From positions 20,458 to 84,457 of the IMG/VR virus record IMGVR_UViG_3300005253_000186: a stretch of 64,000 nt of DNA. The stretch is one strand, 5' to 3'. This document shows, one piece after another, positions 1 through 64,000 of the stretch; the stretch's first letter is position 1; each line of letters opens with the position of its first letter. The position numbers and the translations under genes are program-made. The stretch is from a virus. The notes beneath the pieces were generated by a model. The model did not search any database. It was not told the origin of the DNA and saw nothing but the letters and a program-made list of their open reading frames with translations.

Positions 1-135
1 GGCGAACTCGTAGCGCCTCCCTTTTCTCTCGCCAGCGATCCACTCCATGAAGTGCAAGAGCGCCCTGTATTCGGTGTCCTGTTCGCTCAGCCTCGTGGCC
101 ATGGGGTACTTCTTAATGTCTCTAGCTGTCGCCAT
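1..135 (-). CDS. hypothetical protein (partial, runs off window)
   Basis: ATG at 135 preceded by AGGAG; open frame MATARDIKKYP... to window edge. Confidence 0.55.
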   Translation of the reverse strand, partial: MATARDIKKYPMATRLSEQDTEYRALLHFMEWIAGERKGRRYEFA

Positions 136-206
136 CTTTCAGCTCCTTTCTGATGAATTCCTTCAGGCCTTCGAACAACTTTACATCGCCAGTTTTCACG
201 TTTCCC

Positions 207-470
207 TCAACGATCTTTAATCAGCTCGCTCAGCAGGCCATGCTCTTTGAGCACCTCACAACTATCGCAGATCTTGTACACAAAATTACGATGGCCTTCG
301 GGCAGCGTGATGATGTGACCGTCACAGCCTTTGCAGTAGTAGTACATGGAGCTCCCGGCAGGCAACGAGCTGTTGTCTATTCGCTCCTCGTTCCGGTTGG
401 CGAGCTTCCTTCGGACAAACATGCGGCAGCATACCGCCAGATCAGGCATCTCGAATCTCCTCAAGTTCAA
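207..470 (-). CDS. small Cys-rich (Zn-finger-like) protein
   Basis: CCRMF, CKGC, CDSC motifs; in gene-dense minus-strand run. Confidence 0.55.
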   Translation of the reverse strand: MNLRRFEMPDLAVCCRMFVRRKLANRNEERIDNSSLPAGSSMYYYCKGCDGHIITLPEGHRNFVYKICDSCEVLKEHGLLSELIKDR

Positions 471-900
471 CCCTGACCTTCATCAGGATTCGGCCCAGGT
501 GGTTGTAGCCGGGGTAGTCACACGATGACGAACCACATGTACAGTTACCCCAGAAGTTGTCGTGCCACCGGTTAGTTTCAACTATCTCGGCGTCTTCGGT
601 AGCCAATAGCTTTCTCGTGAGGGATGAGTTTCCGGCGAACTTGGAGTGGACGATCCTGTCCATGATGCCGAGCTTGACCTGGTCCCAATCGTTCCGCAAG
701 GTGATCTTCTTGCCGACCTTCTTGGATGCGCCTGGCGTCAGGCATAGCTGGATCATGGTCTTCTCGTCCTTGTCATGCGTCTTGGCCGCTTGGTACGCAT
801 GCTCAGAGGTTTCCCACGTGACGCCGTCGTATTTGACCCGGTGGCCCGAGAAATTGGACAGGAAGTTGTACTTTCCCCTGAAGTTCTCAATGGTATCCAT
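442..900 (-). CDS. NADAR (YbiA-like) family protein
   Basis: FLSNFS, TSEHAYQAAK, WDQVKLGIM, DNFWG, GYNHLGRILMKVR motifs typical of NADAR. Confidence 0.9.
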   Translation of the reverse strand: MDTIENFRGKYNFLSNFSGHRVKYDGVTWETSEHAYQAAKTHDKDEKTMIQLCLTPGASKKVGKKITLRNDWDQVKLGIMDRIVHSKFAGNSSLTRKLLATEDAEIVETNRWHDNFWGNCTCGSSSCDYPGYNHLGRILMKVRVELEEIRDA

Positions 901-911
901 CTTTCTATCCC

Positions 912-1322
912 TCAGATCGTGTAGGCGGTTGAATAGAACTCCGTGGGCTTCTTGGTCTTGACTCTGATCACGTCGAAGAGCTTGCTCATGATGTTGAGCT
1001 CTGGAAGGAGATTGCTCATTTCTTCGCTGTAATAGATCTGACGTGTGATGATGATGCCTTCTTTCTCGTTTCCGTAATACTCGTCGGAATCACACGCCCA
1101 GCAGTAGTTGAAGACGACTTCTTCAATCAAGATTTGCCCTTGACAGCGTTCGGGAAGGGGGCCGCCCTTGGTATTGAAGGTTATTATCCCTTCCATCTCG
1201 CCAGGTGTGACGATGATACCAGAGGCCTTCAATTCATCTTTTACCCTAGAAATCCAGTCCTTGGCGTACTCCTCGTCGCACTGGATCTCGATGTTGAAAC
1301 AGGGCCCTATGCCCATTATCAT
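912..1322 (-). CDS. hypothetical protein
   Basis: ORF track, coupled to neighbours. Confidence 0.6.
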   Translation of the reverse strand: MIMGIGPCFNIEIQCDEEYAKDWISRVKDELKASGIIVTPGEMEGIITFNTKGGPLPERCQGQILIEEVVFNYCWACDSDEYYGNEKEGIIITRQIYYSEEMSNLLPELNIMSKLFDVIRVKTKKPTEFYSTAYTI

Positions 1323-1984
1323 ACCCTCCTTAGGTTCAGCGTCGGTCTCGAATCGTACCCCTCGATCTTCAGCTCAAGATTGGAAATTTCCTTTCCCGAC
1401 AAGAACATAGAGATGACCCTCGTGGCCTCGGCAGGGCGGCCATTAAACAAGAAACTCATGCTGACCCTGGTCTTCTCGGGTTCCATCTCGGAGGCATCGT
1501 CATTATCATCCTTCTTTGCCATCGGAAACTCCTTGTCAATCGATCTCTTCGCGCCATCCAGAGAGTCCCATGCGCGGACATTTTTGCGCGTCTTTGTCCT
1601 GAGAGAGGTCCAGTTATCCTTCTTCCCGCCGACGTTCTCCTTGGCGTAGAATTTCTTTACCTTCGCCGCTCCGCATCGCTGAATGATGAAGCGATCATCG
1701 GATCGTATCCAGGTTAGTTTTAGAAAAGCATCTTCTTTCCAGTGGTCTTCCTGTCCCATCGGAAACTCCTTGTCGATTGCCTTCATGGCGTTGTGATGGG
1801 TCATCCATCTCCGCCGGACGCCAGGCTGCCCTTTCACGTCTAGGCTTGCCATCGGAGTATTTCCCTTAATTCTCCTCCTGGCTTTAGCCACCTTTAGGTC
1901 GCCACCCGTGTCTACCCATTCGACGAAGAATTCTTTATCCTTCCTTATCCATCCGCCGATGATCGGTTTCCAGTCAGCCTTCAT
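1319..1984 (-). CDS. hypothetical protein with internal duplication
   Basis: WIRxDxxF...RxW...A(M/K)xxIDKEFPM occurs twice. Confidence 0.65.
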   Translation of the reverse strand: MKADWKPIIGGWIRKDKEFFVEWVDTGGDLKVAKARRRIKGNTPMASLDVKGQPGVRRRWMTHHNAMKAIDKEFPMGQEDHWKEDAFLKLTWIRSDDRFIIQRCGAAKVKKFYAKENVGGKKDNWTSLRTKTRKNVRAWDSLDGAKRSIDKEFPMAKKDDNDDASEMEPEKTRVSMSFLFNGRPAEATRVISMFLSGKEISNLELKIEGYDSRPTLNLRRV

Positions 1985-2349
1985 CGCGCCCTCCTAGTTT
2001 GCTCCACGAGCTCGTCTCGGCACTGCCGGCAGAGGCGCCACTCAAGAGATTGTCCGAGGTGAATGACCCAAACGTACCGGACCCTTCGGCTACAGCCATT
2101 GCACCCGCCTGCTTGAATGGCGTCGGACTCGATTGCGACCATCCGGCGCCCTTCCTCGTCTGCACCAGGACGGATTGGGCCGGCCGTCTCGTTCCATGAC
2201 TCGATCGCTCCCTCCTTGGTCTTGCGGGACGGCCCATGCGCCCAGCAATCACGGCACCACACCTGGTACTCATTCTTGCCCTCGAGGTTGGTACAGGCCA
2301 CAGATATATCTCCGCCACCAGGACAATGCGGACACAGTTCGATCTTCAT
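1981..2349 (-). CDS. Lar-like restriction alleviation Zn-finger protein
   Basis: LCPHCPGG...VWCRDCWAHGP...EGAIESWN pattern of Lar family. Confidence 0.7.
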   Translation of the reverse strand: MKIELCPHCPGGGDISVACTNLEGKNEYQVWCRDCWAHGPSRKTKEGAIESWNETAGPIRPGADEEGRRMVAIESDAIQAGGCNGCSRRVRYVWVIHLGQSLEWRLCRQCRDELVEQTRRAR

Positions 2350-2999
2350 TTCTTCCTCCTTGGAGACTTTTTGGCGGCTTTACGCAAGCTGTCAGCGTAG
2401 AGCTGGCTGTCCATCGGAATCATGGCGCCCAGTTTCAGTTCCCTCATCCTTTCATATACCTCAATAGAGTGACCATCGAGATGCTTAGGTGAGATGTGGG
2501 CGACGTAGTGAAGCTCCATCGGAGTCATGTGCGTGCAGATGCGAGAATCATCAAACAGTTCAGAGAGGAATAGAGGAAGCCACGGAGTTTCCCAGTCCAA
2601 GAATATAAGCTTTTCGTTCTCCCTTTTGGGCTGTTCGATTTTGAATATGGGATCTTCCAGCATCTTCCAACTGCCTTCATCGTACTCGTCTGAATCCGCC
2701 GGTCCGCTCCACATATGCGGCTTCTTATCTTCAAAGACCCACCGAGTCGGATCAAAGATTGTGCCCTTGTACTCGACCCAGCCATGCCGATGGAACAAGA
2801 TATTGGGGCGCTCCACGTTGGAACCGTGGTATTTGCCGTAAACGGCTCTTGCGCCATTGCCGATCATCTTCGCCATAAGTACGGATACAACGTAGCACTT
2901 TCCCATCATAGTGGCGTAGACCTGCCTCCTCTTTGGAATATTTCTCTTCTCGCAGTACTCGGTGAGCACCTCTCTAAGGGTTGGGATCTTTACTGGCAC
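2346..2999 (-). CDS. hypothetical protein, possible transglutaminase/papain-like fold
   Basis: GKCY...HGWVEY...IFDPT spacing suggests a Cys-His-Asp triad. Confidence 0.5.
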   Translation of the reverse strand: MPVKIPTLREVLTEYCEKRNIPKRRQVYATMMGKCYVVSVLMAKMIGNGARAVYGKYHGSNVERPNILFHRHGWVEYKGTIFDPTRWVFEDKKPHMWSGPADSDEYDEGSWKMLEDPIFKIEQPKRENEKLIFLDWETPWLPLFLSELFDDSRICTHMTPMELHYVAHISPKHLDGHSIEVYERMRELKLGAMIPMDSQLYADSLRKAAKKSPRRKK

Positions 3000-3186
3000 G
3001 TTCTTCCTCCCTTTTCTTCATCTCCATCTCGGCCAGAGCATTGCCGAGCGACCACGCCTGCTTGGCGATCTTCTTCTCTGGCTCTGCGTAGTTGATGTAC
3101 GGACTCTTGTCCCCCAGGGTTCCGGTGATGATTGCCTTGATGAACTCAACCCGCATCTGCCTCTTGGTCAAATCTTCGTGCGCCAT
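2974..3186 (-). CDS. hypothetical protein
   Basis: ORF with GGAG RBS. Confidence 0.55.
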   Translation of the reverse strand: MAHEDLTKRQMRVEFIKAIITGTLGDKSPYINYAEPEKKIAKQAWSLGNALAEMEMKKREEERASKDPNP

Positions 3187-3243
3187 GATCTCTCCATGTA
3201 AAAAGACGGGCCGTGATTAAGCCCGCCTAAGGAACTTGTCCGA

Positions 3244-3666
3244 TCAGCCATCCAGGACCGCAGGAGAACGTACATTCATGCCCTTCCTGCGCCTCTCCAT
3301 GTACCCATTTTGGCACGAATGGCATCTCGTTGGAAAATTCAGGAGCTTCCTGTCGAACCACTCCATATATTCTGGATATTCCGGTTCTGGCGGCAGTAGG
3401 CCCCCACATTCTTTGCAGGGCAGAGACCCGACAAATTTCGCGATCAGCTTCCTGACTCTCACCTGTAGCCTCCGGACCTTGTAATTTCCCATCCGGTATA
3501 TGGTCGAGCGGGATACCCCAATCCTCTCAGCCATGGAGATCGCGTTGACTCCACTGTCTTCCCGATACTTCTTGATCAGTTGACACAAATACCATACATG
3601 ATTCGAGACTTGCTTCTCTCCGCTTTCTTTCGCACTTCTCCTGTATCGATCATATTTCGTTTTCAT
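3244..3666 (-). CDS. HTH plus Zn-ribbon regulator
   Basis: ISMAERIGVSRSTIYRM HTH; CKEC...FPTRCHSC; start reassigned to ATG 3666 with AGGAG. Confidence 0.7.
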   Translation of the reverse strand: MKTKYDRYRRSAKESGEKQVSNHVWYLCQLIKKYREDSGVNAISMAERIGVSRSTIYRMGNYKVRRLQVRVRKLIAKFVGSLPCKECGGLLPPEPEYPEYMEWFDRKLLNFPTRCHSCQNGYMERRRKGMNVRSPAVLDG

Positions 3667-3689
3667 GATGATCTCCTGGACTATAGGAA

Positions 3690-3890
3690 CTGACAGGCGG
3701 CCGGATTCCACCACCCGGACCGAAGAGGGCTTACAGGTGCAATGGTCGACAGACCGCCCATGCCCCATCTACCAACGCCACATCCTCCACCTGGGGTGGT
3801 GTGGACTTGGGCCAGCTTTCGCTGGACGCCAGAGGTCCACCCCGTGATTCCCCATGCCCAACCTACGCGCTGCCGCGCCGCGCCTGTCAG
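3690..3890 (-). ncRNA. putative ~200-nt structured intergenic RNA
   Basis: 10-bp terminal inverted repeat CTGACAGGCG/CGCCTGTCAG closes the whole intergenic gap; internal hairpins. Confidence 0.35.
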
Positions 3891-3896
3891 TGCCTG

Positions 3897-4274
3897 TCAG
3901 TCCACTTCAATGGTGATGCTCATCCTTCCGAATGACAGTTTGAGCGGCGGAGTGGTCGAGCTGCCCGTGTCCAGACCCAGGGCCTCCTCGACCTCTCTCA
4001 TGTTGGGCAACTCCACGGGCTCCGGCGATCTTGCCTGTCGGCGGACCGGCTTCCTGGGCGCACTGCTGCCGTTGCCGCCGAGCAACTTGAGTAGCTTCTT
4101 GTGCGTCCTGTCATGGAGGCGCTTCGACTTGTTCTTTTCCAGATTGACGATGACTCCGCCAGAGATGCCCATCTTCTCTGACAGTTCATTGACGCTCATG
4201 CCCTTGTTCTCGCGGAGCTTCCTTAGGCGAACGCCTATGTCCCGAAGTTCCGACTTGACTGATGTTCCCTTCAT
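3897..4274 (-). CDS. XRE-family HTH transcriptional regulator
   Basis: IGVRLRKLRENKGMSVNELSEKMGISGGVIVNLEK. Confidence 0.85.
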   Translation of the reverse strand: MKGTSVKSELRDIGVRLRKLRENKGMSVNELSEKMGISGGVIVNLEKNKSKRLHDRTHKKLLKLLGGNGSSAPRKPVRRQARSPEPVELPNMREVEEALGLDTGSSTTPPLKLSFGRMSITIEVD

Positions 4275-4321
4275 GGTTCTTCCCTCCTGGTGGGTGAGAA
4301 ATACGAAACAACTCTAGTCTT

Positions 4322-4329
4322 CTTATACC
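4322..4329 (-). promoter_or_regulatory. GGTATAAG phage promoter-like motif (one of 16 copies)
   Basis: same octamer at 5310, 6261, 8943, 9558, 11677, 17293, 20078, 21304, 25455, 27743, 31171, 40510, 42897, 45511, 48100, all minus strand and mostly just upstream of genes. Confidence 0.7.
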
Positions 4330-4462
4330 GTAAAGCTAAAAGGGAGAGGCAGACGACCCTCTCCCCCAGCCGGCTAAGCCGACTTCTTAAAGAAGCGGGA
4401 GGGGCGTATGCACGGCTGCCGGCCCCAGGTGGTCGGCAGAAATGATCGCCTCCCCCCGCCCT

Positions 4463-5044
4463 TTACGTTCTGCGGTTAGGCGTCACGATGTGATGCTTTT
4501 TGATGGTTGCCCTTAAGGCAGACATGTGCCGATAGACGGCCAGGAAGTACAGCTTGGATTCCTGGAACGCTCTCTGCTTCACGAGCTTGGCCATCCTGTT
4601 GCCCTCGAACATCGCGGGCTTGGTCCTGCGGAGGATGGTCATGATGGCCCTGTAGTTCGACAGGCACCATCTGTAGAGTTCGTGAAACGTCGGGTTCAGC
4701 GTGTAACAGCGTTTCTCCCAAACCCAGACGATCACGAAGTTTCGATCTCGGAGATCGGCCATGGCGGGGCCATAGATCTCGTTATGGTACCCCTCCTTCT
4801 TGACGGCCCTTCTGAGATCGTCAGGATGGACGTACCGCTTCTTCCTCAGTGCTTTGAGGACAACATCACTCAGGGCCGTCTGCTGACTCCCTGGTGGCGA
4901 CGACTTCTTCCTGGCTTTCCCGGGAGTCGCCTTTTTGTTCGTTCTTACGTGCCTGAGACTCTTCCCCTTCTTTTTAGACTTCGGCGGGGTCTTCTTCGTA
5001 GTACGTGTTGACGGCCTGCTCCTTGCTGCTTTCGTCTTCGCCAA
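4463..5044 (-). CDS. basic protein, Lys/Arg-rich N-terminus, possible winged helix
   Basis: ORF track; composition. Confidence 0.6.
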   Translation of the reverse strand: MAKTKAARSRPSTRTTKKTPPKSKKKGKSLRHVRTNKKATPGKARKKSSPPGSQQTALSDVVLKALRKKRYVHPDDLRRAVKKEGYHNEIYGPAMADLRDRNFVIVWVWEKRCYTLNPTFHELYRWCLSNYRAIMTILRRTKPAMFEGNRMAKLVKQRAFQESKLYFLAVYRHMSALRATIKKHHIVTPNRRT

Positions 5045-5285
5045 TTGAAACTACCTCCTCTTTCTCGGTTCCCTGTGGATCTTCCTGGTCCACCCTGGGC
5101 GCGCCTGGCCCCTGCCTGAGATCATCGTCCTCGATGGCCCGTCTCAGCTTGGTGTTTAAGAGATCCACCATGATCCCCTGCATGCCCTTGTCCTGACACT
5201 GAGTACGGAATACAATATCATCATCGTGTTCATGTAGACGGATGCGACACTCCACGTCTCCGTTGACCTCGAACCATATACGCAT
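4974..5285 (-). CDS. hypothetical protein
   Basis: AGGAGG RBS, downstream of GGTATAAG motif. Confidence 0.65.
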   Translation of the reverse strand: MRIWFEVNGDVECRIRLHEHDDDIVFRTQCQDKGMQGIMVDLLNTKLRRAIEDDDLRQGPGAPRVDQEDPQGTEKEEVVSIGEDESSKEQAVNTYYEEDPAEV

Positions 5286-5326
5286 GCATACACCTCCTTT
5301 TCGGCTGATCTTATACCAGCTATTTT

Positions 5327-5902
5327 CTATCGGTTTCGCCTCGCAGCATTCCTGGCTTTACCGATACCTTTTCCCGTAAGGGCGTACTTCTCCCCAGACT
5401 TCTTGAGCTCCCCGCTCGCCACCATGGAATCCAGGATGAAGGCCAGATTCCCGCTCTTCTTATCCATCCACGGGTCAATGTCCATGGCAGAATCAGACCC
5501 TCGGCCGCACCAGATCCCCGCGGCGCGGATACGCCTGGCGATCTTGCGGACCCTGTCTCGCTCGTATCCAGTGAACTTCGTGATTCGGTCGGCGTTAGGG
5601 CCTACGGACATGCACGACAAAAGAACGACAGCGGACTGGAAGAAATACTGATCATCCTGAGACTTGCATTCAAGTACTTCTTCGACGATCCTTTTTACTT
5701 CTTCCAGGTCTGGATGAAGGCATGAGCTCTTCGTCGACCTCTTTGGCGAGTCTAGCCTCGTAGTAGTCTTCGGGTTCGTCGGTGTGAACCCAAGCCTCTC
5801 CCTCTGGTTCTTCCTTGGCCTGGCCGAGATCAGGCTCGTTGACCGGAATGGAATCGGAGCTGGTATCGCTGATAATGAATGCCAGTGCTGCGTCTTCGCC
5901 AT
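5327..5902 (-). CDS. hypothetical protein (start uncertain; overlaps next ORF)
   Basis: C-terminal ~130 aa look protein-like; N-terminal part overlaps 5670..6254. Confidence 0.4.
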   Translation of the reverse strand: MAKTQHWHSLSAIPAPIPFRSTSLISARPRKNQRERLGFTPTNPKTTTRLDSPKRSTKSSCLHPDLEEVKRIVEEVLECKSQDDQYFFQSAVVLLSCMSVGPNADRITKFTGYERDRVRKIARRIRAAGIWCGRGSDSAMDIDPWMDKKSGNLAFILDSMVASGELKKSGEKYALTGKGIGKARNAARRNR

Positions 5903-6254
5903 AGTTCTGCTCCACTTGTTCAGCCTGAACCACGGACCGTCGGATCGCGATCTCCTCAGGCTCCTTTGCCAATTTCCTGATCGCCCGGGCTGTCTCGTCG
6001 GACGACCGGTCTTCGCACATCATTGCACAGACCTCGAAAGCCTCTCGCAGACTCTTTCCTTCATGAATGCACGCTGCGCACACGAAGTCCGGGGCCCAGT
6101 CCACGATGCCCAGCCCTATGGCGTTTTCTACGAAGTGCCCGCACGGCAACTTCGGCCTTTCCTCCATTTCCTTCTTCAAGATGTTGCGGTCCTCCGTGGT
6201 TAAAGTAGATTTGATAAACATGAGATACTCCCTGGTGGCATGGTTTATGTTCAT
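5670..6254 (-). CDS. hypothetical protein with Cys/His motif and acidic tail
   Basis: LPCGH...CAAC; starts just after GGTATAAG motif. Confidence 0.6.
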   Translation of the reverse strand: MNINHATREYLMFIKSTLTTEDRNILKKEMEERPKLPCGHFVENAIGLGIVDWAPDFVCAACIHEGKSLREAFEVCAMMCEDRSSDETARAIRKLAKEPEEIAIRRSVVQAEQVEQNYGEDAALAFIISDTSSDSIPVNEPDLGQAKEEPEGEAWVHTDEPEDYYEARLAKEVDEELMPSSRPGRSKKDRRRST

Positions 6255-6272
6255 ATTTTTCTTATACCTGAA

Positions 6273-7142
6273 TCAATAGCCAGCGAGGAACTTCTCGAAG
6301 TTTTGCCTAAAGATCGCATCCGCCACGCAGATCACAGGGTGGAACCCGTTCCTTGTTCTGGACCATAGGTGTCTGCGACCAGCATCCCGGTAGTAGGAAT
6401 CGGTATGGCAGATGTTTAAGGTGATGCTGCCACTGTTGCCGTTAACCGAACGATTCAGGTGCAGGTGACACAGGGTGATCTTGCCTCTCTTGGTCTTTTT
6501 CGACTTCTCGATCACCACATTCCGCACAATGTATGTCCTATCAAAGCCCCCTTCCTCCGCGAGGATAATGGTTTCTCCTCTGAAGCTCCTAATGAAGTTC
6601 ACGGTCTGATTGCCGCGGAGCCTGACAAACTGCCTGCGCAGGAAGTGATACATAACCAGGTTGCTGACCATGATGGACAGATTGAACCCGCCCTGCGACT
6701 CGCATGTTCTCACGTATGCGGTTGCAAGTTTACTGGTGTCGTTGTCTAAGAACGCATCCCCCATATTGGCTTCTATGGCGAAGTACCCCGCCCTGGTTCT
6801 GTCTGAATTGGGGATGTGTGTAAATCCAGGCCTCTCCATAACCACTGAGATCTTATCCGAGACGACGCTGCAATTGGCCTTGGGGCTCACCCCGTATATT
6901 CTCGGGGTCTGCGCGTCGTTCCGGACCATGTAGTCGATCACCTCTACGAAGTTGTCGATCTCCCTGCGAACCCCCTCGACGTAGACTCTCTTCCGCATGA
7001 TTTCTTTGGTGTACTTAACCTTCGCCCTCATGATGAGGTCAGTGGCTTCCCTCTGGGTCTGCTCGATCTCCTCCTTGAGATGCCTGATCGTCTGCTTGAA
7101 ATCCGTCGCCAACGCCTTCAGGAGGCGCTTTTCTGTCCACAT
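6273..7142 (-). CDS. hypothetical protein
   Basis: long ORF; start reassigned to MWTEK with GGAAGGGG RBS. Confidence 0.65.
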   Translation of the reverse strand: MWTEKRLLKALATDFKQTIRHLKEEIEQTQREATDLIMRAKVKYTKEIMRKRVYVEGVRREIDNFVEVIDYMVRNDAQTPRIYGVSPKANCSVVSDKISVVMERPGFTHIPNSDRTRAGYFAIEANMGDAFLDNDTSKLATAYVRTCESQGGFNLSIMVSNLVMYHFLRRQFVRLRGNQTVNFIRSFRGETIILAEEGGFDRTYIVRNVVIEKSKKTKRGKITLCHLHLNRSVNGNSGSITLNICHTDSYYRDAGRRHLWSRTRNGFHPVICVADAIFRQNFEKFLAGY

Positions 7143-7164
7143 CTGTGCCCCCTTCCTTCCGGAT

Positions 7165-7527
7165 TCACGGGTAATATGGGTCTCTCTTGTAGCCGCTCTT
7201 TCGCCTCTTGACAGGTGCGCCAGAAAGACTATTTGTATGAACCCAAATGGCATACCAGCTCTGCTTATAGAATTTGTAACCGGACTTGAACGATCGCAGA
7301 TAGTTTCGAATTGTTTTTCGCTTACGGAAGTCCCTCTCGTGGGCCTCCATGATCGTATGTTCATTATTCACCGCGATTCGGCCGAGTGTCCACACTGGGC
7401 GACTTACCCCCTGACACAACGTCCAGATCCGACCTTGAAATACAACTTCATCGCCAAGGTTGTAATCAGGTATCCATCGAAGGGAGACCCACACCATGAA
7501 CAGCCACCATTTTATTTTGATCATCAT
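7165..7527 (-). CDS. hypothetical protein
   Basis: AGGAG RBS. Confidence 0.6.
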   Translation of the reverse strand: MMIKIKWWLFMVWVSLRWIPDYNLGDEVVFQGRIWTLCQGVSRPVWTLGRIAVNNEHTIMEAHERDFRKRKTIRNYLRSFKSGYKFYKQSWYAIWVHTNSLSGAPVKRRKSGYKRDPYYP

Positions 7528-7561
7528 TTCTCCTTTCGGCTAAAAAGAGCCCGAAGGCCCT

Positions 7562-7786
7562 TTATTTCCTCATCTTCCTGGCCTCGTACATGTTCTTCGG
7601 AGCCTTATCTGGATGGAAGATGTTCATGAAGGCCATGAGCTCTTTGTCCTTCCGCTCTTCCTGTTCCGGGCCGTCATACGGGTCCGGTACGCCGAATAGC
7701 TGATCCTGAAGCATAGCGACGCCACGAACCTTCTGGATCAGCTCGTCACCGTCCCGCTCCTTCCGTTTCTTCCTTTTCTTTGCCAT
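7562..7786 (-). CDS. hypothetical protein
   Basis: RBS; flanked by terminator hairpins. Confidence 0.6.
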   Translation of the reverse strand: MAKKRKKRKERDGDELIQKVRGVAMLQDQLFGVPDPYDGPEQEERKDKELMAFMNIFHPDKAPKNMYEARKMRK

Positions 7787-7832
7787 GATTTGTCTCCGGA
7801 TAAAAAAGGAGCCGAAGCTCCAATTTTGGTTG

Positions 7833-8078
7833 TTAGATTTCCAGCATTGCGTCTAAGAGAGTATCGGCGTCGTTCTTCTCTCCTTGTGTTGCCCTCTTCG
7901 CACCGCGCTGTTCGAGGTCCTCGAAGATCTCGCAGGCGATCCGCATGGACCTCAGGTTAACGCGGCGCGGGTAACACGGGTTGCCGCTGTTGCGCTTCAG
8001 GTGCTCATTAACGACTTCCCTGGCCTTCTTCGCCAACGCGATTGTGTCCGAACTGATGCGTCCGAAGAATCCGGTCAT
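7833..8078 (-). CDS. hypothetical protein
   Basis: RBS; terminator at 7801-7821. Confidence 0.6.
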   Translation of the reverse strand: MTGFFGRISSDTIALAKKAREVVNEHLKRNSGNPCYPRRVNLRSMRIACEIFEDLEQRGAKRATQGEKNDADTLLDAMLEI

Positions 8079-8094
8079 GACGCGCTCCTTTCCC

Positions 8095-8313
8095 TTAGAG
8101 ATGATTCAGGATGAAGCGGGCGTGCTCCCCGCGCCACCTGACAACCTTTTTGAGAGGGGCCATCGGGAGATTTGTGAAGTTGGTCTTGATATACTCAAGC
8201 TCATCTCCATCTGCCTGGATCTCATCGACCTGCTCCAGGTTCACACCTGGACGGCCCTCCCTCACGTGCCATTCAAAGATCTTGTCCGAGCGTATGAATT
8301 TGATACATAGCAT
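8095..8313 (-). CDS. hypothetical protein
   Basis: start reassigned to MLCIKF with AGGAGG. Confidence 0.6.
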   Translation of the reverse strand: MLCIKFIRSDKIFEWHVREGRPGVNLEQVDEIQADGDELEYIKTNFTNLPMAPLKKVVRWRGEHARFILNHL

Positions 8314-8327
8314 GGCTTTCCTCCTTC

Positions 8328-8627
8328 TCATTTGATATGGACTTGCACCTTGAGTTCGATCTCGGCTAGCGCGGTCGACCTGAATGCAACGAACTTGTTG
8401 TTGCTGTTGCTGTTGCTGTTGCCAAGAGAGAGTCTCGTGATCTCCTTCTTCCACTCTTCTTGATCCTCGGTGACGAGGTACTGGATATATGGATCGTCAT
8501 GAGCTGCGTACCCATGGCCAGGATTTTCCTTGGACCTCTCGTCAGCAGGGATGTGCCTGCTCCTGAACTTCAGGATTGCGTAGTGCGAACCCTTGGGCAT
8601 GTCTTCCGGATTCAGTACCGTTTTCAT
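8328..8627 (-). CDS. hypothetical protein
   Basis: start reassigned to MKTVLNP with AGGAGG. Confidence 0.6.
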   Translation of the reverse strand: MKTVLNPEDMPKGSHYAILKFRSRHIPADERSKENPGHGYAAHDDPYIQYLVTEDQEEWKKEITRLSLGNSNSNSNNKFVAFRSTALAEIELKVQVHIK

Positions 8628-8908
8628 GGTGCACCTCCTTTTTTCAGGTAAGCCTTCATGGTTATGGCGATGCCGGACGTGAAGCCGGCTATCCAGACAT
8701 GCGCGCCTTCTATATTGGTTTCTGGAGTCCACTCGTCCTGATCCCCTATCTTGAAGCTGTATCTGACGCCAACCTTCTTCAAGGTGATCCTAGGAAGCCT
8801 TGCTGCGACCATGACAACGTTGGCCCCAGAAATATATTCTTCCAGCGTCCTGGATTTGGGGTCTCCAGGGAACAGGGACCCGATCATCTCATCCATGAAG
8901 TCGCTCAT
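8624..8908 (-). CDS. hypothetical protein
   Basis: GGAGG RBS downstream of GGTATAAG motif at 8943. Confidence 0.6.
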   Translation of the reverse strand: MSDFMDEMIGSLFPGDPKSRTLEEYISGANVVMVAARLPRITLKKVGVRYSFKIGDQDEWTPETNIEGAHVWIAGFTSGIAITMKAYLKKGGAP

Positions 8909-9009
8909 GTGGCCTCCGATCTAAGATAATGTCTTCACTCTTCTTATACCTAAAAAAGAGGGCCGAGACCTCCGAAGAAGTCCCGGCCTGAACATAACTG
9001 TAGAAGAAA

Positions 9010-9101
9010 TGGCAGAGGACAAGAGAATCGAACTCTCAGACCGTATTTCAGGCCAATTGCTTAGCAAGCAATCCCAGCGAACCAGTATCTGGCTATCCTC
9101 T
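9010..9101 (-). tRNA. tRNA-Ser(GCT)
   Basis: cloverleaf, long variable arm, TTCGA T-loop, encoded CCA. Confidence 0.9.
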
Positions 9102-9106
9102 CTTCA

Positions 9107-9433
9107 TTATCTCCAGGTCCTGAGCGGGTAAAGCGCGTCGATCTTTTTGCGAGCTCTTCTGTGCGACTTGAAGCGTTCGACCTCGGCAGGCTTCTGGCCG
9201 TGCTGAAGGAGAAGCTTTCCCCCGCCTCTCGACATAAGACCTCCTCTCGAGTACTCAATCGGCGTCTTGGCGACCCAGTCATCCCCCTCCTTGTAGATCA
9301 GGGCGCCATCGAATCTCACATACATGTTCTTGCTGATGCGCTCCCAGTCTTTCCTGGGCTTGTGACCGACCTTCTTTTCGAGTAGAGACTTCCTACCTCC
9401 TCTTGCCCATGGCGGCATAGATAATGAAATCAT
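9107..9433 (-). CDS. hypothetical basic protein
   Basis: GGAGG RBS. Confidence 0.55.
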   Translation of the reverse strand: MISLSMPPWARGGRKSLLEKKVGHKPRKDWERISKNMYVRFDGALIYKEGDDWVAKTPIEYSRGGLMSRGGGKLLLQHGQKPAEVERFKSHRRARKKIDALYPLRTWR

Positions 9434-9434
9434 A

Positions 9435-9878
9435 TTACCTCCCTGTTGAACCGAACCCCGCGTCCCCCCTGGACTCGTTCTCGGGCTTATCTTCGACCTG
9501 TGCGAGGAAAATCTTGTCGAGCTTGAACGGCACCATCTGGGCGATCCTGTCTCCGACCTTATACCGGAAAGGCTGGGTGCCGAAGTTAAGCAGAATCACC
9601 CTGATCTCACCAGTGTAATCCTGGTCAACAGTTCCAGGCGCATTCATGACGAACACGCCTTGCTTGGCAGCAAGTCCGCTCCTGGACCTGATCTGGACCT
9701 CAAACCCAGACTCTATGCCAAGATGAATTCCGGTCGGCACAACTCCCCATGACATGGGGCCAATCGCGCCGCCTTCGCATGCGTACAGGTCAAAACCTGA
9801 ATCCGTCGGATTCGACTTGGTCGGCATCTGCGCATCCTCGTGCGCGAGGTATATCTGCAACGTTGCCGGGTGTTCCAT
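9435..9878 (-). CDS. dut: dUTP diphosphatase (trimeric dUTPase)
   Basis: motifs SGFDL, RSGLA, GTVDQDYTGE, IAQ, RGDAGFGSTG. Confidence 0.95.
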   Translation of the reverse strand: MEHPATLQIYLAHEDAQMPTKSNPTDSGFDLYACEGGAIGPMSWGVVPTGIHLGIESGFEVQIRSRSGLAAKQGVFVMNAPGTVDQDYTGEIRVILLNFGTQPFRYKVGDRIAQMVPFKLDKIFLAQVEDKPENESRGDAGFGSTGR

Positions 9879-9894
9879 CTGTTTCTCCTGAAAA

Positions 9895-9980
9895 TGGCGG
9901 AGAGCGGAAGATTCGAACTCCACCCCTCTCGGGGCCACCTGTGTTCCAAACAGGGCCAGCTCCTCGCTGGTTCACTCTCC
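9895..9980 (-). tRNA. tRNA-Ser(GGA)
   Basis: cloverleaf, long variable arm, CCA. Confidence 0.9.
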
Positions 9981-11398
9981 ATCTTTGGTGTACAAGTACA
10001 ATAGCAGTCCAGCCCCGAATGATCCAGCGCCCCACTTCTCTGAGAGTATCCGTTTTGTCTCTGACCACGCAATGATTCTAACCACGTAGTTATCTTGCGT
10101 CGTCGCCAGGCCCCAGATCGGGCGGCTGGGCTTGCCCCCGTCAGGATAATATCGGATCATGGCGCAGCCTCCACGGAGAGAAGGTTCCCCTCATAGTTCC
10201 CCTCATAGTCCCTCTCCGTGGCGTAGAAGTATACCAGGATGCCAGCGCCAACGGAACCATTGTTCCAGGCCTCCCATTTTCTCCAGGCCCATGGGTCTCG
10301 GACTGTGATTATCCCTGAAGCCTCCTTTTCTGCCTTCAAATACTGGCGCGCCTCTTTGAGCATCTTTATATCGGGCTCCCCATCGTCATCCACCACGATC
10401 ATAGGTCGCCCGTCGTAGGAAAGAGCTTCCGTTTGGACGCCATTGCAGGCAGCAAATATCGCCTCTTTGTAGTTGCCCCCGGATCCGTGGAATCCAAAGA
10501 AGACAAGCCCTGCCGTGGCTAGTTTTTCGCGATCTTCATACATCGCGTAGTTGGCCTCTTCGACCGATACCTCTATCCAGGTTTCTTCTTCCTGTTCTAC
10601 TGCATCGTACCAATCCTCACCCATGGCTGAGCAGAATTTTGGTTCATCAGACTTTCGGAATGTTATGTACAGCGAACAACGGTCTCCCATGACTAGGCCT
10701 CCTGTGCTTCATGGCTAGGAATACAGATACAACAGAAGTCCAGCTCCGAGAGATCCTTTGTTCCATCTCCGCAAAAGCTTCTTCACCAAATCTCCGTACT
10801 TCATGGACCTGGCCATCGTGAGATAGTCTGCGGTCGGTATTCTGCTCATAGCCGTTCCTCCCGACCGCAAAGGAATAACATGATCCCATCTCCTAGCGAA
10901 GATTCGTGGTTCCACCTTAGGAGAATTCTCCAGTACAAAAGATCCTGCTTTTCTATCTCGCTTATCGCCCGATACTCGTGCTCTAGCTCGGCCTGGTAGA
11001 CACGAAGCTTTTCCATTTCCTCGACTTCGTCGTAGGCGCCGTCCCACGCGGGCTTTGGCTCTTCTGGCTTACGTGGTAGATCCCAGTCTAGGTCCATCAG
11101 ATCTCACCGTACAAAAACAGAAAAATACCGGCGCCAATAGATCCGTGCCACCACCTGTTCTTCCACAAAGAGACAGTGTTCCCATAGCCGTATGCTTCAC
11201 GCCAAGCGGTGAATTCCTTGCTATCAAGATCAAGCAGCGAGTCTCTCATAGTGCCTTCCTCCAGATAAACAGAGCGATTCCGGCCCCTATAGACCTGCTG
11301 CTCCTCCAATGTTGCCGGAGCATTCTTATTTGAAGGCGAACGATAGCGTCGGCCTCTGGATCTGTCATAGAGCGGATCATGTTCATCGTAAGTTCCAT
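9972..11398 (-). CDS. array of 6 small paralogues with C-terminal W..xS[ILVF]G[AD]G[IL]xx[YF] motif (9972-10160, 10157-10690, 10715-10849, 10846-11097, 11097-11249, 11246-11398)
   Basis: WGAGSFGAGLLLYLY, WNNGSVGAGILVYFY, WNKGSLGAGLLLYLY, WNHESSLGDGIMLFL, WHGSIGAGIFLFLY, WRSSRSIGAGIALFI; mostly translationally coupled. Confidence 0.75.
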
Positions 11399-11413
11399 TG
11401 GAATCTCCGCAGA

Positions 11414-11499
11414 TGGCGGAAGCAGTGGGACTCGAACCCACAAGGCAGTTACGCCCACTTGTTTTCAAGACAAGCCCCTCGTCCAGCCGGTCTACTTCC
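11414..11499 (-). tRNA. tRNA-Ser(TGA)
   Basis: cloverleaf, long variable arm, CCA. Confidence 0.9.
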
Positions 11500-14356
11500 T
11501 AGAACTTTCCACTCAGGATATGGTACTGTCCACACTTAAGGCAGCAAGGCTTCCTGACGTTCGGAACCAGCATCATGATATTCTCGCATCTCTTGCAGAT
11601 CATAGCCACTCCTATGCCGTAAGGCGCGTCCATGTGGATGATTGGATACGGCTCATACAACCCGTCTAGGTACCTGCTTATACCGTCTCCCAGGTTCTTC
11701 ATTCTGGATCATCTCCGCTTCATCGCTGGGACCACAATAGCCAGCTTGCCGCATCCAATGCAAATAAAAGCATGCGGCCCCTTTGAATGCATCCTATGCC
11801 CATTCGGGGCGTTGCATCGTGGACACCTTTGATTCTGACCTTCGATTTCGACGTGCGGATCTTCGTCGTACATCCCCCTCAGGAATACCCAAATCCTGTA
11901 CCCAATTGTCACGTGGTTTGGCATCAGCGCCTGCCCCCCTTCAGGACGACGGTGTTTACCCCATGGCAGTGGCCGCAGTGTATTTCGGTGCAGATCTTCT
12001 CAAGCCAGGAAGTTGTATTAAGCTCTCGGCAATAGGCGCACAGCCAGTGCCTCCCGCTTGTCCAGGGATTCGTGATTTTCGCGTCAGGATTAACTGCTCG
12101 TACCGCCTCGACCACTGGCCATTCGCCCCATCTCGACAGGAATCGTGAGATTCTGCCCCCGATTGTCCATTTGTAGTCCGTGTGATCCATCAGTTCCGCT
12201 CTCTCCCGCCTATGCAGACGATGTGTCCAGCGTCGCACTCGTGACAGCTAGTGCGGTACGGGTTCGTATAGGTTACCGCGGCAAGTCCATCCATATGGAG
12301 GAACCCGCAGGATACGCAGCGCCAGGCCCTCCGGTAGTCGAAGACAGTGCGGACGACGTAGCTCTCATTAAAATCTCCTCTACGTCCGATAAAGCTCGTT
12401 ATCCTGAATCCGAGGCTCATTTGCCGTGCCTCCTCTTGCGCGGTGTCGAGATGTAGGTGAACCCGCACTCAATGTTCGAGCATGAGAGAACAAGCGGCTG
12501 CGGCCTGTGCTTGTGCTCCACTTTGATGGTCCCGCATTGTGGGCACTTGAACAGGCCCCTGTGTTCGATTATGGGACGCTGTCTGTAGGTCCCCCGGTCG
12601 CCCAGGAATAGCTTCATCTTAAGTCCGAGGCTCATCCCTTCTCCTTCAGGCGAATCAGAGAACCGCATTTATCGCACATGTAATTGCCGTCGCGGAACTT
12701 TTCATCAAAGTTGACCAAGGCGTAATCGATTAAACACCGAGGGCATGGCGGATATGCAAACACCATTCCGCTGGTCACTTCAACTATGTACTGGCCCCTC
12801 GTAAAGGCGAAGATAATCCGTCCGATATTCATTCTATCGTCTCCGCGAGTATCACCAGATAAGATTGACCGCAACCGAGACAGAAAAATTCTTTCGGAGT
12901 TTTGGCTGGGAACCTCACATAGACGCCTCCCATTCCCGTGGGACACACAATGCACTCGTATCTAACGGCTTCCAACTTCTCCCTCTTGGTGATCATTGTG
13001 TCTCTCTGCTGGATAAACGCGAACATCCTAATCCCAAGATTCATTCCGGCCTCCTGAAAATTAAAATGTACGGTTGCCAGCATCTGTCACACGCGCCTTC
13101 TGCGGTGCGGCCTCCATTCCAGTCTACATTAACTATTCCTTCTACGCATTTCGAGCATTGGTACTTGTCCTCTACAAGTCGATGCTCCTTATTGAGGATC
13201 AGCGTCTCCTTGTCCTGGAGGAATGCGTGGATCATGCCACCAACAGTCACGGGACACCTGTTACAATATGAGGTTGCCCGCATCCTCGGCAGTGAGCCCT
13301 GACTGTCTTCCCGCCTATCCCTGGCATGGTCCTTTGCCAGTCTACTCGAATCCTCCCGCCGCAATCGTCGCAGTCATAGGTTTTTATATACGGCAGTCCG
13401 ATGTTTTTGAATTTCAACACACTTGGCGTCTTCCTGAGAAGGAAAACGTAGATCATGTATCCAAGAGTCATTTACGTCTCCCTTTCCCTTATTCGGTAGA
13501 CCCGGCGACAGTAGTCGCAGGCACAGTGAATGGGGAAGATTTTGTCCCAATCTACTTCAATCCTCCCTATGGTACAAATGCGGCAAGCGTAAGATTCTCC
13601 CCGAATAAGAGGGGCTATGTGTACATACGGCAATTGTTCGTTTATGAACGCGAATATCTGGTAGCCAAGAGTAATTGGATAGCCAAGAGCCATACCTATC
13701 TCCTAGGTCTAAGGAGCTCATGTCTTCTAAACAGGTACCTTTTCCCGCACGTACATGTAGTGTAGTGCGGCATTTCCCTCTGGCGCCCAACTCTCTGGTC
13801 GCAGTAGATGCACTTGGTCCAAGAGGTAGAGGTGAACACGATGACCACGTCCTGGTCAAAGCTGTATATGTTGTACACGAGATCGAAAATCATGTGTCCG
13901 AGGGTCATTGTAATCTCCCGGAATCAAGGATGCTAAGGCGCCCCATGATGTATCTCTTTCCGCATTGGCAGGTCAGAAGGTGGGGATTGAGAAACAGGGG
14001 GCGTAGAACATGGGCGCATCTAGCGCAAACGAACTCCCAGGAGCCGGGCATAATCATGGCGTAACTGGATTCACACCTGTAGTAGATGAAATTGAAGATC
14101 GTATCTCCGAGCGTCATGCCCTGACCCCCTCTCGTGCGGTGTTCATCCATCGCCTTCTCCTGAACGCGAACCTCTTCCCGCACTCGCATGATGTGAAGTG
14201 GGGAGCGTTTTCTAGGCGTAGAATCTTTTTTCCGCATCGGGGACACGTAGTCCCATGCAGTGCCTCGCGCAGTCCGGAGTGGAATATGATGGTCAAATCT
14301 TCGTCGAAGTCGTACATGTTGTAGATGAGCTGATAGATCATCGTGCCGATGGTCAT
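11499..14356 (-). CDS. array of 13 small Zn-ribbon paralogues with N-terminal [TSN][LIV]Gxx[IM]xx[FLY] motif (11499-11702, 11709-11924, 11924-12190, 12190-12420, 12417-12635, 12632-12832, 12829-13044, 13041-13250, 13247-13471, 13472-13693, 13696-13908, 13905-14117, 14114-14356)
   Basis: each 65-90 aa with two Cys pairs; many ATGA stop/start overlaps; starts reassigned using RBS and the shared motif. Confidence 0.8.
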
Positions 14357-14372
14357 GTGAGACTCCTAAGAA

Positions 14373-14460
14373 TGGCGGGGTGTGCGAGACTCGAACTCGC
14401 AAGGCATGTTTCAGCCCACACCGTCTCGAACGGTGATCTTCATCCAGCCAGATACACCCC
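14373..14460 (-). tRNA. tRNA-Ser(CGA)
   Basis: cloverleaf, long variable arm, CCA. Confidence 0.9.
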
Positions 14461-14476
14461 TAGATGCCATCTCTAC

Positions 14477-15037
14477 TTATCCCACATATTTGCGCCATAC
14501 AGACCTGCTCTTGACCTTGATCTGGAGCATGGCCATTGGGTCAGGCCTGACTGGCTTCCTGCGCAGTTTCATGCCGGCCTCGCCTGGTGTTTGGTCGGCC
14601 TTGTCAGAATTGCATGGCGAGCAGGACGTGACACAGTTGATCCAGGAGGTCCTTCCGCCCTGGGCCTTGGGCGTCACGTGGTCGATGGTCACGCCTTCCC
14701 GCCCAGGCTGGCTGCCGCAGTACTGGCAGGTGTACTTGTCGCGCTTGAAGATTGAGTACTTGGAGAAGTTCCTGCCCATCTTGGGTATCTCCCCGTACTC
14801 CGTCAGAACGATGGCCTCGGGGACCTGAACGTCATAGCTGGTGGTCTTGACGAACGGCATGCCAGGATCGACTCCGCGCTCAACCCAGGAGCCAAACCTA
14901 TGCGTGCTGTAATCCCTGCCGTCGACGGCCACTGCCTTCCCGCAGTACATCTTCACCATCGCTTCGCTGGCCGGCTCTACGCTAACTGGCCTCCATCCTT
15001 TATTAAGAATGAGCACGGGTTCGTCCAGGGGTCTCAT
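14477..15037 (-). CDS. HNH endonuclease (McrA-like)
   Basis: VLILNKGWRP; IFKRDKYTCQYCG; TIDHVTPKAQGG; NCVTSCSPCNSDK. Confidence 0.9.
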   Translation of the reverse strand: MRPLDEPVLILNKGWRPVSVEPASEAMVKMYCGKAVAVDGRDYSTHRFGSWVERGVDPGMPFVKTTSYDVQVPEAIVLTEYGEIPKMGRNFSKYSIFKRDKYTCQYCGSQPGREGVTIDHVTPKAQGGRTSWINCVTSCSPCNSDKADQTPGEAGMKLRRKPVRPDPMAMLQIKVKSRSVWRKYVG

Positions 15038-15186
15038 CTTGCCCTCCTTTCTTCGGGTTTATATATAGAGGTCCGTCGAGCCTTTTCTCGCGTCGGCAAA
15101 GCATCGTCCGCGGTCCACGTCCCGGTTCGGGGGCTGCCTTTTTACAGGGCCCGCAGGCTACGTCTTTTTTCAGTTCCGGCCGGACC

Positions 15187-15462
15187 TCAATGTGTCGGTT
15201 CTCCTCCGCAGCCTCCGTCTCCGATGTTCTTGCGATACCACTTGGCAAATTCATCATAGTTGATCCAGTGCACATAATCATGCTTGCACTTGGGGCAGAC
15301 AGTCTGCCCGGGGCCACCTTCCGTAATGTACTCCACGGGATCAGTGTCTGGCTTTGGCAGGATCCGGTAGTCTTCCCATTTGAATTTACAGTCGTAGCAC
15401 TCGTACCAGCAAGGCGGAAATGTCTTCTGGGTCTGCTGTTTCGCCCTCTTTCTCTTAGCCAT
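15187..15462 (-). CDS. Zn-ribbon protein
   Basis: YECYDC...CPKCKH. Confidence 0.6.
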   Translation of the reverse strand: MAKRKRAKQQTQKTFPPCWYECYDCKFKWEDYRILPKPDTDPVEYITEGGPGQTVCPKCKHDYVHWINYDEFAKWYRKNIGDGGCGGEPTH

Positions 15463-15674
15463 TACTCGGCGTCGTGTATTGGTGCGCCGCCACACGCCAT
15501 GGATATTACTCGCTGGGTCATGACTTGAATATCAATCTTCTCGCTCGAATTTGTCAGATGGTGTTGCAGCAAGTCGTAGATTCTGCCGAACTCGTCTCCT
15601 GGATCATCTTTTGGGGTTCCATGGTCTTCGAATTGAAACATAGTCGTTTTTTCGACAATTACTTCGATCTTCAT
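15462..15674 (-). CDS. hypothetical protein
   Basis: start reassigned to MKIEVI with GGAG. Confidence 0.55.
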   Translation of the reverse strand: MKIEVIVEKTTMFQFEDHGTPKDDPGDEFGRIYDLLQHHLTNSSEKIDIQVMTQRVISMACGGAPIHDAE

Positions 15675-15694
15675 ATTATCTCCCTGGACGTGGT

Positions 15695-15779
15695 TGGTGA
15701 GGGCGGTGGGATTCGAACCCACAAGGCCGAAGCCAGCCGGTCTTAAACCGGCCGTGTCTGCCAATTGCACCACGCCCCC
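15695..15779 (-). tRNA. tRNA-Leu(TAA)
   Basis: cloverleaf, long variable arm, CCA. Confidence 0.92.
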
Positions 15780-15798
15780 AGCGTCTTTGCCTGTTAGA

Positions 15799-15987
15799 CT
15801 ACTGGCCCTTCTTTCCAGTGGCTTCCGTCGTGTGCGTTGTAAACAAGTGAGCCTCAACCGCCGAAATCGCTTGGTGCTGCTCCTTCATCATGTCAATGAG
15901 AGTCTCGTCTCCATCCGTAAGGCTCTCGTCCAGAGCGTTCTCGCGAGCGAGATCCAGGACGACTGCCAAAGCTTCTTCAAAGGTCAT
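15799..15987 (-). CDS. hypothetical acidic protein
   Basis: AAGGAG RBS. Confidence 0.55.
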   Translation of the reverse strand: MTFEEALAVVLDLARENALDESLTDGDETLIDMMKEQHQAISAVEAHLFTTHTTEATGKKGQ

Positions 15988-16010
15988 CGCAATCTCCTTA
16001 TGGTTAAAAA

Positions 16011-16094
16011 TGGTGGGGCGAGACGGAGTCGAACCGCCAAAGCCGAAGCGTCTCGTTTACAGCGAGGTGGGCTCTCCACATGCCCAGTCGCCCC
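16011..16094 (-). tRNA. tRNA-Tyr(GTA)
   Basis: cloverleaf, long variable arm, CCA. Confidence 0.9.
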
Positions 16095-16096
16095 AT

Positions 16097-16393
16097 GAAG
16101 CCCAGGAGGGTCGTAGCATCTACCCGGCAAGCAAGCCGGTGCACATCACCCCAATACGGGCAGACGAGCTGTAGGCTGCCCCCTGGACTTCGGTTTGGGT
16201 GGCCTCCGGGTCATAGCATCGCTTCCACTGGTTTCCCTCGCCGGGAAGAGCTTCTGCGGCTACCCTTCGGCCATAGTTAATAAGTAACAGTCTCGGGATC
16301 ATGGCATCGCGGCATTGGACCTTTCAAGGATCCAATGTTACCCTGGCTCCACGGGGTACAATTCCCGTTGCCTGGCGGCTCCCCCGAGACTGT
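16097..16393 (-). ncRNA. three tandem structured RNAs sharing an AU-bulged helix (16097-16191, 16200-16273, 16287-16393)
   Basis: each closed by a terminal stem and containing AGC-CNN paired to NNG-AT-GCY-AYGA. Confidence 0.65.
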
Positions 16394-16396
16394 ATC

Positions 16397-16475
16397 TGGT
16401 GTCCATGGAGGGAGTCGAACCCTCAAAATCTCCTGCCCCTCAAGCAGGCGGCTTTGCCAGTTTGCCCACACGGAC
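16397..16475 (-). tRNA. tRNA-Leu(GAG), short variable arm
   Basis: cloverleaf, CCA. Confidence 0.88.
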
Positions 16476-16504
16476 ATTCTTTCTCCAACTAGACGAAGTG
16501 GCTT

Positions 16505-16957
16505 TTATTCGACCGTGATTGAAAAGACACAAGGGTCGCTTTCATTCCCTTGGCTGTCTATTAAAATGACCGTGACAGAAGGGTCGGCGGCGTGTAGCCA
16601 TGGATCATAGCCATTCTGCACCCAAATTAAATCGCCAGAGTCAATATCAACAGATGGCCAGTTGTCGAACATTGGCACAGTAACGTTCACTATAAATTCA
16701 GTACCACCTTGAATATTTGTGGCCCATCCAGGAATAATATAAACTGGGCTAGTTGCGCTCTGTGCGACTGTAATATCGCCTCCGCAGGTGAATGCTGGAG
16801 TTCCTGGTTCCGGAGTTGGCTCCGGTTCGGGGGCTGGGCCTGGGGCTGAAGGTTTTTGATGTGAATGACTATCCCACGGAGGATGTGCTAAGGGATATTT
16901 CTCACAACCAGTGAGAAGCACAAATCCGATTAACATCGTTAGCGTTTTCATTCTCAT
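16505..16957 (-). CDS. putative lipoprotein
   Basis: signal peptide with LLTG|C lipobox, Pro-rich linker; visibly lower GC than flanks. Confidence 0.7.
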   Translation of the reverse strand: MRMKTLTMLIGFVLLTGCEKYPLAHPPWDSHSHQKPSAPGPAPEPEPTPEPGTPAFTCGGDITVAQSATSPVYIIPGWATNIQGGTEFIVNVTVPMFDNWPSVDIDSGDLIWVQNGYDPWLHAADPSVTVILIDSQGNESDPCVFSITVE

Positions 16958-17012
16958 CTTTTTTCCTTAGGCTGGTGGCCAGGCTAATCTAGGGACGGCT
17001 TCGCCACACCCG

Positions 17013-17273
17013 CTACTTATCGTCTTCATCGTCCAGTGCCGCAAATAGTTCTGCCCATGGACCGTCTGCCGGCAGGATCATGATTATCGGGACTTCTGAT
17101 TCACGAAGTGTGCCGTCCGGATCGATACCCTTTGCCTCCGATGTTACCATTTCTTGGGCAACGACCGTGTCTGTGTAAAGGAACTGGTCGTCTGAATCGT
17201 GCCCGCATGGCACGCTGACCTCAAGATCCTGGTCGTACTTTGACAGTAAGCTGATAAGAGCTTTGACTTTCAT
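17013..17273 (-). CDS. hypothetical protein
   Basis: MKVKALISLLSKYDQDLEV phage-type N-terminus; AGGAGG; GGTATAAG upstream. Confidence 0.65.
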   Translation of the reverse strand: MKVKALISLLSKYDQDLEVSVPCGHDSDDQFLYTDTVVAQEMVTSEAKGIDPDGTLRESEVPIIMILPADGPWAELFAALDDEDDK

Positions 17274-17307
17274 GTGAAATCCTCCTGGTGATCTTATACC
17301 AGGAACA

Positions 17308-17383
17308 TGGTCCGGCAGGGTGGAATCGAACCACCGACCTGTCGCTTATAAGACGACCGCTCTTACCCCTGAGCTACTGCCGG
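17308..17383 (-). tRNA. tRNA-Ile(TAT)
   Basis: canonical cloverleaf, loop CT-TAT-AA, discriminator A, CCA. Confidence 0.9.
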
Positions 17384-17788
17384 ATCCTTTCGAGCCCAAT
17401 GTTGCCACGCCTTGCCATTTAGATCGTCATCCTGAGATGCGATCATCAAGTATCCGACAACATAACTGATAAATGTGTCTGGTTCAATGTACGTCCCCTG
17501 GAATCTTCTTGATGGATATGGGCAGTTGCCCGCACCCACAGGGTGCCCGTCCCAGAGGATATTGGTCCCGCATTCTGGACAATATCGACTGGCGCTAGGG
17601 AGAAAAGGTGTCTTCCCATAGACCAAGTCGCCGGAAGCTCCCTCTAGGCCCCCGTTCCCATTTGGCCTAATGTCTTCAGTGACGATGCATCTTGGCCGGA
17701 GGCATTTTGGACAGAGGACGATGGACCCGGCCGGGATGGAGTTCCTTTTACCATGCTGCAAACCGGCTAGGCTAACCGTCTTGATCAC
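17363..17788 (-). CDS. Zn-finger protein, AGSI-CxxC family
   Basis: IPAGSIVLCPKC...CPEC; paralogous to 21300-21668 and 44462-44815. Confidence 0.6.
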   Translation of the reverse strand: MIKTVSLAGLQHGKRNSIPAGSIVLCPKCLRPRCIVTEDIRPNGNGGLEGASGDLVYGKTPFLPSASRYCPECGTNILWDGHPVGAGNCPYPSRRFQGTYIEPDTFISYVVGYLMIASQDDDLNGKAWQHWARKDPAVAQG

Positions 17789-18180
17789 CCCAAGTACTTC
17801 GAGTTCGAGGCAGACCAGGCTTCCTTCCAGCCCCACTGATCCTGGACATACTCGCGGAACTGGTTGTCACTGAGCTTGATCTCGTCATCCGATGACATTT
17901 TGAGCATCTGGATGATTCTTTCGTACTCCTCGGTGTGGTCCTCGGGCTCCTCGAACAGGACGTTTGTGATTGCCTGGGTGTGGCGATGGCCATGTCCACG
18001 GTCCGCCTTGACGGTAGTGAGATCGCCCTCTTTTGCGCCCGCCGCTACCTTGTCGGCTTCTTCGGCGACTTCCTTGAGCCATCCCTTGCGGGCCTTCTTG
18101 AAGTCCTCTCCGTGCTTATCGCGGTTCTCGGTCAGCTTTTCAAGAAGATCATACTTCTTGAAGTTCATTGAGAAACTCAT
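17785..18180 (-). CDS. hypothetical protein
   Basis: ORF track, coupled to neighbours. Confidence 0.65.
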   Translation of the reverse strand: MSFSMNFKKYDLLEKLTENRDKHGEDFKKARKGWLKEVAEEADKVAAGAKEGDLTTVKADRGHGHRHTQAITNVLFEEPEDHTEEYERIIQMLKMSSDDEIKLSDNQFREYVQDQWGWKEAWSASNSKYLG

Positions 18181-18377
18181 CTGCTTACTCCCTTTTGTTT
18201 GTATTGGTTTTTGCGGTGGCGCTTCCAGGAGCGATCTTCAATATCGCTGCGCCATTGATCATCCCAGGCCGTCGGTATCATCCTGGGGGTCCTCTTGCCT
18301 CGGACAGGCCAGTCCTGATTTGCCGCTCGTTCCTGATGAGTCCGAGGGTACTTCAGCATATCCTTGATTCTTCCCAT
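18177..18377 (-). CDS. small Arg/Lys/Trp-rich protein
   Basis: PTAWDD...RSWKRHRKNQYK; AGGAGG. Confidence 0.6.
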   Translation of the reverse strand: MGRIKDMLKYPRTHQERAANQDWPVRGKRTPRMIPTAWDDQWRSDIEDRSWKRHRKNQYKQKGVSR

Positions 18378-18443
18378 GGTTCATCCTCCTAGTGTGGTCA
18401 CTAGGGAGGATGGGCTGATTCAAACATCACAGTCTCCTTGAGT

Positions 18444-18520
18444 TGGTACTCCCGGCAGGATTCGAACCTGCAATTAACTGCTTTAGAAGAGCAGCGCCTT
18501 TCCTATTAGACCACGGGAGC
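18444..18520 (-). tRNA. tRNA-Arg(TCT)
   Basis: cloverleaf, CCA. Confidence 0.92.
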
Positions 18521-18533
18521 TACTATTTTTCTA

Positions 18534-18839
18534 TCACGAACAGACGAATCTTATGACCGACACGTCCTCGGGTAGTTGTGTCGTGTCGACCTCGAAACCC
18601 GTCGATTCTTTCTCGCTGTACTTCTTCAGCCATGGCGGGAGCTCTTTTTTCTCCGCACACTGCGACCAGCACCCCGCCTCCACCCCTGATTCGTCGGGTG
18701 GCTCTCTATTGAAGAACTTGTCGACTTCCTTGGGCGGCTCGATTCCGGCCTCTTCACACGAATCCCAGACGGCTTTCATCTTCTTCCACTTCTCGTTGGG
18801 TGGCTTAAACGCCTCAACATGCATCGACATTATTCCCAT
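18534..18839 (-). CDS. hypothetical protein
   Basis: GGGAG RBS, coupled to AAA gene. Confidence 0.65.
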   Translation of the reverse strand: MGIMSMHVEAFKPPNEKWKKMKAVWDSCEEAGIEPPKEVDKFFNREPPDESGVEAGCWSQCAEKKELPPWLKKYSEKESTGFEVDTTQLPEDVSVIRFVCS

Positions 18840-26722: not shown

Positions 26723-29700
26723 TTATGCTCTCTTGATTCTCTTCTCCAGATCCCTGAGGTCCTTTCTGATCTTCCGCTTCTTCTCGAACTTCTCCCAGAC
26801 AGATCCTGGAGTCTTCATCATGAGATCCTCTGCCTGATCGGCCAGATCCTGGAGCGCCCAGAACAGATCCTCCCTTACGGGAATGTGCTGGAACTCCGCG
26901 AACTCAAGGCACTCAAGGTCCTCCTCGGAGATTGTCATGTACGGATCAGCCAGTTTCGCAATTAACTTGTTCAGCGCCACGAACTTGTTGCACATGTTGA
27001 TGAGATGAATCATATTCGGCCCTCGTAGATCATGTCTCTGACCTTGCTCATTACTTCGACCATGCCGCCGAATATTTCGTAGTTGTCGAGATCCGTTACG
27101 GTGATCGTTCCGAGGCGATAGGATGCCCTGGCGATGCGGCCCAGCATAATGCCCTGTCTAGATCTGTCCACATCCGAGATCCCCGTCTTGATCAGATATT
27201 TTTCTATCGACCTGGCGAACAGGTCGTGACCTCTGCTGCTTCGATTAACGTGCAGATCATGGCAGCATCCCCGCGAAGTTGACCCTTTTATTGAAGAAAC
27301 TCTCCACGTCCCATAGATGAGCTTCTATCGCAACGAGCAAGGCAGATATGGCTGGGTCCGGATCGCTGCCACGCATAACCGCAAGGCCGTTCCCAAAGAA
27401 GGTTTCAAGGCATGTATGTTTCAGAGAATTCCCGCGGACGCCATCGATGTACGCATCGATAGCGATCCTGTATCGTTCTACGACACAGATGGCGCTCAAT
27501 AATCTGCATATCATGACTTCTCCCTAGGTATTGGTGGAGTCGAGCGGAATCGAACCGCCGTCTCTTGGCTGCCGACCAAGCGTGCTACCATTGTCACCAC
27601 GACCCCATCGCCGATATTTTTTACGCGGCTCGGCCTAGAAGGACTTTCACCTCCACGCCGCAGTATTTGGTGGACCCGGCGGGAGTCGAACCCGCGACCT
27701 CCTGCGTGCAAAGCAGGTGCTCTCCCAATTGAGCTACAGGCCCTTATACCGGATATACCTCCGCTCGAAGTGCCACTGGATCTCTTTGGCCCAGTTGTAG
27801 CACCCATGATATGTCTGAATGATTTGCTCTGAGTTGGGCAGGCCACTATTATACAGCCATCTGACCTGATGGGCGTGCAGATTACACGCCTTTTTATTGA
27901 GGGCGGAGCCGGCCATGTCAGCGCTCAAATCCATATTTGCAATCTCGTAGAGAATGTCTGAACATCTCATCAGGGCCCCAATCATGATCACACTCCCGAC
28001 TTGATCTGCGCCTCGTAGTCCTTGTCGTAGATCGTGTTCATCTGGGTCTCCTCGATCATTTTCTTCCTCTTACTGAAGTGGGTCGACAGGCGCCTCAGTA
28101 TAATAAGGCTTTCGCGAAGGTCTGACATTAGATCGGGATCTGAATGCTTCCGTTGCATCCCGCGGAGATGATAGAGATCTCTCTGCCATAAGTAAATCTC
28201 GTCGACACGGAAGCGGCAGTAGTCGAAGTCTAGACTTTCCTTGTCGAACTGTATGACCCGGTGAAGGGCGTTCGCCTCAGAGATCATGGTTCCAATCATC
28301 CGAACTTCTTCCATTGTCCCGGCCTCCATCTCCTTCTTGCCTTCCGCTCCATGATTGCGAGCCGATACATGATCGATGAGGACTCGTGGTCTCCGAGCAC
28401 AGAGAGATCCGACCCAGCCGACTCGAATACGTCCACCCTGTACGACCAGTTGTAATCACCCCTGCCGGACATGATAAAGTTGACATGGTCCAGGACGGAG
28501 ATGATCTTCAGCAGTCTCAAGATCATTGCATCATCCTCCCGAGCTCATCTTCGGCGTCGAGGTTGTGGATCGCCTGCATTGGAAGTCCAAGGGCCCTGCC
28601 CGCCGCCCTCGCTGCAACATCTCCAGACTCGCGGTCGCCAAGCATATCGAGCTCGGCTGAGATTCTCGTTAGGCTTCCGGCCATCGATCCACTGTGCCAC
28701 TTGGGCCAGGCGCTTAGGAAATTCTGGAGATCGTCCAGATGGCCTATGATTTCCAGCAATGAGCAGATCATGGCACGACCAGAACGGTCTTCAGACTGCC
28801 CAGATAGGGCACGCTGTAGACGACGTTCGGCCCCATGGTCTCCCTTCCCTTAAAAGGGAGCATGATAGACATGCTCCTTGCCCTGCCGGCGATGCTAGCG
28901 GAGTCGTAGTCTTCCCGCGCTATAAGCTCGTCTTCAACCCGGCCAAAGGCGTGGTATCTTTTCTGCGTGTTGCAGTGAGTCCAGTTGTCGATCCAGTACT
29001 GGAGTTCGTCCAGCAGCTCAATGGTCCTGAGAAGATTGCAGATCATCCTCTCGTCCTCCTCTCGTAGAGCGCCTCTCCAATGATCGACAGGCGCAGCAAG
29101 ACTATTCTCGACTCCCGATCTCCGAAGCCCCGTATCGATCGTACCATATTGGTGAGCCTATGATGCATGGTCGTGATGTATGCCTCGAATCTGTCCATGG
29201 CGAATCGGGCATCACCCCTGTACAGAAGGATCTCCAAGCGAACCGGAATGTCTTCCGAGAGTTTTTCGAGAAATCTTGCTTCGGCCATGTGTGCGCAGAT
29301 CATCGTATTGCCGCTCCTGCCTGATGAAGAATTGCTAGCGCGTGGGCGGAGACCGTCTTGCCAGACTCTTTGAATCCAGGTTTCCTTGACATTTCTTCTC
29401 CCTTCAACCACTTCGCCATGAGCGTATCTGCCGTCCACCGGGACAACCACGCCCCTTCTCTCTTCTGACAGGAGTAGGCGATGAAGTCCGCGATTATTTC
29501 CAGCTCGTTGACTTGCTCTATCTCTTCCAGTAGCGGGCAGATCATTTAGACTCCTCCTCCGACAATCTGTCCTAGTTCGCTGTACGTCGCATTCGCCTTG
29601 AGATCTCTTACGCGCCGGAAGGTCTCCAAAATGAACCTCGCCATTTCAGTGATGGCACGGTAGGAGTTTGAGTCGCATACAACCGTGCACTCGCATCGCG

Positions 29701-30695
29701 TTATTAGATCGGCCAGCGCATCTTCGGCCTCGTGGAGGTCAATGCTGCTCATATTTGGGCATTCGAGTGACAGCCGGTTCATCGCATCGCTTACTCGTTC
29801 TAGGCAGTCTGAAGTATCCAGCAGATTGACTAGGAGAATCATGTCGTGCTCCTTAACCAAGTTACCGCCATCTAGATCTCCCGATTTCTCCAAAAAATTG
29901 CGACGATGTTATCCATCGAGCTCTCGGCGCGCCTGATGAATTCTTTGGTTTCGTTAAAGACCACATAGTCTGCCCTGTCCTTGCATGTCATTCTATGTAT
30001 ACTCCAGAACGATTCATTGAAGAAGTCCCGCATTTCGTCGACCAGCCCCATGTGGCTTCTGGCGCGCCAGCGGACTATGAAGTAGCTCATCTTCGCAGTT
30101 ATGTCGTCGACGATCTCAATCGACTCAAGGATAGGGCAGATCATATGGATCCCCCTCTTGTGTCGTAGACGAAAATGATTCGATCGACACGGCACAGCCG
30201 ATCTCCTCCAGCGTCGTGCAGTCGTGCCGCGGATGCAGAAAGTGAGCCTCTTCGATCTTTCGGCTCCCGCATATCTTGAACAACCTCTGGGCGTCCTGGG
30301 TCAGGTCGAAGGCATCGTCGAAATCGTTATTCCAGACCCCCTGCGCACCAAAGCTTTGGTGTCGCTTGAAGAGTTCTGTTCTGATAGTTTTCAGATTGAT
30401 TAGGTCCCCCATTAAGAACATCTCGGTTATTCTACTGAAAATGTCGGCCGTTTCAAGCAGTAGGCGTAGTCCCATGCGCCCTCCTGACCTTGTCTCCTCC
30501 GTGGTTCATTACCGCGGCGACCAGGCGAACCGACATGGCGTAGGTCTCTATCAGCTCCCTGGTCTGGTGCTTCGATACCTGAATACCTAGGCCGGTCGAA
30601 ATAGCGCTTAAGTCGACGAAGTTTCCCATGGAAAATAGGTTGCGCATATTTTCGGTGATGGCCGCCATCCTGAGGCAGTGGCAAAAGGGTGACAT
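26723..30695 (-). CDS. array of ~14 small helical paralogues with MI[C/L]xL[LI]xxxxx[LV][DNE]x[LI] N-terminus (26723-27013, 27010-27260 frameshifted, 27257-27514, 27734-27991, 27988-28299, 28296-28526, 28523-28771, 28768-29046, 29043-29303, 29300-29545, 29546-29842, 29872-30144, 30125-30475, 30453-30695)
   Basis: MICRLLSAI, MICSLLEII, MICNLLRTI, MICAHMAEA, MICPLLEEI, MICPILESI, MILRLLKII; ATGA overlaps; two tRNA-Ala genes embedded. Confidence 0.75.
27010..27260 (-). pseudogene. frameshifted member of the MIC-leader family
   Basis: MICTLIEAAEV in one frame continues as DLFARSIEKYLIKTG...YEGRI* in another frame; both ends overlap neighbours as ATGA. Confidence 0.7.
27532..27606 (-). tRNA. tRNA-Ala(GGC)
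   Basis: cloverleaf, G3:U70, CCA. Confidence 0.9.
27668..27743 (-). tRNA. tRNA-Ala(TGC)
   Basis: cloverleaf, G3:U70, CCA. Confidence 0.95.
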
Positions 30696-30715
30696 GGTTT
30701 GCTCCTAAAAGAAAA

Positions 30716-30791
30716 TGGTGTCGGGAGCCGGCACTGCCCCGGCGACCTCCTGTGCTTCAAACAGGCGCTCTACTATCTGAGCTATCCCGAC
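30716..30791 (-). tRNA. tRNA-Phe(GAA), atypical GGCAGTG T-loop
   Basis: cloverleaf, CCA. Confidence 0.85.
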
Positions 30792-30870
30792 ACCTATAAT
30801 CGGCGTGCCGCCGGCAGGGAGTGACCGACGACACACCGTCACATTATAGGAGATTTTATCTATATTCGGT

Positions 30871-30882
30871 TGTCAAAGAGCA
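30871..30882 (-). promoter_or_regulatory. boxA-like antitermination site
   Basis: TGCTCTTTGACA versus rrn boxA TGCTCTTTAACA; similar copies at 31144, 34499, 36625. Confidence 0.65.
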
Positions 30883-30883
30883 C

Positions 30884-31039
30884 AAAAAAACCCCGCCCTG
30901 ACTGGTCTCAGGAGCGGGGTGAAGTCGAGACCAGTCGAAGTTACGCAGGCGAATTCAGGTAGGCCAACGCCCGCGAGGACGCAATTCGGCATGCGCTAAA
31001 GCGCTGATGCCGTAATTGTTTGGCTGACCTGAGTATCAC
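30884..31039 (-). promoter_or_regulatory. leader peptide (30941-31039) plus antiterminator/terminator attenuator
   Basis: 32-codon ORF with GGAG RBS; GACTGGTCTC just after the stop is complementary to GAGACCAGTC inside the terminator hairpin, which ends in a U-tract. Confidence 0.65.
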
Positions 31040-31066
31040 CGGTTTAGCTCCGACCGGAAGAGTTTT

Positions 31067-31141
31067 TGGTAGCAGGAGAGGGACTCGAACCCTCGATCTC
31101 TACGTTATGAGCGTAGCGAGATACCGCTTCTCCATCCTGCG
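31067..31141 (-). tRNA. tRNA-Met(CAT), initiator-like
   Basis: C1:U72 mismatch, CCA; lacks the three G-C anticodon-stem pairs. Confidence 0.85.
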
Positions 31142-31203
31142 ATCGTCAAAGGGCACACTACTCTATCTTTCTTATACCGTCAAGTAGGTAGTTCCGGAAT
31201 TTT

Positions 31204-31279
31204 TGGAAGCCACGGTGGGAATCGAACCCACTAGAAGGACCCTTATGAGAGGTCCCGAGGTGCCAACCTCCTCGTGGCT
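31204..31279 (-). tRNA. tRNA with CAT anticodon (Met or Ile2)
   Basis: cloverleaf, extended anticodon stem, CCA. Confidence 0.8.
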
Positions 31280-31404
31280 ATAGCCCTGTGTACTCCAGGA
31301 AGATCATGACTGCCACAAGGTAAATGGCCATTCCGATCCAGAGAATCCAGAACTTCCACCGTGGTGTGGGTTCGAAATCCTCCATGGTCACCTCAAGGTA
31401 AAAA

Positions 31405-31481
31405 TGGTCGGGGCAGTGGGCTCCGCCCCCACGACCTCCTGCTCCCAAAGCAGGCGCGCTACTAAGCTGCGCTATGCCCCG
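31405..31481 (-). tRNA. tRNA-Pro(TGG), atypical GGCGGAG T-loop
   Basis: C1-G72, cloverleaf, CCA. Confidence 0.85.
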
Positions 31482-31487
31482 ACCTTC

Positions 31488-31739
31488 CTACATGCAGTAG
31501 GGATTACACTTTGGACACGGACAAGAGATCGCGCAGGCCTTCGAGCGCTGTCCGATTGGCTTCTTCGCCTCGTTCTTGAAGAACCGATCGACCATACAGG
31601 GCATGGTCTCTCTGCTGAGAATCGGCTGGATCACCTCGTTGAGCTTTTTCCAGAAATCATCCGGGGCTGCCGAAAACGGATCGATCCGTTCGTTAAGTTG
31701 ATCTGAGTCAATCGTTTGTAGTCTTGCGCTGTCTACCAT
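31488..31739 (-). CDS. hypothetical protein with C-terminal Cys cluster
   Basis: GAGGAG RBS; CAISCPCPKC. Confidence 0.55.
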   Translation of the reverse strand: MVDSARLQTIDSDQLNERIDPFSAAPDDFWKKLNEVIQPILSRETMPCMVDRFFKNEAKKPIGQRSKACAISCPCPKCNPYCM

Positions 31740-31749
31740 TTTCCGCTCC

Positions 31750-31944
31750 TCACTCTGGGCTTCGCAGGATTTCGATCCCAACGACATTCCCGCCCTTGTC
31801 ATAGTCGATATTGATCTCGCTGTTGATCTCAATCGTCTGTTCAATATCACGATCACGGAGTCTAAGATACGCCGCGTCTGTCTTCGGGTCCACTGATAAG
31901 ATGAATATTTTCCCACCAAATCCCGGCAACTTTGTGCTAGCCAC
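31750..31944 (-). CDS. DUF2283-like protein
   Basis: DPKTDAAYLRL...INIDYDKGGNVVGIEIL. Confidence 0.75.
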   Translation of the reverse strand: MASTKLPGFGGKIFILSVDPKTDAAYLRLRDRDIEQTIEINSEINIDYDKGGNVVGIEILRSPE

Positions 31945-32185
31945 GATTGTCGTCCCTCAGCTCTTCGATGGTCCGCAGGCCCATGCGCCACATGGCGCCC
32001 TGGATGAACCCGAGCCAGCGCATGGCTTCCTCGGTCTTCCCTGACTTCATGAGATCGATCGCTTTCAGGCACGTTTTCTTGAGATGATCCGTGAAACTGC
32101 GCTCGAATGGCACGCAGTCTACCAGATTCTGGACGAGAGTGTACTCGTAATTTTCGAGGATCTCCACAAATTGGTCCTGGGTCAT
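31937..32185 (-). CDS. conserved phage hypothetical protein
   Basis: AMRWLGFIQGAMW...TIEELRDDNR. Confidence 0.65.
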   Translation of the reverse strand: MTQDQFVEILENYEYTLVQNLVDCVPFERSFTDHLKKTCLKAIDLMKSGKTEEAMRWLGFIQGAMWRMGLRTIEELRDDNRG

Positions 32186-32577
32186 AGTTCGTTCTCGATA
32201 AAGAAGGCTATATCGGTGAAGTTCTCGCCCTTGTCGTTCATCTCGATCAAAGTAGTCTCGTCGTCATGGTCTAGGCCAGACCAACTCGCCACTTCTTTTG
32301 GGGTCTCTTCACCGCTCCCCAGATAAGATAGCTCCTTGGACATGATCTTCTTGACTTTTCCTTTGCTCCCGACGAACTTGGACTTGGACTTGTAATTTCT
32401 ACTTTCCTCCCAGCCACCGCCACTGCTCTCTTCCGCATGGATGTTGCAGAGCACGCCCAGGCAGCAGAATCCGGTCCTGCCACTACTGGTGGTCTCCGCA
32501 CACAGGGTTCCCTGGATCTGGTCATACTGGCCGCTGCGGAGCGCCGTGATCCACTTCTTTTTGACCTTCTTGTTCAT
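32182..32577 (-). CDS. conserved phage hypothetical protein
   Basis: KWITALRSGQYDQ...FCCLGVLC...MND...FTDIAFFIE. Confidence 0.7.
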   Translation of the reverse strand: MNKKVKKKWITALRSGQYDQIQGTLCAETTSSGRTGFCCLGVLCNIHAEESSGGGWEESRNYKSKSKFVGSKGKVKKIMSKELSYLGSGEETPKEVASWSGLDHDDETTLIEMNDKGENFTDIAFFIENEL

Positions 32578-32590
32578 CTTCCCCTCCTTG

Positions 32591-33037
32591 CTATTCAGAT
32601 GCCATCTTATCAATGGATCCCCAGGCCACCTCATCGTCTTGAAGCGGCTCATGTTCGGCGGCCATCTTCTCGATGATAGGAATTATATCCTGCCGGTCCG
32701 AGCGGTAGGCTCGAATTACGCACGTATCAACGTCGGCCTCAATGACTTTCCAGATTGTCGTCCACTGACCGTCGATCCATGCGTCGCGTCGTTTCCGCGT
32801 GTTGTTGGTGGCGTCGAGGATGACGACCTTGTGTCCGGCGTGGAACAGGGCGCGGACCATTGTCTTTGCGATTGCCCATACATGTGGCTCGGCCTCAGGT
32901 GCGAATCTCTGTCCGTGCAGGGCCAGGCGGATTGCGTCAGGACATACGATGGGACCTCCGTGCGCCTGGGCGAACGTGGACTTTCCACTCCGCGGGAGTC
33001 CGACCGTTCCAATCAGTACCAGTTTTATGTCGTCCAT
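32591..33037 (-). CDS. P-loop kinase (AAA_33 / polynucleotide-kinase-like)
   Basis: VGLPRSGKST, DAIR, VILDATN...RR. Confidence 0.85.
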   Translation of the reverse strand: MDDIKLVLIGTVGLPRSGKSTFAQAHGGPIVCPDAIRLALHGQRFAPEAEPHVWAIAKTMVRALFHAGHKVVILDATNNTRKRRDAWIDGQWTTIWKVIEADVDTCVIRAYRSDRQDIIPIIEKMAAEHEPLQDDEVAWGSIDKMASE

Positions 33038-33127
33038 CTTTTCAACTCCGTGTCCGCCTTCAGATAGAGCGGGTGTCTGGGGTGCCCATCTTTGGTGAGG
33101 CCGAGCTGCCCGCTCCAATTCATACAA

Positions 33128-33349
33128 TCACAGTTTTTTCCCTGGAGCAATTGGCGCTCGCAGTTCAGTGCAGCCAACTTCAGCCATCGGATGCGAGTAA
33201 CTCATACCCATCGGAACACCCTTGAAGTGGAAATCCAGGCCGCAATCCGCACACTTGATCTTGATTTCTGCCATGAACTCCATCACGTCTTCGATCCTGG
33301 CGACATTAACATTCGCTTCGAAGTTGCGATGATCACATATCCCATCCAT
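33128..33349 (-). CDS. small Cys/His protein
   Basis: CDH...CADC; RBS. Confidence 0.6.
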   Translation of the reverse strand: MDGICDHRNFEANVNVARIEDVMEFMAEIKIKCADCGLDFHFKGVPMGMSYSHPMAEVGCTELRAPIAPGKKL

Positions 33350-33612
33350 CAGGCGCTCCCTCCCCCTTCTGTTTTACTGGTATGTTGTTGGTAGTCGACA
33401 AGCCTCGCGAAGACGTGGAATCCGCATTCTTCTGGGCAGACCAGGCTTGGATTTAGTGTCCCGTCGTCGGCGACGGTATGATCGAGATTGCCAAAAGCTC
33501 CGCAGTCAGGGCAGGAGACCTTCACGTACTTGCCGGCGAAGATCGTCCACGTGCCCTTCGTGGGTTTCCATCTTGATTCCCAATCTGCATACGGAATATC
33601 GTAGATTGCCAT
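33349..33612 (-). CDS. small Zn-binding protein
   Basis: CPDCG...GTLNPSLVCPEECGFH. Confidence 0.6.
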   Translation of the reverse strand: MAIYDIPYADWESRWKPTKGTWTIFAGKYVKVSCPDCGAFGNLDHTVADDGTLNPSLVCPEECGFHVFARLVDYQQHTSKTEGGGSA

Positions 33613-33711
33613 CAGCCGGTTTCCCCATTTTGTCCGGCCCGCTCTCAAAGCCAGCCTCACTCCACAACCACCTTTAGCTCGGCCCACACCTTGATGGCAA
33701 ACGTAATAAGT

Positions 33712-34071
33712 TGGTGGAGGTGCCCGGATTCGAACCGGGGTCTTGAAATGCATCCAAATGCGCGTTTACGTGCGTAGAAGGTTCTGATCGCCTTCGGCCT
33801 TTGGTCAACAGATTCCAGCAAGATCGCCTAGGCCTACACGGCGAATTATGTCTCAATCACCTGAACGCCGAACGCAGATGATCCAGTCGTAGTTCGTCCG
33901 ATCTCCAGCTACGACGACAACCTCGCCGGGATCGGGACTACCTATTCCTAGGCAGCCATGCGGTAGCCGTTGTCGGCACCTAATTTGTCATCGGATTTTT
34001 ACGTGGCCTTCCGATGAACCACGGCACGAAGCAACATTCTTCCTCATCCAATCGATTCCTATATCACCCCC
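33712..34071 (-). ncRNA. ssrA: tmRNA
   Basis: GGGGGTG...CACCTCC-ACCA acceptor with G3:U70, T-arm, tag ORF 33948-33977 ADNGYRMAA*. Confidence 0.92.
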
Positions 34072-34142
34072 ATATTCGTTGAGTGTGACTTCCTAGACTG
34101 CTCGTTCTTTCAGGTCCCCCGTGAGGTTCCCGTCCGGCACGA

Positions 34143-34430
34143 TCAGGTCTGCGCTGGCGCCTTGTACGGGATCGGTTCTTCATCGGCGAAACGCCAATAG
34201 TAACCGTGTGCTCCCGCACTGGACTTATGGCCCACAGACGACGCATGCTCAATCTGTCGTCCGCCCGAATCCCGACGATTCTTGTCAGGGGATACGAACG
34301 TCAAATTGATGCATGGGATATAGTCGCTGTCCCATTCGCCGTGGACACAATTCACCAACGCATTCAGCGGACGGCCCTTCGTATCGTGAAAGATACAGGG
34401 ATCGCCCACCTCCAGGGTACGCTTACCCAT
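34143..34430 (-). CDS. hypothetical protein
   Basis: GGAGGT RBS. Confidence 0.6.
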   Translation of the reverse strand: MGKRTLEVGDPCIFHDTKGRPLNALVNCVHGEWDSDYIPCINLTFVSPDKNRRDSGGRQIEHASSVGHKSSAGAHGYYWRFADEEPIPYKAPAQT

Positions 34431-34555
34431 CCTGCTTCACCTCCTCTCAAGAGAAAGGGTTGCAAAATAGACAGGCCCATCGCCCGTCACACTCAGATTG
34501 TCAAAGAACATAATGCGGTCGATCCCCGTAGGGACTACAGCGACCGGGGTTTTAA

Positions 34556-34630
34556 TGGAGCTACCACTCGGATTTGCACCGAGACCTCTAGGGTACAGGC
34601 CTAGCGTGCTGCTGTTATCACTATGGCAGC
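34556..34630 (-). tRNA. tRNA-Thr(TGT)
   Basis: cloverleaf, CCA. Confidence 0.88.
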
Positions 34631-35004
34631 TAGTTGAGCTTCTTTGCTCTCTGCGGCCACCAGAAGTGGCCGGCCACGAATCCCCCGACGAACACGATCA
34701 GGGGCACCCACAAGTCTATCGCCAACTCGTTGTGCAGCGCAACAAGATTCGCCGCAATTAAAACAACAGAGCTGATGATCATGGCGAGTACATTCCACTT
34801 TCCTCCATCCTTCTTATTCCAGAAAAGATGGCCCATTATGCCCCCGATACTCCAGGGGAGCAGCCAGAGCCGGTAGCTGGTATCTCTGGCAATCTCGGAG
34901 ATCGTATCTCCCCGCATATCGTTGGCGGCGACGATAATGTCCCAGATTAGCAGGATGATCCCTATCACAATCAGTATCCAGGTGGTGGTTTTTCGATTGT
35001 CCAT
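34630..35004 (-). CDS. multi-pass membrane protein (holin-like possible)
   Basis: four hydrophobic segments, repeated GHxFW/W motif. Confidence 0.7.
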   Translation of the reverse strand: MDNRKTTTWILIVIGIILLIWDIIVAANDMRGDTISEIARDTSYRLWLLPWSIGGIMGHLFWNKKDGGKWNVLAMIISSVVLIAANLVALHNELAIDLWVPLIVFVGGFVAGHFWWPQRAKKLN

Positions 35005-35032
35005 CGTTACGCCCTCCGTGAAGTTGCCGACT

Positions 35033-35061
35033 ATTGTACCAGAGGATGTTGAAAGAGTCCA
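35033..35061 (-). promoter_or_regulatory. sigma70-type promoter
   Basis: TGGACT-17-TACAAT with extended TG. Confidence 0.55.
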
Positions 35062-35128
35062 GGCGACTGGGGTCGAGGTGGTGTCCTAATTTGATTCTCG
35101 GGTTTGGTGATGGCCGCGTGGGCAGAGG

Positions 35129-35596
35129 CTATGTGCGAAAGTGCTTTAGGAGCGCGGCGAGAGCTATACTCACGTAGTAGATGATGATGGCAGATAGAGC
35201 CGCGACCTTTGCGATTTTTATTGAGTTGCGCACGAGCGCTCGCGCCTCGACCGGGTCGTAGGGCGTGATGATTGACGATAGGCGGTGGAATATCCCTCCC
35301 GACGCGCTCGAAACAAATGTCAGCAGACACCCCGCCAAAGAAATGAGAAGTATCTCATCCCAGAGCCTGCTGCCGTTGATCCGTGGCGATCCGCGACATT
35401 TGCCCTTACGCCAGTCCATCTGCGTCGGGCTTGGGGATCTGAGCACAAACGAGCGCCCCACCGAGACGCTCTTCCAACCATGCGAATAATTTTTCAGTGA
35501 CTTGTAGGACGCCTTCCACGGCGGGAAAAGGAAGAGTAGCACCACAATGCTCGCAAACACTCCTGAGATCACCCGCTGTTCCTTCTCGAATTTCAT
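35129..35596 (-). CDS. membrane protein
   Basis: three hydrophobic segments; GGAGGT RBS. Confidence 0.6.
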   Translation of the reverse strand: MKFEKEQRVISGVFASIVVLLFLFPPWKASYKSLKNYSHGWKSVSVGRSFVLRSPSPTQMDWRKGKCRGSPRINGSRLWDEILLISLAGCLLTFVSSASGGIFHRLSSIITPYDPVEARALVRNSIKIAKVAALSAIIIYYVSIALAALLKHFRT

Positions 35597-35799
35597 GGAC
35601 CTCCCCTCTCCTCATTGTAAGTGTGCTTGTGCAAATCAATCCTCTGGCCCGGGTAGTTCATCACTGCCTTTCTCCAAGCGGCGACACGACCACTAAGCAG
35701 GGGCGTTGCTGAAGTCGCCGGGTGTTTCCACGAAGTTTCCCTAGGCTCCTCCGTGGCCCGTTCACGGCATGTCCATCCACGCTGCACGCATTCTCAATG

Positions 35800-35902
35800 C
35801 TCACGACACGCGGCCGACTCGAACGGCCTGAGTGGGTCTTCCGCCCACTAGCGTTGGCGCCGACGCTTGTGCATTCCCGCGCACTTCGCACGTGCCGTAG
35901 AG
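35800..35902 (-). ncRNA. tRNA-like RNA with extended acceptor stem and non-canonical anticodon loop
   Basis: D-like, anticodon-like and long variable arms plus GGCCG-TTCGAGT-CGGCC T arm; no CCA. Confidence 0.55.
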
Positions 35903-35904
35903 TT

Positions 35905-35981
35905 TGGTGGGCCCAGCAGGACTTGAACCTGCATGACTCCTGCTTGTAAGGCAGGCGCTTGGCCAATTAAGCTATGGGCCC
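35905..35981 (-). tRNA. tRNA-Val(TAC)
   Basis: cloverleaf, CCA. Confidence 0.92.
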
Positions 35982-35984
35982 ACC

Positions 35985-36060
35985 TGGTAGGCCGCCTCGG
36001 AATCGAACCGAGATCTTCCTGATTAAGAATCAGGAGCATTCCCTGTTATGCTAACGACCC
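35985..36060 (-). tRNA. tRNA-Lys(CTT)
   Basis: cloverleaf, CCA. Confidence 0.9.
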
Positions 36061-36068
36061 ATTGGTCT

Positions 36069-36142
36069 TGGCACTCCCGACGAGGTTTGAACTCGCTCTA
36101 GCAGATCGAAAGTCTGCTGTGCTTCCATTACACTACGGGAGC
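36069..36142 (-). tRNA. tRNA-Glu(TTC)
   Basis: cloverleaf, CCA. Confidence 0.88.
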
Positions 36143-36143
36143 G

Positions 36144-36218
36144 TGGAGCTACCGGGCAGAATCGAACTGCCGTCTCATCCGTACCAGGGATGCGTGTTCC
36201 CATTAGCACCACGGTAGC
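36144..36218 (-). tRNA. tRNA-Thr(GGT)
   Basis: cloverleaf, CCA. Confidence 0.9.
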
Positions 36219-36219
36219 T

Positions 36220-36295
36220 TGGTGCAGGTGACGGGGATCGAACCCGCTAGTTCCAGCTTGGAAGGCTGGCGTCATCCCATTATGACTTCACCTGC
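36220..36295 (-). tRNA. tRNA-Gly(TCC)
   Basis: cloverleaf, CCA. Confidence 0.9.
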
Positions 36296-36351
36296 GATTC
36301 TGCGATGGCACTACTTTTCCTTCTTGGGCTCCTTCCTCTTCGCTTGGGCTA

Positions 36352-36606
36352 CTATCCGTGATGCCACCACGACAGGAACGCAGAGACCACCGTGACTCCA
36401 AGTCCCAACACGAAGAATGACCCCGAAATGAACGCTGCCCACCCAGCCATCTTGCCCCACTCGTCGTAAGCATAGGGCATCCAGAGCGGAAGGATCATAC
36501 ACATCATTAGGCCAAGGCCGATAAGCATTCCCGCTTTGTACTTCTTCCGGTCATTCAGCCTGACCCTAGTTTCCTTATCTCCTTCTCTAACGTCTGCACG
36601 TTTCAT
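36352..36606 (-). CDS. small two-TM membrane protein
   Basis: AGGGGG RBS; two hydrophobic segments. Confidence 0.55.
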   Translation of the reverse strand: MKRADVREGDKETRVRLNDRKKYKAGMLIGLGLMMCMILPLWMPYAYDEWGKMAGWAAFISGSFFVLGLGVTVVSAFLSWWHHG

Positions 36607-36636
36607 GCTTTCCCCCTATTCAGTTGTCAAAGATCT

Positions 36637-36777
36637 TGGTGTGCCTACTCGGAATTGAACCGAGATCTCCGCTTTCGGATGTTGGCTCATGCAGCCGGTC
36701 CCCCAACCAACTGTAATCCTAGCATCAACACCGCCGAGACAACCGGCGTCGGTATCCTGCCATTAGACGACAGGCCC
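36637..36777 (-). ncRNA. tRNA body with anticodon arm replaced by ~70-nt structured insert
   Basis: acceptor, D and T arms and CCA intact; insert contains GTGTTG-AT-GCT...AGC-CAACAT. Confidence 0.7.
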
Positions 36778-36783
36778 ACCATT

Positions 36784-36858
36784 TGGAGGCCCTGCTCGGA
36801 ATCGAACCGAGATCACTTCGTTACGAGCGAAGTATGTTCCCATTAGCACCACAGGGCC
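36784..36858 (-). tRNA. tRNA-Thr(CGT)
   Basis: cloverleaf, CCA. Confidence 0.9.
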
Positions 36859-36865
36859 GAATTCT

Positions 36866-36985
36866 TGGATCTCGCGCCCGGTTACGATCCGGACCTTCCA
36901 GGCAAAATAGCGGCTCCCTGGAGTCTCAGCTACTAGGGTAGTAGCATCGCTAAAGCCTGGCGTGCAGCCACTACACCACACGAGA
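36866..36985 (-). ncRNA. tRNA body with anticodon loop replaced by ~45-nt structured insert
   Basis: TCTCGTG/CGCGAGA-T-CCA acceptor, CCAGGC/GCCTGG stem enclosing GCG-AT-GCT...AGC-CGC. Confidence 0.7.
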
Positions 36986-36991
36986 TTGTAC

Positions 36992-37067
36992 TGGCGGGCC
37001 AGAAGGGATTCGAACCCTCGATCTTCGCCTCGACAGGGCGCTGCATTGGCCGCTATGCTACTGGCCC
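36992..37067 (-). tRNA. tRNA-Asp(GTC)
   Basis: cloverleaf, CCA. Confidence 0.9.
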
Positions 37068-37077
37068 AATATGCTAT

Positions 37078-37300
37078 AGCCGCTTAGGGGATCGAACCCA
37101 CACCCGTCCTGAGGAGGTAGCGAGGGCACCTAACCGAAGTTCCAGTGCGGGAGTCGAACCCGCTCCTTTCGCATCTCCAGGCAGGATGGTAGCGCCAGCT
37201 CCGGCCATTGTTTTCGGCGCCCAGGGCGGAATCGAACCTGCCATAGCCGCGGCTCAAGCTTTAGCCGTCGTAGCATCGCCGCCACACACCAGTCCGGGCA
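37078..37300 (-). ncRNA. three T-arm-containing tRNA-like mini RNAs (37078-37136, 37141-37210, 37215-37300)
   Basis: each has a GGTTCGA T-arm but no canonical anticodon arm; the third carries the AU-bulged helix; the first two share CGCTACC. Confidence 0.5.
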
Positions 37301-37303
37301 TCT

Positions 37304-37375
37304 TGGCAGGTCGTGAGAGTGCTGCCCTCTCAAGTCCGGGATTTGGAATCCCAGATCCAGGCTGCTGGACGACCT
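37304..37375 (-). tRNA. atypical tRNA-Trp(CCA)
   Basis: 7-bp acceptor plus G-CCA, 4-nt D-loop, 7-bp anticodon stem with TT-CCA-AA, 3-nt variable loop, GGCAGCA T-loop. Confidence 0.7.
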
Positions 37376-37567
37376 ATAGTCTTGACAATTCGTTCTGACG
37401 GGCCCACAGAAGACGGACTCTCTGCAAACGAGTCCTGGGCTTGAACTCTGCGTCAAGAGCAGGTTGCAGCACTTTCTTTCGCTTCTTCTTTGGCTCCCAC
37501 GGTTTCCAGTTTCTGTTCTGGTTCAGCGGGTGCGTCGGATCACAATCTATCATCGCGATCACCCCAC

Positions 37568-37706
37568 AAAAAAACCCTGCGCGCCGGTTGTCCGGCAGCA
37601 GGGTTGCTTTCGGTCAACCGCAAGGGGATTAGAGATCCCAACCCCCGACAAAACCTACTTCGGGCTTGGTCTCGGCCATCTGTGGTCGTGTCGTCTTGCG
37701 GTACAT
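37568..37706 (-). promoter_or_regulatory. leader peptide (37629-37706) plus antiterminator/terminator attenuator
   Basis: 25-codon ORF; CGGTTGACCG after the stop pairs 9/10 with CGGACAACCG inside the terminator hairpin, which ends in a U-tract. Confidence 0.65.
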
Positions 37707-37715
37707 AGTTCTAGC

Positions 37716-37745
37716 ACTGTACGACATGGCGGGAAGGGCTGTCAA
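37716..37745 (-). promoter_or_regulatory. sigma70-type promoter for tRNA cluster
   Basis: TTGACA-18-TACAGT. Confidence 0.65.
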
Positions 37746-37759
37746 GACGCAATTTGAGA

Positions 37760-38269
37760 TTAGTTCAGGCACAATCTGAAAAGATCGGCCCCGGGAAGGC
37801 TGGGCGGGCCATCCCACTGCGTATTGAACGGTTTATCCATCTTCTCGCGATCGAGTTCCCCCCTGGTGTCTGGCAGGACCATCCTTAACACGGTCCTTCC
37901 GCTCTCTTGTGCTTCTATTAGCGCAACATCCATGTTCTTAATTATATCGGAGAGCCTGTCTCCCGCCTTGAATTTCTCTCCCGATTTGATCTTCTCGATG
38001 GCGAGACCGAACAGATTGTGCGCCAAGACCGGAGGCATGGGAGCAACAATCTGAAGATCAGGATGGCCGAAACTTTCGAGGCATCCATGAGTATGATAAT
38101 TGACTCCCGTGGGCGTCTGATCGTCACCACCGCCAATCGCGTGGCAGTACCATCCGTGGTCCTCGATATTTTTCTTCTGCTTTTCCTCTATCTCCTGAAT
38201 GGACTTCTCTTTTGTTTCGTCATCGAGATTACACAGGCCGCAATTGCAACCCCTAGCGTGGACTCTCAT
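37760..38269 (-). CDS. DUF4262-like protein
   Basis: IEDHGWYCHAI...YHTHGCLESFGHPDLQI. Confidence 0.65.
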   Translation of the reverse strand: MRVHARGCNCGLCNLDDETKEKSIQEIEEKQKKNIEDHGWYCHAIGGGDDQTPTGVNYHTHGCLESFGHPDLQIVAPMPPVLAHNLFGLAIEKIKSGEKFKAGDRLSDIIKNMDVALIEAQESGRTVLRMVLPDTRGELDREKMDKPFNTQWDGPPSLPGADLFRLCLN

Positions 38270-38306
38270 GTCTGTAGCCTCCTGCGGCTCATCAATAACC
38301 GATGGC

Positions 38307-38510
38307 TCACCATGTTCTCCTATCCAGTCTGCGCTGAATCGTAATCGAAGCGTCCCGCATAGCCTTGATGCCAACCTCTATGATCGTTCTGTCGTGCGGT
38401 TCCGCTGTCTTCAATCTACGTTCTGCGTCAGCTATCTGAATATTGAGAAGCCTGATCTTCTTTTCAAGCTTATCCTCCCGGTTTTTCGATCGATGAATCG
38501 CTCGAAACAT
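38307..38510 (-). CDS. small coiled-coil protein
   Basis: ORF track. Confidence 0.5.
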   Translation of the reverse strand: MFRAIHRSKNREDKLEKKIRLLNIQIADAERRLKTAEPHDRTIIEVGIKAMRDASITIQRRLDRRTW

Positions 38511-38701
38511 TCATACCACCCCGACTTCTCAGACAAGAAGCGCTCCTTGCCATTGATAATACCGATAGACGGCCCAGGGGGAAAGGGTTTAATCGGAAGT
38601 CCGTCGGGCGAGATACCATCGTTCAGCAACTGCTCATACTTTCTCCACTTCAAGATCTCCGGGCCGTCGAAAGTTCGTTTCCTCTTTTTCTTCTTCGCCA
38701 T
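38432..38701 (-). CDS. hypothetical basic protein
   Basis: AGGAGG RBS. Confidence 0.5.
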   Translation of the reverse strand: MAKKKKRKRTFDGPEILKWRKYEQLLNDGISPDGLPIKPFPPGPSIGIINGKERFLSEKSGWYECFERFIDRKTGRISLKRRSGFSIFR

Positions 38702-38714
38702 GAAGCCTCCTGGT

Positions 38715-38765
38715 AAAAAAAGTGGGGAGGTGGAGGAACACGGCCTAGGCCGGCCCTCCCCACTT
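38715..38765 (-). terminator. intrinsic terminator ending the array/RAMP-like operon
   Basis: AAGTGGGGAGG...CCTCCCCACTT followed by U-tract. Confidence 0.7.
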
Positions 38766-38771
38766 GGTACC

Positions 38772-39413
38772 TTATGCTCGTATCTCTACGAGCTCGAAAG
38801 CTCCGAACTTGCCGCCCCTTTCGGGGCGCCACTCGCCAATGCCGACAGAGCGACCGGCCCTGTCGACTATTGATGCGAGGTCATCCGGCCGCAGAAGATC
38901 TTGGTCAATATCTGCCTTGACGACCATCTCCCAGCCTTTCGGAAAAATGGCTCTGGTCTTCTCGATCATCTTTCTTCCGCTACCGCGTGTGGCGATGTTA
39001 ACTTCCGCCGTATACGGCTTCGGAACAACCTTCGTGACTGGGATAACATCTTCGGGAACATGAACCGCTGCACGAATCAAGTCTCGAAGATCCCAGTCTT
39101 TCACCTCATGGGCCATTCTAGTGCATGCCAGCTTCACGTAGTATCCCGGCATGCCGTACTTCCCATGCTTTCTTTCACTCCACTTCTCCCGACCATCAAC
39201 AGGGCAGAGCGCCTGCTTGAACTGCTCGTCGGGAGTCATCTTCCCGAACACCTTCGGGTCGATTCGGCAGTTACGGATTTCTCCGTGTTTTGTCCGCCAG
39301 TTGCTGCACAGAAGATCTGAGATCCCTCGGATGACGATCTCGATGCTGGTCATCACCATCTTCGGGATATAGACTCTTCCGCCTTGTTGCATCGTTGCCT
39401 GTTCCATGATCAT
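38772..39413 (-). CDS. RAMP/Cas7-like protein, paralogue 2 (Vipr-like)
   Basis: IEIVIRGISDLL first strand; C-terminal G-rich loop RAGRSVGIGEWRPERGGKFGAF; collinear with 39495-40265. Confidence 0.7.
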   Translation of the reverse strand: MIMEQATMQQGGRVYIPKMVMTSIEIVIRGISDLLCSNWRTKHGEIRNCRIDPKVFGKMTPDEQFKQALCPVDGREKWSERKHGKYGMPGYYVKLACTRMAHEVKDWDLRDLIRAAVHVPEDVIPVTKVVPKPYTAEVNIATRGSGRKMIEKTRAIFPKGWEMVVKADIDQDLLRPDDLASIVDRAGRSVGIGEWRPERGGKFGAFELVEIRA

Positions 39414-39494
39414 CCCTCCAGAGAAAGCGGGAGGAGAGGATTCCCGCGGGGGCGAGTTAGTCCTCTCCTCCCAGACAGCACGGAAGAACGCCAG

Positions 39495-40265
39495 CTACTT
39501 CCGTCCGCTGCCCTTTTTGTAGATGATGGGGAAGGCCTCATTCCGGGAGAACAATCTCTTCTTGGGGGCCTTCGTATGCTTCATGGAGACGGGCTCGAAC
39601 CGGCCCATCATCCCATTGCAGGACGGCCTCCAGTCCCCGACACCGACACTCATCCCGGCGCGATATAGAAGATTGAACACCGAGATCTCGTCGATGATCG
39701 ACTTGTCGATGCTCATTACGATGTTCGCCTCCCATTCTGCGGGGAAGCACCCGCGGAAGCGAATGTCCGCGCTCTTGCTTGACGGGAGACGGACCACGTC
39801 TTGCCGATTGTAGGGCGTCATGTTCTCGATCCCCACCACATCGTCTTCCACGAAGAAGCAACCGCGAGCATACGTCATGTTGAGCCCTTCAACGTATCTG
39901 GCAGCTCCGACGCATGCCTGCTTGAAGGCGTGGCCGGCAAGACCGAACTTTCCGGGCTTGTTATCCTTCCACTTCTCCCGCCCGGGCACGACGTAGAGGG
40001 ACTCCATGTACTCCTGGATGGGTTCCCGCAATCCTCTCTTCGGACGAGAGACGTTCATCTGGTTGTCGAGGATTTTCCTTTGGGCCGCAGCCCCGAACCG
40101 ATGCGTGATCAAGGGCGACAGGCCGATGATGTGGATGATGTAGTAAACCCAATCCGGCTTGATGATCTCGATCGTCTTGTTCTCGGCATCCTTGCCGGTC
40201 TTCTTTGCGACCTTCTTGGTCGTCTTCTTTTTCGTGCTCTTCTTTCTCGCTGTCTGTACAGCCAT
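39495..40265 (-). CDS. RAMP/Cas7-like protein, paralogue 1 (Vipr-like)
   Basis: IHIIGLSPLITH, AFKQACVGAA, DVVRL...ADIRFRGCF, G-rich loop RAGMSVGVGDWRPSCNGMMGRF. Confidence 0.75.
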   Translation of the reverse strand: MAVQTARKKSTKKKTTKKVAKKTGKDAENKTIEIIKPDWVYYIIHIIGLSPLITHRFGAAAQRKILDNQMNVSRPKRGLREPIQEYMESLYVVPGREKWKDNKPGKFGLAGHAFKQACVGAARYVEGLNMTYARGCFFVEDDVVGIENMTPYNRQDVVRLPSSKSADIRFRGCFPAEWEANIVMSIDKSIIDEISVFNLLYRAGMSVGVGDWRPSCNGMMGRFEPVSMKHTKAPKKRLFSRNEAFPIIYKKGSGRK

Positions 40266-40379
40266 GTCAAAGACTCCTTCTGGGGTGTGGGACCTTTCGG
40301 CCTCCGGTGATTCATAACTTTATAGATTCTCCGAGTCCTCCGCCTCGGTAATTTGTGTTGGTGAGCAAAATGAACTGAT

Positions 40380-42147
40380 CCAGCCGTAACCTAGCATACC
40401 TGATCGCGCCAAGACGGGCGATGACCTGCCTCCCAGCCACGCCCCGCCGAAGATGGCTTTGACAGCCACCTATGTAAGAGAGGATGTGGGCCCAGAGTCC
40501 TCTGAATTTCTTATACCGTATTTCCAGCCCGGACAAAACGTGCCCTACCGTTCCACACCGCTCCGTGCCAAGCCTACCAGCCTTAACCCGCCTGAACGTG
40601 CGCGACCCTCCCCGACGAGACTTGCACTCCAGCCGTACCCTAGCCCGCCAATTCATAACGCGCAGCAACAGGCTCCGCCCAACAGCGACCTGCCTTCCAG
40701 CCATGCCCCGACGAACATAACGGATCCCCGACCCGACCTGGCGAGCCGAGCCTAGCCGTCCAGCCATACCCTGCCACAACGAAACGGACCTTTCCAGACA
40801 CCTCCGTGCCATCCAGCCGTAACCCGCCGAACCTACCCTAGCCTAACCGATCCGTGCCACAACGTGCCGAACCATACCATCCAGCCGCACCATGCAATTC
40901 CGGACCCAGCAATGCCACTCCGGGCAGAGCCGAGCCTTCCAGCCGTACCTCTACGGGACGTGCCTAGCACTGCCGATCAGCACCATCCACGCCTTCCAGC
41001 CTCAACACAACGTCCCAGGACTAACCTCGCCAAGACCAACCTTCCAGCCTCGCTTCGCTAGCCTTGACGAGCCGTACCGGTCAGCGACGAGCCCGTCCCA
41101 AACTTACCCTCCAGCCGCAACCCACAATAACAGGCCAAGGCCCGACAGGCGGCACCTGACCGCACCTACCAGCCATAACGCGCAGCGCCTAGCCCAACGG
41201 CACCCTGACGCACTTCGCCAGTCCTCCCAGCCAAACCCGAACAGAATAAAACGGATCATACAGAACACTTCCGTGCCGTGCCGTGCAGAACCTAGCCCTC
41301 CAGCCATACCGCACCGAGCCTGTCCGGGTCACGCGGGAACAAGACACACGATGCCATCCAGCCGTACAGGAACACGCCGTGCCGAGCGCGAACCAAACGC
41401 AACCTACGCGGACCAACCACCCAGCCGTAACATGACCCTCGGCAACCAACAGTGACGTGACCAACCCGAACGCACCCAACCATCCAGCCTAGACACAACC
41501 GATCTCGACTTTCCAAGCCAAGCCGAGCCTGACCCTCCAGCCACAACTAGACAAAACAATCCGCCCAAACGGCAACCCCGCCTAATCACGCCATCCAGCC
41601 ATGAGATAACGAGCGCGGCCATGCCGGAACGTGCCCGGACGAACCTAGCCCAACCGGTCCGAACCTTCCAGCCCCACATGAACCCACAGGGCCTAGCCCC
41701 GACGCGCCAGATCCAGACGAGCCTAGACACACCGACCAGCCGTAACTTACCATGCCATTGCGCGCCTAACGCAACGGGCCTCATCCTGCCATCCAGCCAC
41801 ACCCGGATAAATCCGGACAAACCTAACCCGGAGCCGCCCTTCCAACCAGCCGTACCGGGACAAAACAATCCGGGACGGGACGAGCCTTGCCTATCCACGC
41901 CCCTCCAGCCATAACCCGCTCAGACGAACCCGGACTCGCATGACCCTCCTCGCCTCTCCGTCCAGCCGTGCCAAACAACGCCGCAACACAACCCAGCACA
42001 ACACGCAAGGCCTGGCCTGGCCTACCAGCCGTAACATCCCCTCCATGACAGACGGTGACGTACCCATCCAGGGCGCACCATGCCATCTCCAGCCATACCC
42101 CGCCGTACACTGACGAACCCAAACGTTCCAGAACGTGCCAGCCAGCC
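40380..42147 (-). repeat. non-coding array of 30 GGCTGG-delimited units made of GGY-NN pentamers (candidate guide-RNA array)
   Basis: CCAGCC on + strand at 30 positions; 21 of 29 spacings are 48/53/58/63/68/73 nt (5n+3). Confidence 0.9.
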
Positions 42148-42849
42148 TTAATCGCCACCCGCTGAGTCGCGGTGACGAGAAAGATAGATCTTCCTCGGGC
42201 GCTTCTGGTGCTTCCGCTCCTTGTTGATGCCGGACAGGATCGAATCGCACTTGCCCCTGATGGTATTGCACAGCTTCGCGAGAACCTTCATGTACTGATA
42301 CTTATCGGCGATATGACGGAGATCATTCGCGGCGTTAATTAGCGCCTGCTGGCGCATGTCCGGATCAGACATGACCTCGAAGGTCGGAAAGTAACGCCGA
42401 TCCGTCTGACGATCTCCGGTCTGGATGGAGATCATAATCGGTGACTCGATCATCTGCCCTCTTGCGTCCGTGTCGATCACGATGATCGAACGGCAGAGAT
42501 ACTTGGCCTGTTCAATGCGCCACTTGTCCGCTGCGACCTTGTTGACCCAATCAAAATAAGGGTTGAGCGGAGAGGATCCTTGGGACGCCGCGCTAACGAT
42601 GTTCTCCGGCGTGCAGTCAACGCCACTGGATGCCAGGTCATACAGGGCGGCGCCATACGTCTTGGCCTCCACCTTGTTCAGGCGTGCTCCTGGACCAGGC
42701 TTGAAATCTCGATTATCAATGTGGACGGATCCGTTGACCCATACGACTTCGTGCGGACCCTTGGCCTTCGGTGGCTTTCTGGCCGATTTCCTCTTAGAGG
42801 ACTTCTTCTTGTCTTTCGCCTTCTTTACTGTCTTCTTCTTCTTTGCCAA
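42148..42849 (-). CDS. conserved phage protein co-transcribed with the array
   Basis: TPENIVSAA...SPLNPYFDW...AADKWRIEQAKYLCRSI; stop codon abuts first array unit; GGTATAAG promoter at 42897. Confidence 0.75.
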   Translation of the reverse strand: MAKKKKTVKKAKDKKKSSKRKSARKPPKAKGPHEVVWVNGSVHIDNRDFKPGPGARLNKVEAKTYGAALYDLASSGVDCTPENIVSAASQGSSPLNPYFDWVNKVAADKWRIEQAKYLCRSIIVIDTDARGQMIESPIMISIQTGDRQTDRRYFPTFEVMSDPDMRQQALINAANDLRHIADKYQYMKVLAKLCNTIRGKCDSILSGINKERKHQKRPRKIYLSRHRDSAGGD

Positions 42850-42908
42850 CTTCGGTCTCCTGTTCTGAGGGGATCAAAAGAAAACGCTACAGTCTTCTTA
42901 TACCGGAA

Positions 42909-43271
42909 TCAGGTAGCGCCAATCGCCTGCTTCATTGCGTAGGCCATTTTAATGAACACGCCCTCGAACATCTTCTCGATGATCTTGTCGGCGTGCTCAG
43001 CAACAACTTCCTTGAACAGACCAGCAGGATCTCCCCAGGTGGATCCCCAGTAATCCATATCGGAAACCTGAGTCCGGATCATCTCCTTGATGCGCTTGTC
43101 GAGCGCCTCTTTGATCCAATTCTCAAGTTCGCGTTTTCTGCTCCCGGTGACGAGCTCGTAGATCTGGCCCCGGACCATCTTGTCCCATTCTTCTTCGGGA
43201 ATTGCCTCTGTGATATAGTGGGCGACCTTCTGCGCGACGATCGCCTGGATATTCATCTCACCCGCGTCCAT
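42909..43271 (-). CDS. hypothetical helical protein
   Basis: start reassigned to MDAGEM. Confidence 0.55.
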   Translation of the reverse strand: MDAGEMNIQAIVAQKVAHYITEAIPEEEWDKMVRGQIYELVTGSRKRELENWIKEALDKRIKEMIRTQVSDMDYWGSTWGDPAGLFKEVVAEHADKIIEKMFEGVFIKMAYAMKQAIGAT

Positions 43272-43746
43272 CCTTTGCCTTTCCGATCTCCGCGTATTCG
43301 CCTGGGTACCAGGGATACTCGGTTGGATCTCTATGGTAGACGCCGCCCGTTGCCGTTTGGTCGAACATGGCATACGCCTTGAGCCTAGGAAGGGCATCTG
43401 AAGATATTTCCTCCTTGAGCTCCCGGGCTGTCACCCATCTGTATTCGGTGTGCTCGGAGTTTATCGTAACCTCTGGGTCGATGACCATCGTAGCCTTGAA
43501 AATAACGAAGACGAATGTCCCCCCGTTATCCGTCCCGTTCGAGAACACCATCGCGATCTTCGTCGGTCGGATCTCGAACCCGGTCTCCTCAAGAACCTCT
43601 CTTGCTGCTGCCTGCTCCAGGTTTTCGGGTGGTTCAACCTTGCCTCCAGGAAAGTTCCACTTCCCGTTATCCGACCTCCTGAGGACCAGGACTCTGCGAT
43701 CGCGCATTCTTTGGATTACTGTCGATACGGCTACTTTAGGCTCCAT
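43258..43746 (-). CDS. Nudix hydrolase
   Basis: Nudix box GGKVEPPENLEQAAAREVLEETG. Confidence 0.92.
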   Translation of the reverse strand: MEPKVAVSTVIQRMRDRRVLVLRRSDNGKWNFPGGKVEPPENLEQAAAREVLEETGFEIRPTKIAMVFSNGTDNGGTFVFVIFKATMVIDPEVTINSEHTEYRWVTARELKEEISSDALPRLKAYAMFDQTATGGVYHRDPTEYPWYPGEYAEIGKAKDGRG

Positions 43747-44053
43747 GTTTGGTCTTCCCTTTGCTAGTGGTCACGCGGTTGAACCTGATTGCCACTTTCG
43801 CATCGTCTGGGGAATGCACTTCGCAGTCATGAAGCTGGCACCCTATCACCTTGCCCTTATCCATAATATGGACAATGCAGTCCTCAAGATTACAGTCCTT
43901 GAGGCGCGACTTCTCCCGAACCTCGACTACGCAGTCACGGAACGAACACGACTTTACATCGCAATTGTCAAAGATCGCAATGCGTCCAGACCTGAATGCC
44001 TGCGAGAAAAGGCTTGTACGAACGTTCACTGTTGGGCGATGGCTAGGCCTCAT
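43736..44053 (-). CDS. beta-helix/pentapeptide-like repeat protein
   Basis: repeated xxC.[FL].DC.V units. Confidence 0.55.
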   Translation of the reverse strand: MRPSHRPTVNVRTSLFSQAFRSGRIAIFDNCDVKSCSFRDCVVEVREKSRLKDCNLEDCIVHIMDKGKVIGCQLHDCEVHSPDDAKVAIRFNRVTTSKGKTKHGA

Positions 44054-44462
44054 CTGTCTTCTCCTCGTCTACGGGCCGAATTTTCTCGACTTCTCTGAAT
44101 CGACCTTTCCCGAGCGCCTCCCCGATGAGCGCGCCGATGTGTTCGTCGTAATATCCGGACTCGACCTGATCCACAGCCTCTTTCCTGGTTTTGACACCTT
44201 CGACGATGAAACGGATGCCGCACTTGATTTCAACCTCGTATTTGTCTCTGTCCTGGTCCGGAACGTCTTCGGTAATATTGGCATGGATACTTGAGATCAC
44301 GTGATGCATGAGCGACGTGTGCGTCCGAAGCGAAGAGACTGCGCCACCCATGTGGTCAGGGAAATCCGCCATGTTGCTCTTCAACCTGCTCATCAATATG
44401 CCTCCGATGTTTCGGTAGGCCCTGATGAGATCGTCTATTTCTTTTGTTTCAGTTTTGTCCAT
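44043..44462 (-). CDS. hypothetical protein
   Basis: start reassigned to MDKTET with GGAG. Confidence 0.6.
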   Translation of the reverse strand: MDKTETKEIDDLIRAYRNIGGILMSRLKSNMADFPDHMGGAVSSLRTHTSLMHHVISSIHANITEDVPDQDRDKYEVEIKCGIRFIVEGVKTRKEAVDQVESGYYDEHIGALIGEALGKGRFREVEKIRPVDEEKTDEA

Positions 44463-44815
44463 CAGATTCTCCAAATAGAGTGAAGCGCCTGCATCAGGCT
44501 GATCGTCCCGGGAAACGGGACAAAGAACATTATTAGAGTGCCGTATGCAAATACTTCGTGGAAGCACTCTGGGCAAAGGTTCCTCCTGTTGTGTCGATGC
44601 AGCGGTCCGGGCGCGATAAGGCAGAATTTATCAATGCACCTTGTCCACTGAAAGTCCGGCATGAAAACTTCCATCGAGTTAAAGTTGCAAACCGAATAGT
44701 AGACGGGAGCTCTGCACATCCGGCACAAGATTATGGAATTTGCAGGGACAGGAGGCCCCTTCAGGACAATCTTTCCCATCAGGGACATTTTCGTGTCCGC
44801 CTCCAAAATGCTCAT
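44462..44815 (-). CDS. Zn-finger protein, AGSI-CxxC family
   Basis: VPANSIILCRMCRAP...CPEC. Confidence 0.6.
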   Translation of the reverse strand: MSILEADTKMSLMGKIVLKGPPVPANSIILCRMCRAPVYYSVCNFNSMEVFMPDFQWTRCIDKFCLIAPGPLHRHNRRNLCPECFHEVFAYGTLIMFFVPFPGTISLMQALHSIWRI

Positions 44816-45483
44816 TCTTCCTCCTCGTCCTCCTCGTCCTCGTCGATCTTAAGCAGGCTCTCGTCAAACGACCCGTCCTGTTCGACCTTGATGACGCCGT
44901 TCTTCCAGCCCTCGACGAGCGGGTAGAAATCCTCCTCCTTACAGATTTCAAACCCTTTCTTCTCGACTTCCTCCGCGAGCTCGCTGGTGATTTGGTAGAC
45001 GGGCTTGCCGAGAGCTCCATCAATATCGTTCACGAGGATCTTGGCAACATCTTGAAGGGATGCCTTGTTCGGCGCCGCGGGCGACGGCTGCGGTTGAGAT
45101 CCCGGTGCTGGCGCCGTCTGGGCCCCGCCTTGCTGTTGCGCCTGCTGCTGTGTCTGCTGCTGTGCGGCTTGGTTGCTCTGGACGTTTGCGACCGCCTCGT
45201 CGAGCTCTTCCTGTGTGGACCGTCCGAGATATACGTCGGCCTGGATGTTGTAGATGCTGTAGCACATCTCGAACTCGCCTTCTGTCAGGACTACTTCTCC
45301 AGATAGTTTCTGGCCGGACTTGAGAATTTCCATCGTAACGCCTGGGTACTGCTTCACGGCATAGGAGTGGCTGCTTCCGCCCTCGATGATCGTAAACGTG
45401 TCCCTGTGCAGCATCCCCTCGGACGGATGCCCGCGGTTCTCAGGTTTGTACTTTTCAGAATCGAGTTTATCGAGAAGTGACAT
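44812..45483 (-). CDS. hypothetical protein with Gln-rich linker and acidic tail
   Basis: GGAG RBS; GGTATAAG upstream; acidic tail reminiscent of SSB-like proteins (unverified). Confidence 0.65.
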   Translation of the reverse strand: MSLLDKLDSEKYKPENRGHPSEGMLHRDTFTIIEGGSSHSYAVKQYPGVTMEILKSGQKLSGEVVLTEGEFEMCYSIYNIQADVYLGRSTQEELDEAVANVQSNQAAQQQTQQQAQQQGGAQTAPAPGSQPQPSPAAPNKASLQDVAKILVNDIDGALGKPVYQITSELAEEVEKKGFEICKEEDFYPLVEGWKNGVIKVEQDGSFDESLLKIDEDEEDEEEE

Positions 45484-45519
45484 GAGTAGTCTCCACCGGT
45501 AGGTAGTTCCCTTATACCA

Positions 45520-45921
45520 TCATTGGACTGTTTCTATTTGGTCCCAATTGCCGACGATCGCTCTCGCCAGCTCTTCGTCCGCATCAAGCGCGGCAATAAT
45601 TACACAGATCGCGACGGACTCCTGCGCAACATCCATGGACAGCAACTTCGTAACGGTCACGTAGACGCCCGAGGGCAAGTAGATCCTTCTCCTCCCATAT
45701 TTATCAACGAGAATGTGGAATGTATGACCGCAACATGGGCAGATACCAGACTTCTCGATTTGATGCCTATGCTCGTTCCAATAAACCCTGGTCTTGAGAT
45801 GTTCGTGATCTTTCCACTTCTTGATGTTCAATCGATACTTGATTGCGAAGTAGATCCACGGTACAAATAGTATCACCGCGAAAACTACAACTGTTCCGTA
45901 CATAGAGTGCCTCCTTGCCAA
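45520..45921 (-). CDS. membrane-anchored hypothetical protein
   Basis: N-terminal TM segment, CPCC. Confidence 0.55.
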   Translation of the reverse strand: MARRHSMYGTVVVFAVILFVPWIYFAIKYRLNIKKWKDHEHLKTRVYWNEHRHQIEKSGICPCCGHTFHILVDKYGRRRIYLPSGVYVTVTKLLSMDVAQESVAICVIIAALDADEELARAIVGNWDQIETVQ

Positions 45922-46298
45922 GAAAACGACCAGATCCCAGAGCCAGCATAATCGACGGCTCTCAAGAGATACCCTTCGAGGTTGGGTATCGTCTGGACCT
46001 GCTACAGTCTATGCGAGATTACTTCGCCGAGATTTACGGCAATAAGGAACTGTTTTTTGACGTTGAGACCGTAGAGGACGAAACGCTGTGCGAATGGTGC
46101 TCCCGTCACACAGAATTTTACAACGAAGCATGCCGGCTTGTCAATGACTGTGCAGTCAGGGGACACTTTTTCGATCCTAGAGAGATTGCAAAGCTCAAGA
46201 ACTATCACCTGGAAAAGGCGCAGATGATTAGCGCCGTCCTAGTGGGGCGGGCAAATAGGAGGGCTAAAGGCACGGGCGCCGAAGCGCCCGTGCAATAG
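45915..46298 (+). CDS. hypothetical protein (lone + strand gene)
   Basis: protein-like ORF filling the gap; ends at a hairpin (46269-46293). Confidence 0.45.
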   Translation: MPRKRPDPRASIIDGSQEIPFEVGYRLDLLQSMRDYFAEIYGNKELFFDVETVEDETLCEWCSRHTEFYNEACRLVNDCAVRGHFFDPREIAKLKNYHLEKAQMISAVLVGRANRRAKGTGAEAPVQ

Positions 46299-46391
46299 CA
46301 GACAATCACCTATAGTCGGGCTCCGCCAGATTGCCCAACGGGCTGGGGAGGGGATGTGTGCTGTGGGGGTGACGGTCGCATGGTTTCCTTT

Positions 46392-47438
46392 CTACGGCTG
46401 GGGGGCCGCGATCAACTTCTGTACTTCCTTGGGGAGTTGTCCAGTCACCTGTGCGATCTTCGGAACACGCTCCAGGCACTTCTTGATGGACGACGGCAGG
46501 TGTTCTGACCACATGCTGTCGATCTCCTGTTCGCGCTGAAGATCAAGATCTCGAAGTAAGGTCAGCCGCTGGGCTTCGAGATTTGCTTGGGCCTCCGTGA
46601 ATCTAGCGCGCACATTGGCCTCGTGCTGCTCTTCGACTTCAACCAGCTCCTTTGTGAGGCTGGCCTCTGCGTCCTTGTGCGCCCAGTCCTCTTTGTCGAT
46701 GACCCCGACCTCGACTTTGAGATCGTTCGTTTTCTCGGAGGATTCCGCCTTGATTTTGGCGATCTTTTCGTTGGCCCTTCCCACGCTCGATTCTATCCTG
46801 GAGCTGAGGTCGACCTTCTTTCTCTCGATCGCCAACCGCTTTTCGCGGATCTCGGCCAAGCTCTCCTCGATCTCGCCCATCTTTTTTACCACGGGCCCGT
46901 TGCTGCTTTTGATGGCTTCGAGGATCTGCTGATTCAAGTGGACTTCTCCGGCCGCGAATCGCTTCTCAATGTCTCTGCGCAGGGACATGAATCTGCTATC
47001 GAGAAGCCGCTCTCCCAACTTGATTGTGTCTTTACTGTGCTTGAGATGGCCGTTGCTGTGCGGAGCCTTTACTGGTGTTCCTGGAAGCTCTGCTGGCTCG
47101 GGAAGATTGGGGGTGCCGATCTCGTGGTAATAGATCAGGATCACCTCCCAAAACATCTGCAACACATCGGGCATGGCCTTCCGCCACGTTTTGCGGAGAT
47201 CCTCAACCTTCTTCACGATAGGGTTCAACCAGGGATTCTCGCTCCGCTTTAGGCTCCAGAAGCTTCCTCGGCCACGGTACAGCTCCTGGACGGTATTTTC
47301 CTCCATGCCGTCGGATACCAAGGTGCCCCAGATTCCCTGGAGCCAATCGTAGATCTGCTGTTTTCTTCCTGTCATCTTTGCCACAGAAATATCCTCCAGG
47401 TTATCGGCTTGTGTTCGAGTTAGAAATGTCCCGGACAA
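46392..47438 (-). CDS. coiled-coil protein
   Basis: long heptad-rich region. Confidence 0.65.
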   Translation of the reverse strand: MSGTFLTRTQADNLEDISVAKMTGRKQQIYDWLQGIWGTLVSDGMEENTVQELYRGRGSFWSLKRSENPWLNPIVKKVEDLRKTWRKAMPDVLQMFWEVILIYYHEIGTPNLPEPAELPGTPVKAPHSNGHLKHSKDTIKLGERLLDSRFMSLRRDIEKRFAAGEVHLNQQILEAIKSSNGPVVKKMGEIEESLAEIREKRLAIERKKVDLSSRIESSVGRANEKIAKIKAESSEKTNDLKVEVGVIDKEDWAHKDAEASLTKELVEVEEQHEANVRARFTEAQANLEAQRLTLLRDLDLQREQEIDSMWSEHLPSSIKKCLERVPKIAQVTGQLPKEVQKLIAAPQP

Positions 47439-47478
47439 GGGGATCTCGCGAGCTGTCCTCCTTATCCGGGACGAAGAC

Positions 47479-48048
47479 TTATTGGCCTACCTCGACCGCG
47501 GCTTCGACTGGTGCTGGCTCCTCGGTCTCGTGGGGGGAAGCATCTTCTACTTTAATCCCGACACTCCGAAGCTTCTCGGCAAGTGTGCGTGTGTCGGGCA
47601 GAAGCTCTTCCTTCTCGGCCTGTTCCAGATCTTCCTCCTCTTCTTCGGGACAAAGGAAGGCATTGAGCTTCAGGGACGCGATGAGTTCTGCCCCTGACGT
47701 GAAGAGACGATCCAGGTCCTTGAACGTGGTGAGATCTTGAATCGGCCTGCCAACTAGGTTTTTATGCTCCGCCTCAAATGTCTCGGCAGCATCCTGTAGC
47801 AGTTGCAGCAAGCCAGCGTCGAAGGTCACACTCGTCATTAGGGGGGTTGGATCGAGATATTCCGGTGAGTTACCGGGATTTTTGTCTGGTGCCCTTTTTT
47901 TCTTGTTCCGCTTGTCCAGGCACTTCTGGCACCTAGCGGGCAAAAATAGACCTTTTTTAACGTACCACTGGACGTGTTCAGCCTGGATACTGAACAAGGT
48001 CTTGCAATCACGGCATTTCTTTACCGCCTCTCTCTCGCCTGCTGTCAC
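47479..48048 (-). CDS. Zn-ribbon (zf-trcl-like) protein
   Basis: CRDCKTLF...WYVKKGLFLPARCQKC; GTG start with AGGAG downstream of GGTATAAG at 48100. Confidence 0.7.
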   Translation of the reverse strand: MTAGEREAVKKCRDCKTLFSIQAEHVQWYVKKGLFLPARCQKCLDKRNKKKRAPDKNPGNSPEYLDPTPLMTSVTFDAGLLQLLQDAAETFEAEHKNLVGRPIQDLTTFKDLDRLFTSGAELIASLKLNAFLCPEEEEEDLEQAEKEELLPDTRTLAEKLRSVGIKVEDASPHETEEPAPVEAAVEVGQ

Positions 48049-48343
48049 CTTCTCTCCTTTTGGGCTTGGGCCGATATGAATAACCGTCTCTTCAATTATC
48101 TTATACCCAAAAACTTGCCCCATAATTTTCGATGATGATTCGAAATATTTGAGCATTCGGTGTTAGGGTAAAGCCATAAGTCTTGATTGGCAAAGGATTT
48201 TCCGTATCCCCTTATAGCAACTAGGGTTGCGATGGAGTAAGAAGTGTAAGTAGGGTAAATAGTGGAAGTGTCTTTACCTGCTTGTAAGTACAAATGTAGT
48301 GCACATAAATATGGTGATGGTAAGTAGTTATACAAAAAAGCCA

Positions 48344-48371
48344 TTGACCTACGCATTGTGCGTCCTATAAT
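48344..48371 (+). promoter_or_regulatory. sigma70-type promoter of virion operon with palindromic spacer
   Basis: TTGACC-16-TATAAT; ACGCA-TTG-TGCGT in spacer; AT-rich divergent intergenic region. Confidence 0.65.
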
Positions 48372-48437
48372 CGTCATCATCATGATGTGGTCTACTGGGA
48401 GTGCCGTGCTAGATGATGTGCTCCGGAGGACTCTAGG

Positions 48438-49508
48438 GTGTCAAAATTCGACGCGATAAAATATGCTGAGTGGGCCCAGGATGCGGTCTCGGATTACTTG
48501 GAGAACGGAATGTCTCTGAACGATTCCATCTCCAAGATTGCGAGCGAAAACAGCCTCACGCCCGCGCAGGTCCGCCAAGTGTGCCAGCAGGCAAATGTCG
48601 GCGCCTACGAGCACATCTTCAATCAGTCGGAAGATAAGATCGATGCAGTGTTTGATCTTGCAGACGCGAAAACCATCGCCTCCTCCATCTCTGAAAATGA
48701 GAAGGTCGCAAACGACAATCGTTCGCACTCCGACTATTTCCTTGAGCCGCCAAGGCCGAAACTCAACATCGACATTAACGCGGAGTTCGGCGTAGAGCAG
48801 ATCTCCAACGAGCATGAAGTTGCTGCGCACGTTAATGATCTCGAACAGTTCATCGAGAATGCCAAACTTGCTTGCGATGAGATCCGCGCAAAGCAGCATG
48901 ATAACCAGATGGCCATGGTCGATACGAGACGCTCATTGCAGCACGAGGTTGAGCAGGCGATCCTCGTCTCGGACAATCCAGACCGAATGGGCATGATTCG
49001 CAAAGTGGCTCACGCTGTAGGCCTGGGGGTTGAAGAGGCCAGCCAGGAAGTCGCATTCAGCGAGATCGCGAAGATCACAGAGACCCTGGTCAAGAAAGGC
49101 GTGTTTGGCGCCCTGGCCCAATTCCAGGCCGAACAAGAAGGAACCGCGCACATCCGCACGAAGATCGCAGAGTTCTCTAAGCAGGCAGAGGCGGTTCAGT
49201 CCGATCTGATCTCGGACACGCAATTGACCGGATCCGAAGGATCACTGGCAAAGGTCAAAGTCGTCAACGGGAATCATCCAATCCTCGTCAGTATAAATCA
49301 ACTTGTCGACCAGGTCTCTGAGGAAGATCGTCTTAAGAGGGGACTGCTTCTTCTCGAAGACAAGGCGAGCTATGCGATCCGGCGGATCAACGACCTGAAC
49401 ACGTCTGCCCTGACAGATAAGTACGTCCAGCAGGAAACAATGGGCAAGCAGCCGGATATTAAGCCAAACCCAGATCCGGCTCTGCGCAGGTTTGCGAATG
49501 CAGGATGA
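48438..49508 (+). CDS. virion morphogenesis (prohead core-like) protein
   Basis: first gene of structural operon; helical; several K[IVLT]A sites. Confidence 0.6.
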   Translation: MSKFDAIKYAEWAQDAVSDYLENGMSLNDSISKIASENSLTPAQVRQVCQQANVGAYEHIFNQSEDKIDAVFDLADAKTIASSISENEKVANDNRSHSDYFLEPPRPKLNIDINAEFGVEQISNEHEVAAHVNDLEQFIENAKLACDEIRAKQHDNQMAMVDTRRSLQHEVEQAILVSDNPDRMGMIRKVAHAVGLGVEEASQEVAFSEIAKITETLVKKGVFGALAQFQAEQEGTAHIRTKIAEFSKQAEAVQSDLISDTQLTGSEGSLAKVKVVNGNHPILVSINQLVDQVSEEDRLKRGLLLLEDKASYAIRRINDLNTSALTDKYVQQETMGKQPDIKPNPDPALRRFANAG

Positions 49509-49797
49509 AGGGGTCAATGTGCTCATACGCTGCTTCATCGGCGAAGGGTCCGGTGACGACCTCGAAAAGGTCGCAGTCGTTGGCTCTTTGTTCAAGTTCA
49601 TTGGAGGCAAGGCGCTCAAGTCTGGCGGCAAACTGCTGGGCTGGTCGGTAAAGAATCCAGGGAAGGCTGCCACGGGCGGCCTCTTCATGATTCCGATGGC
49701 GGGAGCGGCTTACAGCAAGGGCAGGAGCGCGGCAATAAGGCCGGCGGGATACAATCCGAGCGCCGCATATTATCTGCCTCAGTCGAGAATGGTGTAA
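49498..49797 (+). CDS. small virion protein with EKVA leader
   Basis: acidic leader DDLEKVA then basic Gly/Ala-rich body. Confidence 0.6.
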   Translation: MQDEGVNVLIRCFIGEGSGDDLEKVAVVGSLFKFIGGKALKSGGKLLGWSVKNPGKAATGGLFMIPMAGAAYSKGRSAAIRPAGYNPSAAYYLPQSRMV

Positions 49798-50024
49798 TGA
49801 ACTGGAGCCAGAGCTCATTTCGAATACAGAAATCTCCTCGGGAGATGCAGGCTGAAGCAGAAAAATATCTGCGCCGCCACCGGAACTTCGTTCCTCCGAA
49901 GATCGATTTTGGTTCCCTAGAGGCAGGCCCGGAGCCCGTGAAGATGCCTGAATTTCAGGAAGATCGTCCTTCGCACGCCCCCATTCTGCCGGAGAGCAAA
50001 GAATGCCACTCCCAGAAGAAGTAA
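49797..50024 (+). CDS. hypothetical protein
   Basis: coupled ORF. Confidence 0.5.
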   Translation: MNWSQSSFRIQKSPREMQAEAEKYLRRHRNFVPPKIDFGSLEAGPEPVKMPEFQEDRPSHAPILPESKECHSQKK

Positions 50025-50797
50025 TCGCACTCAGGGACTCTGGAGTGCTGTCGGAAGACGACATGGCGAAGATCGCAGAGATGCGCGCCAATCTCATCGA
50101 GTCTTCTTCCGAGGACATGGGCGTATTCCTAAGCTCGATCGCTGACTCATTAAGATCCGTCTCGTTTTCCCCTGAAGACTTTGAGAAGGCCGCCCTACTT
50201 CTTAATGAAGAAGACGGCGATGAATACGAGAAGCTCGCCAAGGTCGATTGGGTATCCAAGATGGGGACGCTTAGCGGCGCCATGGCAGGGTTTGGCAAAT
50301 TCATCTCGAAGCACAAGAGCAAGATAACCCCGGCGTTCCTGGTTGGAATGGGACTCGCTCTTGGCGGCGGAGAGATCGTGGCGACCAGGGCGCAGGCCAA
50401 GGCGCTGACTTCGTCCTTGGGTCAGATAAAAGAGCAGTATCCAGAACTAAAGAAAGACAAGATGACAGACCAGCATTTTGAGGCCCTGTCAGCTTTCTCG
50501 CCTACCGTGGCCAAGAATCCCGTCGTTGCATCCAGTCTGCTCCTGAAGATGAAGCAGTGGGGATCGATCGATCACAAGACGATCCAGGATCTGATCTCTA
50601 TGGAGAGAGGCTTGCGAGACATGGGTCCTCGCGGCGGCGGCGTCGGAGACCTCTTGCAGTCTGCGGCTGCCGTACAGCAGCTCGTGGCGCCTGGCGAGGG
50701 CATCTTCGGTGGCGGAAGGCCGGCAAAAGCACAGTTCAATATTGGCGACCAGATCAGGATTGAGAACGTCGAGAGTATGAGCGTTCCGGGAGCATGA
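50003..50797 (+). CDS. virion protein with acidic pro-region and hydrophobic segment
   Basis: AKIA/EKAA/EKLA sites; PAFLVGMGLALGGG. Confidence 0.6.
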   Translation: MPLPEEVIALRDSGVLSEDDMAKIAEMRANLIESSSEDMGVFLSSIADSLRSVSFSPEDFEKAALLLNEEDGDEYEKLAKVDWVSKMGTLSGAMAGFGKFISKHKSKITPAFLVGMGLALGGGEIVATRAQAKALTSSLGQIKEQYPELKKDKMTDQHFEALSAFSPTVAKNPVVASSLLLKMKQWGSIDHKTIQDLISMERGLRDMGPRGGGVGDLLQSAAAVQQLVAPGEGIFGGGRPAKAQFNIGDQIRIENVESMSVPGA

Positions 50798-51141
50798 AGC
50801 TCGCGGTCTACAGAAGTAGATCGATGGGAACTGCTGACGTAGTTGGTAACGTCGTGGTGGACAAAGAAGGGGTTAAGATAACATCGGACACCAAGGAGCT
50901 CCTGAAGATAATCAGGATTTCTCTGAAGTCTCCGGCCAAGGTCAAGAGGATAAGAGGGAGATCGGCGACGAAACGAAAGCCCAGGGATGTGGCTGAGCAC
51001 GTTTCCAATTCTCTAAGACTCAGAATCTCAAGTCCTTACTGGATTGGTCCCAGGTTCATGGAGTTGGAACAACCCAAGTACGTGGAAGTGGTAGGACCAG
51101 CGGAACTAGAATATGCCGTCAATCCTATCGAAGTTGGCTAA
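50794..51141 (+). CDS. hypothetical protein
   Basis: coupled ORF. Confidence 0.55.
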   Translation: MKLAVYRSRSMGTADVVGNVVVDKEGVKITSDTKELLKIIRISLKSPAKVKRIRGRSATKRKPRDVAEHVSNSLRLRISSPYWIGPRFMELEQPKYVEVVGPAELEYAVNPIEVG

Positions 51142-51787
51142 CTATGACGAGTTCGACACGGCGGCTGGCGGTGGAACGAAGACGTACTGGAGAGGCTTTG
51201 AAAAGATCGTGCCGGCAGGAAAAGACGACATGGTCGGCAATCCAGACGGTCTCGGAGGCAACCGCACCAGGCCGCTGCCAGGAAAGTTGCAGAAAGACTC
51301 GTTCAAGAAGAAGGGCAAGAAGACAGAGTACTCGATGAAGAAGGTGGCCATCAAATTCTCGGCAGGTACGGTCGCCGGTCCGAAGAACACGATCAAGCAG
51401 ATGGGGAAAGTCACGTCTGGGTTCCCCATGAGCAAGATCTTCAAGACGACGCAGACGAAGCCAATTTCGGGAAGCGCACAACAGATGGTCAAAACTTCTG
51501 GAGACAATCAGATGGACTCATTTCTCATCAAGGGGTTTGCCGACGAGCTTCAGAAAGAAGCTGGAATCGGCCGCATGATCAAAGGTGTCGGGAAGTTGTG
51601 GAAACGAGTCGCGAAACCCATCGCTGGCCCAGGACTCACCGGGGCAAAGACCCGGAGAGAGCTGGCCGGCGAAGCGATTAAGGGCACCGTCGGCGCAACC
51701 AAGCAGATCATCAAGAAACATCCAGGAAAAGCTGGCCTGGCCGCTGGCGCCGGTGCTGGGTACATGCTGACGGGCAACAAAGAGTAG
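51113..51787 (+). CDS. basic virion protein with KxA sites
   Basis: MPSILSKLA; GFADELQKEA; C-terminal GLAAGAGAG. Confidence 0.6.
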   Translation: MPSILSKLANYDEFDTAAGGGTKTYWRGFEKIVPAGKDDMVGNPDGLGGNRTRPLPGKLQKDSFKKKGKKTEYSMKKVAIKFSAGTVAGPKNTIKQMGKVTSGFPMSKIFKTTQTKPISGSAQQMVKTSGDNQMDSFLIKGFADELQKEAGIGRMIKGVGKLWKRVAKPIAGPGLTGAKTRRELAGEAIKGTVGATKQIIKKHPGKAGLAAGAGAGYMLTGNKE

Positions 51788-51790
51788 AGA

Positions 51791-53788
51791 ATGTCACTCA
51801 CTAAATATATCCAGATCGACAGCCATCTTCCGGACGGAACTCCGGCGATCGAGCCGTTGCATTCGAGTCGTCTCATCAAGACGGCCTCGGTGACGAACTC
51901 GTTGATAAAGCAGGCTGCCGACGCTCTTCCCCAACGGGAAGATGGAATTTGGGTGCTTCTCAACGCCCTGGGCGCAGGCGAGTACTGGGGCAGCAATTCT
52001 AATGGCGACTATTTCCCTGAGGAATCGCTCAAGTATGCCTGTGACCTGTCGTATGATTGCCCCAAAGTTTACGACTACGGATTCAAGACCTTTGAGAAAT
52101 ATGCCTTCCCATATCGCCACCACGTCAACAAGGATCCCCGGAAGAGCGTCGGGGAGCGGGTGAAGCTGGCGGTCTGGAACGAAAACATGAAGCGGGTGGA
52201 GCTGATCCACTTCCTCCGCCGCTCATCCGAATTCGACGACTTTGGCGACATTATCAAGGTTGGCGCCCCGGATCTCGTCGAGCAGATTGAGAATGGCGAA
52301 ATCTGTTCGGTTAGCATGGGCTGCAAAGTTCCGTTCGACGTATGCAGCGTCTGCGGGAACCAGGCCAAAAACATTGCATCGTATTGCGATCATCTCAAAT
52401 ATGCGATGAACCAGGTCCTCGACAACGGCATTAAAGTTGCCGCGCACAATACGAGGCCCCGGTTCTTCGACATATCGTATGTCGAGAAAGGAGCCGAGAA
52501 GACGGCCAAGGTGCTCAAGAAGCTCGCTGCGTGTAAGGAGGAGGCTCAGCGACTGGGCAACCGGACTGTTATCTGGGTTGCAGAAGGCATCACTAGGGCA
52601 GAATCGAATCAGCAGGATTACTCTCTTCCTTCAGCTTTTTATGCGGAGCTCGTGAAGTCTGCCCAGCGCAAGAAAGAAGCGCAGGAAGAGCCGAAGAAGG
52701 CGGAAGAGAAGGCTGGAACGATCTCCAAAGTAGTGCCTTCTAACGTCGGGGCGGAGAGCGCTAATGGGCTCGCCGCCATCAACAAGGAAGTGGGCGCTCC
52801 GTTACTCAAAGCTATTGAGCCGGACATGCCCGAAGCTGTGATGAAGGTTCTGTCTCGCAGCCCACTTGGGGATGTATGCTCAACGATGACTGCCATGGGC
52901 ATGGCTCTCAAGCCGCACGAGATGCGACGAATCGTCATCATGAAGATCAAGGGCGGCAAGAGTCCTGATCAAATCGGGACCCCAGAGATCTCGGTTAATC
53001 GGGTTCGCCCCTCTCTTGCACGTCTACTGCATTCCCAGTTGGAGAAAAGATCAAGCCTGAGGGAGCCGATGCGCCGCCGTGTCCTGGATCTTCTGGCCAT
53101 GTCGCCAGATCAGATCATGGATAAAATCGCCGCAAACGATGAGGCCGCAAATCAAGAAGCTCTCATGCTTCAGGAATCTTCTCTGCTGGAGAAAGCAATC
53201 CCGCTGACGGCGTTGGCCGCGGCATTGTTCGCCCTCTACCGGAAGGGTGTAAAGGGAGCGAAAGTCCCGAAGTTCATTGAGAGTGCCTTTGCTAATCACC
53301 CAGAACTCCCGGCAGCAGTCGTGGGAGCGGGTATTGGTGGAGCATTTGGTCCTCTCGGCCGGATGATGGTCCGGAGTCTCGGCCAGGAAAAAACGGCAGG
53401 GAGGGCTCGCGAAGCCGCCCTGGTCGGCGGAGCGCTGTTGGCCCCTTATCTTTACTCTGGACACATTCAGGCGAAAGCCCTGAGAGGTGAACGGGTAACG
53501 AGGGGAGAGGTTGCTGCGGCCCGTAGTCCTGGGAAGATCGGACTGACTGCCGCTGGCTTGGTTGCCTACCGTAAACGTCTCGGTTCAAAGGCAAAACAGC
53601 TTGCGAAGGGACTGTTCAAGAAAGCTGAATCCAACTCCGGGTTGGATAACTTGTTCGAGAAGAGATCAAGCGCGCCGGTTCCAATTGAGGATTTCCTTCG
53701 ATATGGTTCCGACCCCGAGTTGGTCGATCTGGCGATCGCCGAGGGACTGCGCAAGGTTTCTGCTCGGTTGGAAACACTTGTAAGCTAA
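51791..53788 (+). CDS. prohead (capsid maturation) protease with Zn finger and C-terminal extension
   Basis: SNSNGDYF, YRHHVNKD, SVSMGCKV...CSVCGN...CDHL, FFDISYV; lies upstream of capsid genes. Confidence 0.75.
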   Translation: MSLTKYIQIDSHLPDGTPAIEPLHSSRLIKTASVTNSLIKQAADALPQREDGIWVLLNALGAGEYWGSNSNGDYFPEESLKYACDLSYDCPKVYDYGFKTFEKYAFPYRHHVNKDPRKSVGERVKLAVWNENMKRVELIHFLRRSSEFDDFGDIIKVGAPDLVEQIENGEICSVSMGCKVPFDVCSVCGNQAKNIASYCDHLKYAMNQVLDNGIKVAAHNTRPRFFDISYVEKGAEKTAKVLKKLAACKEEAQRLGNRTVIWVAEGITRAESNQQDYSLPSAFYAELVKSAQRKKEAQEEPKKAEEKAGTISKVVPSNVGAESANGLAAINKEVGAPLLKAIEPDMPEAVMKVLSRSPLGDVCSTMTAMGMALKPHEMRRIVIMKIKGGKSPDQIGTPEISVNRVRPSLARLLHSQLEKRSSLREPMRRRVLDLLAMSPDQIMDKIAANDEAANQEALMLQESSLLEKAIPLTALAAALFALYRKGVKGAKVPKFIESAFANHPELPAAVVGAGIGGAFGPLGRMMVRSLGQEKTAGRAREAALVGGALLAPYLYSGHIQAKALRGERVTRGEVAAARSPGKIGLTAAGLVAYRKRLGSKAKQLAKGLFKKAESNSGLDNLFEKRSSAPVPIEDFLRYGSDPELVDLAIAEGLRKVSARLETLVS

Positions 53789-53809
53789 ACATTGTAAAGG
53801 AGAAGTCAG

Positions 53810-54445
53810 ATGCGCATGGACGAAATTCTTGCCCAATTGATGGGGGAGGATGAGACCGAAAAAAATGCCTCTGAGCAGGCCACTTCAGAAGACAGCGTGA
53901 TCGCAACGATTGCGTCGGCGCTGAGCGATGAAGAGGTTGCAGAGGTAGAGAAGATCGCGTCCAGTCTTGAGCAGGAGAAGCTTGCTGAAGATTACGTGAC
54001 GCTCGGTCGATTCCTGGCCCGTGGATTCCACGACGAGCTTGGCAAGATCGCTGGCAGCGAGAAGAATGCTGCGGGCGGAGCCGTCACGGGATTCGGTGGA
54101 ACAGCCGGCGGCCCTGATGGCATGAAGGGTATGACCGGAACGGCCTACACGTCTCCCGGCGCCCCGGGCAACAAAACGATCGCCGCGGGTGGCGACACGT
54201 CTCCGGGTGCAAATAGCGCCGAGCCTGGCCCCAAGGCACCGAATGCAGAAGGCCAGAGTTACACGACGCCACAGGACGGCTCGAACGTCCTCGCCAAGAT
54301 CAAGGCGACGGTCGATCAGGTTCACCAGCCAATGAGCGCCACCAAAAAGCAGGATGCAATGGGCATGCTGCACAAGATCGTGGATGCGGCGAAGCAACAG
54401 AAGCGCAAGCAGCATCCAGCAGAGGTCCCAAGCAACCTGACGTAG
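53810..54445 (+). CDS. scaffold-like / internal head protein
   Basis: acidic; EKNA, EKIA, EKLA; GRFLARGFHDELGKIA. Confidence 0.6.
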   Translation: MRMDEILAQLMGEDETEKNASEQATSEDSVIATIASALSDEEVAEVEKIASSLEQEKLAEDYVTLGRFLARGFHDELGKIAGSEKNAAGGAVTGFGGTAGGPDGMKGMTGTAYTSPGAPGNKTIAAGGDTSPGANSAEPGPKAPNAEGQSYTTPQDGSNVLAKIKATVDQVHQPMSATKKQDAMGMLHKIVDAAKQQKRKQHPAEVPSNLT

Positions 54446-54481
54446 TCGAGATTCAATCAGGTTCCAAATAGGAGACTAAAG

Positions 54482-54895
54482 ATGAGCCTGCAAGACATTT
54501 ACAACGCTACCTACGCGGGTGGCGAAAGCGCAAGCGGAGAGTCCGAGAAGACCGCCGACGACAAAGCGGTTGAAGAGGCTCTTGCCAAGTTCGACGAAGA
54601 CCAGTGCGCCAAGTTGGCGGCGACCGCCACCTTGATGGACACCTTCGGCATGGAGTTTAAGTCTGGCGCCGAGAAAATCGCTGCTGCCTGCAACCTCATC
54701 GATCACCTCTCAGAGGACGATGGTGAGACGGCAACGTCTGAGAAGACGGCAAGCGACGACGAGGCCCAGGCGAAAGAACTGGACGCCGCTGGCCGCATCA
54801 TGGCCCAGGGGTTCATGGCCGAGCTCGACGATGCAGAGAAGACTGCGTCTGAAAAGCCGCCTGCCGGTTCGTTCGCGACGATCTTAGGCTCGTAG
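54482..54895 (+). CDS. scaffold-like acidic protein
   Basis: EKTA x3, EKIA; GRIMAQGFMAEL. Confidence 0.6.
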   Translation: MSLQDIYNATYAGGESASGESEKTADDKAVEEALAKFDEDQCAKLAATATLMDTFGMEFKSGAEKIAAACNLIDHLSEDDGETATSEKTASDDEAQAKELDAAGRIMAQGFMAELDDAEKTASEKPPAGSFATILGS

Positions 54896-54906
54896 TTCCT
54901 GGAATC

Positions 54907-54940
54907 CGGGGAGGTGGAGTCCAAGCTCCGCCTCCCCGGG
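54907..54940 (+). terminator. stem-loop
   Basis: CCGGGGAGGTGGAG...CTCCGCCTCCCCGG. Confidence 0.5.
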
Positions 54941-54954
54941 ACGAGGAAGAAAAG

Positions 54955-55239
54955 ATGGCTATAGCGAAACTCAAAAAAGCGATTCCCTACGCAGCAGCAG
55001 TCCTCGGCGGCGCAGGGCTTGGCGGCGCCCTCGGTTACGGAAAGGGCAAGAAGAGTGGAACTAAGAGGGGACGTGAACAGGGCGCCATTGCTGCTGCTCG
55101 CCATTTTCGTAGAGGGGCGAACATCAGAAATAGGGCCTTGCAGGTATTTTCGGTTCGGAACCAGCAACTCTCCAGGCAGAACCGAGCGCTGAGGAACCGA
55201 ATCGGTGAGTTGGCCTCGGAAAGGAAACGGGCGACATGA
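54955..55239 (+). CDS. basic Gly-zipper virion protein
   Basis: AAAVLGGAGLGGALG. Confidence 0.6.
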   Translation: MAIAKLKKAIPYAAAVLGGAGLGGALGYGKGKKSGTKRGREQGAIAAARHFRRGANIRNRALQVFSVRNQQLSRQNRALRNRIGELASERKRAT

Positions 55240-55631
55240 TCAGCAAAGTCCCAACAGTTGAGCAACTTGTCCAGGCCGCAATCGGCGATGCTGACTCGTT
55301 CGAGGTTGGCGAACCGCCAGTCGAGAAAATCGCGTCTACCAAAGCGGCGGGGAACGATGACGGCCTCGATCTGTTTGAGAAGACGGCCAGAGAACTTGAG
55401 TCCTGGGCCGATCAGGCTGAGTCCAATCAAGAAGAATTCGAGAAAGTAGCTTCTGCGAAAAAGGAGCAGGACACACACGACGCCATCTTGAAGTTGGCGA
55501 TGGCGAGCACAGTGCTGCACACTCTCCACGAATTGGATGAACATGGCCAGCTAGGTCGGCTCGTGGAGAAAAATGAATGTTCGAATCAGCTAACTGGCCG
55601 TGAGCGCGTACTGCAACTTCTGGGGCAGTAG
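55236..55631 (+). CDS. acidic head protein with KxA sites
   Basis: EKIA, EKTA, EKVA, LKLA. Confidence 0.6.
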   Translation: MISKVPTVEQLVQAAIGDADSFEVGEPPVEKIASTKAAGNDDGLDLFEKTARELESWADQAESNQEEFEKVASAKKEQDTHDAILKLAMASTVLHTLHELDEHGQLGRLVEKNECSNQLTGRERVLQLLGQ

Positions 55632-55653
55632 CCGGCTAAGGAGATCGATTACG

Positions 55654-56037
55654 ATGAGCGATAAAAATAACATGGGTCCCGAGCTCGCCAGAAAGGTCTC
55701 AACTTGTTTGCGGAAATACGCTGATCTCCAGTCGGAGAACAAGCGTCTTACAGACAACCAGGAAAAGCTCGCTGGTGAGCGAGACAACGCAAGAAAGGAG
55801 GTAGAGGCGTGCATAGCGGTCCTTGATGGGATTCGGGACGGCGTCATTGACCCGGAGGACTATGAGGAGAAGGTGGCGGAACTCAAAGACCTGCCGGGCT
55901 CCTCCGTTAAGACGGCGTCTCCAACTGGACAGACGCCCGTGGTACATGCTGGAATCGGCAAGGTCCATACCAAGTTGGCTTCGAGCGAAGCCGGGGAACT
56001 GGACCCGCTTTCAGCGTTTCTACTTGGTGCTGAATAG
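55654..56037 (+). CDS. scaffolding-like coiled-coil protein
   Basis: AAGGAG RBS; C-terminal DPLSAFLLG; precedes decoration and capsid genes. Confidence 0.6.
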   Translation: MSDKNNMGPELARKVSTCLRKYADLQSENKRLTDNQEKLAGERDNARKEVEACIAVLDGIRDGVIDPEDYEEKVAELKDLPGSSVKTASPTGQTPVVHAGIGKVHTKLASSEAGELDPLSAFLLGAE

Positions 56038-56071
56038 CCGGAACGGCCGGCTGAGATAAAGGAGAATCATC

Positions 56072-56524
56072 ATGGCAAGCAGCGGAGCTCTCTTCTTGAA
56101 GACGAAGCTAGAGGGTCTCGTCCGCCTGAACCTGCCGGTCGCTGCCGGCGAAAGCATTGTTGAGGGTGAGTGGTTTACCCGCAATGCAGGTGGTGAGGCG
56201 GTCAAGACGACTGGTCCTGTGAACATCGCGTATGTGACGTTTGCTGGAACGGATCGTCCGGACTCTCGCAACACGCAGGACGACCCGATTGAGGGTCTCG
56301 GCTCTCCAGTCGAGATCTCGACCGGTGGCGTCACGGGCCTCCAGGGCGACTATCGGGCCGACGTAAGCAACGTTGGCTTCGATGACGGCCAATCCTACAC
56401 CCAGGACGATGCTCTGATGGTGACGAGCGGCAAGCTCACGCCACAGACTTCAACCAACCCGACCAAGGCTTTTGTGGAAATTGCCGTCGGGGCAGACAAC
56501 CGACTTCACTTCACCACGGCTTAG
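56072..56524 (+). CDS. head decoration / minor capsid protein
   Basis: 150-aa beta-rich protein immediately upstream of MCP. Confidence 0.6.
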   Translation: MASSGALFLKTKLEGLVRLNLPVAAGESIVEGEWFTRNAGGEAVKTTGPVNIAYVTFAGTDRPDSRNTQDDPIEGLGSPVEISTGGVTGLQGDYRADVSNVGFDDGQSYTQDDALMVTSGKLTPQTSTNPTKAFVEIAVGADNRLHFTTA

Positions 56525-56559
56525 GTCGAGGCTGAAACCAGTCAGGAAGGAGAACAGTA

Positions 56560-57468
56560 ATGTCAGATGGTGCAAATGCGATGGCTGCGAACGCCTCGAC
56601 GATTAACGCACTGTTCGGTGAAGCACTGAACGATCCCAGTGAGATCGTCAAGCTTGCCGCAGCAGGTGGTGCGTTCATTCGTGCCCGGCTCCGTGAGTTG
56701 TCGTTCCTGCGGAAGATCATCCCGCCTGTGATGGTCACCAAGCAAGACACTCAGCGCTCGACGCTGCATGACGGTCTGGTCAAGATCGTGGACATTGAGC
56801 CTGAGTCGAAGGCCATGCCCATCACGTGGCGCGGCGAGCCGGATGCCAGGTATGTTACTGGTCCTCGGTATCAAGTGAACTTCTTCAGTATTTCCAGTGA
56901 GAAGTTCGAGAAGACGGAGCAGGAGCTCCTGTCCTACGAGTCTCCGATCACGAAGATCATTGAGGAGAACTCGGTCAAGGACATTCAAGAGGAAGAGGAT
57001 CGCACCTTCCTCGCGCACGTCGATGCCGCAATTGGCATCTCGGGCAACAGCTCCGGCGTGACCGATACGCGGGTTACCCGGAACGCGCTCACCCAGCTCA
57101 TCAAGATCATCACGGGCAAAAAGCTCAAGGTTGATCTGTTCCTGATGACGCAGGAAGACTTCGCGGACGTGCTGGCCTTCGAGGCCACGGACGTTGGTGA
57201 TCGTGTCGCGTCCGAGATCACGGTCGACGGCTACAAGTACAATACCCTCCTGGGGTACAAGCTTGTGACCACGATCAAGAACGACATTGTTCTTCCCAAG
57301 AACCTCTACGGGTTCGCGGCGCCGCAGTTCCTCGGGAACTTCTTCATTTTGAATCAGACGAAGTTCTGGATCAACAAGCGTGCGAATCTGGTCGAGTGGC
57401 AGAGCTGGGAAGACATTGCTGTTGGCATCGCCAACGTCAATGGCGTGGCAAGGATCACTTTGTCGTAG
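56560..57468 (+). CDS. major capsid protein
   Basis: 302 aa, strong RBS, strongly biased codons, RLRELSFLRKIIPP, C-terminal WEDIAVGIANVNGVARI; followed by terminator. Confidence 0.8.
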   Translation: MSDGANAMAANASTINALFGEALNDPSEIVKLAAAGGAFIRARLRELSFLRKIIPPVMVTKQDTQRSTLHDGLVKIVDIEPESKAMPITWRGEPDARYVTGPRYQVNFFSISSEKFEKTEQELLSYESPITKIIEENSVKDIQEEEDRTFLAHVDAAIGISGNSSGVTDTRVTRNALTQLIKIITGKKLKVDLFLMTQEDFADVLAFEATDVGDRVASEITVDGYKYNTLLGYKLVTTIKNDIVLPKNLYGFAAPQFLGNFFILNQTKFWINKRANLVEWQSWEDIAVGIANVNGVARITLS

Positions 57469-57510
57469 TTCACCACGGTGCCACGCGGTCCCCCACGCGG
57501 ATAGGCGCCG

Positions 57511-57549
57511 GGATGGTGGGGAGGGGAGTAAAATCCTTCCCCACCTTCC
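57511..57549 (+). terminator. hairpin after MCP
   Basis: GGTGGGGAGGG...TCCTTCCCCACC. Confidence 0.55.
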
Positions 57550-57626
57550 GAACTACACGCGACTTCTGGCAATCGGGGTCTCCCGACGGTCGCTTGTAGT
57601 CCACCACGGGAAGGAGGCGAAGAAGA

Positions 57627-58316
57627 ATGGCGATTAGCGGAAGCAGGGTCAGGGTCACGAATATTTCCGATGAGCATATCGGACTATCCCGTCCATCATC
57701 AGCCTTCCTGAGAAGGAAGGGGTATAAGCCAGCCAATTTGACCTGGGCAACATTCCCGGCGGAATGGGTTGATGATGCGATGCGCGCCCTTGAAGTCCAG
57801 GGCAGGATCTTAATTCACAACCTAGATGAGAAGGGAAGGGTCGTCCGCGAGGAGAAGCCTCAGGCAGACCCGGAAGGGGACCAGGACAAGGCCCCGGAAG
57901 ACACCGTCGTTGCACTCAAGGAAAGCGAAGACGACGAGCCCGGCGACGACAATCCTGATGGGTCCGAGGTTATTGTCGAAGACGAGGCTCCGAAAGTTTC
58001 CGACAGCGCGGTCGTCAATCTAACGCCTGAGCCGAAAGATGCGACCGTCCCCACGGTATCGTCCGGTCTTGACGGCGATCCGGTGAGCGAGAATATCCCA
58101 GACGGGTCGGACGGCGACCTCCCTCCCGCAGATACAGAAAAAAGTAGCCCTGAAGACGGCGATGACGAAGCGGTAAAATACACAAAGAGCGCCCTCAGGA
58201 AGATGAACCTGCGCGGACTCCGAGAAGTCCTGGAGGACCGCGAGATCAACATCGACAGCACACGCAAGGACCCGATCATCGAGGCCATTCTGGATCACCA
58301 GAACCTGGGAGCATAG
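57627..58316 (+). CDS. acidic protein with C-terminal Rho-N/HeH-like domain
   Basis: LRKMNLRGLREVLEDREI...RKDPIIEAIL. Confidence 0.65.
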   Translation: MAISGSRVRVTNISDEHIGLSRPSSAFLRRKGYKPANLTWATFPAEWVDDAMRALEVQGRILIHNLDEKGRVVREEKPQADPEGDQDKAPEDTVVALKESEDDEPGDDNPDGSEVIVEDEAPKVSDSAVVNLTPEPKDATVPTVSSGLDGDPVSENIPDGSDGDLPPADTEKSSPEDGDDEAVKYTKSALRKMNLRGLREVLEDREINIDSTRKDPIIEAILDHQNLGA

Positions 58317-58320
58317 GTAA

Positions 58321-58836
58321 ATGCCTATCCCGCAGGAAACAGTCGGGATCAAGATCGGAGATCCCGGTAAGAACGAGAAGAAGGGTGCCGTCCTGGTCAG
58401 GAGACTCCGGGCGTACATTCGAGATGATCCGGTCATCAATGAGTTAATCGAAGGCAAGGAATCCGGGGACGGACAACTCAAAGAGGCCATCCTGGATGCG
58501 ATCGAGGATTGGAACGACACGCAGCCGCCTCTGGCGCGGATCAATATCCTGACCCATCCTTCGGATCGGCTCCTGATCCGCGGCGCCGCTATCGAGGTCC
58601 TGCACTCGGCAGGAATCTTGCAGTCCAGGAACCGGCTGGACTACAATGATGGCGGCATCGTTGTGCGGGACAAGGACAAGGCCCCGGACTACCAGGCCTG
58701 GATCAGCCATCTGGTCCGGGACTACGAGACCAAGAAGATCAACCTGAAGAAGAGCCTGAACATTTCGCTCGGATTCGGGTCAGTCCCGTCTGAGTACAGC
58801 GGGAATAACAGGAACGACGACGACAATTTCTTCTAG
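58321..58836 (+). CDS. head-tail adaptor / neck protein
   Basis: position after MCP; helical; LDYNDGGI. Confidence 0.6.
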   Translation: MPIPQETVGIKIGDPGKNEKKGAVLVRRLRAYIRDDPVINELIEGKESGDGQLKEAILDAIEDWNDTQPPLARINILTHPSDRLLIRGAAIEVLHSAGILQSRNRLDYNDGGIVVRDKDKAPDYQAWISHLVRDYETKKINLKKSLNISLGFGSVPSEYSGNNRNDDDNFF

Positions 58837-58845
58837 GAGAGATCC

Positions 58846-59115
58846 ATGAATCTGATTGAGAAACTCGCAGCGAAAAATGGTCCAGATAAGAAACTCAGCA
58901 CATACATCCGCGGCGCGCACACCGGTGTGAGTGGCGCTTATGGAGCGGCAGGCGGAGGTTTTATCGGGCATTTACTCGGCAAAGGCGCGAAAACCAAGGC
59001 CGGTCGAATCGCGGCGACAGCGGCTGGAGTCCTGGGCGGCGGTGCTGCTGGAGTAGGTCTGGCAAAATCTCACCGCCGCATTGGGCGAGCTCTATACGAG
59101 AAGCCAGGTAAGTAA
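58846..59115 (+). CDS. IEKLA-leader Gly-zipper protein
   Basis: MNLIEKLA. Confidence 0.7.
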   Translation: MNLIEKLAAKNGPDKKLSTYIRGAHTGVSGAYGAAGGGFIGHLLGKGAKTKAGRIAATAAGVLGGGAAGVGLAKSHRRIGRALYEKPGK

Positions 59116-59118
59116 CAA

Positions 59119-59916
59119 ATGGTTGCGACGGGACTACTAGAATTCGAACAGATCACGGTCAAGACGGTATCGCTTGACTTCCTGCTGGTTGAGTGGGTCG
59201 TTAAGCCGACGAACCGTCCGATCGACGACTTCGATTTCGTGGTCCTCAGAAGCCAATCTCCCAAGGGCCCATTCTCTGTGGTGTCGGAGGAGCTGGAGTC
59301 TATTTTCGCCTTTGCAGATGTTCATGCATCTCAGAAGGCAAGATGGCGCCAATGGCACTACAAAGTCCGGGTTATCGAACGGGACACGGAGAAGTTTTCC
59401 GAGTCCGAGATTGTTACAAACAGCGAAAAGCCGGACCGGATCGCTCTTGCGATCATCCGGAGAAACAATCTGCTTCTGAGGGTCAAAAACGGGATCGACG
59501 CCTTCGCCTTCATTGAGCGGACATTTGGGCAGAAGTGCACCTGCATGGACCCGGTGAAGTCAAGGAAGCGCCGCAGTGACTGTCCAATCTGTCTGGGAAC
59601 AACATTCGTCGGCGGGTTCCTCGACCCGATTCAGATCAAGATCAATGTTAGCCCGTCCCCGAAAGTCAGCCAGTTCGCAAACATGGGAGAGCTCCAGCCG
59701 AATCAGACGGCCGCATGGATGAGCAACTTCCCGGAGATCAAGCAGCGCGACGTGATCGTAGAGGCCGTCGCGAACGGAACCCGGTGGCGCGTGACCAGGA
59801 TGACCCCGACGAGGAAGAACAGGGCCCTGGTCCACCAGAACCTACTCCTGACCGAAATCAACCGGTCGGACATTGAATGGAAACTTGAGCTGCCAACTCT
59901 GGAGAAAGCATCATGA
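59119..59916 (+). CDS. head closure / neck protein with Zn finger
   Basis: GQKCTC...CPICLGTTFVGGF...RDVIVE...RWRV. Confidence 0.65.
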   Translation: MVATGLLEFEQITVKTVSLDFLLVEWVVKPTNRPIDDFDFVVLRSQSPKGPFSVVSEELESIFAFADVHASQKARWRQWHYKVRVIERDTEKFSESEIVTNSEKPDRIALAIIRRNNLLLRVKNGIDAFAFIERTFGQKCTCMDPVKSRKRRSDCPICLGTTFVGGFLDPIQIKINVSPSPKVSQFANMGELQPNQTAAWMSNFPEIKQRDVIVEAVANGTRWRVTRMTPTRKNRALVHQNLLLTEINRSDIEWKLELPTLEKAS

Positions 59917-60062
59917 AACTTATCGAAAAGATTGCCGCGGGACCCTATATGCACAAGGGCAAAGGCAAGGGAAAGTCGATGATCAAAGCCTACATGGGCA
60001 AGAAGATGGGCAAAGACTACAAGCACAAGATGAAAATGGGCAAGGGCGGGATGACCTACTAA
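59913..60062 (+). CDS. IEKIA-leader basic miniprotein (49 aa, absent from ORF track)
   Basis: MKLIEKIAAGPYMHKGKGKGK...; ATGA/TAATG coupling. Confidence 0.65.
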   Translation: MKLIEKIAAGPYMHKGKGKGKSMIKAYMGKKMGKDYKHKMKMGKGGMTY

Positions 60063-60397
60063 TGAAAACGATCGAGAAACTCGCCGTCCGCGGTGGACCG
60101 AAGCATCTCTTCGGGATGTGGAAGCGCGTCTTCAAGCCCAAGTTTAGAGTCCAGAGGACCACGGCTGCGACCGGAAAGCCGTTAGAGTCGTACATGGCAA
60201 CAGGAGTGACCGAGTCCAAAAGAAGAGCGGCCCAGAAGGCCCTTAAGGCTACCGCAAGACAAGCCAAAAGAGGAGCGAAAGCGGTTGGCAAGGCATTCCC
60301 CGCTGAAGCCATACCGGCAGCAGCCATCGGTGCCGCTGGACTTGGCGCTGGGTATGCACTCAGCAGGCGTCGCGGGAAGAAAAAAGAGCAGAAGTAG
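60062..60397 (+). CDS. IEKLA-leader Gly-zipper protein
   Basis: MKTIEKLA; AAIGAAGLGAG. Confidence 0.7.
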   Translation: MKTIEKLAVRGGPKHLFGMWKRVFKPKFRVQRTTAATGKPLESYMATGVTESKRRAAQKALKATARQAKRGAKAVGKAFPAEAIPAAAIGAAGLGAGYALSRRRGKKKEQK

Positions 60398-60643
60398 ATG
60401 ATGCTGATCGAGAAGCTCGCTGTAGGCAACCCGCAGGTCCCGAGTAAGAGAGACAAGAAGCAGAGGATTGCGCGGCGCTGGCTCACTCGCGGTGAGGATA
60501 AAGATAAGGACGTTGCCCCGGACGGACGAAGCAAGAGGCAATTCGAAGGCAAGGGTGGCGGATTCGGCGAGAGCATGGGCGAGAACACTGGCGGAATAAC
60601 ATTTTCCGGCCAGGGCGAAGGATACCGAAGGTCAGTGATGTGA
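60398..60643 (+). CDS. IEKLA-leader basic protein
   Basis: MMLIEKLA. Confidence 0.7.
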   Translation: MMLIEKLAVGNPQVPSKRDKKQRIARRWLTRGEDKDKDVAPDGRSKRQFEGKGGGFGESMGENTGGITFSGQGEGYRRSVM

Positions 60644-61026
60644 GAAAGAAGGCCTTCTACAATGAAGATGCGGCCCCGAAGGCAGACACGAAAAGCGGAT
60701 ACGGGATCTATGATCACTCTGGATTGAATCCAGGGAAAGTCCCCCTTCCGGCGACGAACGAAGAGGCAAGCACGGCATCTGCGGTCGGCAAGAAGAAGCC
60801 CAGAAAGGCGACGGATAAGATGAAAAAAGAAGCCTCTGACGGCCTGTCAAAAGGATTCTCCGAGGAGATGCAGAAGCTTGGCTTCGGAATGATGCGGGGC
60901 GTGGGCACTTCTCCAATGGCGGTACCGCCGGCGATGGGCAAAGGCGGCGTAGTGGCCTCCAAGAGCAAGAAGGGTATGGGTCCGAAGATCAAGATTGTCT
61001 CGTCCAAGTCGAGAAAGACGTACTGA
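60640..61026 (+). CDS. basic virion protein
   Basis: GFSEEMQKLG motif. Confidence 0.6.
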   Translation: MRKKAFYNEDAAPKADTKSGYGIYDHSGLNPGKVPLPATNEEASTASAVGKKKPRKATDKMKKEASDGLSKGFSEEMQKLGFGMMRGVGTSPMAVPPAMGKGGVVASKSKKGMGPKIKIVSSKSRKTY

Positions 61027-61490
61027 TGATGGTGATTGAGAAGCTAGCCGAAGCCTCGATGCACGCCCAATCATTCCTGGCCCACAACCCAGGGACGGAT
61101 GCGCATGGTCAATACGGCGTTGGCGGAGTTGTTAAAGGGCCGGTCAACGCCGTCATCGGAGAGAGAGGGCCGGAAGTAGTCGTACCGCTCAAGAAGAAGT
61201 TCATGAACAAGAAAGTCAAGGATATGGTACGATACTTCAAGGGCCAGGAACTCAAGAAGCAGGCCGTCAAGAAGAGGATGAAGATCGGAAAGATTGCCAA
61301 GAAGCCTCATCAGCACGGCGGATACGAGGAAAAGAAGGACGGGACACTGGTTCCCAACAGCGACCTTGGCAGCAGGCAAGCAACATCCGATGCAGCTCTA
61401 CATGGATCCCAGATGGGAAGCCTGTTCTCAAGCGGGTGGCTACAGAGCCAATCCGTCAGGAGTGGTGGTCAACCGAATCTTCGAGGGTAA
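61026..61490 (+). CDS. IEKLA-leader protein
   Basis: MMVIEKLA; GGVVKGP..AVIGERGPEVVVPL (motif seen in tape-measure-like proteins). Confidence 0.7.
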   Translation: MMVIEKLAEASMHAQSFLAHNPGTDAHGQYGVGGVVKGPVNAVIGERGPEVVVPLKKKFMNKKVKDMVRYFKGQELKKQAVKKRMKIGKIAKKPHQHGGYEEKKDGTLVPNSDLGSRQATSDAALHGSQMGSLFSSGWLQSQSVRSGGQPNLRG

Positions 61491-61496
61491 AGCAGC

Positions 61497-61856
61497 ATGC
61501 CAACGCTAATCGAGAAGATTGCCCAGTACGGCTCCGTCGAGGTAAAAGCCCGCCGGGCTCGGGCAGTTCGGGAAATCGTACAGGGCGCGACGACCGGGAC
61601 GTTCCTGGGCGGAGTATTCGGAAGGAGCACAAAGGCCGCCCTTATTGGATCGGGACTGGGAGCGCTGTATGGTGCCGCATCCGAGGTGATGACAAGGTCT
61701 GTCGAAGATGAGCAGAAGCGCCAGATTTCCAAATGGCAAGGGCGCTCCGACCCAAAGAGGAGTAGGATAAAGCCGTTCAAAGACGCAGAGTTCGGAAGCT
61801 CTGTTAGGGGGCATGCACGAGCCAAGGCCATGAAGATCATGAGGAGCACGGCATGA
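61497..61856 (+). CDS. IEKIA-leader Gly-zipper protein
   Basis: MPTLIEKIA; GTFLGGVFG...GSGLGALYG. Confidence 0.7.
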   Translation: MPTLIEKIAQYGSVEVKARRARAVREIVQGATTGTFLGGVFGRSTKAALIGSGLGALYGAASEVMTRSVEDEQKRQISKWQGRSDPKRSRIKPFKDAEFGSSVRGHARAKAMKIMRSTA

Positions 61857-62059
61857 GCAGAGAAGATAGACCAGATCGCAAGATGGACATTCGCGAGTAC
61901 AAGGAATACTGCAAGGGCAAGCACGGGGAGAAGTCTGTCAACGATAGCCTCCTGAAGAACATAAACCGGGCGACAGGCGGAAGAACTCTGAGTCGGTCTG
62001 AGTTCGACAAGGTCCATGCGAAGATCAAGATTGGCCAAGAGCTCAAGAAGGAACAGTAG
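61853..62059 (+). CDS. small basic protein
   Basis: coupled ORF. Confidence 0.55.
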   Translation: MSREDRPDRKMDIREYKEYCKGKHGEKSVNDSLLKNINRATGGRTLSRSEFDKVHAKIKIGQELKKEQ

Positions 62060-62061
62060 TC

Positions 62062-62406
62062 ATGATGATGATCGAGAAGGTCGCGAAGCTTTCTAAGGAG
62101 GAGCTTGACGAGCTCAATGAGTATGACCGGAAGAACGTCCCGCACTTCAGAAGAATGGCTAGTAGGCCGCAAGCAGCCCTCGGGTCTCAGCGTGCCCAGG
62201 CAGCTCTTGGGGCAATGAGCGGCGGAACACTTGCGAATCTCCTCGCTCGCGGCAGCAAGTACACAAGAAAGTACAAGGGACTGGCAACCCTGGCCGGAGT
62301 GGTTGGAGGAGCCGCGGCGGCGGGCGGAGCCGGGATGATGGCCCAAAAAAGCAAGAGGGAAGCGGCCAAGATGTTTCCCTATGAGGGAAGGAAGGCGAAG
62401 AAGTAG
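62062..62406 (+). CDS. IEKVA-leader Gly-zipper protein
   Basis: MMMIEKVA; LAGVVGGAAAAGGAG. Confidence 0.7.
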   Translation: MMMIEKVAKLSKEELDELNEYDRKNVPHFRRMASRPQAALGSQRAQAALGAMSGGTLANLLARGSKYTRKYKGLATLAGVVGGAAAAGGAGMMAQKSKREAAKMFPYEGRKAKK

Positions 62407-62880
62407 ATGCTCCGGATCTTGGACATAAACCGCAATGATGGCGAGCCAGTTCCCTTCTGGGAGATGAGCCGCGTCAAAGAGGGCGTAATCTCCTCGATCA
62501 AGGAGGTTCTGTACTCCGGCGTCATGAAGCACCCGACCGGGATCCTGGCCAATAGCATCCAGGGGTATGTGACCGGGCAGTCAATTTACATCATCTCCGA
62601 GCAGCCCCACGCCGACGCGCAGGACAAGGGGATGGCGAGCCACGTGATGTGGGCCTTGCTTGGGAAGACGATCCCGATCAGGATCTTTGAAGGAGGACAG
62701 ACGCGAGTGATCTTCAGGAAGGCTACGCTTAAGAGCTTCTTGAATGGTGGATGGGTCCATCCCGGGATCACTGCCAAGGAGTTTGTTTCCCGCGGAGTCG
62801 GTGCGGCCATGACGGGAATGTCCGGAATGAACTGGACGCTCAGGTCGCCCATGGGAGTTCCTAGGACGGCGGCGGCATGA
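62407..62880 (+). CDS. virion morphogenesis / tail-completion-like protein
   Basis: TGILANSI...WVHPG motifs (HK97 gp10-like, unverified). Confidence 0.55.
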   Translation: MLRILDINRNDGEPVPFWEMSRVKEGVISSIKEVLYSGVMKHPTGILANSIQGYVTGQSIYIISEQPHADAQDKGMASHVMWALLGKTIPIRIFEGGQTRVIFRKATLKSFLNGGWVHPGITAKEFVSRGVGAAMTGMSGMNWTLRSPMGVPRTAAA

Positions 62881-63248
62881 ACGAGAACGTGATCATAGCG
62901 TTCAGGGACGAGATAGAGAAGACTGCTCAGGTTGGGGGGATCCGGGCCGCTGGTAGGCTCTGGAAGAGCGTCTTCACCGGAGCGAAAGGCCAGAAGGCTG
63001 GCCTGGGAAAAAGGATCGGGAGCGCCATCAAGGGAACAGCGGGGGCTGCGAGGCGCGACCTGAGGACGACTGGCCTCGGCAGAACAGGCAAGATTGCTCT
63101 GACCGGCGCAGCGCTGGTTGGGGCCCCAGCTTTGGCGGCAAGCCATCTGGCTGGTAAACAGACCGCGGCCCAGAAAGCTTACACGAGAAGGTTGACCGGA
63201 AGTTACAGGCCAGGCGCCGGCATGTTGGTGCCGCCGAGATCATACTAG
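62877..63248 (+). CDS. EKTA-leader basic Gly/Ala-rich protein
   Basis: AFRDEIEKTA. Confidence 0.65.
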   Translation: MNENVIIAFRDEIEKTAQVGGIRAAGRLWKSVFTGAKGQKAGLGKRIGSAIKGTAGAARRDLRTTGLGRTGKIALTGAALVGAPALAASHLAGKQTAAQKAYTRRLTGSYRPGAGMLVPPRSY

Positions 63249-63257
63249 GGGAACAAG

Positions 63258-63635
63258 ATGAACGTAATCCCGTACACGAAACCACTGGACAGGGACCTTC
63301 TTCTGAAGAAGTTGGCGGCGATCCAGGGGGGACCGGCCCATACGCCGGCAAACCCTCCCCAGGAAGACAAAGTACAGCCGGTTGGTGCGCTGGAGAACAC
63401 ATTCCCGCACAACACGCAGGTCCCAGCAGGATTCGGAGGGAAAGGCGAGACAAACATGCGCGGCGAGGGCAACCAACTCGCTGCGATCCCGAAGGATATT
63501 ACCGCAAAGGTCGGCCCACGGTCGGTCAAGGACACGAACAATCCGACGATCAAAAAGGTCGCCAGCGCAGGCATCGAAGATGCGCTCTTGGCCGGATTCG
63601 TCGATGAGTTCAACAAGATTGCGAGGAAAGAATAA
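63258..63635 (+). CDS. virion protein with KxA sites
   Basis: LLKKLA; KKVA; GFVDEFNKIA. Confidence 0.6.
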   Translation: MNVIPYTKPLDRDLLLKKLAAIQGGPAHTPANPPQEDKVQPVGALENTFPHNTQVPAGFGGKGETNMRGEGNQLAAIPKDITAKVGPRSVKDTNNPTIKKVASAGIEDALLAGFVDEFNKIARKE

Positions 63636-64000
63636 TGGCCGTTGCAATCGTTTACTCATCGTTCAGCCTGCACGAAGCAGGGAAATCTGCCAGTGATGCT
63701 TCCCGTGATTCTGTAGTCGCAGACAATCGTGGGAGCACCAATACTGGTGTGAAGACCTTCACGGACCCCAACAGGGACTTCGACGCCGAGGGCATCGACA
63801 GCACCTTCCGGCTTGAGATCCTGGAAGGGGTGGATGCAGGGGATGTTGGCGTCGTCTCCGTGTCAACAGACACGATCACGACGGATGCGGGCAGCAACTT
63901 CACTGGATCAGACGGTGTTCTCTACCGGCTCTACAAGCCGCCGAGCGCCACCGAGATCCTCACCGATCAGACTAAGCGTGGGCGCGGGATTGCTGGATAC
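63635..64000 (+). CDS. structural protein (partial, runs off window)
   Basis: TAATG coupling; open frame MAVAIVYSS... to window edge. Confidence 0.6.
   Translation, partial: MAVAIVYSSFSLHEAGKSASDASRDSVVADNRGSTNTGVKTFTDPNRDFDAEGIDSTFRLEILEGVDAGDVGVVSVSTDTITTDAGSNFTGSDGVLYRLYKPPSATEILTDQTKRGRGIAGY

What the first reader, a model, noticed from the sequence alone, without database searches (positions are those of the whole stretch)
38772..40265. Two diverged RAMP-like paralogues in tandem, separated by a 13-bp-stem hairpin
The proteins align along their length (GREKWKDNKPGKFG vs GREKWSERKHGKYG; FPAEWE vs FPKGWE; RAGMSVGVGDWRP vs RAGRSVGIGEWRP). The second lacks the basic termini and part of the N-terminal insert. 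A strong hairpin (GGGAGGAGAGGA...TCCTCTCCTCCC, ~39429-39472) lies between them and could set an unequal ratio. Inference: backbone plus end-capping or processing subunit, similar to Cas7 versus Cas5/Cas6 specialisation.
Basis: partly seen in the sequence, partly recalled or inferred. Interest (0 to 1): 0.72.

Follow-up and report, generated by a model that had tools for sequence, protein, structure and literature searches.

The report
Phage VIPR locus with two Vipr paralogues
The two neighbouring genes are diverged copies of Vipr, the guide-RNA-binding protein of the recently described phage VIPR gene-silencing system, which normally has only one, so this locus may show how a one-protein RNA-guided machine starts to split into specialised subunits as CRISPR complexes did.

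Summary
Observation confirmed. Two minus-strand ORFs, A (39495-40265, 256 aa) and B (38772-39413, 213 aa), are paralogues (31% identity over 156 aa, E 4e-24). A 12-bp perfect stem, 13 with a G-U pair, lies between them at 39429-39472.

They are not CRISPR proteins. A 24-sequence family profile hits the solved SUSP1 Vipr protein at E 1e-13. Vipr is the single RAMP-like effector of VIPR systems (bioRxiv 10.64898/2026.04.26.720920). The rest of the system lies upstream:
- a conserved vap partner gene (42148-42849);
- a 29-unit GGYNN pentamer guide array (40385-42147).

The window is part of a large marine-sediment phage with 33 tRNA genes.

A second Vipr is rare: 0 of 124 unique IMG/VR Vipr loci and 0 of 34 cultured-phage records have one. 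B is not decaying. It keeps the RNA-binding Arg and G-loop E-W-R. Close relatives from two other studies differ less in B (4.0-5.2%) than in A (about 6-7%).

Promoter-like motifs and hairpins suggest one A-B transcript with partial termination after A. The cap or processing role for B is plausible but untested. An earlier scan note on this same DNA also called the array VIPR. Verdict: new variant of a known kind.

The parts
42897..42904 (-). GGTATAAG promoter-like motif about 48 nt upstream of the vap start (P1)
   Evidence: The motif occurs 18 times in the window against 0.52 expected. Seventeen lie on the minus strand, where the genes run over most of the window, and the single plus-strand site lies where long ORFs and GC skew switch to plus. 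Sites sit 20-70 nt before Shine-Dalgarno sites and starts, or directly before tRNA genes. That it is a promoter is inferred.
42148..42849 (-). vap-type accessory gene (233 aa, Lys-rich N-terminus); its stop abuts the first array unit
   Evidence: phrog_15946, E 2.4e-12. It is homologous to the gene next to vipr in L016, E 4e-11. In a 3-round iterated search (jackhmmer), members of this family lie within 1 kb of vipr on the same strand in 76 of 81 IMG/VR loci.
40385..42147 (-). vrRNA array: 29 units that each start GGCU-GGAN and continue as G(G/U)Y-NN pentamers
   Evidence: 31 of the 51 minus-strand GGCTGG sites fall in this region, and 0 of the 22 plus-strand sites do. Unit length is 3 mod 5 in 20 of 29 units, binomial p 1.6e-8. 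G-G-Y periodicity persists to position 45. No Rfam family matched.
40510..40517 (-). second GGTATAAG promoter-like motif (P2), inside the irregular 91-nt unit, about 245 nt upstream of viprA
   Evidence: A transcript from here would carry the last array units, viprA, the hairpin and viprB. This is inferred.
39495..40265 (-). viprA: canonical Vipr paralogue with K/R-rich N- and C-terminal tails (256 aa), AAGGAG Shine-Dalgarno site, TAG stop
   Evidence: phrog_4652, E 1.4e-14. Family profile against SUSP1 Vipr, E 1e-13. H55, R171, D211, W212 and R213 align with SUSP1 H17, R138, D177, W178 and R179. It keeps 44 of 55 family-conserved columns. Orthologues P0002-P0005 and P0028 also carry the tails, except the shorter P0005, which lacks the N-terminal one.
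39429..39472 (-). intergenic hairpin: 12 Watson-Crick pairs plus one G-U pair and an inner 5-bp stem, followed on the RNA by CUUUCUCU, then the GGAGGG Shine-Dalgarno site and the viprB start
   Evidence: The terminator scan did not list it; I attribute this to its 20-nt loop exceeding the scan's 3-8 nt limit, since its tail meets the scan's rule of 5 U in 8.
38772..39413 (-). viprB: tail-less, more diverged Vipr paralogue (213 aa, or 211 aa from the ATG at 39407)
   Evidence: phrog_4652, E 2.2e-10. phmmer against PDB 36pp, E 0.0064, over the G-loop. R154, E194, W195 and R196 are kept; the strand-1 His is Ser or Asn. The B-type clade P0018-P0023 has 60 invariant columns across 7 sequences. It keeps 36 of 55 family-conserved columns.
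38715..38765 (-). intrinsic terminator after viprB: an 11-bp perfect stem (38720-38730 with 38755-38765) and then a run of seven U
   Evidence: plus the sequence. An AGGAGG Shine-Dalgarno site and the ATG of the next gene (38701) follow.

Best explanation
The finding is the protein half of a VIPR (Viral Interference Programmable Repeat) system in a large marine-sediment phage.

Gene order on the minus strand: promoter-like motif, vap, 29-unit vrRNA array, a second promoter-like motif inside the array, viprA, hairpin, viprB, terminator.

Shown:
- Both proteins are Vipr homologues and each other's closest relatives.
- Both keep the residues that hold the GG of each GGY-NN pentamer in the SUSP1 structure.
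- The array has the pentamer code.
- B is conserved.
- A second Vipr is rare among related loci.

Inferred:
- A and B are co-transcribed from the promoter-like motif at 40510-40517.
- The terminator-like hairpin stops part of the transcripts, so A is made in excess.
- A, with its basic tails, forms the one-protomer-per-pentamer filament on each guide, as published for SUSP1 Vipr.
- B joins the same ribonucleoprotein as a minor subunit, most likely at the guide boundary. There this array has two 4-nt steps (GGCU, GGAN; a purine at the usual pyrimidine position in 23 of 29 units), whereas most single-Vipr relatives have one.
- The complex then silences DNA of competing mobile elements by gapped base pairing, as published.

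My confidence by level: 0.93 that this is a VIPR locus with two Vipr paralogues; about 0.6 that A is made in excess over B; about 0.4 that B is a specialised subunit of the same complex.
For: Family. A 24-sequence profile hits PDB 36pp 'SUSP1 Vipr protein' at E 1e-13 over profile positions 60-209. B alone hits it at E 0.0064 and A alone at 0.1. The equivalents of R138, D177, W178 and R179 are kept in A and in all B-type sequences that span these columns (the 164-aa P0029 ends before the G-loop), with E for D in B.

System. GGY-NN periodicity and 5n+3 unit lengths in 20 of 29 units. The vap family is adjacent to vipr in 76 of 81 IMG/VR loci.

Paralogy.
- BLASTP E 4e-24.
- With a B-type profile searched against 1.84 billion representatives, only 3 hits reach 1e-30 (all B-type). 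The next best is A-type P0002 (118.8 bits, against 99.5 for the one after).
- A tree that holds A and B together has a log-likelihood 61 higher than the free quick tree, p-AU 0.90.
- A and B share the GREKW insert.

Constraint on B.
- 60 invariant columns across 7 B-type sequences at 45-93% identity.
- In Logan contigs of runs X4 and X5 (two other studies), B shows 22 differences in 552 nt and 37 in 712 nt. Pieces of A show 6-7% (one 165-nt piece shows 17%). All indels listed inside the two genes are in frame: 3 nt and 12 nt, both in A.

Pair elsewhere. A-type P0004 (63% identity) and B-type P0019 (52%) each sit on a single ENA contig of 31,836 nt.

Expression layout. GGTATAAG occurs 18 times against 0.52 expected. 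There are sites before vap and inside the array, and none between A and B. The hairpin is followed by a weak U-tract after A, and a hairpin plus U7 follows B.

Punctuation. Single-Vipr loci mostly use GGCAGGC with unit length 4 mod 5 (24 of 40 assessable loci; 12 mixed; 2 with 3 mod 5; 1 with 0; 1 with 2).
Against: - No expression, processing or binding data exist. No RNA run holds the stretch.
- Related single-Vipr loci have the same kind of contiguous array, so a second subunit is not needed for that architecture.
- The link between punctuation and copy number rests on one two-copy locus, and 2 of 40 single-copy loci also show 5n+3.
- B's changed residues are not unique. Asn at the strand-1 His position occurs in 32 of 164 other Viprs, and an aliphatic residue at the F114 pocket position in 58 of 164.
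- In the free quick tree A and B are not sisters, and B sits on a long branch of 1.42.
- That P0004 and P0019 share a contig is inferred from equal contig length only.
- B-type P0022 and P0023 (contigs of 28,374 and 16,348 nt) have no A-type hit on a contig of the same length among the 17 hits or the 120 listed of 211.
- B has its own strong Shine-Dalgarno site, so the protein ratio need not follow the transcript ratio.
Confidence: 0.5

Rival explanations
1. Two independent effectors. A and B each form their own homomeric filament on guides from the shared array or from guides elsewhere. The diverged second copy gives redundancy, for example against competitors whose own vrRNAs silence the vipr gene.
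For: B keeps all core GG-binding residues, is basic (pI 9.26), is full length and is constrained. Single Viprs suffice for similar arrays. Two of the preprints report vrRNAs that target other VIPR systems (section and abstract read).
Against: The arrangement is tight and same-strand, with no promoter-like motif of B's own. B is never seen in IMG/VR as a lone Vipr: scans with B, with the B-type alignment and with P0022 found none. B has lost 19 of the 55 family-conserved columns, including thumb positions R159, D167 and R169.
Confidence: 0.25
2. B is a regulator or decoy rather than an effector. It binds the array-derived leader of its own mRNA, or rivals' vrRNAs, without building a silencing filament.
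For: B lacks the basic tails of A and has altered thumb residues. A 2026 preprint describes competition for Vipr by foreign vrRNAs (abstract read).
Against: Nothing direct. The RNA-binding G-loop and Arg are kept exactly as in effector Viprs. No precedent is described in the main texts I searched.
Confidence: 0.1
3. B is a redundant duplicate drifting towards loss.
For: B is the more diverged copy (36 of 55 conserved columns kept against 44 of 55; long branch). It lies behind a terminator-like hairpin.
Against: The B-type clade has 7 full-length clusters plus the 164-aa P0029, at 45-93% identity, with 60 invariant columns. Close relatives differ less in B than in A and show no frame-breaking indel. 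B has a strong Shine-Dalgarno site and a terminator of its own.
Confidence: 0.05
4. Low-level read-through of the TAG stop of A makes an A-linker-B fusion that fixes the ratio of the two.
For: A and B are in the same frame, with one TAG and 27 stop-free codons between them. No indel is listed in the covered part of the gap in relatives.
Against: Same frame with no stop is expected by chance about 9% of the time (my arithmetic: 1/3 times (61/64)^27). B has its own Shine-Dalgarno site and ATG. TAG ends 25 of 74 long ORFs, and no suppressor tRNA is among the 33 tRNAs. The hairpin starts 22 nt after the stop, which by my recollection is farther than known read-through stimulators.
Confidence: 0.05

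Closest known systems
Type II VIPR of Escherichia phage SUSP1 (Vipr, vap1 and vrRNAs; PDB 36pp; bioRxiv 10.64898/2026.04.26.720920 and 10.64898/2026.04.26.720927)
   Same: Homologous Vipr protein with the R, D/E, W, R residues that hold GG. Guides are built of GGY-NN pentamers. An accessory gene lies adjacent. The system is phage-encoded.
   Different: SUSP1 has one vipr, four vrRNAs of about 100 nt, and a conserved 3' tail with a pseudoknot. Here there are two diverged vipr genes and 29 contiguous units of 48-73 nt with only an 8-nt boundary (GGCU GGAN). The vap is of another family (I did not compare it with vap1). Similarity to SUSP1 Vipr needs a profile to detect.
VIPR systems with contiguous or 'staggered' vrRNA arrays (legend of Fig. 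S18 of the discovery preprint; IMG/VR loci such as L016 and L004)
   Same: Same Vipr clade (32-39% identity to A), same vap family, and back-to-back guides with a short GG-containing boundary.
   Different: Those loci have a single vipr followed directly by vap and then the array. Their boundary is mostly GGCAGGC with unit length 5n+4. Here the order is vap, array, viprA, viprB, with unit length 5n+3.
Class 1 CRISPR-Cas effector RAMPs (Cas7 backbone, Cas5 cap, Cas6 processing)
   Same: The published view is that Vipr and Cas5/6/7 share the RAMP fold and RNA-binding mode. Two diverged RAMP paralogues in one operon beside the guide array resembles Cas7/Cas5 specialisation in layout.
   Different: There are no CRISPR repeats or spacers and no cas1, cas2 or other cas genes. 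Guides are pentamer-coded. No evidence yet shows that B caps or cleaves.

Membership tests
VIPR system (Vipr + vrRNA + vap) | Protein homologous to characterised Vipr | tested here: met
   Profile of 24 family members against PDB 36pp SUSP1 Vipr: E 1e-13, 54.6 bits. B alone E 0.0064, A alone E 0.1. Both match phrog_4652.
VIPR system (Vipr + vrRNA + vap) | GGY-binding residues of the SUSP1 structure (H17, R138, D177, W178, R179) | tested here: met
   A has H55, R171, D211, W212 and R213. B has Ser or Asn at the His position, plus R154, E194, W195 and R196. Among the other Viprs E is the commonest residue at the D177 position (89 of 164), and Asn occurs at the His position in 32 of 164.
VIPR system (Vipr + vrRNA + vap) | RAMP fold (RRM core, G-loop, thumb) | not testable with these tools
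The ESM Atlas's own model of B (pTM 0.77) matches only unnamed viral clusters, TM 0.74-0.80. The fold is inferred from homology.
VIPR system (Vipr + vrRNA + vap) | Adjacent non-coding region with tandem YNNGG / GGY-NN pentamers (at least 4 units, the preprint's criterion) | tested here: met
   29 units at 40385-42147. G-G-Y periodicity at 5 nt holds over positions 8-45. Unit lengths are 5n+3 in 20 of 29 units, p 1.6e-8.
VIPR system (Vipr + vrRNA + vap) | Accessory vap gene in the locus | tested here: met
   The family of the protein at 42148-42849 lies within 1 kb of vipr in 76 of 81 IMG/VR loci. Which of the published vap1-6 it is could not be determined, because the supplements are closed.
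VIPR system (Vipr + vrRNA + vap) | A single Vipr protein per system (as described in the main text) | tested here: not met
   Two paralogues are present here. This is the point of difference. It is a description in the preprint, not a stated definition.
VIPR system (Vipr + vrRNA + vap) | RNA-guided DNA binding and silencing by the 1-nt-skip rule | not testable with these tools
   Needs small-RNA sequencing, pull-down and reporter assays. I did not attempt target prediction for the 29 guides.
Class 1 CRISPR-Cas | CRISPR array of direct repeats and spacers, plus cas genes | tested here: not met
   Tandem Repeats Finder reports no repeat with a period above 15 nt in 39500-43000. The only fixed element is the 6-8 nt GGCTGG(A). 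Pfam gave nothing for A and B. PADLOC gave only chance-level hits for A, B and two neighbours.

The most novel reading that the evidence does not exclude
This is a natural two-RAMP VIPR effector. viprB is a dedicated once-per-guide subunit that reads the extra 4-nt 'GGAN' step at each guide boundary. By capping, nucleating or delimiting the viprA filament, it defines guide ends in a tail-less array. Its dose is set by the terminator-like hairpin. That would be a living example of the step the VIPR-to-CRISPR model postulates: duplication and specialisation of the ancestral RAMP into backbone and cap. It would have occurred inside a virus, before any capture by a host.
Probability: 0.3. Interest if true: 0.8.

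Novelty: new variant of a known kind. Interest (0 to 1): 0.6.

Why it matters
VIPR was described in 2026 as a minimal system with one small protein and one guide. Its authors propose that CRISPR class 1 effectors arose when such an ancestral RAMP duplicated and specialised.

A phage locus that carries two diverged and constrained Vipr paralogues behind one array offers a direct, cheap test of whether that specialisation already happens within VIPR. Both genes and one guide can be expressed in E. coli.

It could also show how guide boundaries are set in arrays whose guides lack the structured 3' tail. For tool building, a defined cap subunit could fix filament length and guide ends.

Tried and rejected
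Sequence libraries. Pfam gave nothing for A or B. NCBIfam and PADLOC gave only chance-level hits.

Relatives of the pair in collections. Scans found no B-type locus and only one distant A relative, L001: IMG/VR with B, the B-type alignment, the A-type alignment and P0022, and JGI metagenome contigs with the B-type alignment. I therefore could not check whether the pair, the hairpin or the punctuation are conserved on DNA of the roughly 50-60% relatives.

Expression. No RNA holder is listed for the stretch, so nothing can be said about expression.

Synonymous versus non-synonymous changes. The differences printed by read laying are too few. Only 40 of 227 are shown, giving 2 synonymous and 4 non-synonymous in B and 12 and 12 in A. 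I used difference densities per contig piece instead.

Idea: A and B read different pentamers (GGY versus GUY), or alternate along the guide.
- GU pentamers are commoner at odd positions (38 against 18). The effect weakens once the fixed first pentamer is removed, and the tag strings show no strict alternation.
- The array's GU share (0.29 against a median of 0.11) is matched by 2 of 55 single-Vipr loci.
- Rejected as evidence.

Idea: B has a changed base pocket (His to Asn or Ser; Phe114 to Val). The same residues occur in 32 of 164 and 58 of 164 other Viprs. This is not diagnostic.

TAG recoding. TAG ends 25 of 74 long ORFs, and no suppressor tRNA is present. Rejected.

Rfam. No family matched in 37500-43500 at E up to 1, so there are no hammerhead-interspersed guides.

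Literature.
- In the discovery preprint the terms paralog, two vipr, copies, vipr genes, homodimer and heterodimer gave 0 occurrences; 'duplicat' gave one, the Discussion's proposal of RAMP duplication.
- In the structure preprint paralog and heteromer gave 0 occurrences, and 'two vipr' gave 2, of which the one shown refers to adjacent protomers.
- In the competition preprint paralog, two vipr, second vipr, vipr2, jumbo and huge phage gave 0 occurrences.
- In the fourth preprint I searched only for 'VIPR' and read 12 of 13 passages; none mentions two Viprs.
- Library searches for papers on VIPR are.
The type tables and locus figures (Fig. 5A, figs S16-S18, data S4) may already show two-vipr loci.
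Full report
**What is there.**
The window is part of an 84,457-nt IMG/VR virus record, estimated 51% complete. It carries 33 tRNA genes and a tmRNA. Near-identical DNA occurs in marine-sediment metagenomes.

At the finding's coordinates two minus-strand ORFs follow each other: A (39495-40265, 256 aa) and B (38772-39413, 213 aa). A has Lys/Arg-rich N- and C-terminal tails that B lacks.

The 81-nt gap between them holds a 12-nt perfect inverted repeat at 39429-39472. It folds into 13 pairs (the outer one G-U) with an inner 5-bp stem. It is the only perfect inverted repeat of that size in the 64 kb; simulated sequences give a mean of 0.27 per 64 kb.

**What the proteins are.**
Pfam, NCBIfam and PADLOC give nothing useful. 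Both proteins match phrog_4652, of unknown function.

B alone gives a weak hit to PDB 36pp, 'SUSP1 Vipr protein' (E 0.0064), across the motif G-x-G-D/E-W-R-P. A profile of 24 homologues raises this to E 1e-13 over most of the protein.

Vipr is the effector of VIPR systems, described in 2026 preprints. I read the results sections and one methods section of 10.64898/2026.04.26.720920. I read one results section of 10.64898/2026.04.26.720927. I read the abstract and outline of 10.64898/2026.10.15.759431, and passages of 10.64898/2026.10.21.760802.

According to these, Vipr is a RAMP homologue. It polymerises one protomer per pentamer on vrRNAs made of GGY-NN repeats, and it silences double-stranded DNA by gapped pairing.

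The residues named in the SUSP1 structure map as follows:

| SUSP1 | A | B |
|---|---|---|
| H17 | H55 | Ser or Asn |
| R138 | R171 | R154 |
| D177 | D211 | E194 |
| W178 | W212 | W195 |
| R179 | R213 | R196 |

Neither change in B is unusual in the family. Glu is the commonest residue at the D177 position, and Asn occurs at the His position in 32 of 164 other Viprs.

The RAMP fold therefore rests on homology.

**The rest of the system.**
Upstream on the same strand lies an array of about 1.8 kb (40385-42147). It holds 31 of the 51 minus-strand GGCTGG sites in the window and none of the 22 plus-strand ones.

Cut at that motif, it gives 29 units. Each starts GGCU-GGAN and continues as G(G/U)Y-NN pentamers, in register out to position 45. 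Unit length is 3 mod 5 in 20 of 29 units (p 1.6e-8).

Directly upstream, with its stop abutting the first unit, is a 233-aa protein (42148-42849). Its family lies within 1 kb of vipr, on the same strand, in 76 of 81 IMG/VR Vipr loci. It is the vap-type partner of this clade. Rfam finds no known RNA in the region.

An earlier follow-up note of this scan (e1-6118478) reached the same reading for the array.

**Transcription layout (inferred).**
The octamer GGTATAAG occurs 18 times against 0.52 expected. Seventeen sites are on the minus strand, where the genes run over most of the window. They typically sit 20-70 nt before a Shine-Dalgarno site and start, or directly before a tRNA gene.

One copy precedes vap (42897-42904). 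One lies inside the only irregular array unit (40510-40517), about 245 nt before viprA. None lies between A and B.

On the RNA, the hairpin after A is followed by CUUUCUCU, then GGAGGG and the start of B. After B an 11-bp stem is followed by seven U.

The simplest reading is one A-B transcript with partial termination after A and full termination after B. No RNA data exist to test this.

**Are the two copies a real, maintained pair?**
- *Two clades.* Database searches recover an A-type clade (own, P0002-P0005, P0028; most with basic tails) and a B-type clade (own, P0018-P0023, P0025, P0029).
- *Closest relatives of each other.* With a B-type profile searched against 1.84 billion representatives, 2,427 proteins score at E 0.001 or better. 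Only three reach 1e-30, all B-type. The next best is an A-type protein (118.8 bits, against 99.5 for the following one).
- *Tree.* Each clade has 100% support. The quick free tree does not join them. A tree that holds them together has a log-likelihood 61 higher (p-AU 0.90), so one clade is not rejected and fits better. B sits on a long branch, which is a caveat.
- *Shared insert.* Both share the GREKW insert, which the other Viprs in the alignment lack.
- *Constraint on B.* Seven B-type sequences at 45-93% identity share 60 invariant columns.
- *Near relatives.* Logan contigs from two other studies (X4, X5) hold 90-95% relatives of both genes. B shows 22 differences in 552 nt and 37 in 712 nt. 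Pieces of A show 6-7% (one 165-nt piece shows 17%). The indels listed inside the two genes are in frame: 3 nt and 12 nt, both in A.
- *More distant relatives.* A-type P0004 and B-type P0019 each sit on a single ENA contig of 31,836 nt. This suggests the pair persists at about 60% and 50% identity.

**How unusual is a second Vipr?**
In 124 unique IMG/VR loci with a Vipr homologue, none has a second Vipr ORF within the DNA held; 90 of them have at least 1.5 kb on both sides. All 34 cultured-phage records with a match to A have one place each.

The discovery preprint describes loci as 'typically' one vipr plus one vap. It contrasts this with CRISPR's 'often multiple RAMPs' and says VIPR needs 'only a single small protein'. 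Term searches of the main texts found no mention of paralogous Viprs. The supplements were closed and may show otherwise.

**What B might do.**
A looks like the standard subunit. It keeps 44 of 55 family-conserved columns and lies upstream of the hairpin. B keeps 36 of 55, with changes clustered after strand 1 and in the thumb region (R159, D167, R169).

One architectural correlate exists. Single-Vipr relatives with contiguous arrays mostly mark guide boundaries with GGCAGGC and have unit length 5n+4. This holds in 24 of 40 assessable loci; 12 are mixed and 2 are 5n+3 (example L016).

This locus has two short steps, GGCU and GGAN. The second carries a purine (A or G) in 23 of 29 units at the position where the published pocket excludes purines. 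One extra short step per guide alongside one extra paralogue fits a once-per-guide subunit.

That rests on a single two-copy locus, and I found no residue signature in B that explains purine acceptance. Equally, the single-Vipr arrays show that a second subunit is not required for tail-less contiguous arrays.

I therefore put the specialised-subunit model at about 0.4. Independent parallel effectors get 0.25, and a regulator or decoy role 0.1. A decaying duplicate gets 0.05, as does a read-through fusion.

**Comparison and verdict.**
The locus meets the tested defining features of VIPR: Vipr homology, GG-binding residues, a pentamer array, a vap partner and viral origin. It fails the features of CRISPR-Cas. 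It departs from described VIPR loci in three ways:
- it has two diverged Vipr paralogues;
- its gene order is vap, array, viprA, viprB;
- its guide punctuation gives unit lengths of 5n+3.

It is a new variant of a known kind. It matters because the published evolutionary model needs exactly such a RAMP duplication and specialisation, and this pair is small enough to test directly.

Noticed in passing
window 39414-39497: viprA and viprB are in the same reading frame. They are separated by a single TAG and 27 codons without a stop, so read-through of that TAG would give an A-linker-B fusion. I estimate about a 9% chance of this arising by accident. TAG is a normal stop elsewhere (25 of 74 long ORFs).
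   Followed up: partly
window, 18 sites (e.g. 4322, 20078, 27743, 42897, 45511, 57721): GGTATAAG occurs 18 times against 0.52 expected. Seventeen sites lie on the minus strand, where the genes run over most of the window. Sites sit just upstream of Shine-Dalgarno sites and starts, or of tRNA genes. It is probably the phage's promoter -10 element.
   Followed up: partly
window 9010-37067: 33 tRNA genes and a tmRNA (33712-34071), all on the minus strand. This is a very large translation-related gene set for a record estimated at half a genome.
   Followed up: no
window 38432-38701, 42148-42849, 39495-40265: Three proteins of the neighbourhood start with Lys-rich tails: MAKKKKRKR in the 89-aa ORF, MAKKKKTVKKAKDKKK in vap, and the tail of viprA. 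This may be a shared DNA-binding or targeting feature.
   Followed up: no
window 37760-38374 and 43258-43746: Flanking genes are a DUF4262 protein (E 2.7e-14) downstream of the locus and a NUDIX hydrolase (E 6.4e-22) upstream.
   Followed up: no
window 40385-42147 versus runs X4 and X5: Relatives that are 90-95% identical in both vipr genes align to the array only in pieces, with skips of 258 and 780 nt and one back-step. This suggests a different guide content between strains, as with CRISPR arrays. Joints at this likeness threshold can also come from the repeats themselves.
   Followed up: no
P0176 (JGI, contig of 230,188 nt): The closest non-A-type relative of viprA (42% identity) sits on a 230-kb contig, probably another very large phage. 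Its locus could not be fetched.
   Followed up: partly

What the first reader, a model, noticed from the sequence alone, without database searches (positions are those of the whole stretch)
40380..42147. Array geometry: 30 GGCTGG boundaries with unit lengths quantised at 5n+3 nt
CCAGCC (+ strand) starts at 40380, 40433, 40524, 40577, 40629, 40697, 40760, 40813, 40881, 40939, 40996, 41044, 41111, 41169, 41227, 41300, 41358, 41421, 41484, 41537, 41595, 41668, 41736, 41793, 41846, 41905, 41962, 42025, 42089 and 42142. Of 29 spacings, 21 are exactly 48/53/58/63/68/73, seven are off by one, and one is 91. Example unit (minus strand, 40886-40819): GGCTGGAT GGT-AT GGT-TC GGC-AC GTT-GT GGC-AC GGA-TC GGT-TA GGC-TA GGG-TA GGT-TC GGC-GG GTT-AC. 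I saw no two identical units, so information sits mainly in positions 4-5 of each pentamer (8-13 pentamers, 16-26 variable nt per unit). The triplet is degenerate (GGY, GTY, TGY).
Basis: seen in the sequence. Interest (0 to 1): 0.9.

Follow-up and report, generated by a model that had tools for sequence, protein, structure and literature searches.

The report
Phage VIPR guide-RNA array, 28 guides
This stretch of an uncultured marine-sediment phage is a long guide-RNA array of the recently described VIPR system, a CRISPR-like gene silencer that phages seem to use against rival phages, and its odd features are the punctuation between guides and a second copy of the guide-binding protein.

Summary
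All 30 listed CCAGCC sites exist, plus one overlapping site at 42138. Of 29 spacings, 21 are 5n+3 (binomial P about 2e-9). Read on the minus strand, pentamer positions 1-3 are G-K-Y (0.88, 1.24, 1.52 bits) and positions 4-5 carry 1.99 and 1.96 bits. No two units are alike.

It is a VIPR locus (bioRxiv 10.64898/2026.04.26.720920). The order is accessory gene, array, then two Cas7-like Vipr genes. Vipr1 has a Csm3/Cas7 fold and matches the tested SUSP1 Vipr (hhalign 98.4%), including the residues that hold GGY. Similar same-strand arrays flank Vipr homologues in 68 of 80 viral loci.

Three things differ from the published cases:
- Guides abut without tails and are separated by two 4-nt units (GGCT-GGAN), which gives 5n+3. 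Relatives use one GGCA, which gives 5n+4.
- T takes pentamer position 2 in 28% of units.
- A conserved second Vipr paralogue has both G1-contact residues changed. None of 83 comparison loci has one.

Decoded guides point at a DnaB-type primase-helicase, an SF2 helicase and a terminase-neighbour HTH gene. These are candidate targets, not proven ones.

This scan has met VIPR on other DNA before: 59 notes in at least 53 genomes. The locus is a new member of a known kind.

The parts
42148..42849 (-). vap-like accessory gene (233 aa, phrog_15946) with a Lys-rich N-terminal tail. Its TAA stop directly abuts the first GGCTGG.
   Evidence: ORF and sequence. phrog_15946 at E 2.4e-12. A homologue sits just downstream of vipr in 61 of 83 comparison loci. 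It shows no match to SUSP1 vap1. The AF2 model has pLDDT 79 and gave no clear fold match.
40380..42147 (-). vrRNA array of 29 units: 28 pentamer-coded guides and one non-pentameric 91-nt unit. Each boundary reads ...G-K-T-A-Y GGC-TG GAN.
   Evidence: There is no Rfam family at E<=1 and no long ORF consistent with a period of 5.
42031..42094 (-). Guide 2 (64 nt, irregular at its 5' end). It lands on the same own-genome site as guide 12.
41427..41489 (-). Guide 12 (63 nt). Read antisense it spells V[IM]PA[HQ]VV[HQ]RA[HQ]. It matches 18 of 22 NN positions in the phage's own HTH gene upstream of TerL.
   Evidence: (0 of 60 shuffles reach it).
41306..41363 (-). Guide 14 (58 nt). Read antisense it spells [IM]A[DE][CW]GTG[KN]T[IM], which resembles helicase motif I.
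41233..41305 (-). Guide 15 (73 nt, 12 variable units). Read antisense it spells R[SR][KN]G[IM][DE]LVVV[DE]Y, a DnaB-type Walker B region.
40439..40529 (-). Odd 91-nt unit 28. It is not pentameric and holds one small hairpin. Its role is unknown.
   Evidence: The fold of 40266-40545(-) has z-score +0.9, so it is no more stable than shuffles.
39495..40265 (-). vipr1 (256 aa): a Cas7/Csm3-like RAMP with the G-loop GVGDWRP and Lys-rich tails.
   Evidence: phrog_4652. The AF2 model has pLDDT 82. Foldseek top hits are type VII Cas7 and type III Csm3, at E 4e-7 and above. hhalign to SUSP1 Vipr gives 98.4% probability.
38772..39413 (-). vipr2 (213 aa): a diverged Vipr paralogue, 31% identical to vipr1. 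It has His->Ser and Asp->Glu at the two positions that contact G1 in the SUSP1 Vipr.

Best explanation
The array is the guide-RNA (vrRNA) array of a VIPR system (Viral Interference Programmable Repeat). It is carried by a large uncultured marine-sediment phage.

Shown here:
- A non-coding, strand-specific array of 28 distinct units, each with 7-12 variable G-K-Y-N-N pentamers.
- The array sits between a vap-like gene and two Cas7-like Vipr genes, all on the minus strand.
- Vipr1 is homologous to the experimentally characterised SUSP1 Vipr and keeps the residues that hold G1, G2 and Y3.
- The same gene pair with same-strand pentamer arrays recurs across many phages.

Inferred from the published mechanism:
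- The array is transcribed with its flanking genes.
- One Vipr protomer binds each pentamer, buries G-K-Y and presents NN.
- The NN dinucleotides pair with double-stranded DNA that reads NNx NNx, where x is usually the codon wobble base. This silences genes of competing phages.

Inferred here:
- The two consecutive 4-nt units (GGCT, GGAN) at each boundary cannot present a dinucleotide. They therefore break the filament register and delimit guides, which is why unit lengths are 5n+3.
- Decoded guides point at replication and packaging genes of other phages: a DnaB-type primase-helicase, an SF2 helicase, and an HTH gene beside the large terminase.
For: Geometry and entropy are as described.

Vipr1:
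- The AF2 model has pLDDT 82 and pTM 0.74.
- Foldseek against PDB gives 126 matches at E<=0.001. The top ones are the Cas7 of type VII and Csm3 of type III complexes.
- The family profile A1 finds exactly one gene in SUSP1 (NC_028808.2 28495-29061, E 4e-15). hhalign gives 98.4% probability over 170 columns.
- SUSP1 H17, R138 and D177-W178-R179 are the GGY contacts (10.64898/2026.04.26.720927, section 5). They align with H55, R171 and D211-W212-R213 of Vipr1.

Association of genes and arrays:
- phrog_4652 and phrog_15946 genes are adjacent in Gordonia phage ODay, Mycobacterium phage Quico and cyanophage Cy-LDV1. GGC-NN arrays lie beside them.
- A period-5 G signal on the gene's strand is found in 51 of 80 IMG/VR loci, and on the other strand in 1.
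- 68 of 80 loci have at least one boundary between two good pentamer runs.
- A vap homologue is found in 61 of 83 loci.

Exclusions:
- No Cas1 in the 84-kb record, with the control search ringing in 7 of 14 genomes.
- No Rfam family in the array.

Relatives:
- In two other marine-sediment studies, related contigs keep vipr and vap at about 90-95% likeness. They cover the array only in scraps with joints.

Targets:
- The 9-unit core of guide 15 has 5 exact hits in viral contigs. All 5 are antisense and in frame in GI[DE]LVVVDY.
- The best of these, L102, matches 22 of 24 variable NN positions. It lies in an AEP-primase/DnaB_C gene (PF03796, 6.5e-44).
- Guide 14 (20 specified bases) has 3 exact hits in metagenome contigs. 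Two are SF2 helicases hit at IAECGTGKTI.
- Guides 12 and 2 both land, with the skip base on the wobble position, on the conserved RVIPxRxLxR site of the phage's own HTH gene upstream of TerL.
Against: - No RNA data: no listed sequencing run is RNA. The consensus scan finds no convincing promoter or terminator for the array.
- Position 2 is T in 28% of pentamers. The SUSP1 work reports that perturbing GGY abolishes silencing.
- There is no 3' tail or pseudoknot as in type II vrRNAs. How the guides are cut or delimited is unknown.
- The accessory protein has no detectable similarity to SUSP1 vap1 (hhalign probability 0.07%). It has no clear fold match.
- Full-length exact scans found nothing for guide 12 (viral), guide 9 (viral) or guide 15 (viral and metagenome).
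- The guide 15 hits were pre-selected by an exact 18-base core. Their remaining six variable NN positions match in 4, 2, 3, 2 and 1 of 6, so they are family-level targets at best.
- Three exact hits for guide 14 is near the number chance could give. The two helicase hits are homologues, so they count as one event.
- Guide 12's 16 exact hits in genome contigs fall in at least five unrelated contexts. I take them as chance plus family replication.
- Four self near-matches reach 0.81-0.83 NN identity. The published clades had none at or above 0.80.
Confidence: 0.82

Rival explanations
1. The array is a protein-binding RNA scaffold, decoy or sponge, not a set of guides. Many copies of a ring or filament protein would bind the G-K-Y triplets, and positions 4-5 would be unconstrained spacers, as in a TRAP-type (G/U)AG array.
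For: Period-5 triplets with free spacers and about 10-15 sites per unit resemble, from memory, the TRAP binding site in the trp leader. High entropy at positions 4-5 is what unconstrained spacers would also give. No full-length natural target was found for guides 9, 12 or 15.
Against: The neighbouring protein is a homologue of a Vipr shown to use NN for DNA targeting (preprint Results). The decoded guides are not random-looking: guide 15 spells a DnaB Walker B region over at least 9 codons with the skip on the wobble base. Guides 2 and 12 hit one conserved site in the same register. Relatives keep the genes but change the array content, as expected of guides.
Confidence: 0.04
2. The array is a simple satellite or slippage-generated pentanucleotide repeat with no function.
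For: It is repetitive, G/T-rich and non-coding, with strong strand asymmetry in composition.
Against: The units are no more alike than shuffled ones, and TRF finds no real tandem duplication. The boundary motif is exact at all 30 boundaries. The grammar, strand and gene association are conserved from actinophages to a cyanophage and in 68 of 80 viral loci. An identical array occurs in a second sample.
Confidence: 0.01
3. It is a VIPR array, but the long transcript is not cut into guides. Vipr would coat the whole 1.8-kb RNA, and the 4-nt units would be only register shifts or kinks between segments that act in cis.
For: No ribozyme or other Rfam family, no tails and no inter-unit hairpins are seen. 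The published staggered arrays were not among the architectures confirmed by small-RNA sequencing (preprint, section 9).
Against: Unit sizes of 9-14 pentamers including the two constant ones fall within the published 9-16 repeats of single vrRNAs. The boundary motif is far more conserved than a mere kink would need.
Confidence: 0.12
4. It is an unusual CRISPR array with very short repeats, served by type III-like Cas7 proteins.
For: The neighbouring proteins have a Cas7/Csm3 fold. The 8 bases that begin each unit (GGCTGGAN) equal, from memory, the length of crRNA 5' tags. Length steps recall the 6-nt steps of type III crRNAs.
Against: The only exact repeat is 6 nt. The 'spacers' are themselves periodic. 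There is no Cas1, no CRISPR repeat family in Rfam, and no other cas gene among ten neighbouring ORFs.
Confidence: 0.01

Closest known systems
Type II VIPR of Escherichia phage SUSP1 (vipr agp039, vap1 agp038; bioRxiv 10.64898/2026.04.26.720920 and 10.64898/2026.04.26.720927)
   Same: The Vipr is homologous and keeps the residues that contact G1, G2 and Y3. The guides are built of GGY-NN-type pentamers with hypervariable NN. The system is phage-borne. Decoded guides fall on coding sequence with the skip base at the wobble position.
   Different: SUSP1 has four vrRNAs of about 100 nt, each with a tail of about 40 nt and a pseudoknot. Here there are 28 abutting guides of 48-73 nt without tails. 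SUSP1 has one Vipr and this locus has two. The accessory protein is not detectably related to vap1. The gene order is vap-array-vipr-vipr, where SUSP1 and 61 comparison loci have vipr-vap. Pentamer position 2 is G or T.
Staggered vrRNA arrays (legend of fig. S18 of 10.64898/2026.04.26.720920; the figure itself was not seen)
   Same: The guides abut, so the end of one marks the start of the next, with no ribozyme and no tail. The relatives fetched here show this architecture with a single 4-nt GGCA (or GGCC, GGCT) between runs, giving 5n+4, which equals a 1-nt overlap.
   Different: Here each boundary holds two 4-nt units (GGCT then GGAN), giving 5n+3. It is preceded by a semi-constant G-K-T-A-Y pentamer. 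Double 4-mers occur sporadically in relatives: 7 of 9 boundaries in L027, and some in L053.
Class 1 CRISPR backbone filaments (Csm3/Cmr4/Cas7 on crRNA)
   Same: The protein has the RAMP fold with G-loop and thumb. One protomer binds per fixed number of guide nucleotides, so guide length is quantised by the protomer footprint.
   Different: The period is 5 nt, with 3 buried and 2 read, where CRISPR filaments have 6 nt with 1 flipped. There is no repeat-spacer array and no Cas1. The published VIPR target is double-stranded DNA read with a 1-nt skip.

Membership tests
VIPR system | A Vipr protein with the minimal RAMP fold (RRM core, G-loop, thumb) | tested here: met
   The AF2 model has pLDDT 82. 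Foldseek top matches are type VII Cas7 and type III Csm3, from E 3.9e-7, with 126 matches at E<=0.001. The G-loop GVGDWRP is invariant or near-invariant in 18 homologues.
VIPR system | Sequence homology to an experimentally characterised Vipr (SUSP1) | tested here: met
   Profile A1 gives one hit in NC_028808.2, at E 4e-15. hhalign gives 98.4% probability and E 8.5e-15 over 170 columns.
VIPR system | Residues that hold GGY (SUSP1 H17, R138, D177, W178, R179; cryo-EM preprint, section 5) | tested here: met
   Vipr1 has H55, R171, D211, W212 and R213 at the aligned positions. Vipr2 keeps the R, W and R but has Ser for the His and Glu for the Asp. SUSP1 K33 aligns with N71 in Vipr1, so that one is not conserved.
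VIPR system | vrRNA made of tandem pentamers with a conserved GGY (or related consensus) and hypervariable NN, at least 4 units, typically 9-16 per vrRNA | tested here: met
   There are 253 variable pentamers. Entropies are 0.88, 1.24, 1.52, 1.99 and 1.96 bits. Each guide has 7-12 variable units plus 2 constant ones. The consensus is G-K-Y, not strict GGY.
VIPR system | A minimal locus of vipr plus one accessory (vap) gene, without CRISPR array or cas genes | tested here: met
   The vap-like gene is adjacent. The same family lies next to vipr in 61 of 83 loci. There is no Cas1 and no CRISPR family in Rfam. Which of vap1-6 this is could not be decided. It is not SUSP1 vap1 by sequence. The type figure and supplements were not visible.
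VIPR system | vrRNAs are expressed and co-purify with Vipr | not testable with these tools
   No RNA run is listed. This needs small-RNA sequencing and a pull-down.
VIPR system | Natural targets under the 1-nt-skip rule: gapless, at least 80% NN match, skip mostly at the wobble base | tested here: inconclusive
   Guide 15 matches 22 of 24 variable NN positions in a DnaB_C gene (L102) and 21 of 24 in L104. These hits were pre-selected by an exact 18-base core. Guide 14 matches 20 of 20 in two homologous SF2 helicases, out of 3 exact hits. Full-length exact scans for guides 9, 12 and 15 found nothing in viral contigs, and nothing for guide 15 in metagenome contigs. No shuffled-guide control could be run on the collections.
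VIPR system | No self-targeting at or above 80% NN match (as in the published clades) | tested here: not met
   Four self hits reach 0.81-0.83 in the 84-kb record: guide 1 at 15/18, guide 23 at 15/18, guide 12 at 18/22 and guide 2 at 13/16. Shuffled guides reach the guide 1, 23 and 2 values in 2, 1 and 22 of 60 trials, and the guide 12 value in 0 of 60. None is a perfect match. This was an observation about two clades, not a definition.
Staggered vrRNA array (fig. S18 legend) | Adjacent vrRNAs overlap by 1 nt, so spacing is 5n+4 | tested here: not met
   The spacing here is 5n+3 in 21 of 29 cases. Of 23 scored boundaries, 18 have a 3-nt net linker and one has a 4-nt linker. Relatives mostly have the 4-nt GGCA. 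The array works like a staggered array but with doubled punctuation.
CRISPR array | Direct repeats of about 23-50 nt separating unique spacers, with cas1/cas2 nearby | tested here: not met
   The only exact repeat is 6 nt. The intervening sequence is itself periodic. There is no Cas1.

The most novel reading that the evidence does not exclude
Vipr2 is a specialised second RAMP, not a spare copy. Its subfamily has Ser or Asn in place of the His and Glu in place of the Asp at the two G1-contact positions, wherever these are visible. On this reading it reads the doubled 4-nt punctuation (GGCT-GGAN), or caps each filament end, as Cas5 caps the crRNA handle beside Cas7. It would thereby delimit or process the 28 tail-less guides. 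That would be a virus-borne VIPR already showing the RAMP duplication and division of labour that the discovery preprint places after the move into cells, on the road to class 1 CRISPR.
Probability: 0.15. Interest if true: 0.75.

Novelty: new member of a known kind. Interest (0 to 1): 0.4.

Why it matters
VIPR was described only in 2026, and its tail-less 'staggered' arrays have not been confirmed by RNA sequencing (discovery preprint, section 9). This locus is a clean, long natural example, and it offers three things.

- It has 28 different guides, an exact 6-nt boundary and strict length quanta. That gives a direct test of how guides are delimited without a tail or ribozyme.
- It pairs a canonical Vipr with a conserved, diverged paralogue, which bears on how multi-RAMP effectors arose.
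- Its decoded guides suggest that replication and packaging genes of rival phages are the targets, which fits the published picture of warfare between phages.

None of this changes the known principle.

Tried and rejected
- TRAP-like or other ring-protein RNA site. This was my first reading. I dropped it once the neighbour proved to be a Vipr homologue.
- G-quadruplex or Chi-like array. I considered these from the sequence alone. T at position 2 in 28% of units, and the conserved protein association, argue against them. They were not tested further.
- Blastn of 39400-43400 against phages: no match.
- The search for related loci with Vipr1 alone and with the HTH/TerS-like protein alone: nothing found.
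- The one IMG/VR relative of that protein (G001, 94 kb, 47% identity) has no Vipr in the fragment. No guide hit there exceeds shuffles.
- TerL has only 27-29% identical relatives among cultured phages, so no host could be named.
- Exact full-length pattern scans found nothing for guide 12 (viral), guide 9 (viral) or guide 15 (viral, metagenome).
- Guide 12 in genome contigs gave 16 hits in mostly GC-rich proteobacterial and actinobacterial genomes (plus one Providencia and one Cytophagales record) and unrelated contexts. Several read ..NVCRHR.. with the skip at codon position 1, and one reads like a MutS C-terminus. Both names are recalled, not tested. I took these hits as chance and did not count them.
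- Vap fold: Foldseek gave nothing at E<=0.001. VIA wide gave a best Z of 6.7, with helical-hairpin rows tied. No function is inferred.
- The own record has no DnaB_C above the cut-off. The 13.7-bit hit is an AAA+ ATPase.
- No RNA holder is listed among the sequencing runs.
- The fold of 40266-40545(-) is no more stable than shuffles.
- The promoter and terminator scan gave nothing convincing.
- The text of the discovery preprint holds no occurrence of 'paralog', 'two Vipr' or 'heteromer'. I did not search the other two preprints for this, and the supplements are closed. I therefore cannot say that two-Vipr systems are unpublished: the preprint counts 670 Viprs in 667 systems.

What I saw of each paper:
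- 10.64898/2026.04.26.720920: outline, sections 4, 10, 18, 20, 26 and 27, and passages found by search, including the legends of figs S17-S22.
- 10.64898/2026.04.26.720927: outline and abstract, sections 5 and 6.
- 10.64898/2026.10.15.759431: outline and abstract, section 17.
- 10.64898/2026.10.21.760802: search listing only.
Full report
OBSERVATION

The window is bases 20458-84457 of an 84,457-base IMG/VR virus record, which CheckV rates at about 51% complete. It carries 32 tRNA genes and a tmRNA on the minus strand.

One more, at 42138, overlaps 42142. That gives 31 sites in 1,768 bases against 20 in the remaining 62.2 kb. P(>=21 of 29 at 0.2) = 1.7e-9.

On the minus strand the region is G 730, T 450, C 364, A 224. 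The GG autocorrelation peaks at lags 5, 10 and 15, and a coding control is flat at those lags. I parsed 29 units: 28 are pentameric, and one 91-nt unit (40529-40439) is not.

The pooled logo of 253 variable pentamers gives:
- Position 1: G 83% (0.88 bit).
- Position 2: G 66%, T 28% (1.24 bits).
- Position 3: C 49%, T 38%, A 11% (1.52 bits).
- Positions 4 and 5: 1.99 and 1.96 bits.
- NN dinucleotide entropy: 3.93 of 4 bits.

The units are no more alike than shuffled ones (best pair 0.71, null mean 0.72). Tandem Repeats Finder sees no real duplication.

ANATOMY

Each boundary reads ...G-K-T-A-Y, then GGC-TG in phase with the unit before it, then a 3-nt GAN, then the next unit. Put another way, there are two consecutive 4-nt units, GGCT and GGAN, and this is where 5n+3 comes from.

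The TAA stop of the upstream ORF 42148-42849(-) directly abuts the first GGCTGG. The last GGCTGG lies 114 nt before the ATG of ORF 39495-40265(-). A paralogous ORF, 38772-39413(-), follows. The array matches no Rfam family even at E<=1. The consensus scan finds no convincing promoter or terminator. The simplest reading, which is inferred, is one minus-strand transcript across all four elements.

WHAT THE NEIGHBOURS ARE

The two downstream ORFs match phrog_4652 and the upstream one matches phrog_15946. Both families are annotated as unknown, and none of the three ORFs matches a Pfam family.

An AlphaFold2 model of the 256-aa protein (pLDDT 82) matches the Cas7 of type VII complexes and the Csm3 of type III complexes (Foldseek E from 3.9e-7, 126 matches at E<=0.001).

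At that point a search of this scan's earlier notes and a literature search both led to the VIPR preprints. These describe:
- Vipr, a minimal Cas7-like RAMP.
- vrRNAs made of GGY-NN pentamers.
- An accessory vap gene.
- Recognition of double-stranded DNA that reads NNx NNx, with x usually the codon wobble base.
- Silencing of competing phages and satellites.

Sources are 10.64898/2026.04.26.720920 (Results and Discussion read) and 10.64898/2026.04.26.720927 (sections 5 and 6 read).

I then tested membership directly. One search confirmed that NC_028808.2 is Escherichia phage SUSP1. The profile of my 18 homologues finds one gene there, at E 4e-15. This is agp039, followed by agp038, the gene downstream of vipr where the preprint places vap1. 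hhalign gives 98.4% probability. The published GGY contacts H17, R138, D177, W178 and R179 align with H55, R171, D211, W212 and R213 of Vipr1.

COMPARATIVE SUPPORT

The two gene families are adjacent in Gordonia phage ODay, Mycobacterium phage Quico and cyanophage Cy-LDV1. GGC-NN arrays lie in the gaps beside them.

The IMG/VR scan found 479 stretches encoding a relative, and I fetched 80. In those 80:
- A crude period-5 detector finds a G signal on the gene's strand in 51 loci and on the opposite strand in 1.
- A parser finds at least one boundary between two good pentamer runs in 68 loci.
- The vap family lies just downstream of vipr in 61 of 83 loci, counting the three phage records.

In these relatives the punctuation is mostly a single 4-nt GGCA (or GGCC, GGCT), giving 5n+4. 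This fits the legend of fig. S18, which describes 'staggered' arrays with a 1-nt overlap. Doubled 4-mers like the ones here occur in a minority, for example 7 of 9 boundaries in L027 and some in L053. L038 has 26 boundaries, so an array of about 30 units is not unique.

The stretch occurs in marine-sediment metagenomes. A second sample from the same study holds an identical array. Contigs from two other studies are about 90-95% alike over vipr1, vipr2 and vap. They cover the array only in scraps, with skips of 123, 258 and 780 bases and other joints. This is contig evidence and therefore weak. It is what guide turnover would look like.

WHAT DIFFERS HERE

(1) The punctuation is doubled, and a semi-constant G-K-T-A-Y unit precedes it.

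(2) T takes pentamer position 2 in 28% of units. It never does so in the first unit (0 of 26) and does so in half of the last two.

(3) The gene order is vap-array-vipr-vipr.

(4) The accessory protein is not detectably related to SUSP1 vap1. Its model (pLDDT 79) has no clear fold match. I could not assign a VIPR type, because the type figure and supplements were not visible.

(5) There is a second Vipr.
- None of the 83 comparison loci has two.
- Vipr2 is 31% identical to Vipr1.
- An exhaustive search of 1.84 billion representatives finds 849 Vipr-family proteins at E<=0.001. Only three are close to Vipr2 (93%, 50% and 48% identity). The next is a Vipr1-type protein at E 5e-19.
- All four Vipr2-type sequences have Ser or Asn where the family has the G1-contacting His. 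The three that reach the G-loop have Glu where the family has Asp. The R, W and R that hold G2 and Y3 are kept.
- This looks like a maintained, specialised paralogue. Its role is unknown.

TARGETS

I decoded each guide as NNx, following the preprints (sections 26 and 27, and section 17 of 10.64898/2026.10.15.759431).

In the phage's own 84-kb record there is no perfect match. The best value is 0.83.

One self hit stands out. Guide 12 (18 of 22; 0 of 60 shuffles reach this) and guide 2 (13 of 16) land in the same register at G000 15494-15525. The skip base falls on the codon wobble position. The site lies inside a 398-aa ORF immediately upstream of the large terminase. That ORF has weak MerR/HTH similarity, and the terminase matches GpA_ATPase. 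The site is the conserved RVIPxRxLxR of that protein family. I read this as two guides aimed at alleles of the same gene in related phages, with the phage's own copy mismatched. This is inference: none of the five homologues retrieved spells guide 12's peptide exactly.

Read antisense, guide 15 spells R[SR][KN]G[IM][DE]LVVV[DE]Y.
- Its 9-unit core has 5 exact hits in IMG/VR. All five are in frame in GI[DE]LVVVDY.
- L102 matches 22 of 24 variable NN positions. Its gene is an AEP-primase/DnaB_C fusion (PF03796, 6.5e-44).

Guide 14 spells [IM]A[DE][CW]GTG[KN]T[IM]. Two of its three exact metagenome hits are SF2 helicases, hit at IAECGTGKTI.

Caveats:
- The guide 15 hits were pre-selected by an exact core.
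- The hits for each guide are homologues, so each set counts as one event.
- Three exact hits for guide 14 is close to what chance could give.
- Full-length scans for guides 9, 12 and 15 found nothing.
- Guide 12's 16 exact hits in cellular genomes are scattered over unrelated genes, and I discount them.
- No shuffled-guide control was possible on the collections.

The targets are therefore candidates only. As a group they fall on replication and packaging genes, which fits the published role.

VERDICT

The element is a VIPR guide array, a kind published in 2026 and met repeatedly by this scan on other DNA (59 notes in at least 53 genomes). It is a new member of a known kind.

Two local features are worth a bench test: the doubled 4-nt punctuation that gives 5n+3, and a conserved second RAMP paralogue with an altered G1 pocket. 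The mechanism is taken from the SUSP1 work and has not been shown for this locus. Transcription, guide processing and targets remain untested here.

Noticed in passing
window 9010-37067, minus strand: There are 32 tRNA genes and a tmRNA (tag peptide ADNGYRMAA) in one orientation, which marks a large phage with its own translation kit.
   Followed up: no
L092:15284-18152 (G000, outside the window): A 398-aa HTH-like gene overlaps the start of the large terminase (GpA_ATPase, 7.9e-14). Its conserved RVIPxRxLxR site is the near-match of guides 2 and 12.
   Followed up: partly
window 42148-42849 and 39495-40265: Both the vap-like protein and Vipr1 carry Lys-rich tails of about 30 residues. Most homologues in alignments A1 and A3 lack them.
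   Followed up: no
window 18839-19978, minus strand (L107:997-2136): A 379-aa AAA+ ATPase (GPPGTGKS, ILEDID) gave a sub-threshold DnaB_C hit.
   Followed up: partly
window 43258-43746 and 37760-38374, minus strand: A NUDIX hydrolase (6.4e-22) and a DUF4262 protein (2.7e-14) flank the VIPR locus.
   Followed up: no
L010:4757-4938 and 5564-5677 (cyanophage Cy-LDV1): Two pentamer arrays lie one on each side of the vap-like gene g33, next to an excisionase and Red-type recombination genes.
   Followed up: partly
L011:4560-4825 (Mycobacterium phage Quico): An array of about 260 nt lies upstream of the vipr homologue gene 57. It ends in a hairpin whose stem is GGCTGG/CCAGCC, the same hexamer that punctuates the array studied here.
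   Followed up: no
L038:4542-7089: This IMG/VR locus has 26 scored guide boundaries in two blocks, mostly GGCC. It is an array as long as the one studied here.
   Followed up: no
window 40380-42147: The unit before each boundary is semi-constant (G-K-T-A-Y; A in 18 of 28, Y in 22 of 28). If it pairs, every target would carry (G/A)T at one end, a PAM-like anchor. In the self near-match of guides 2 and 12 this unit pairs fully, while the constant TG unit pairs at 1 of 2 positions.
   Followed up: partly
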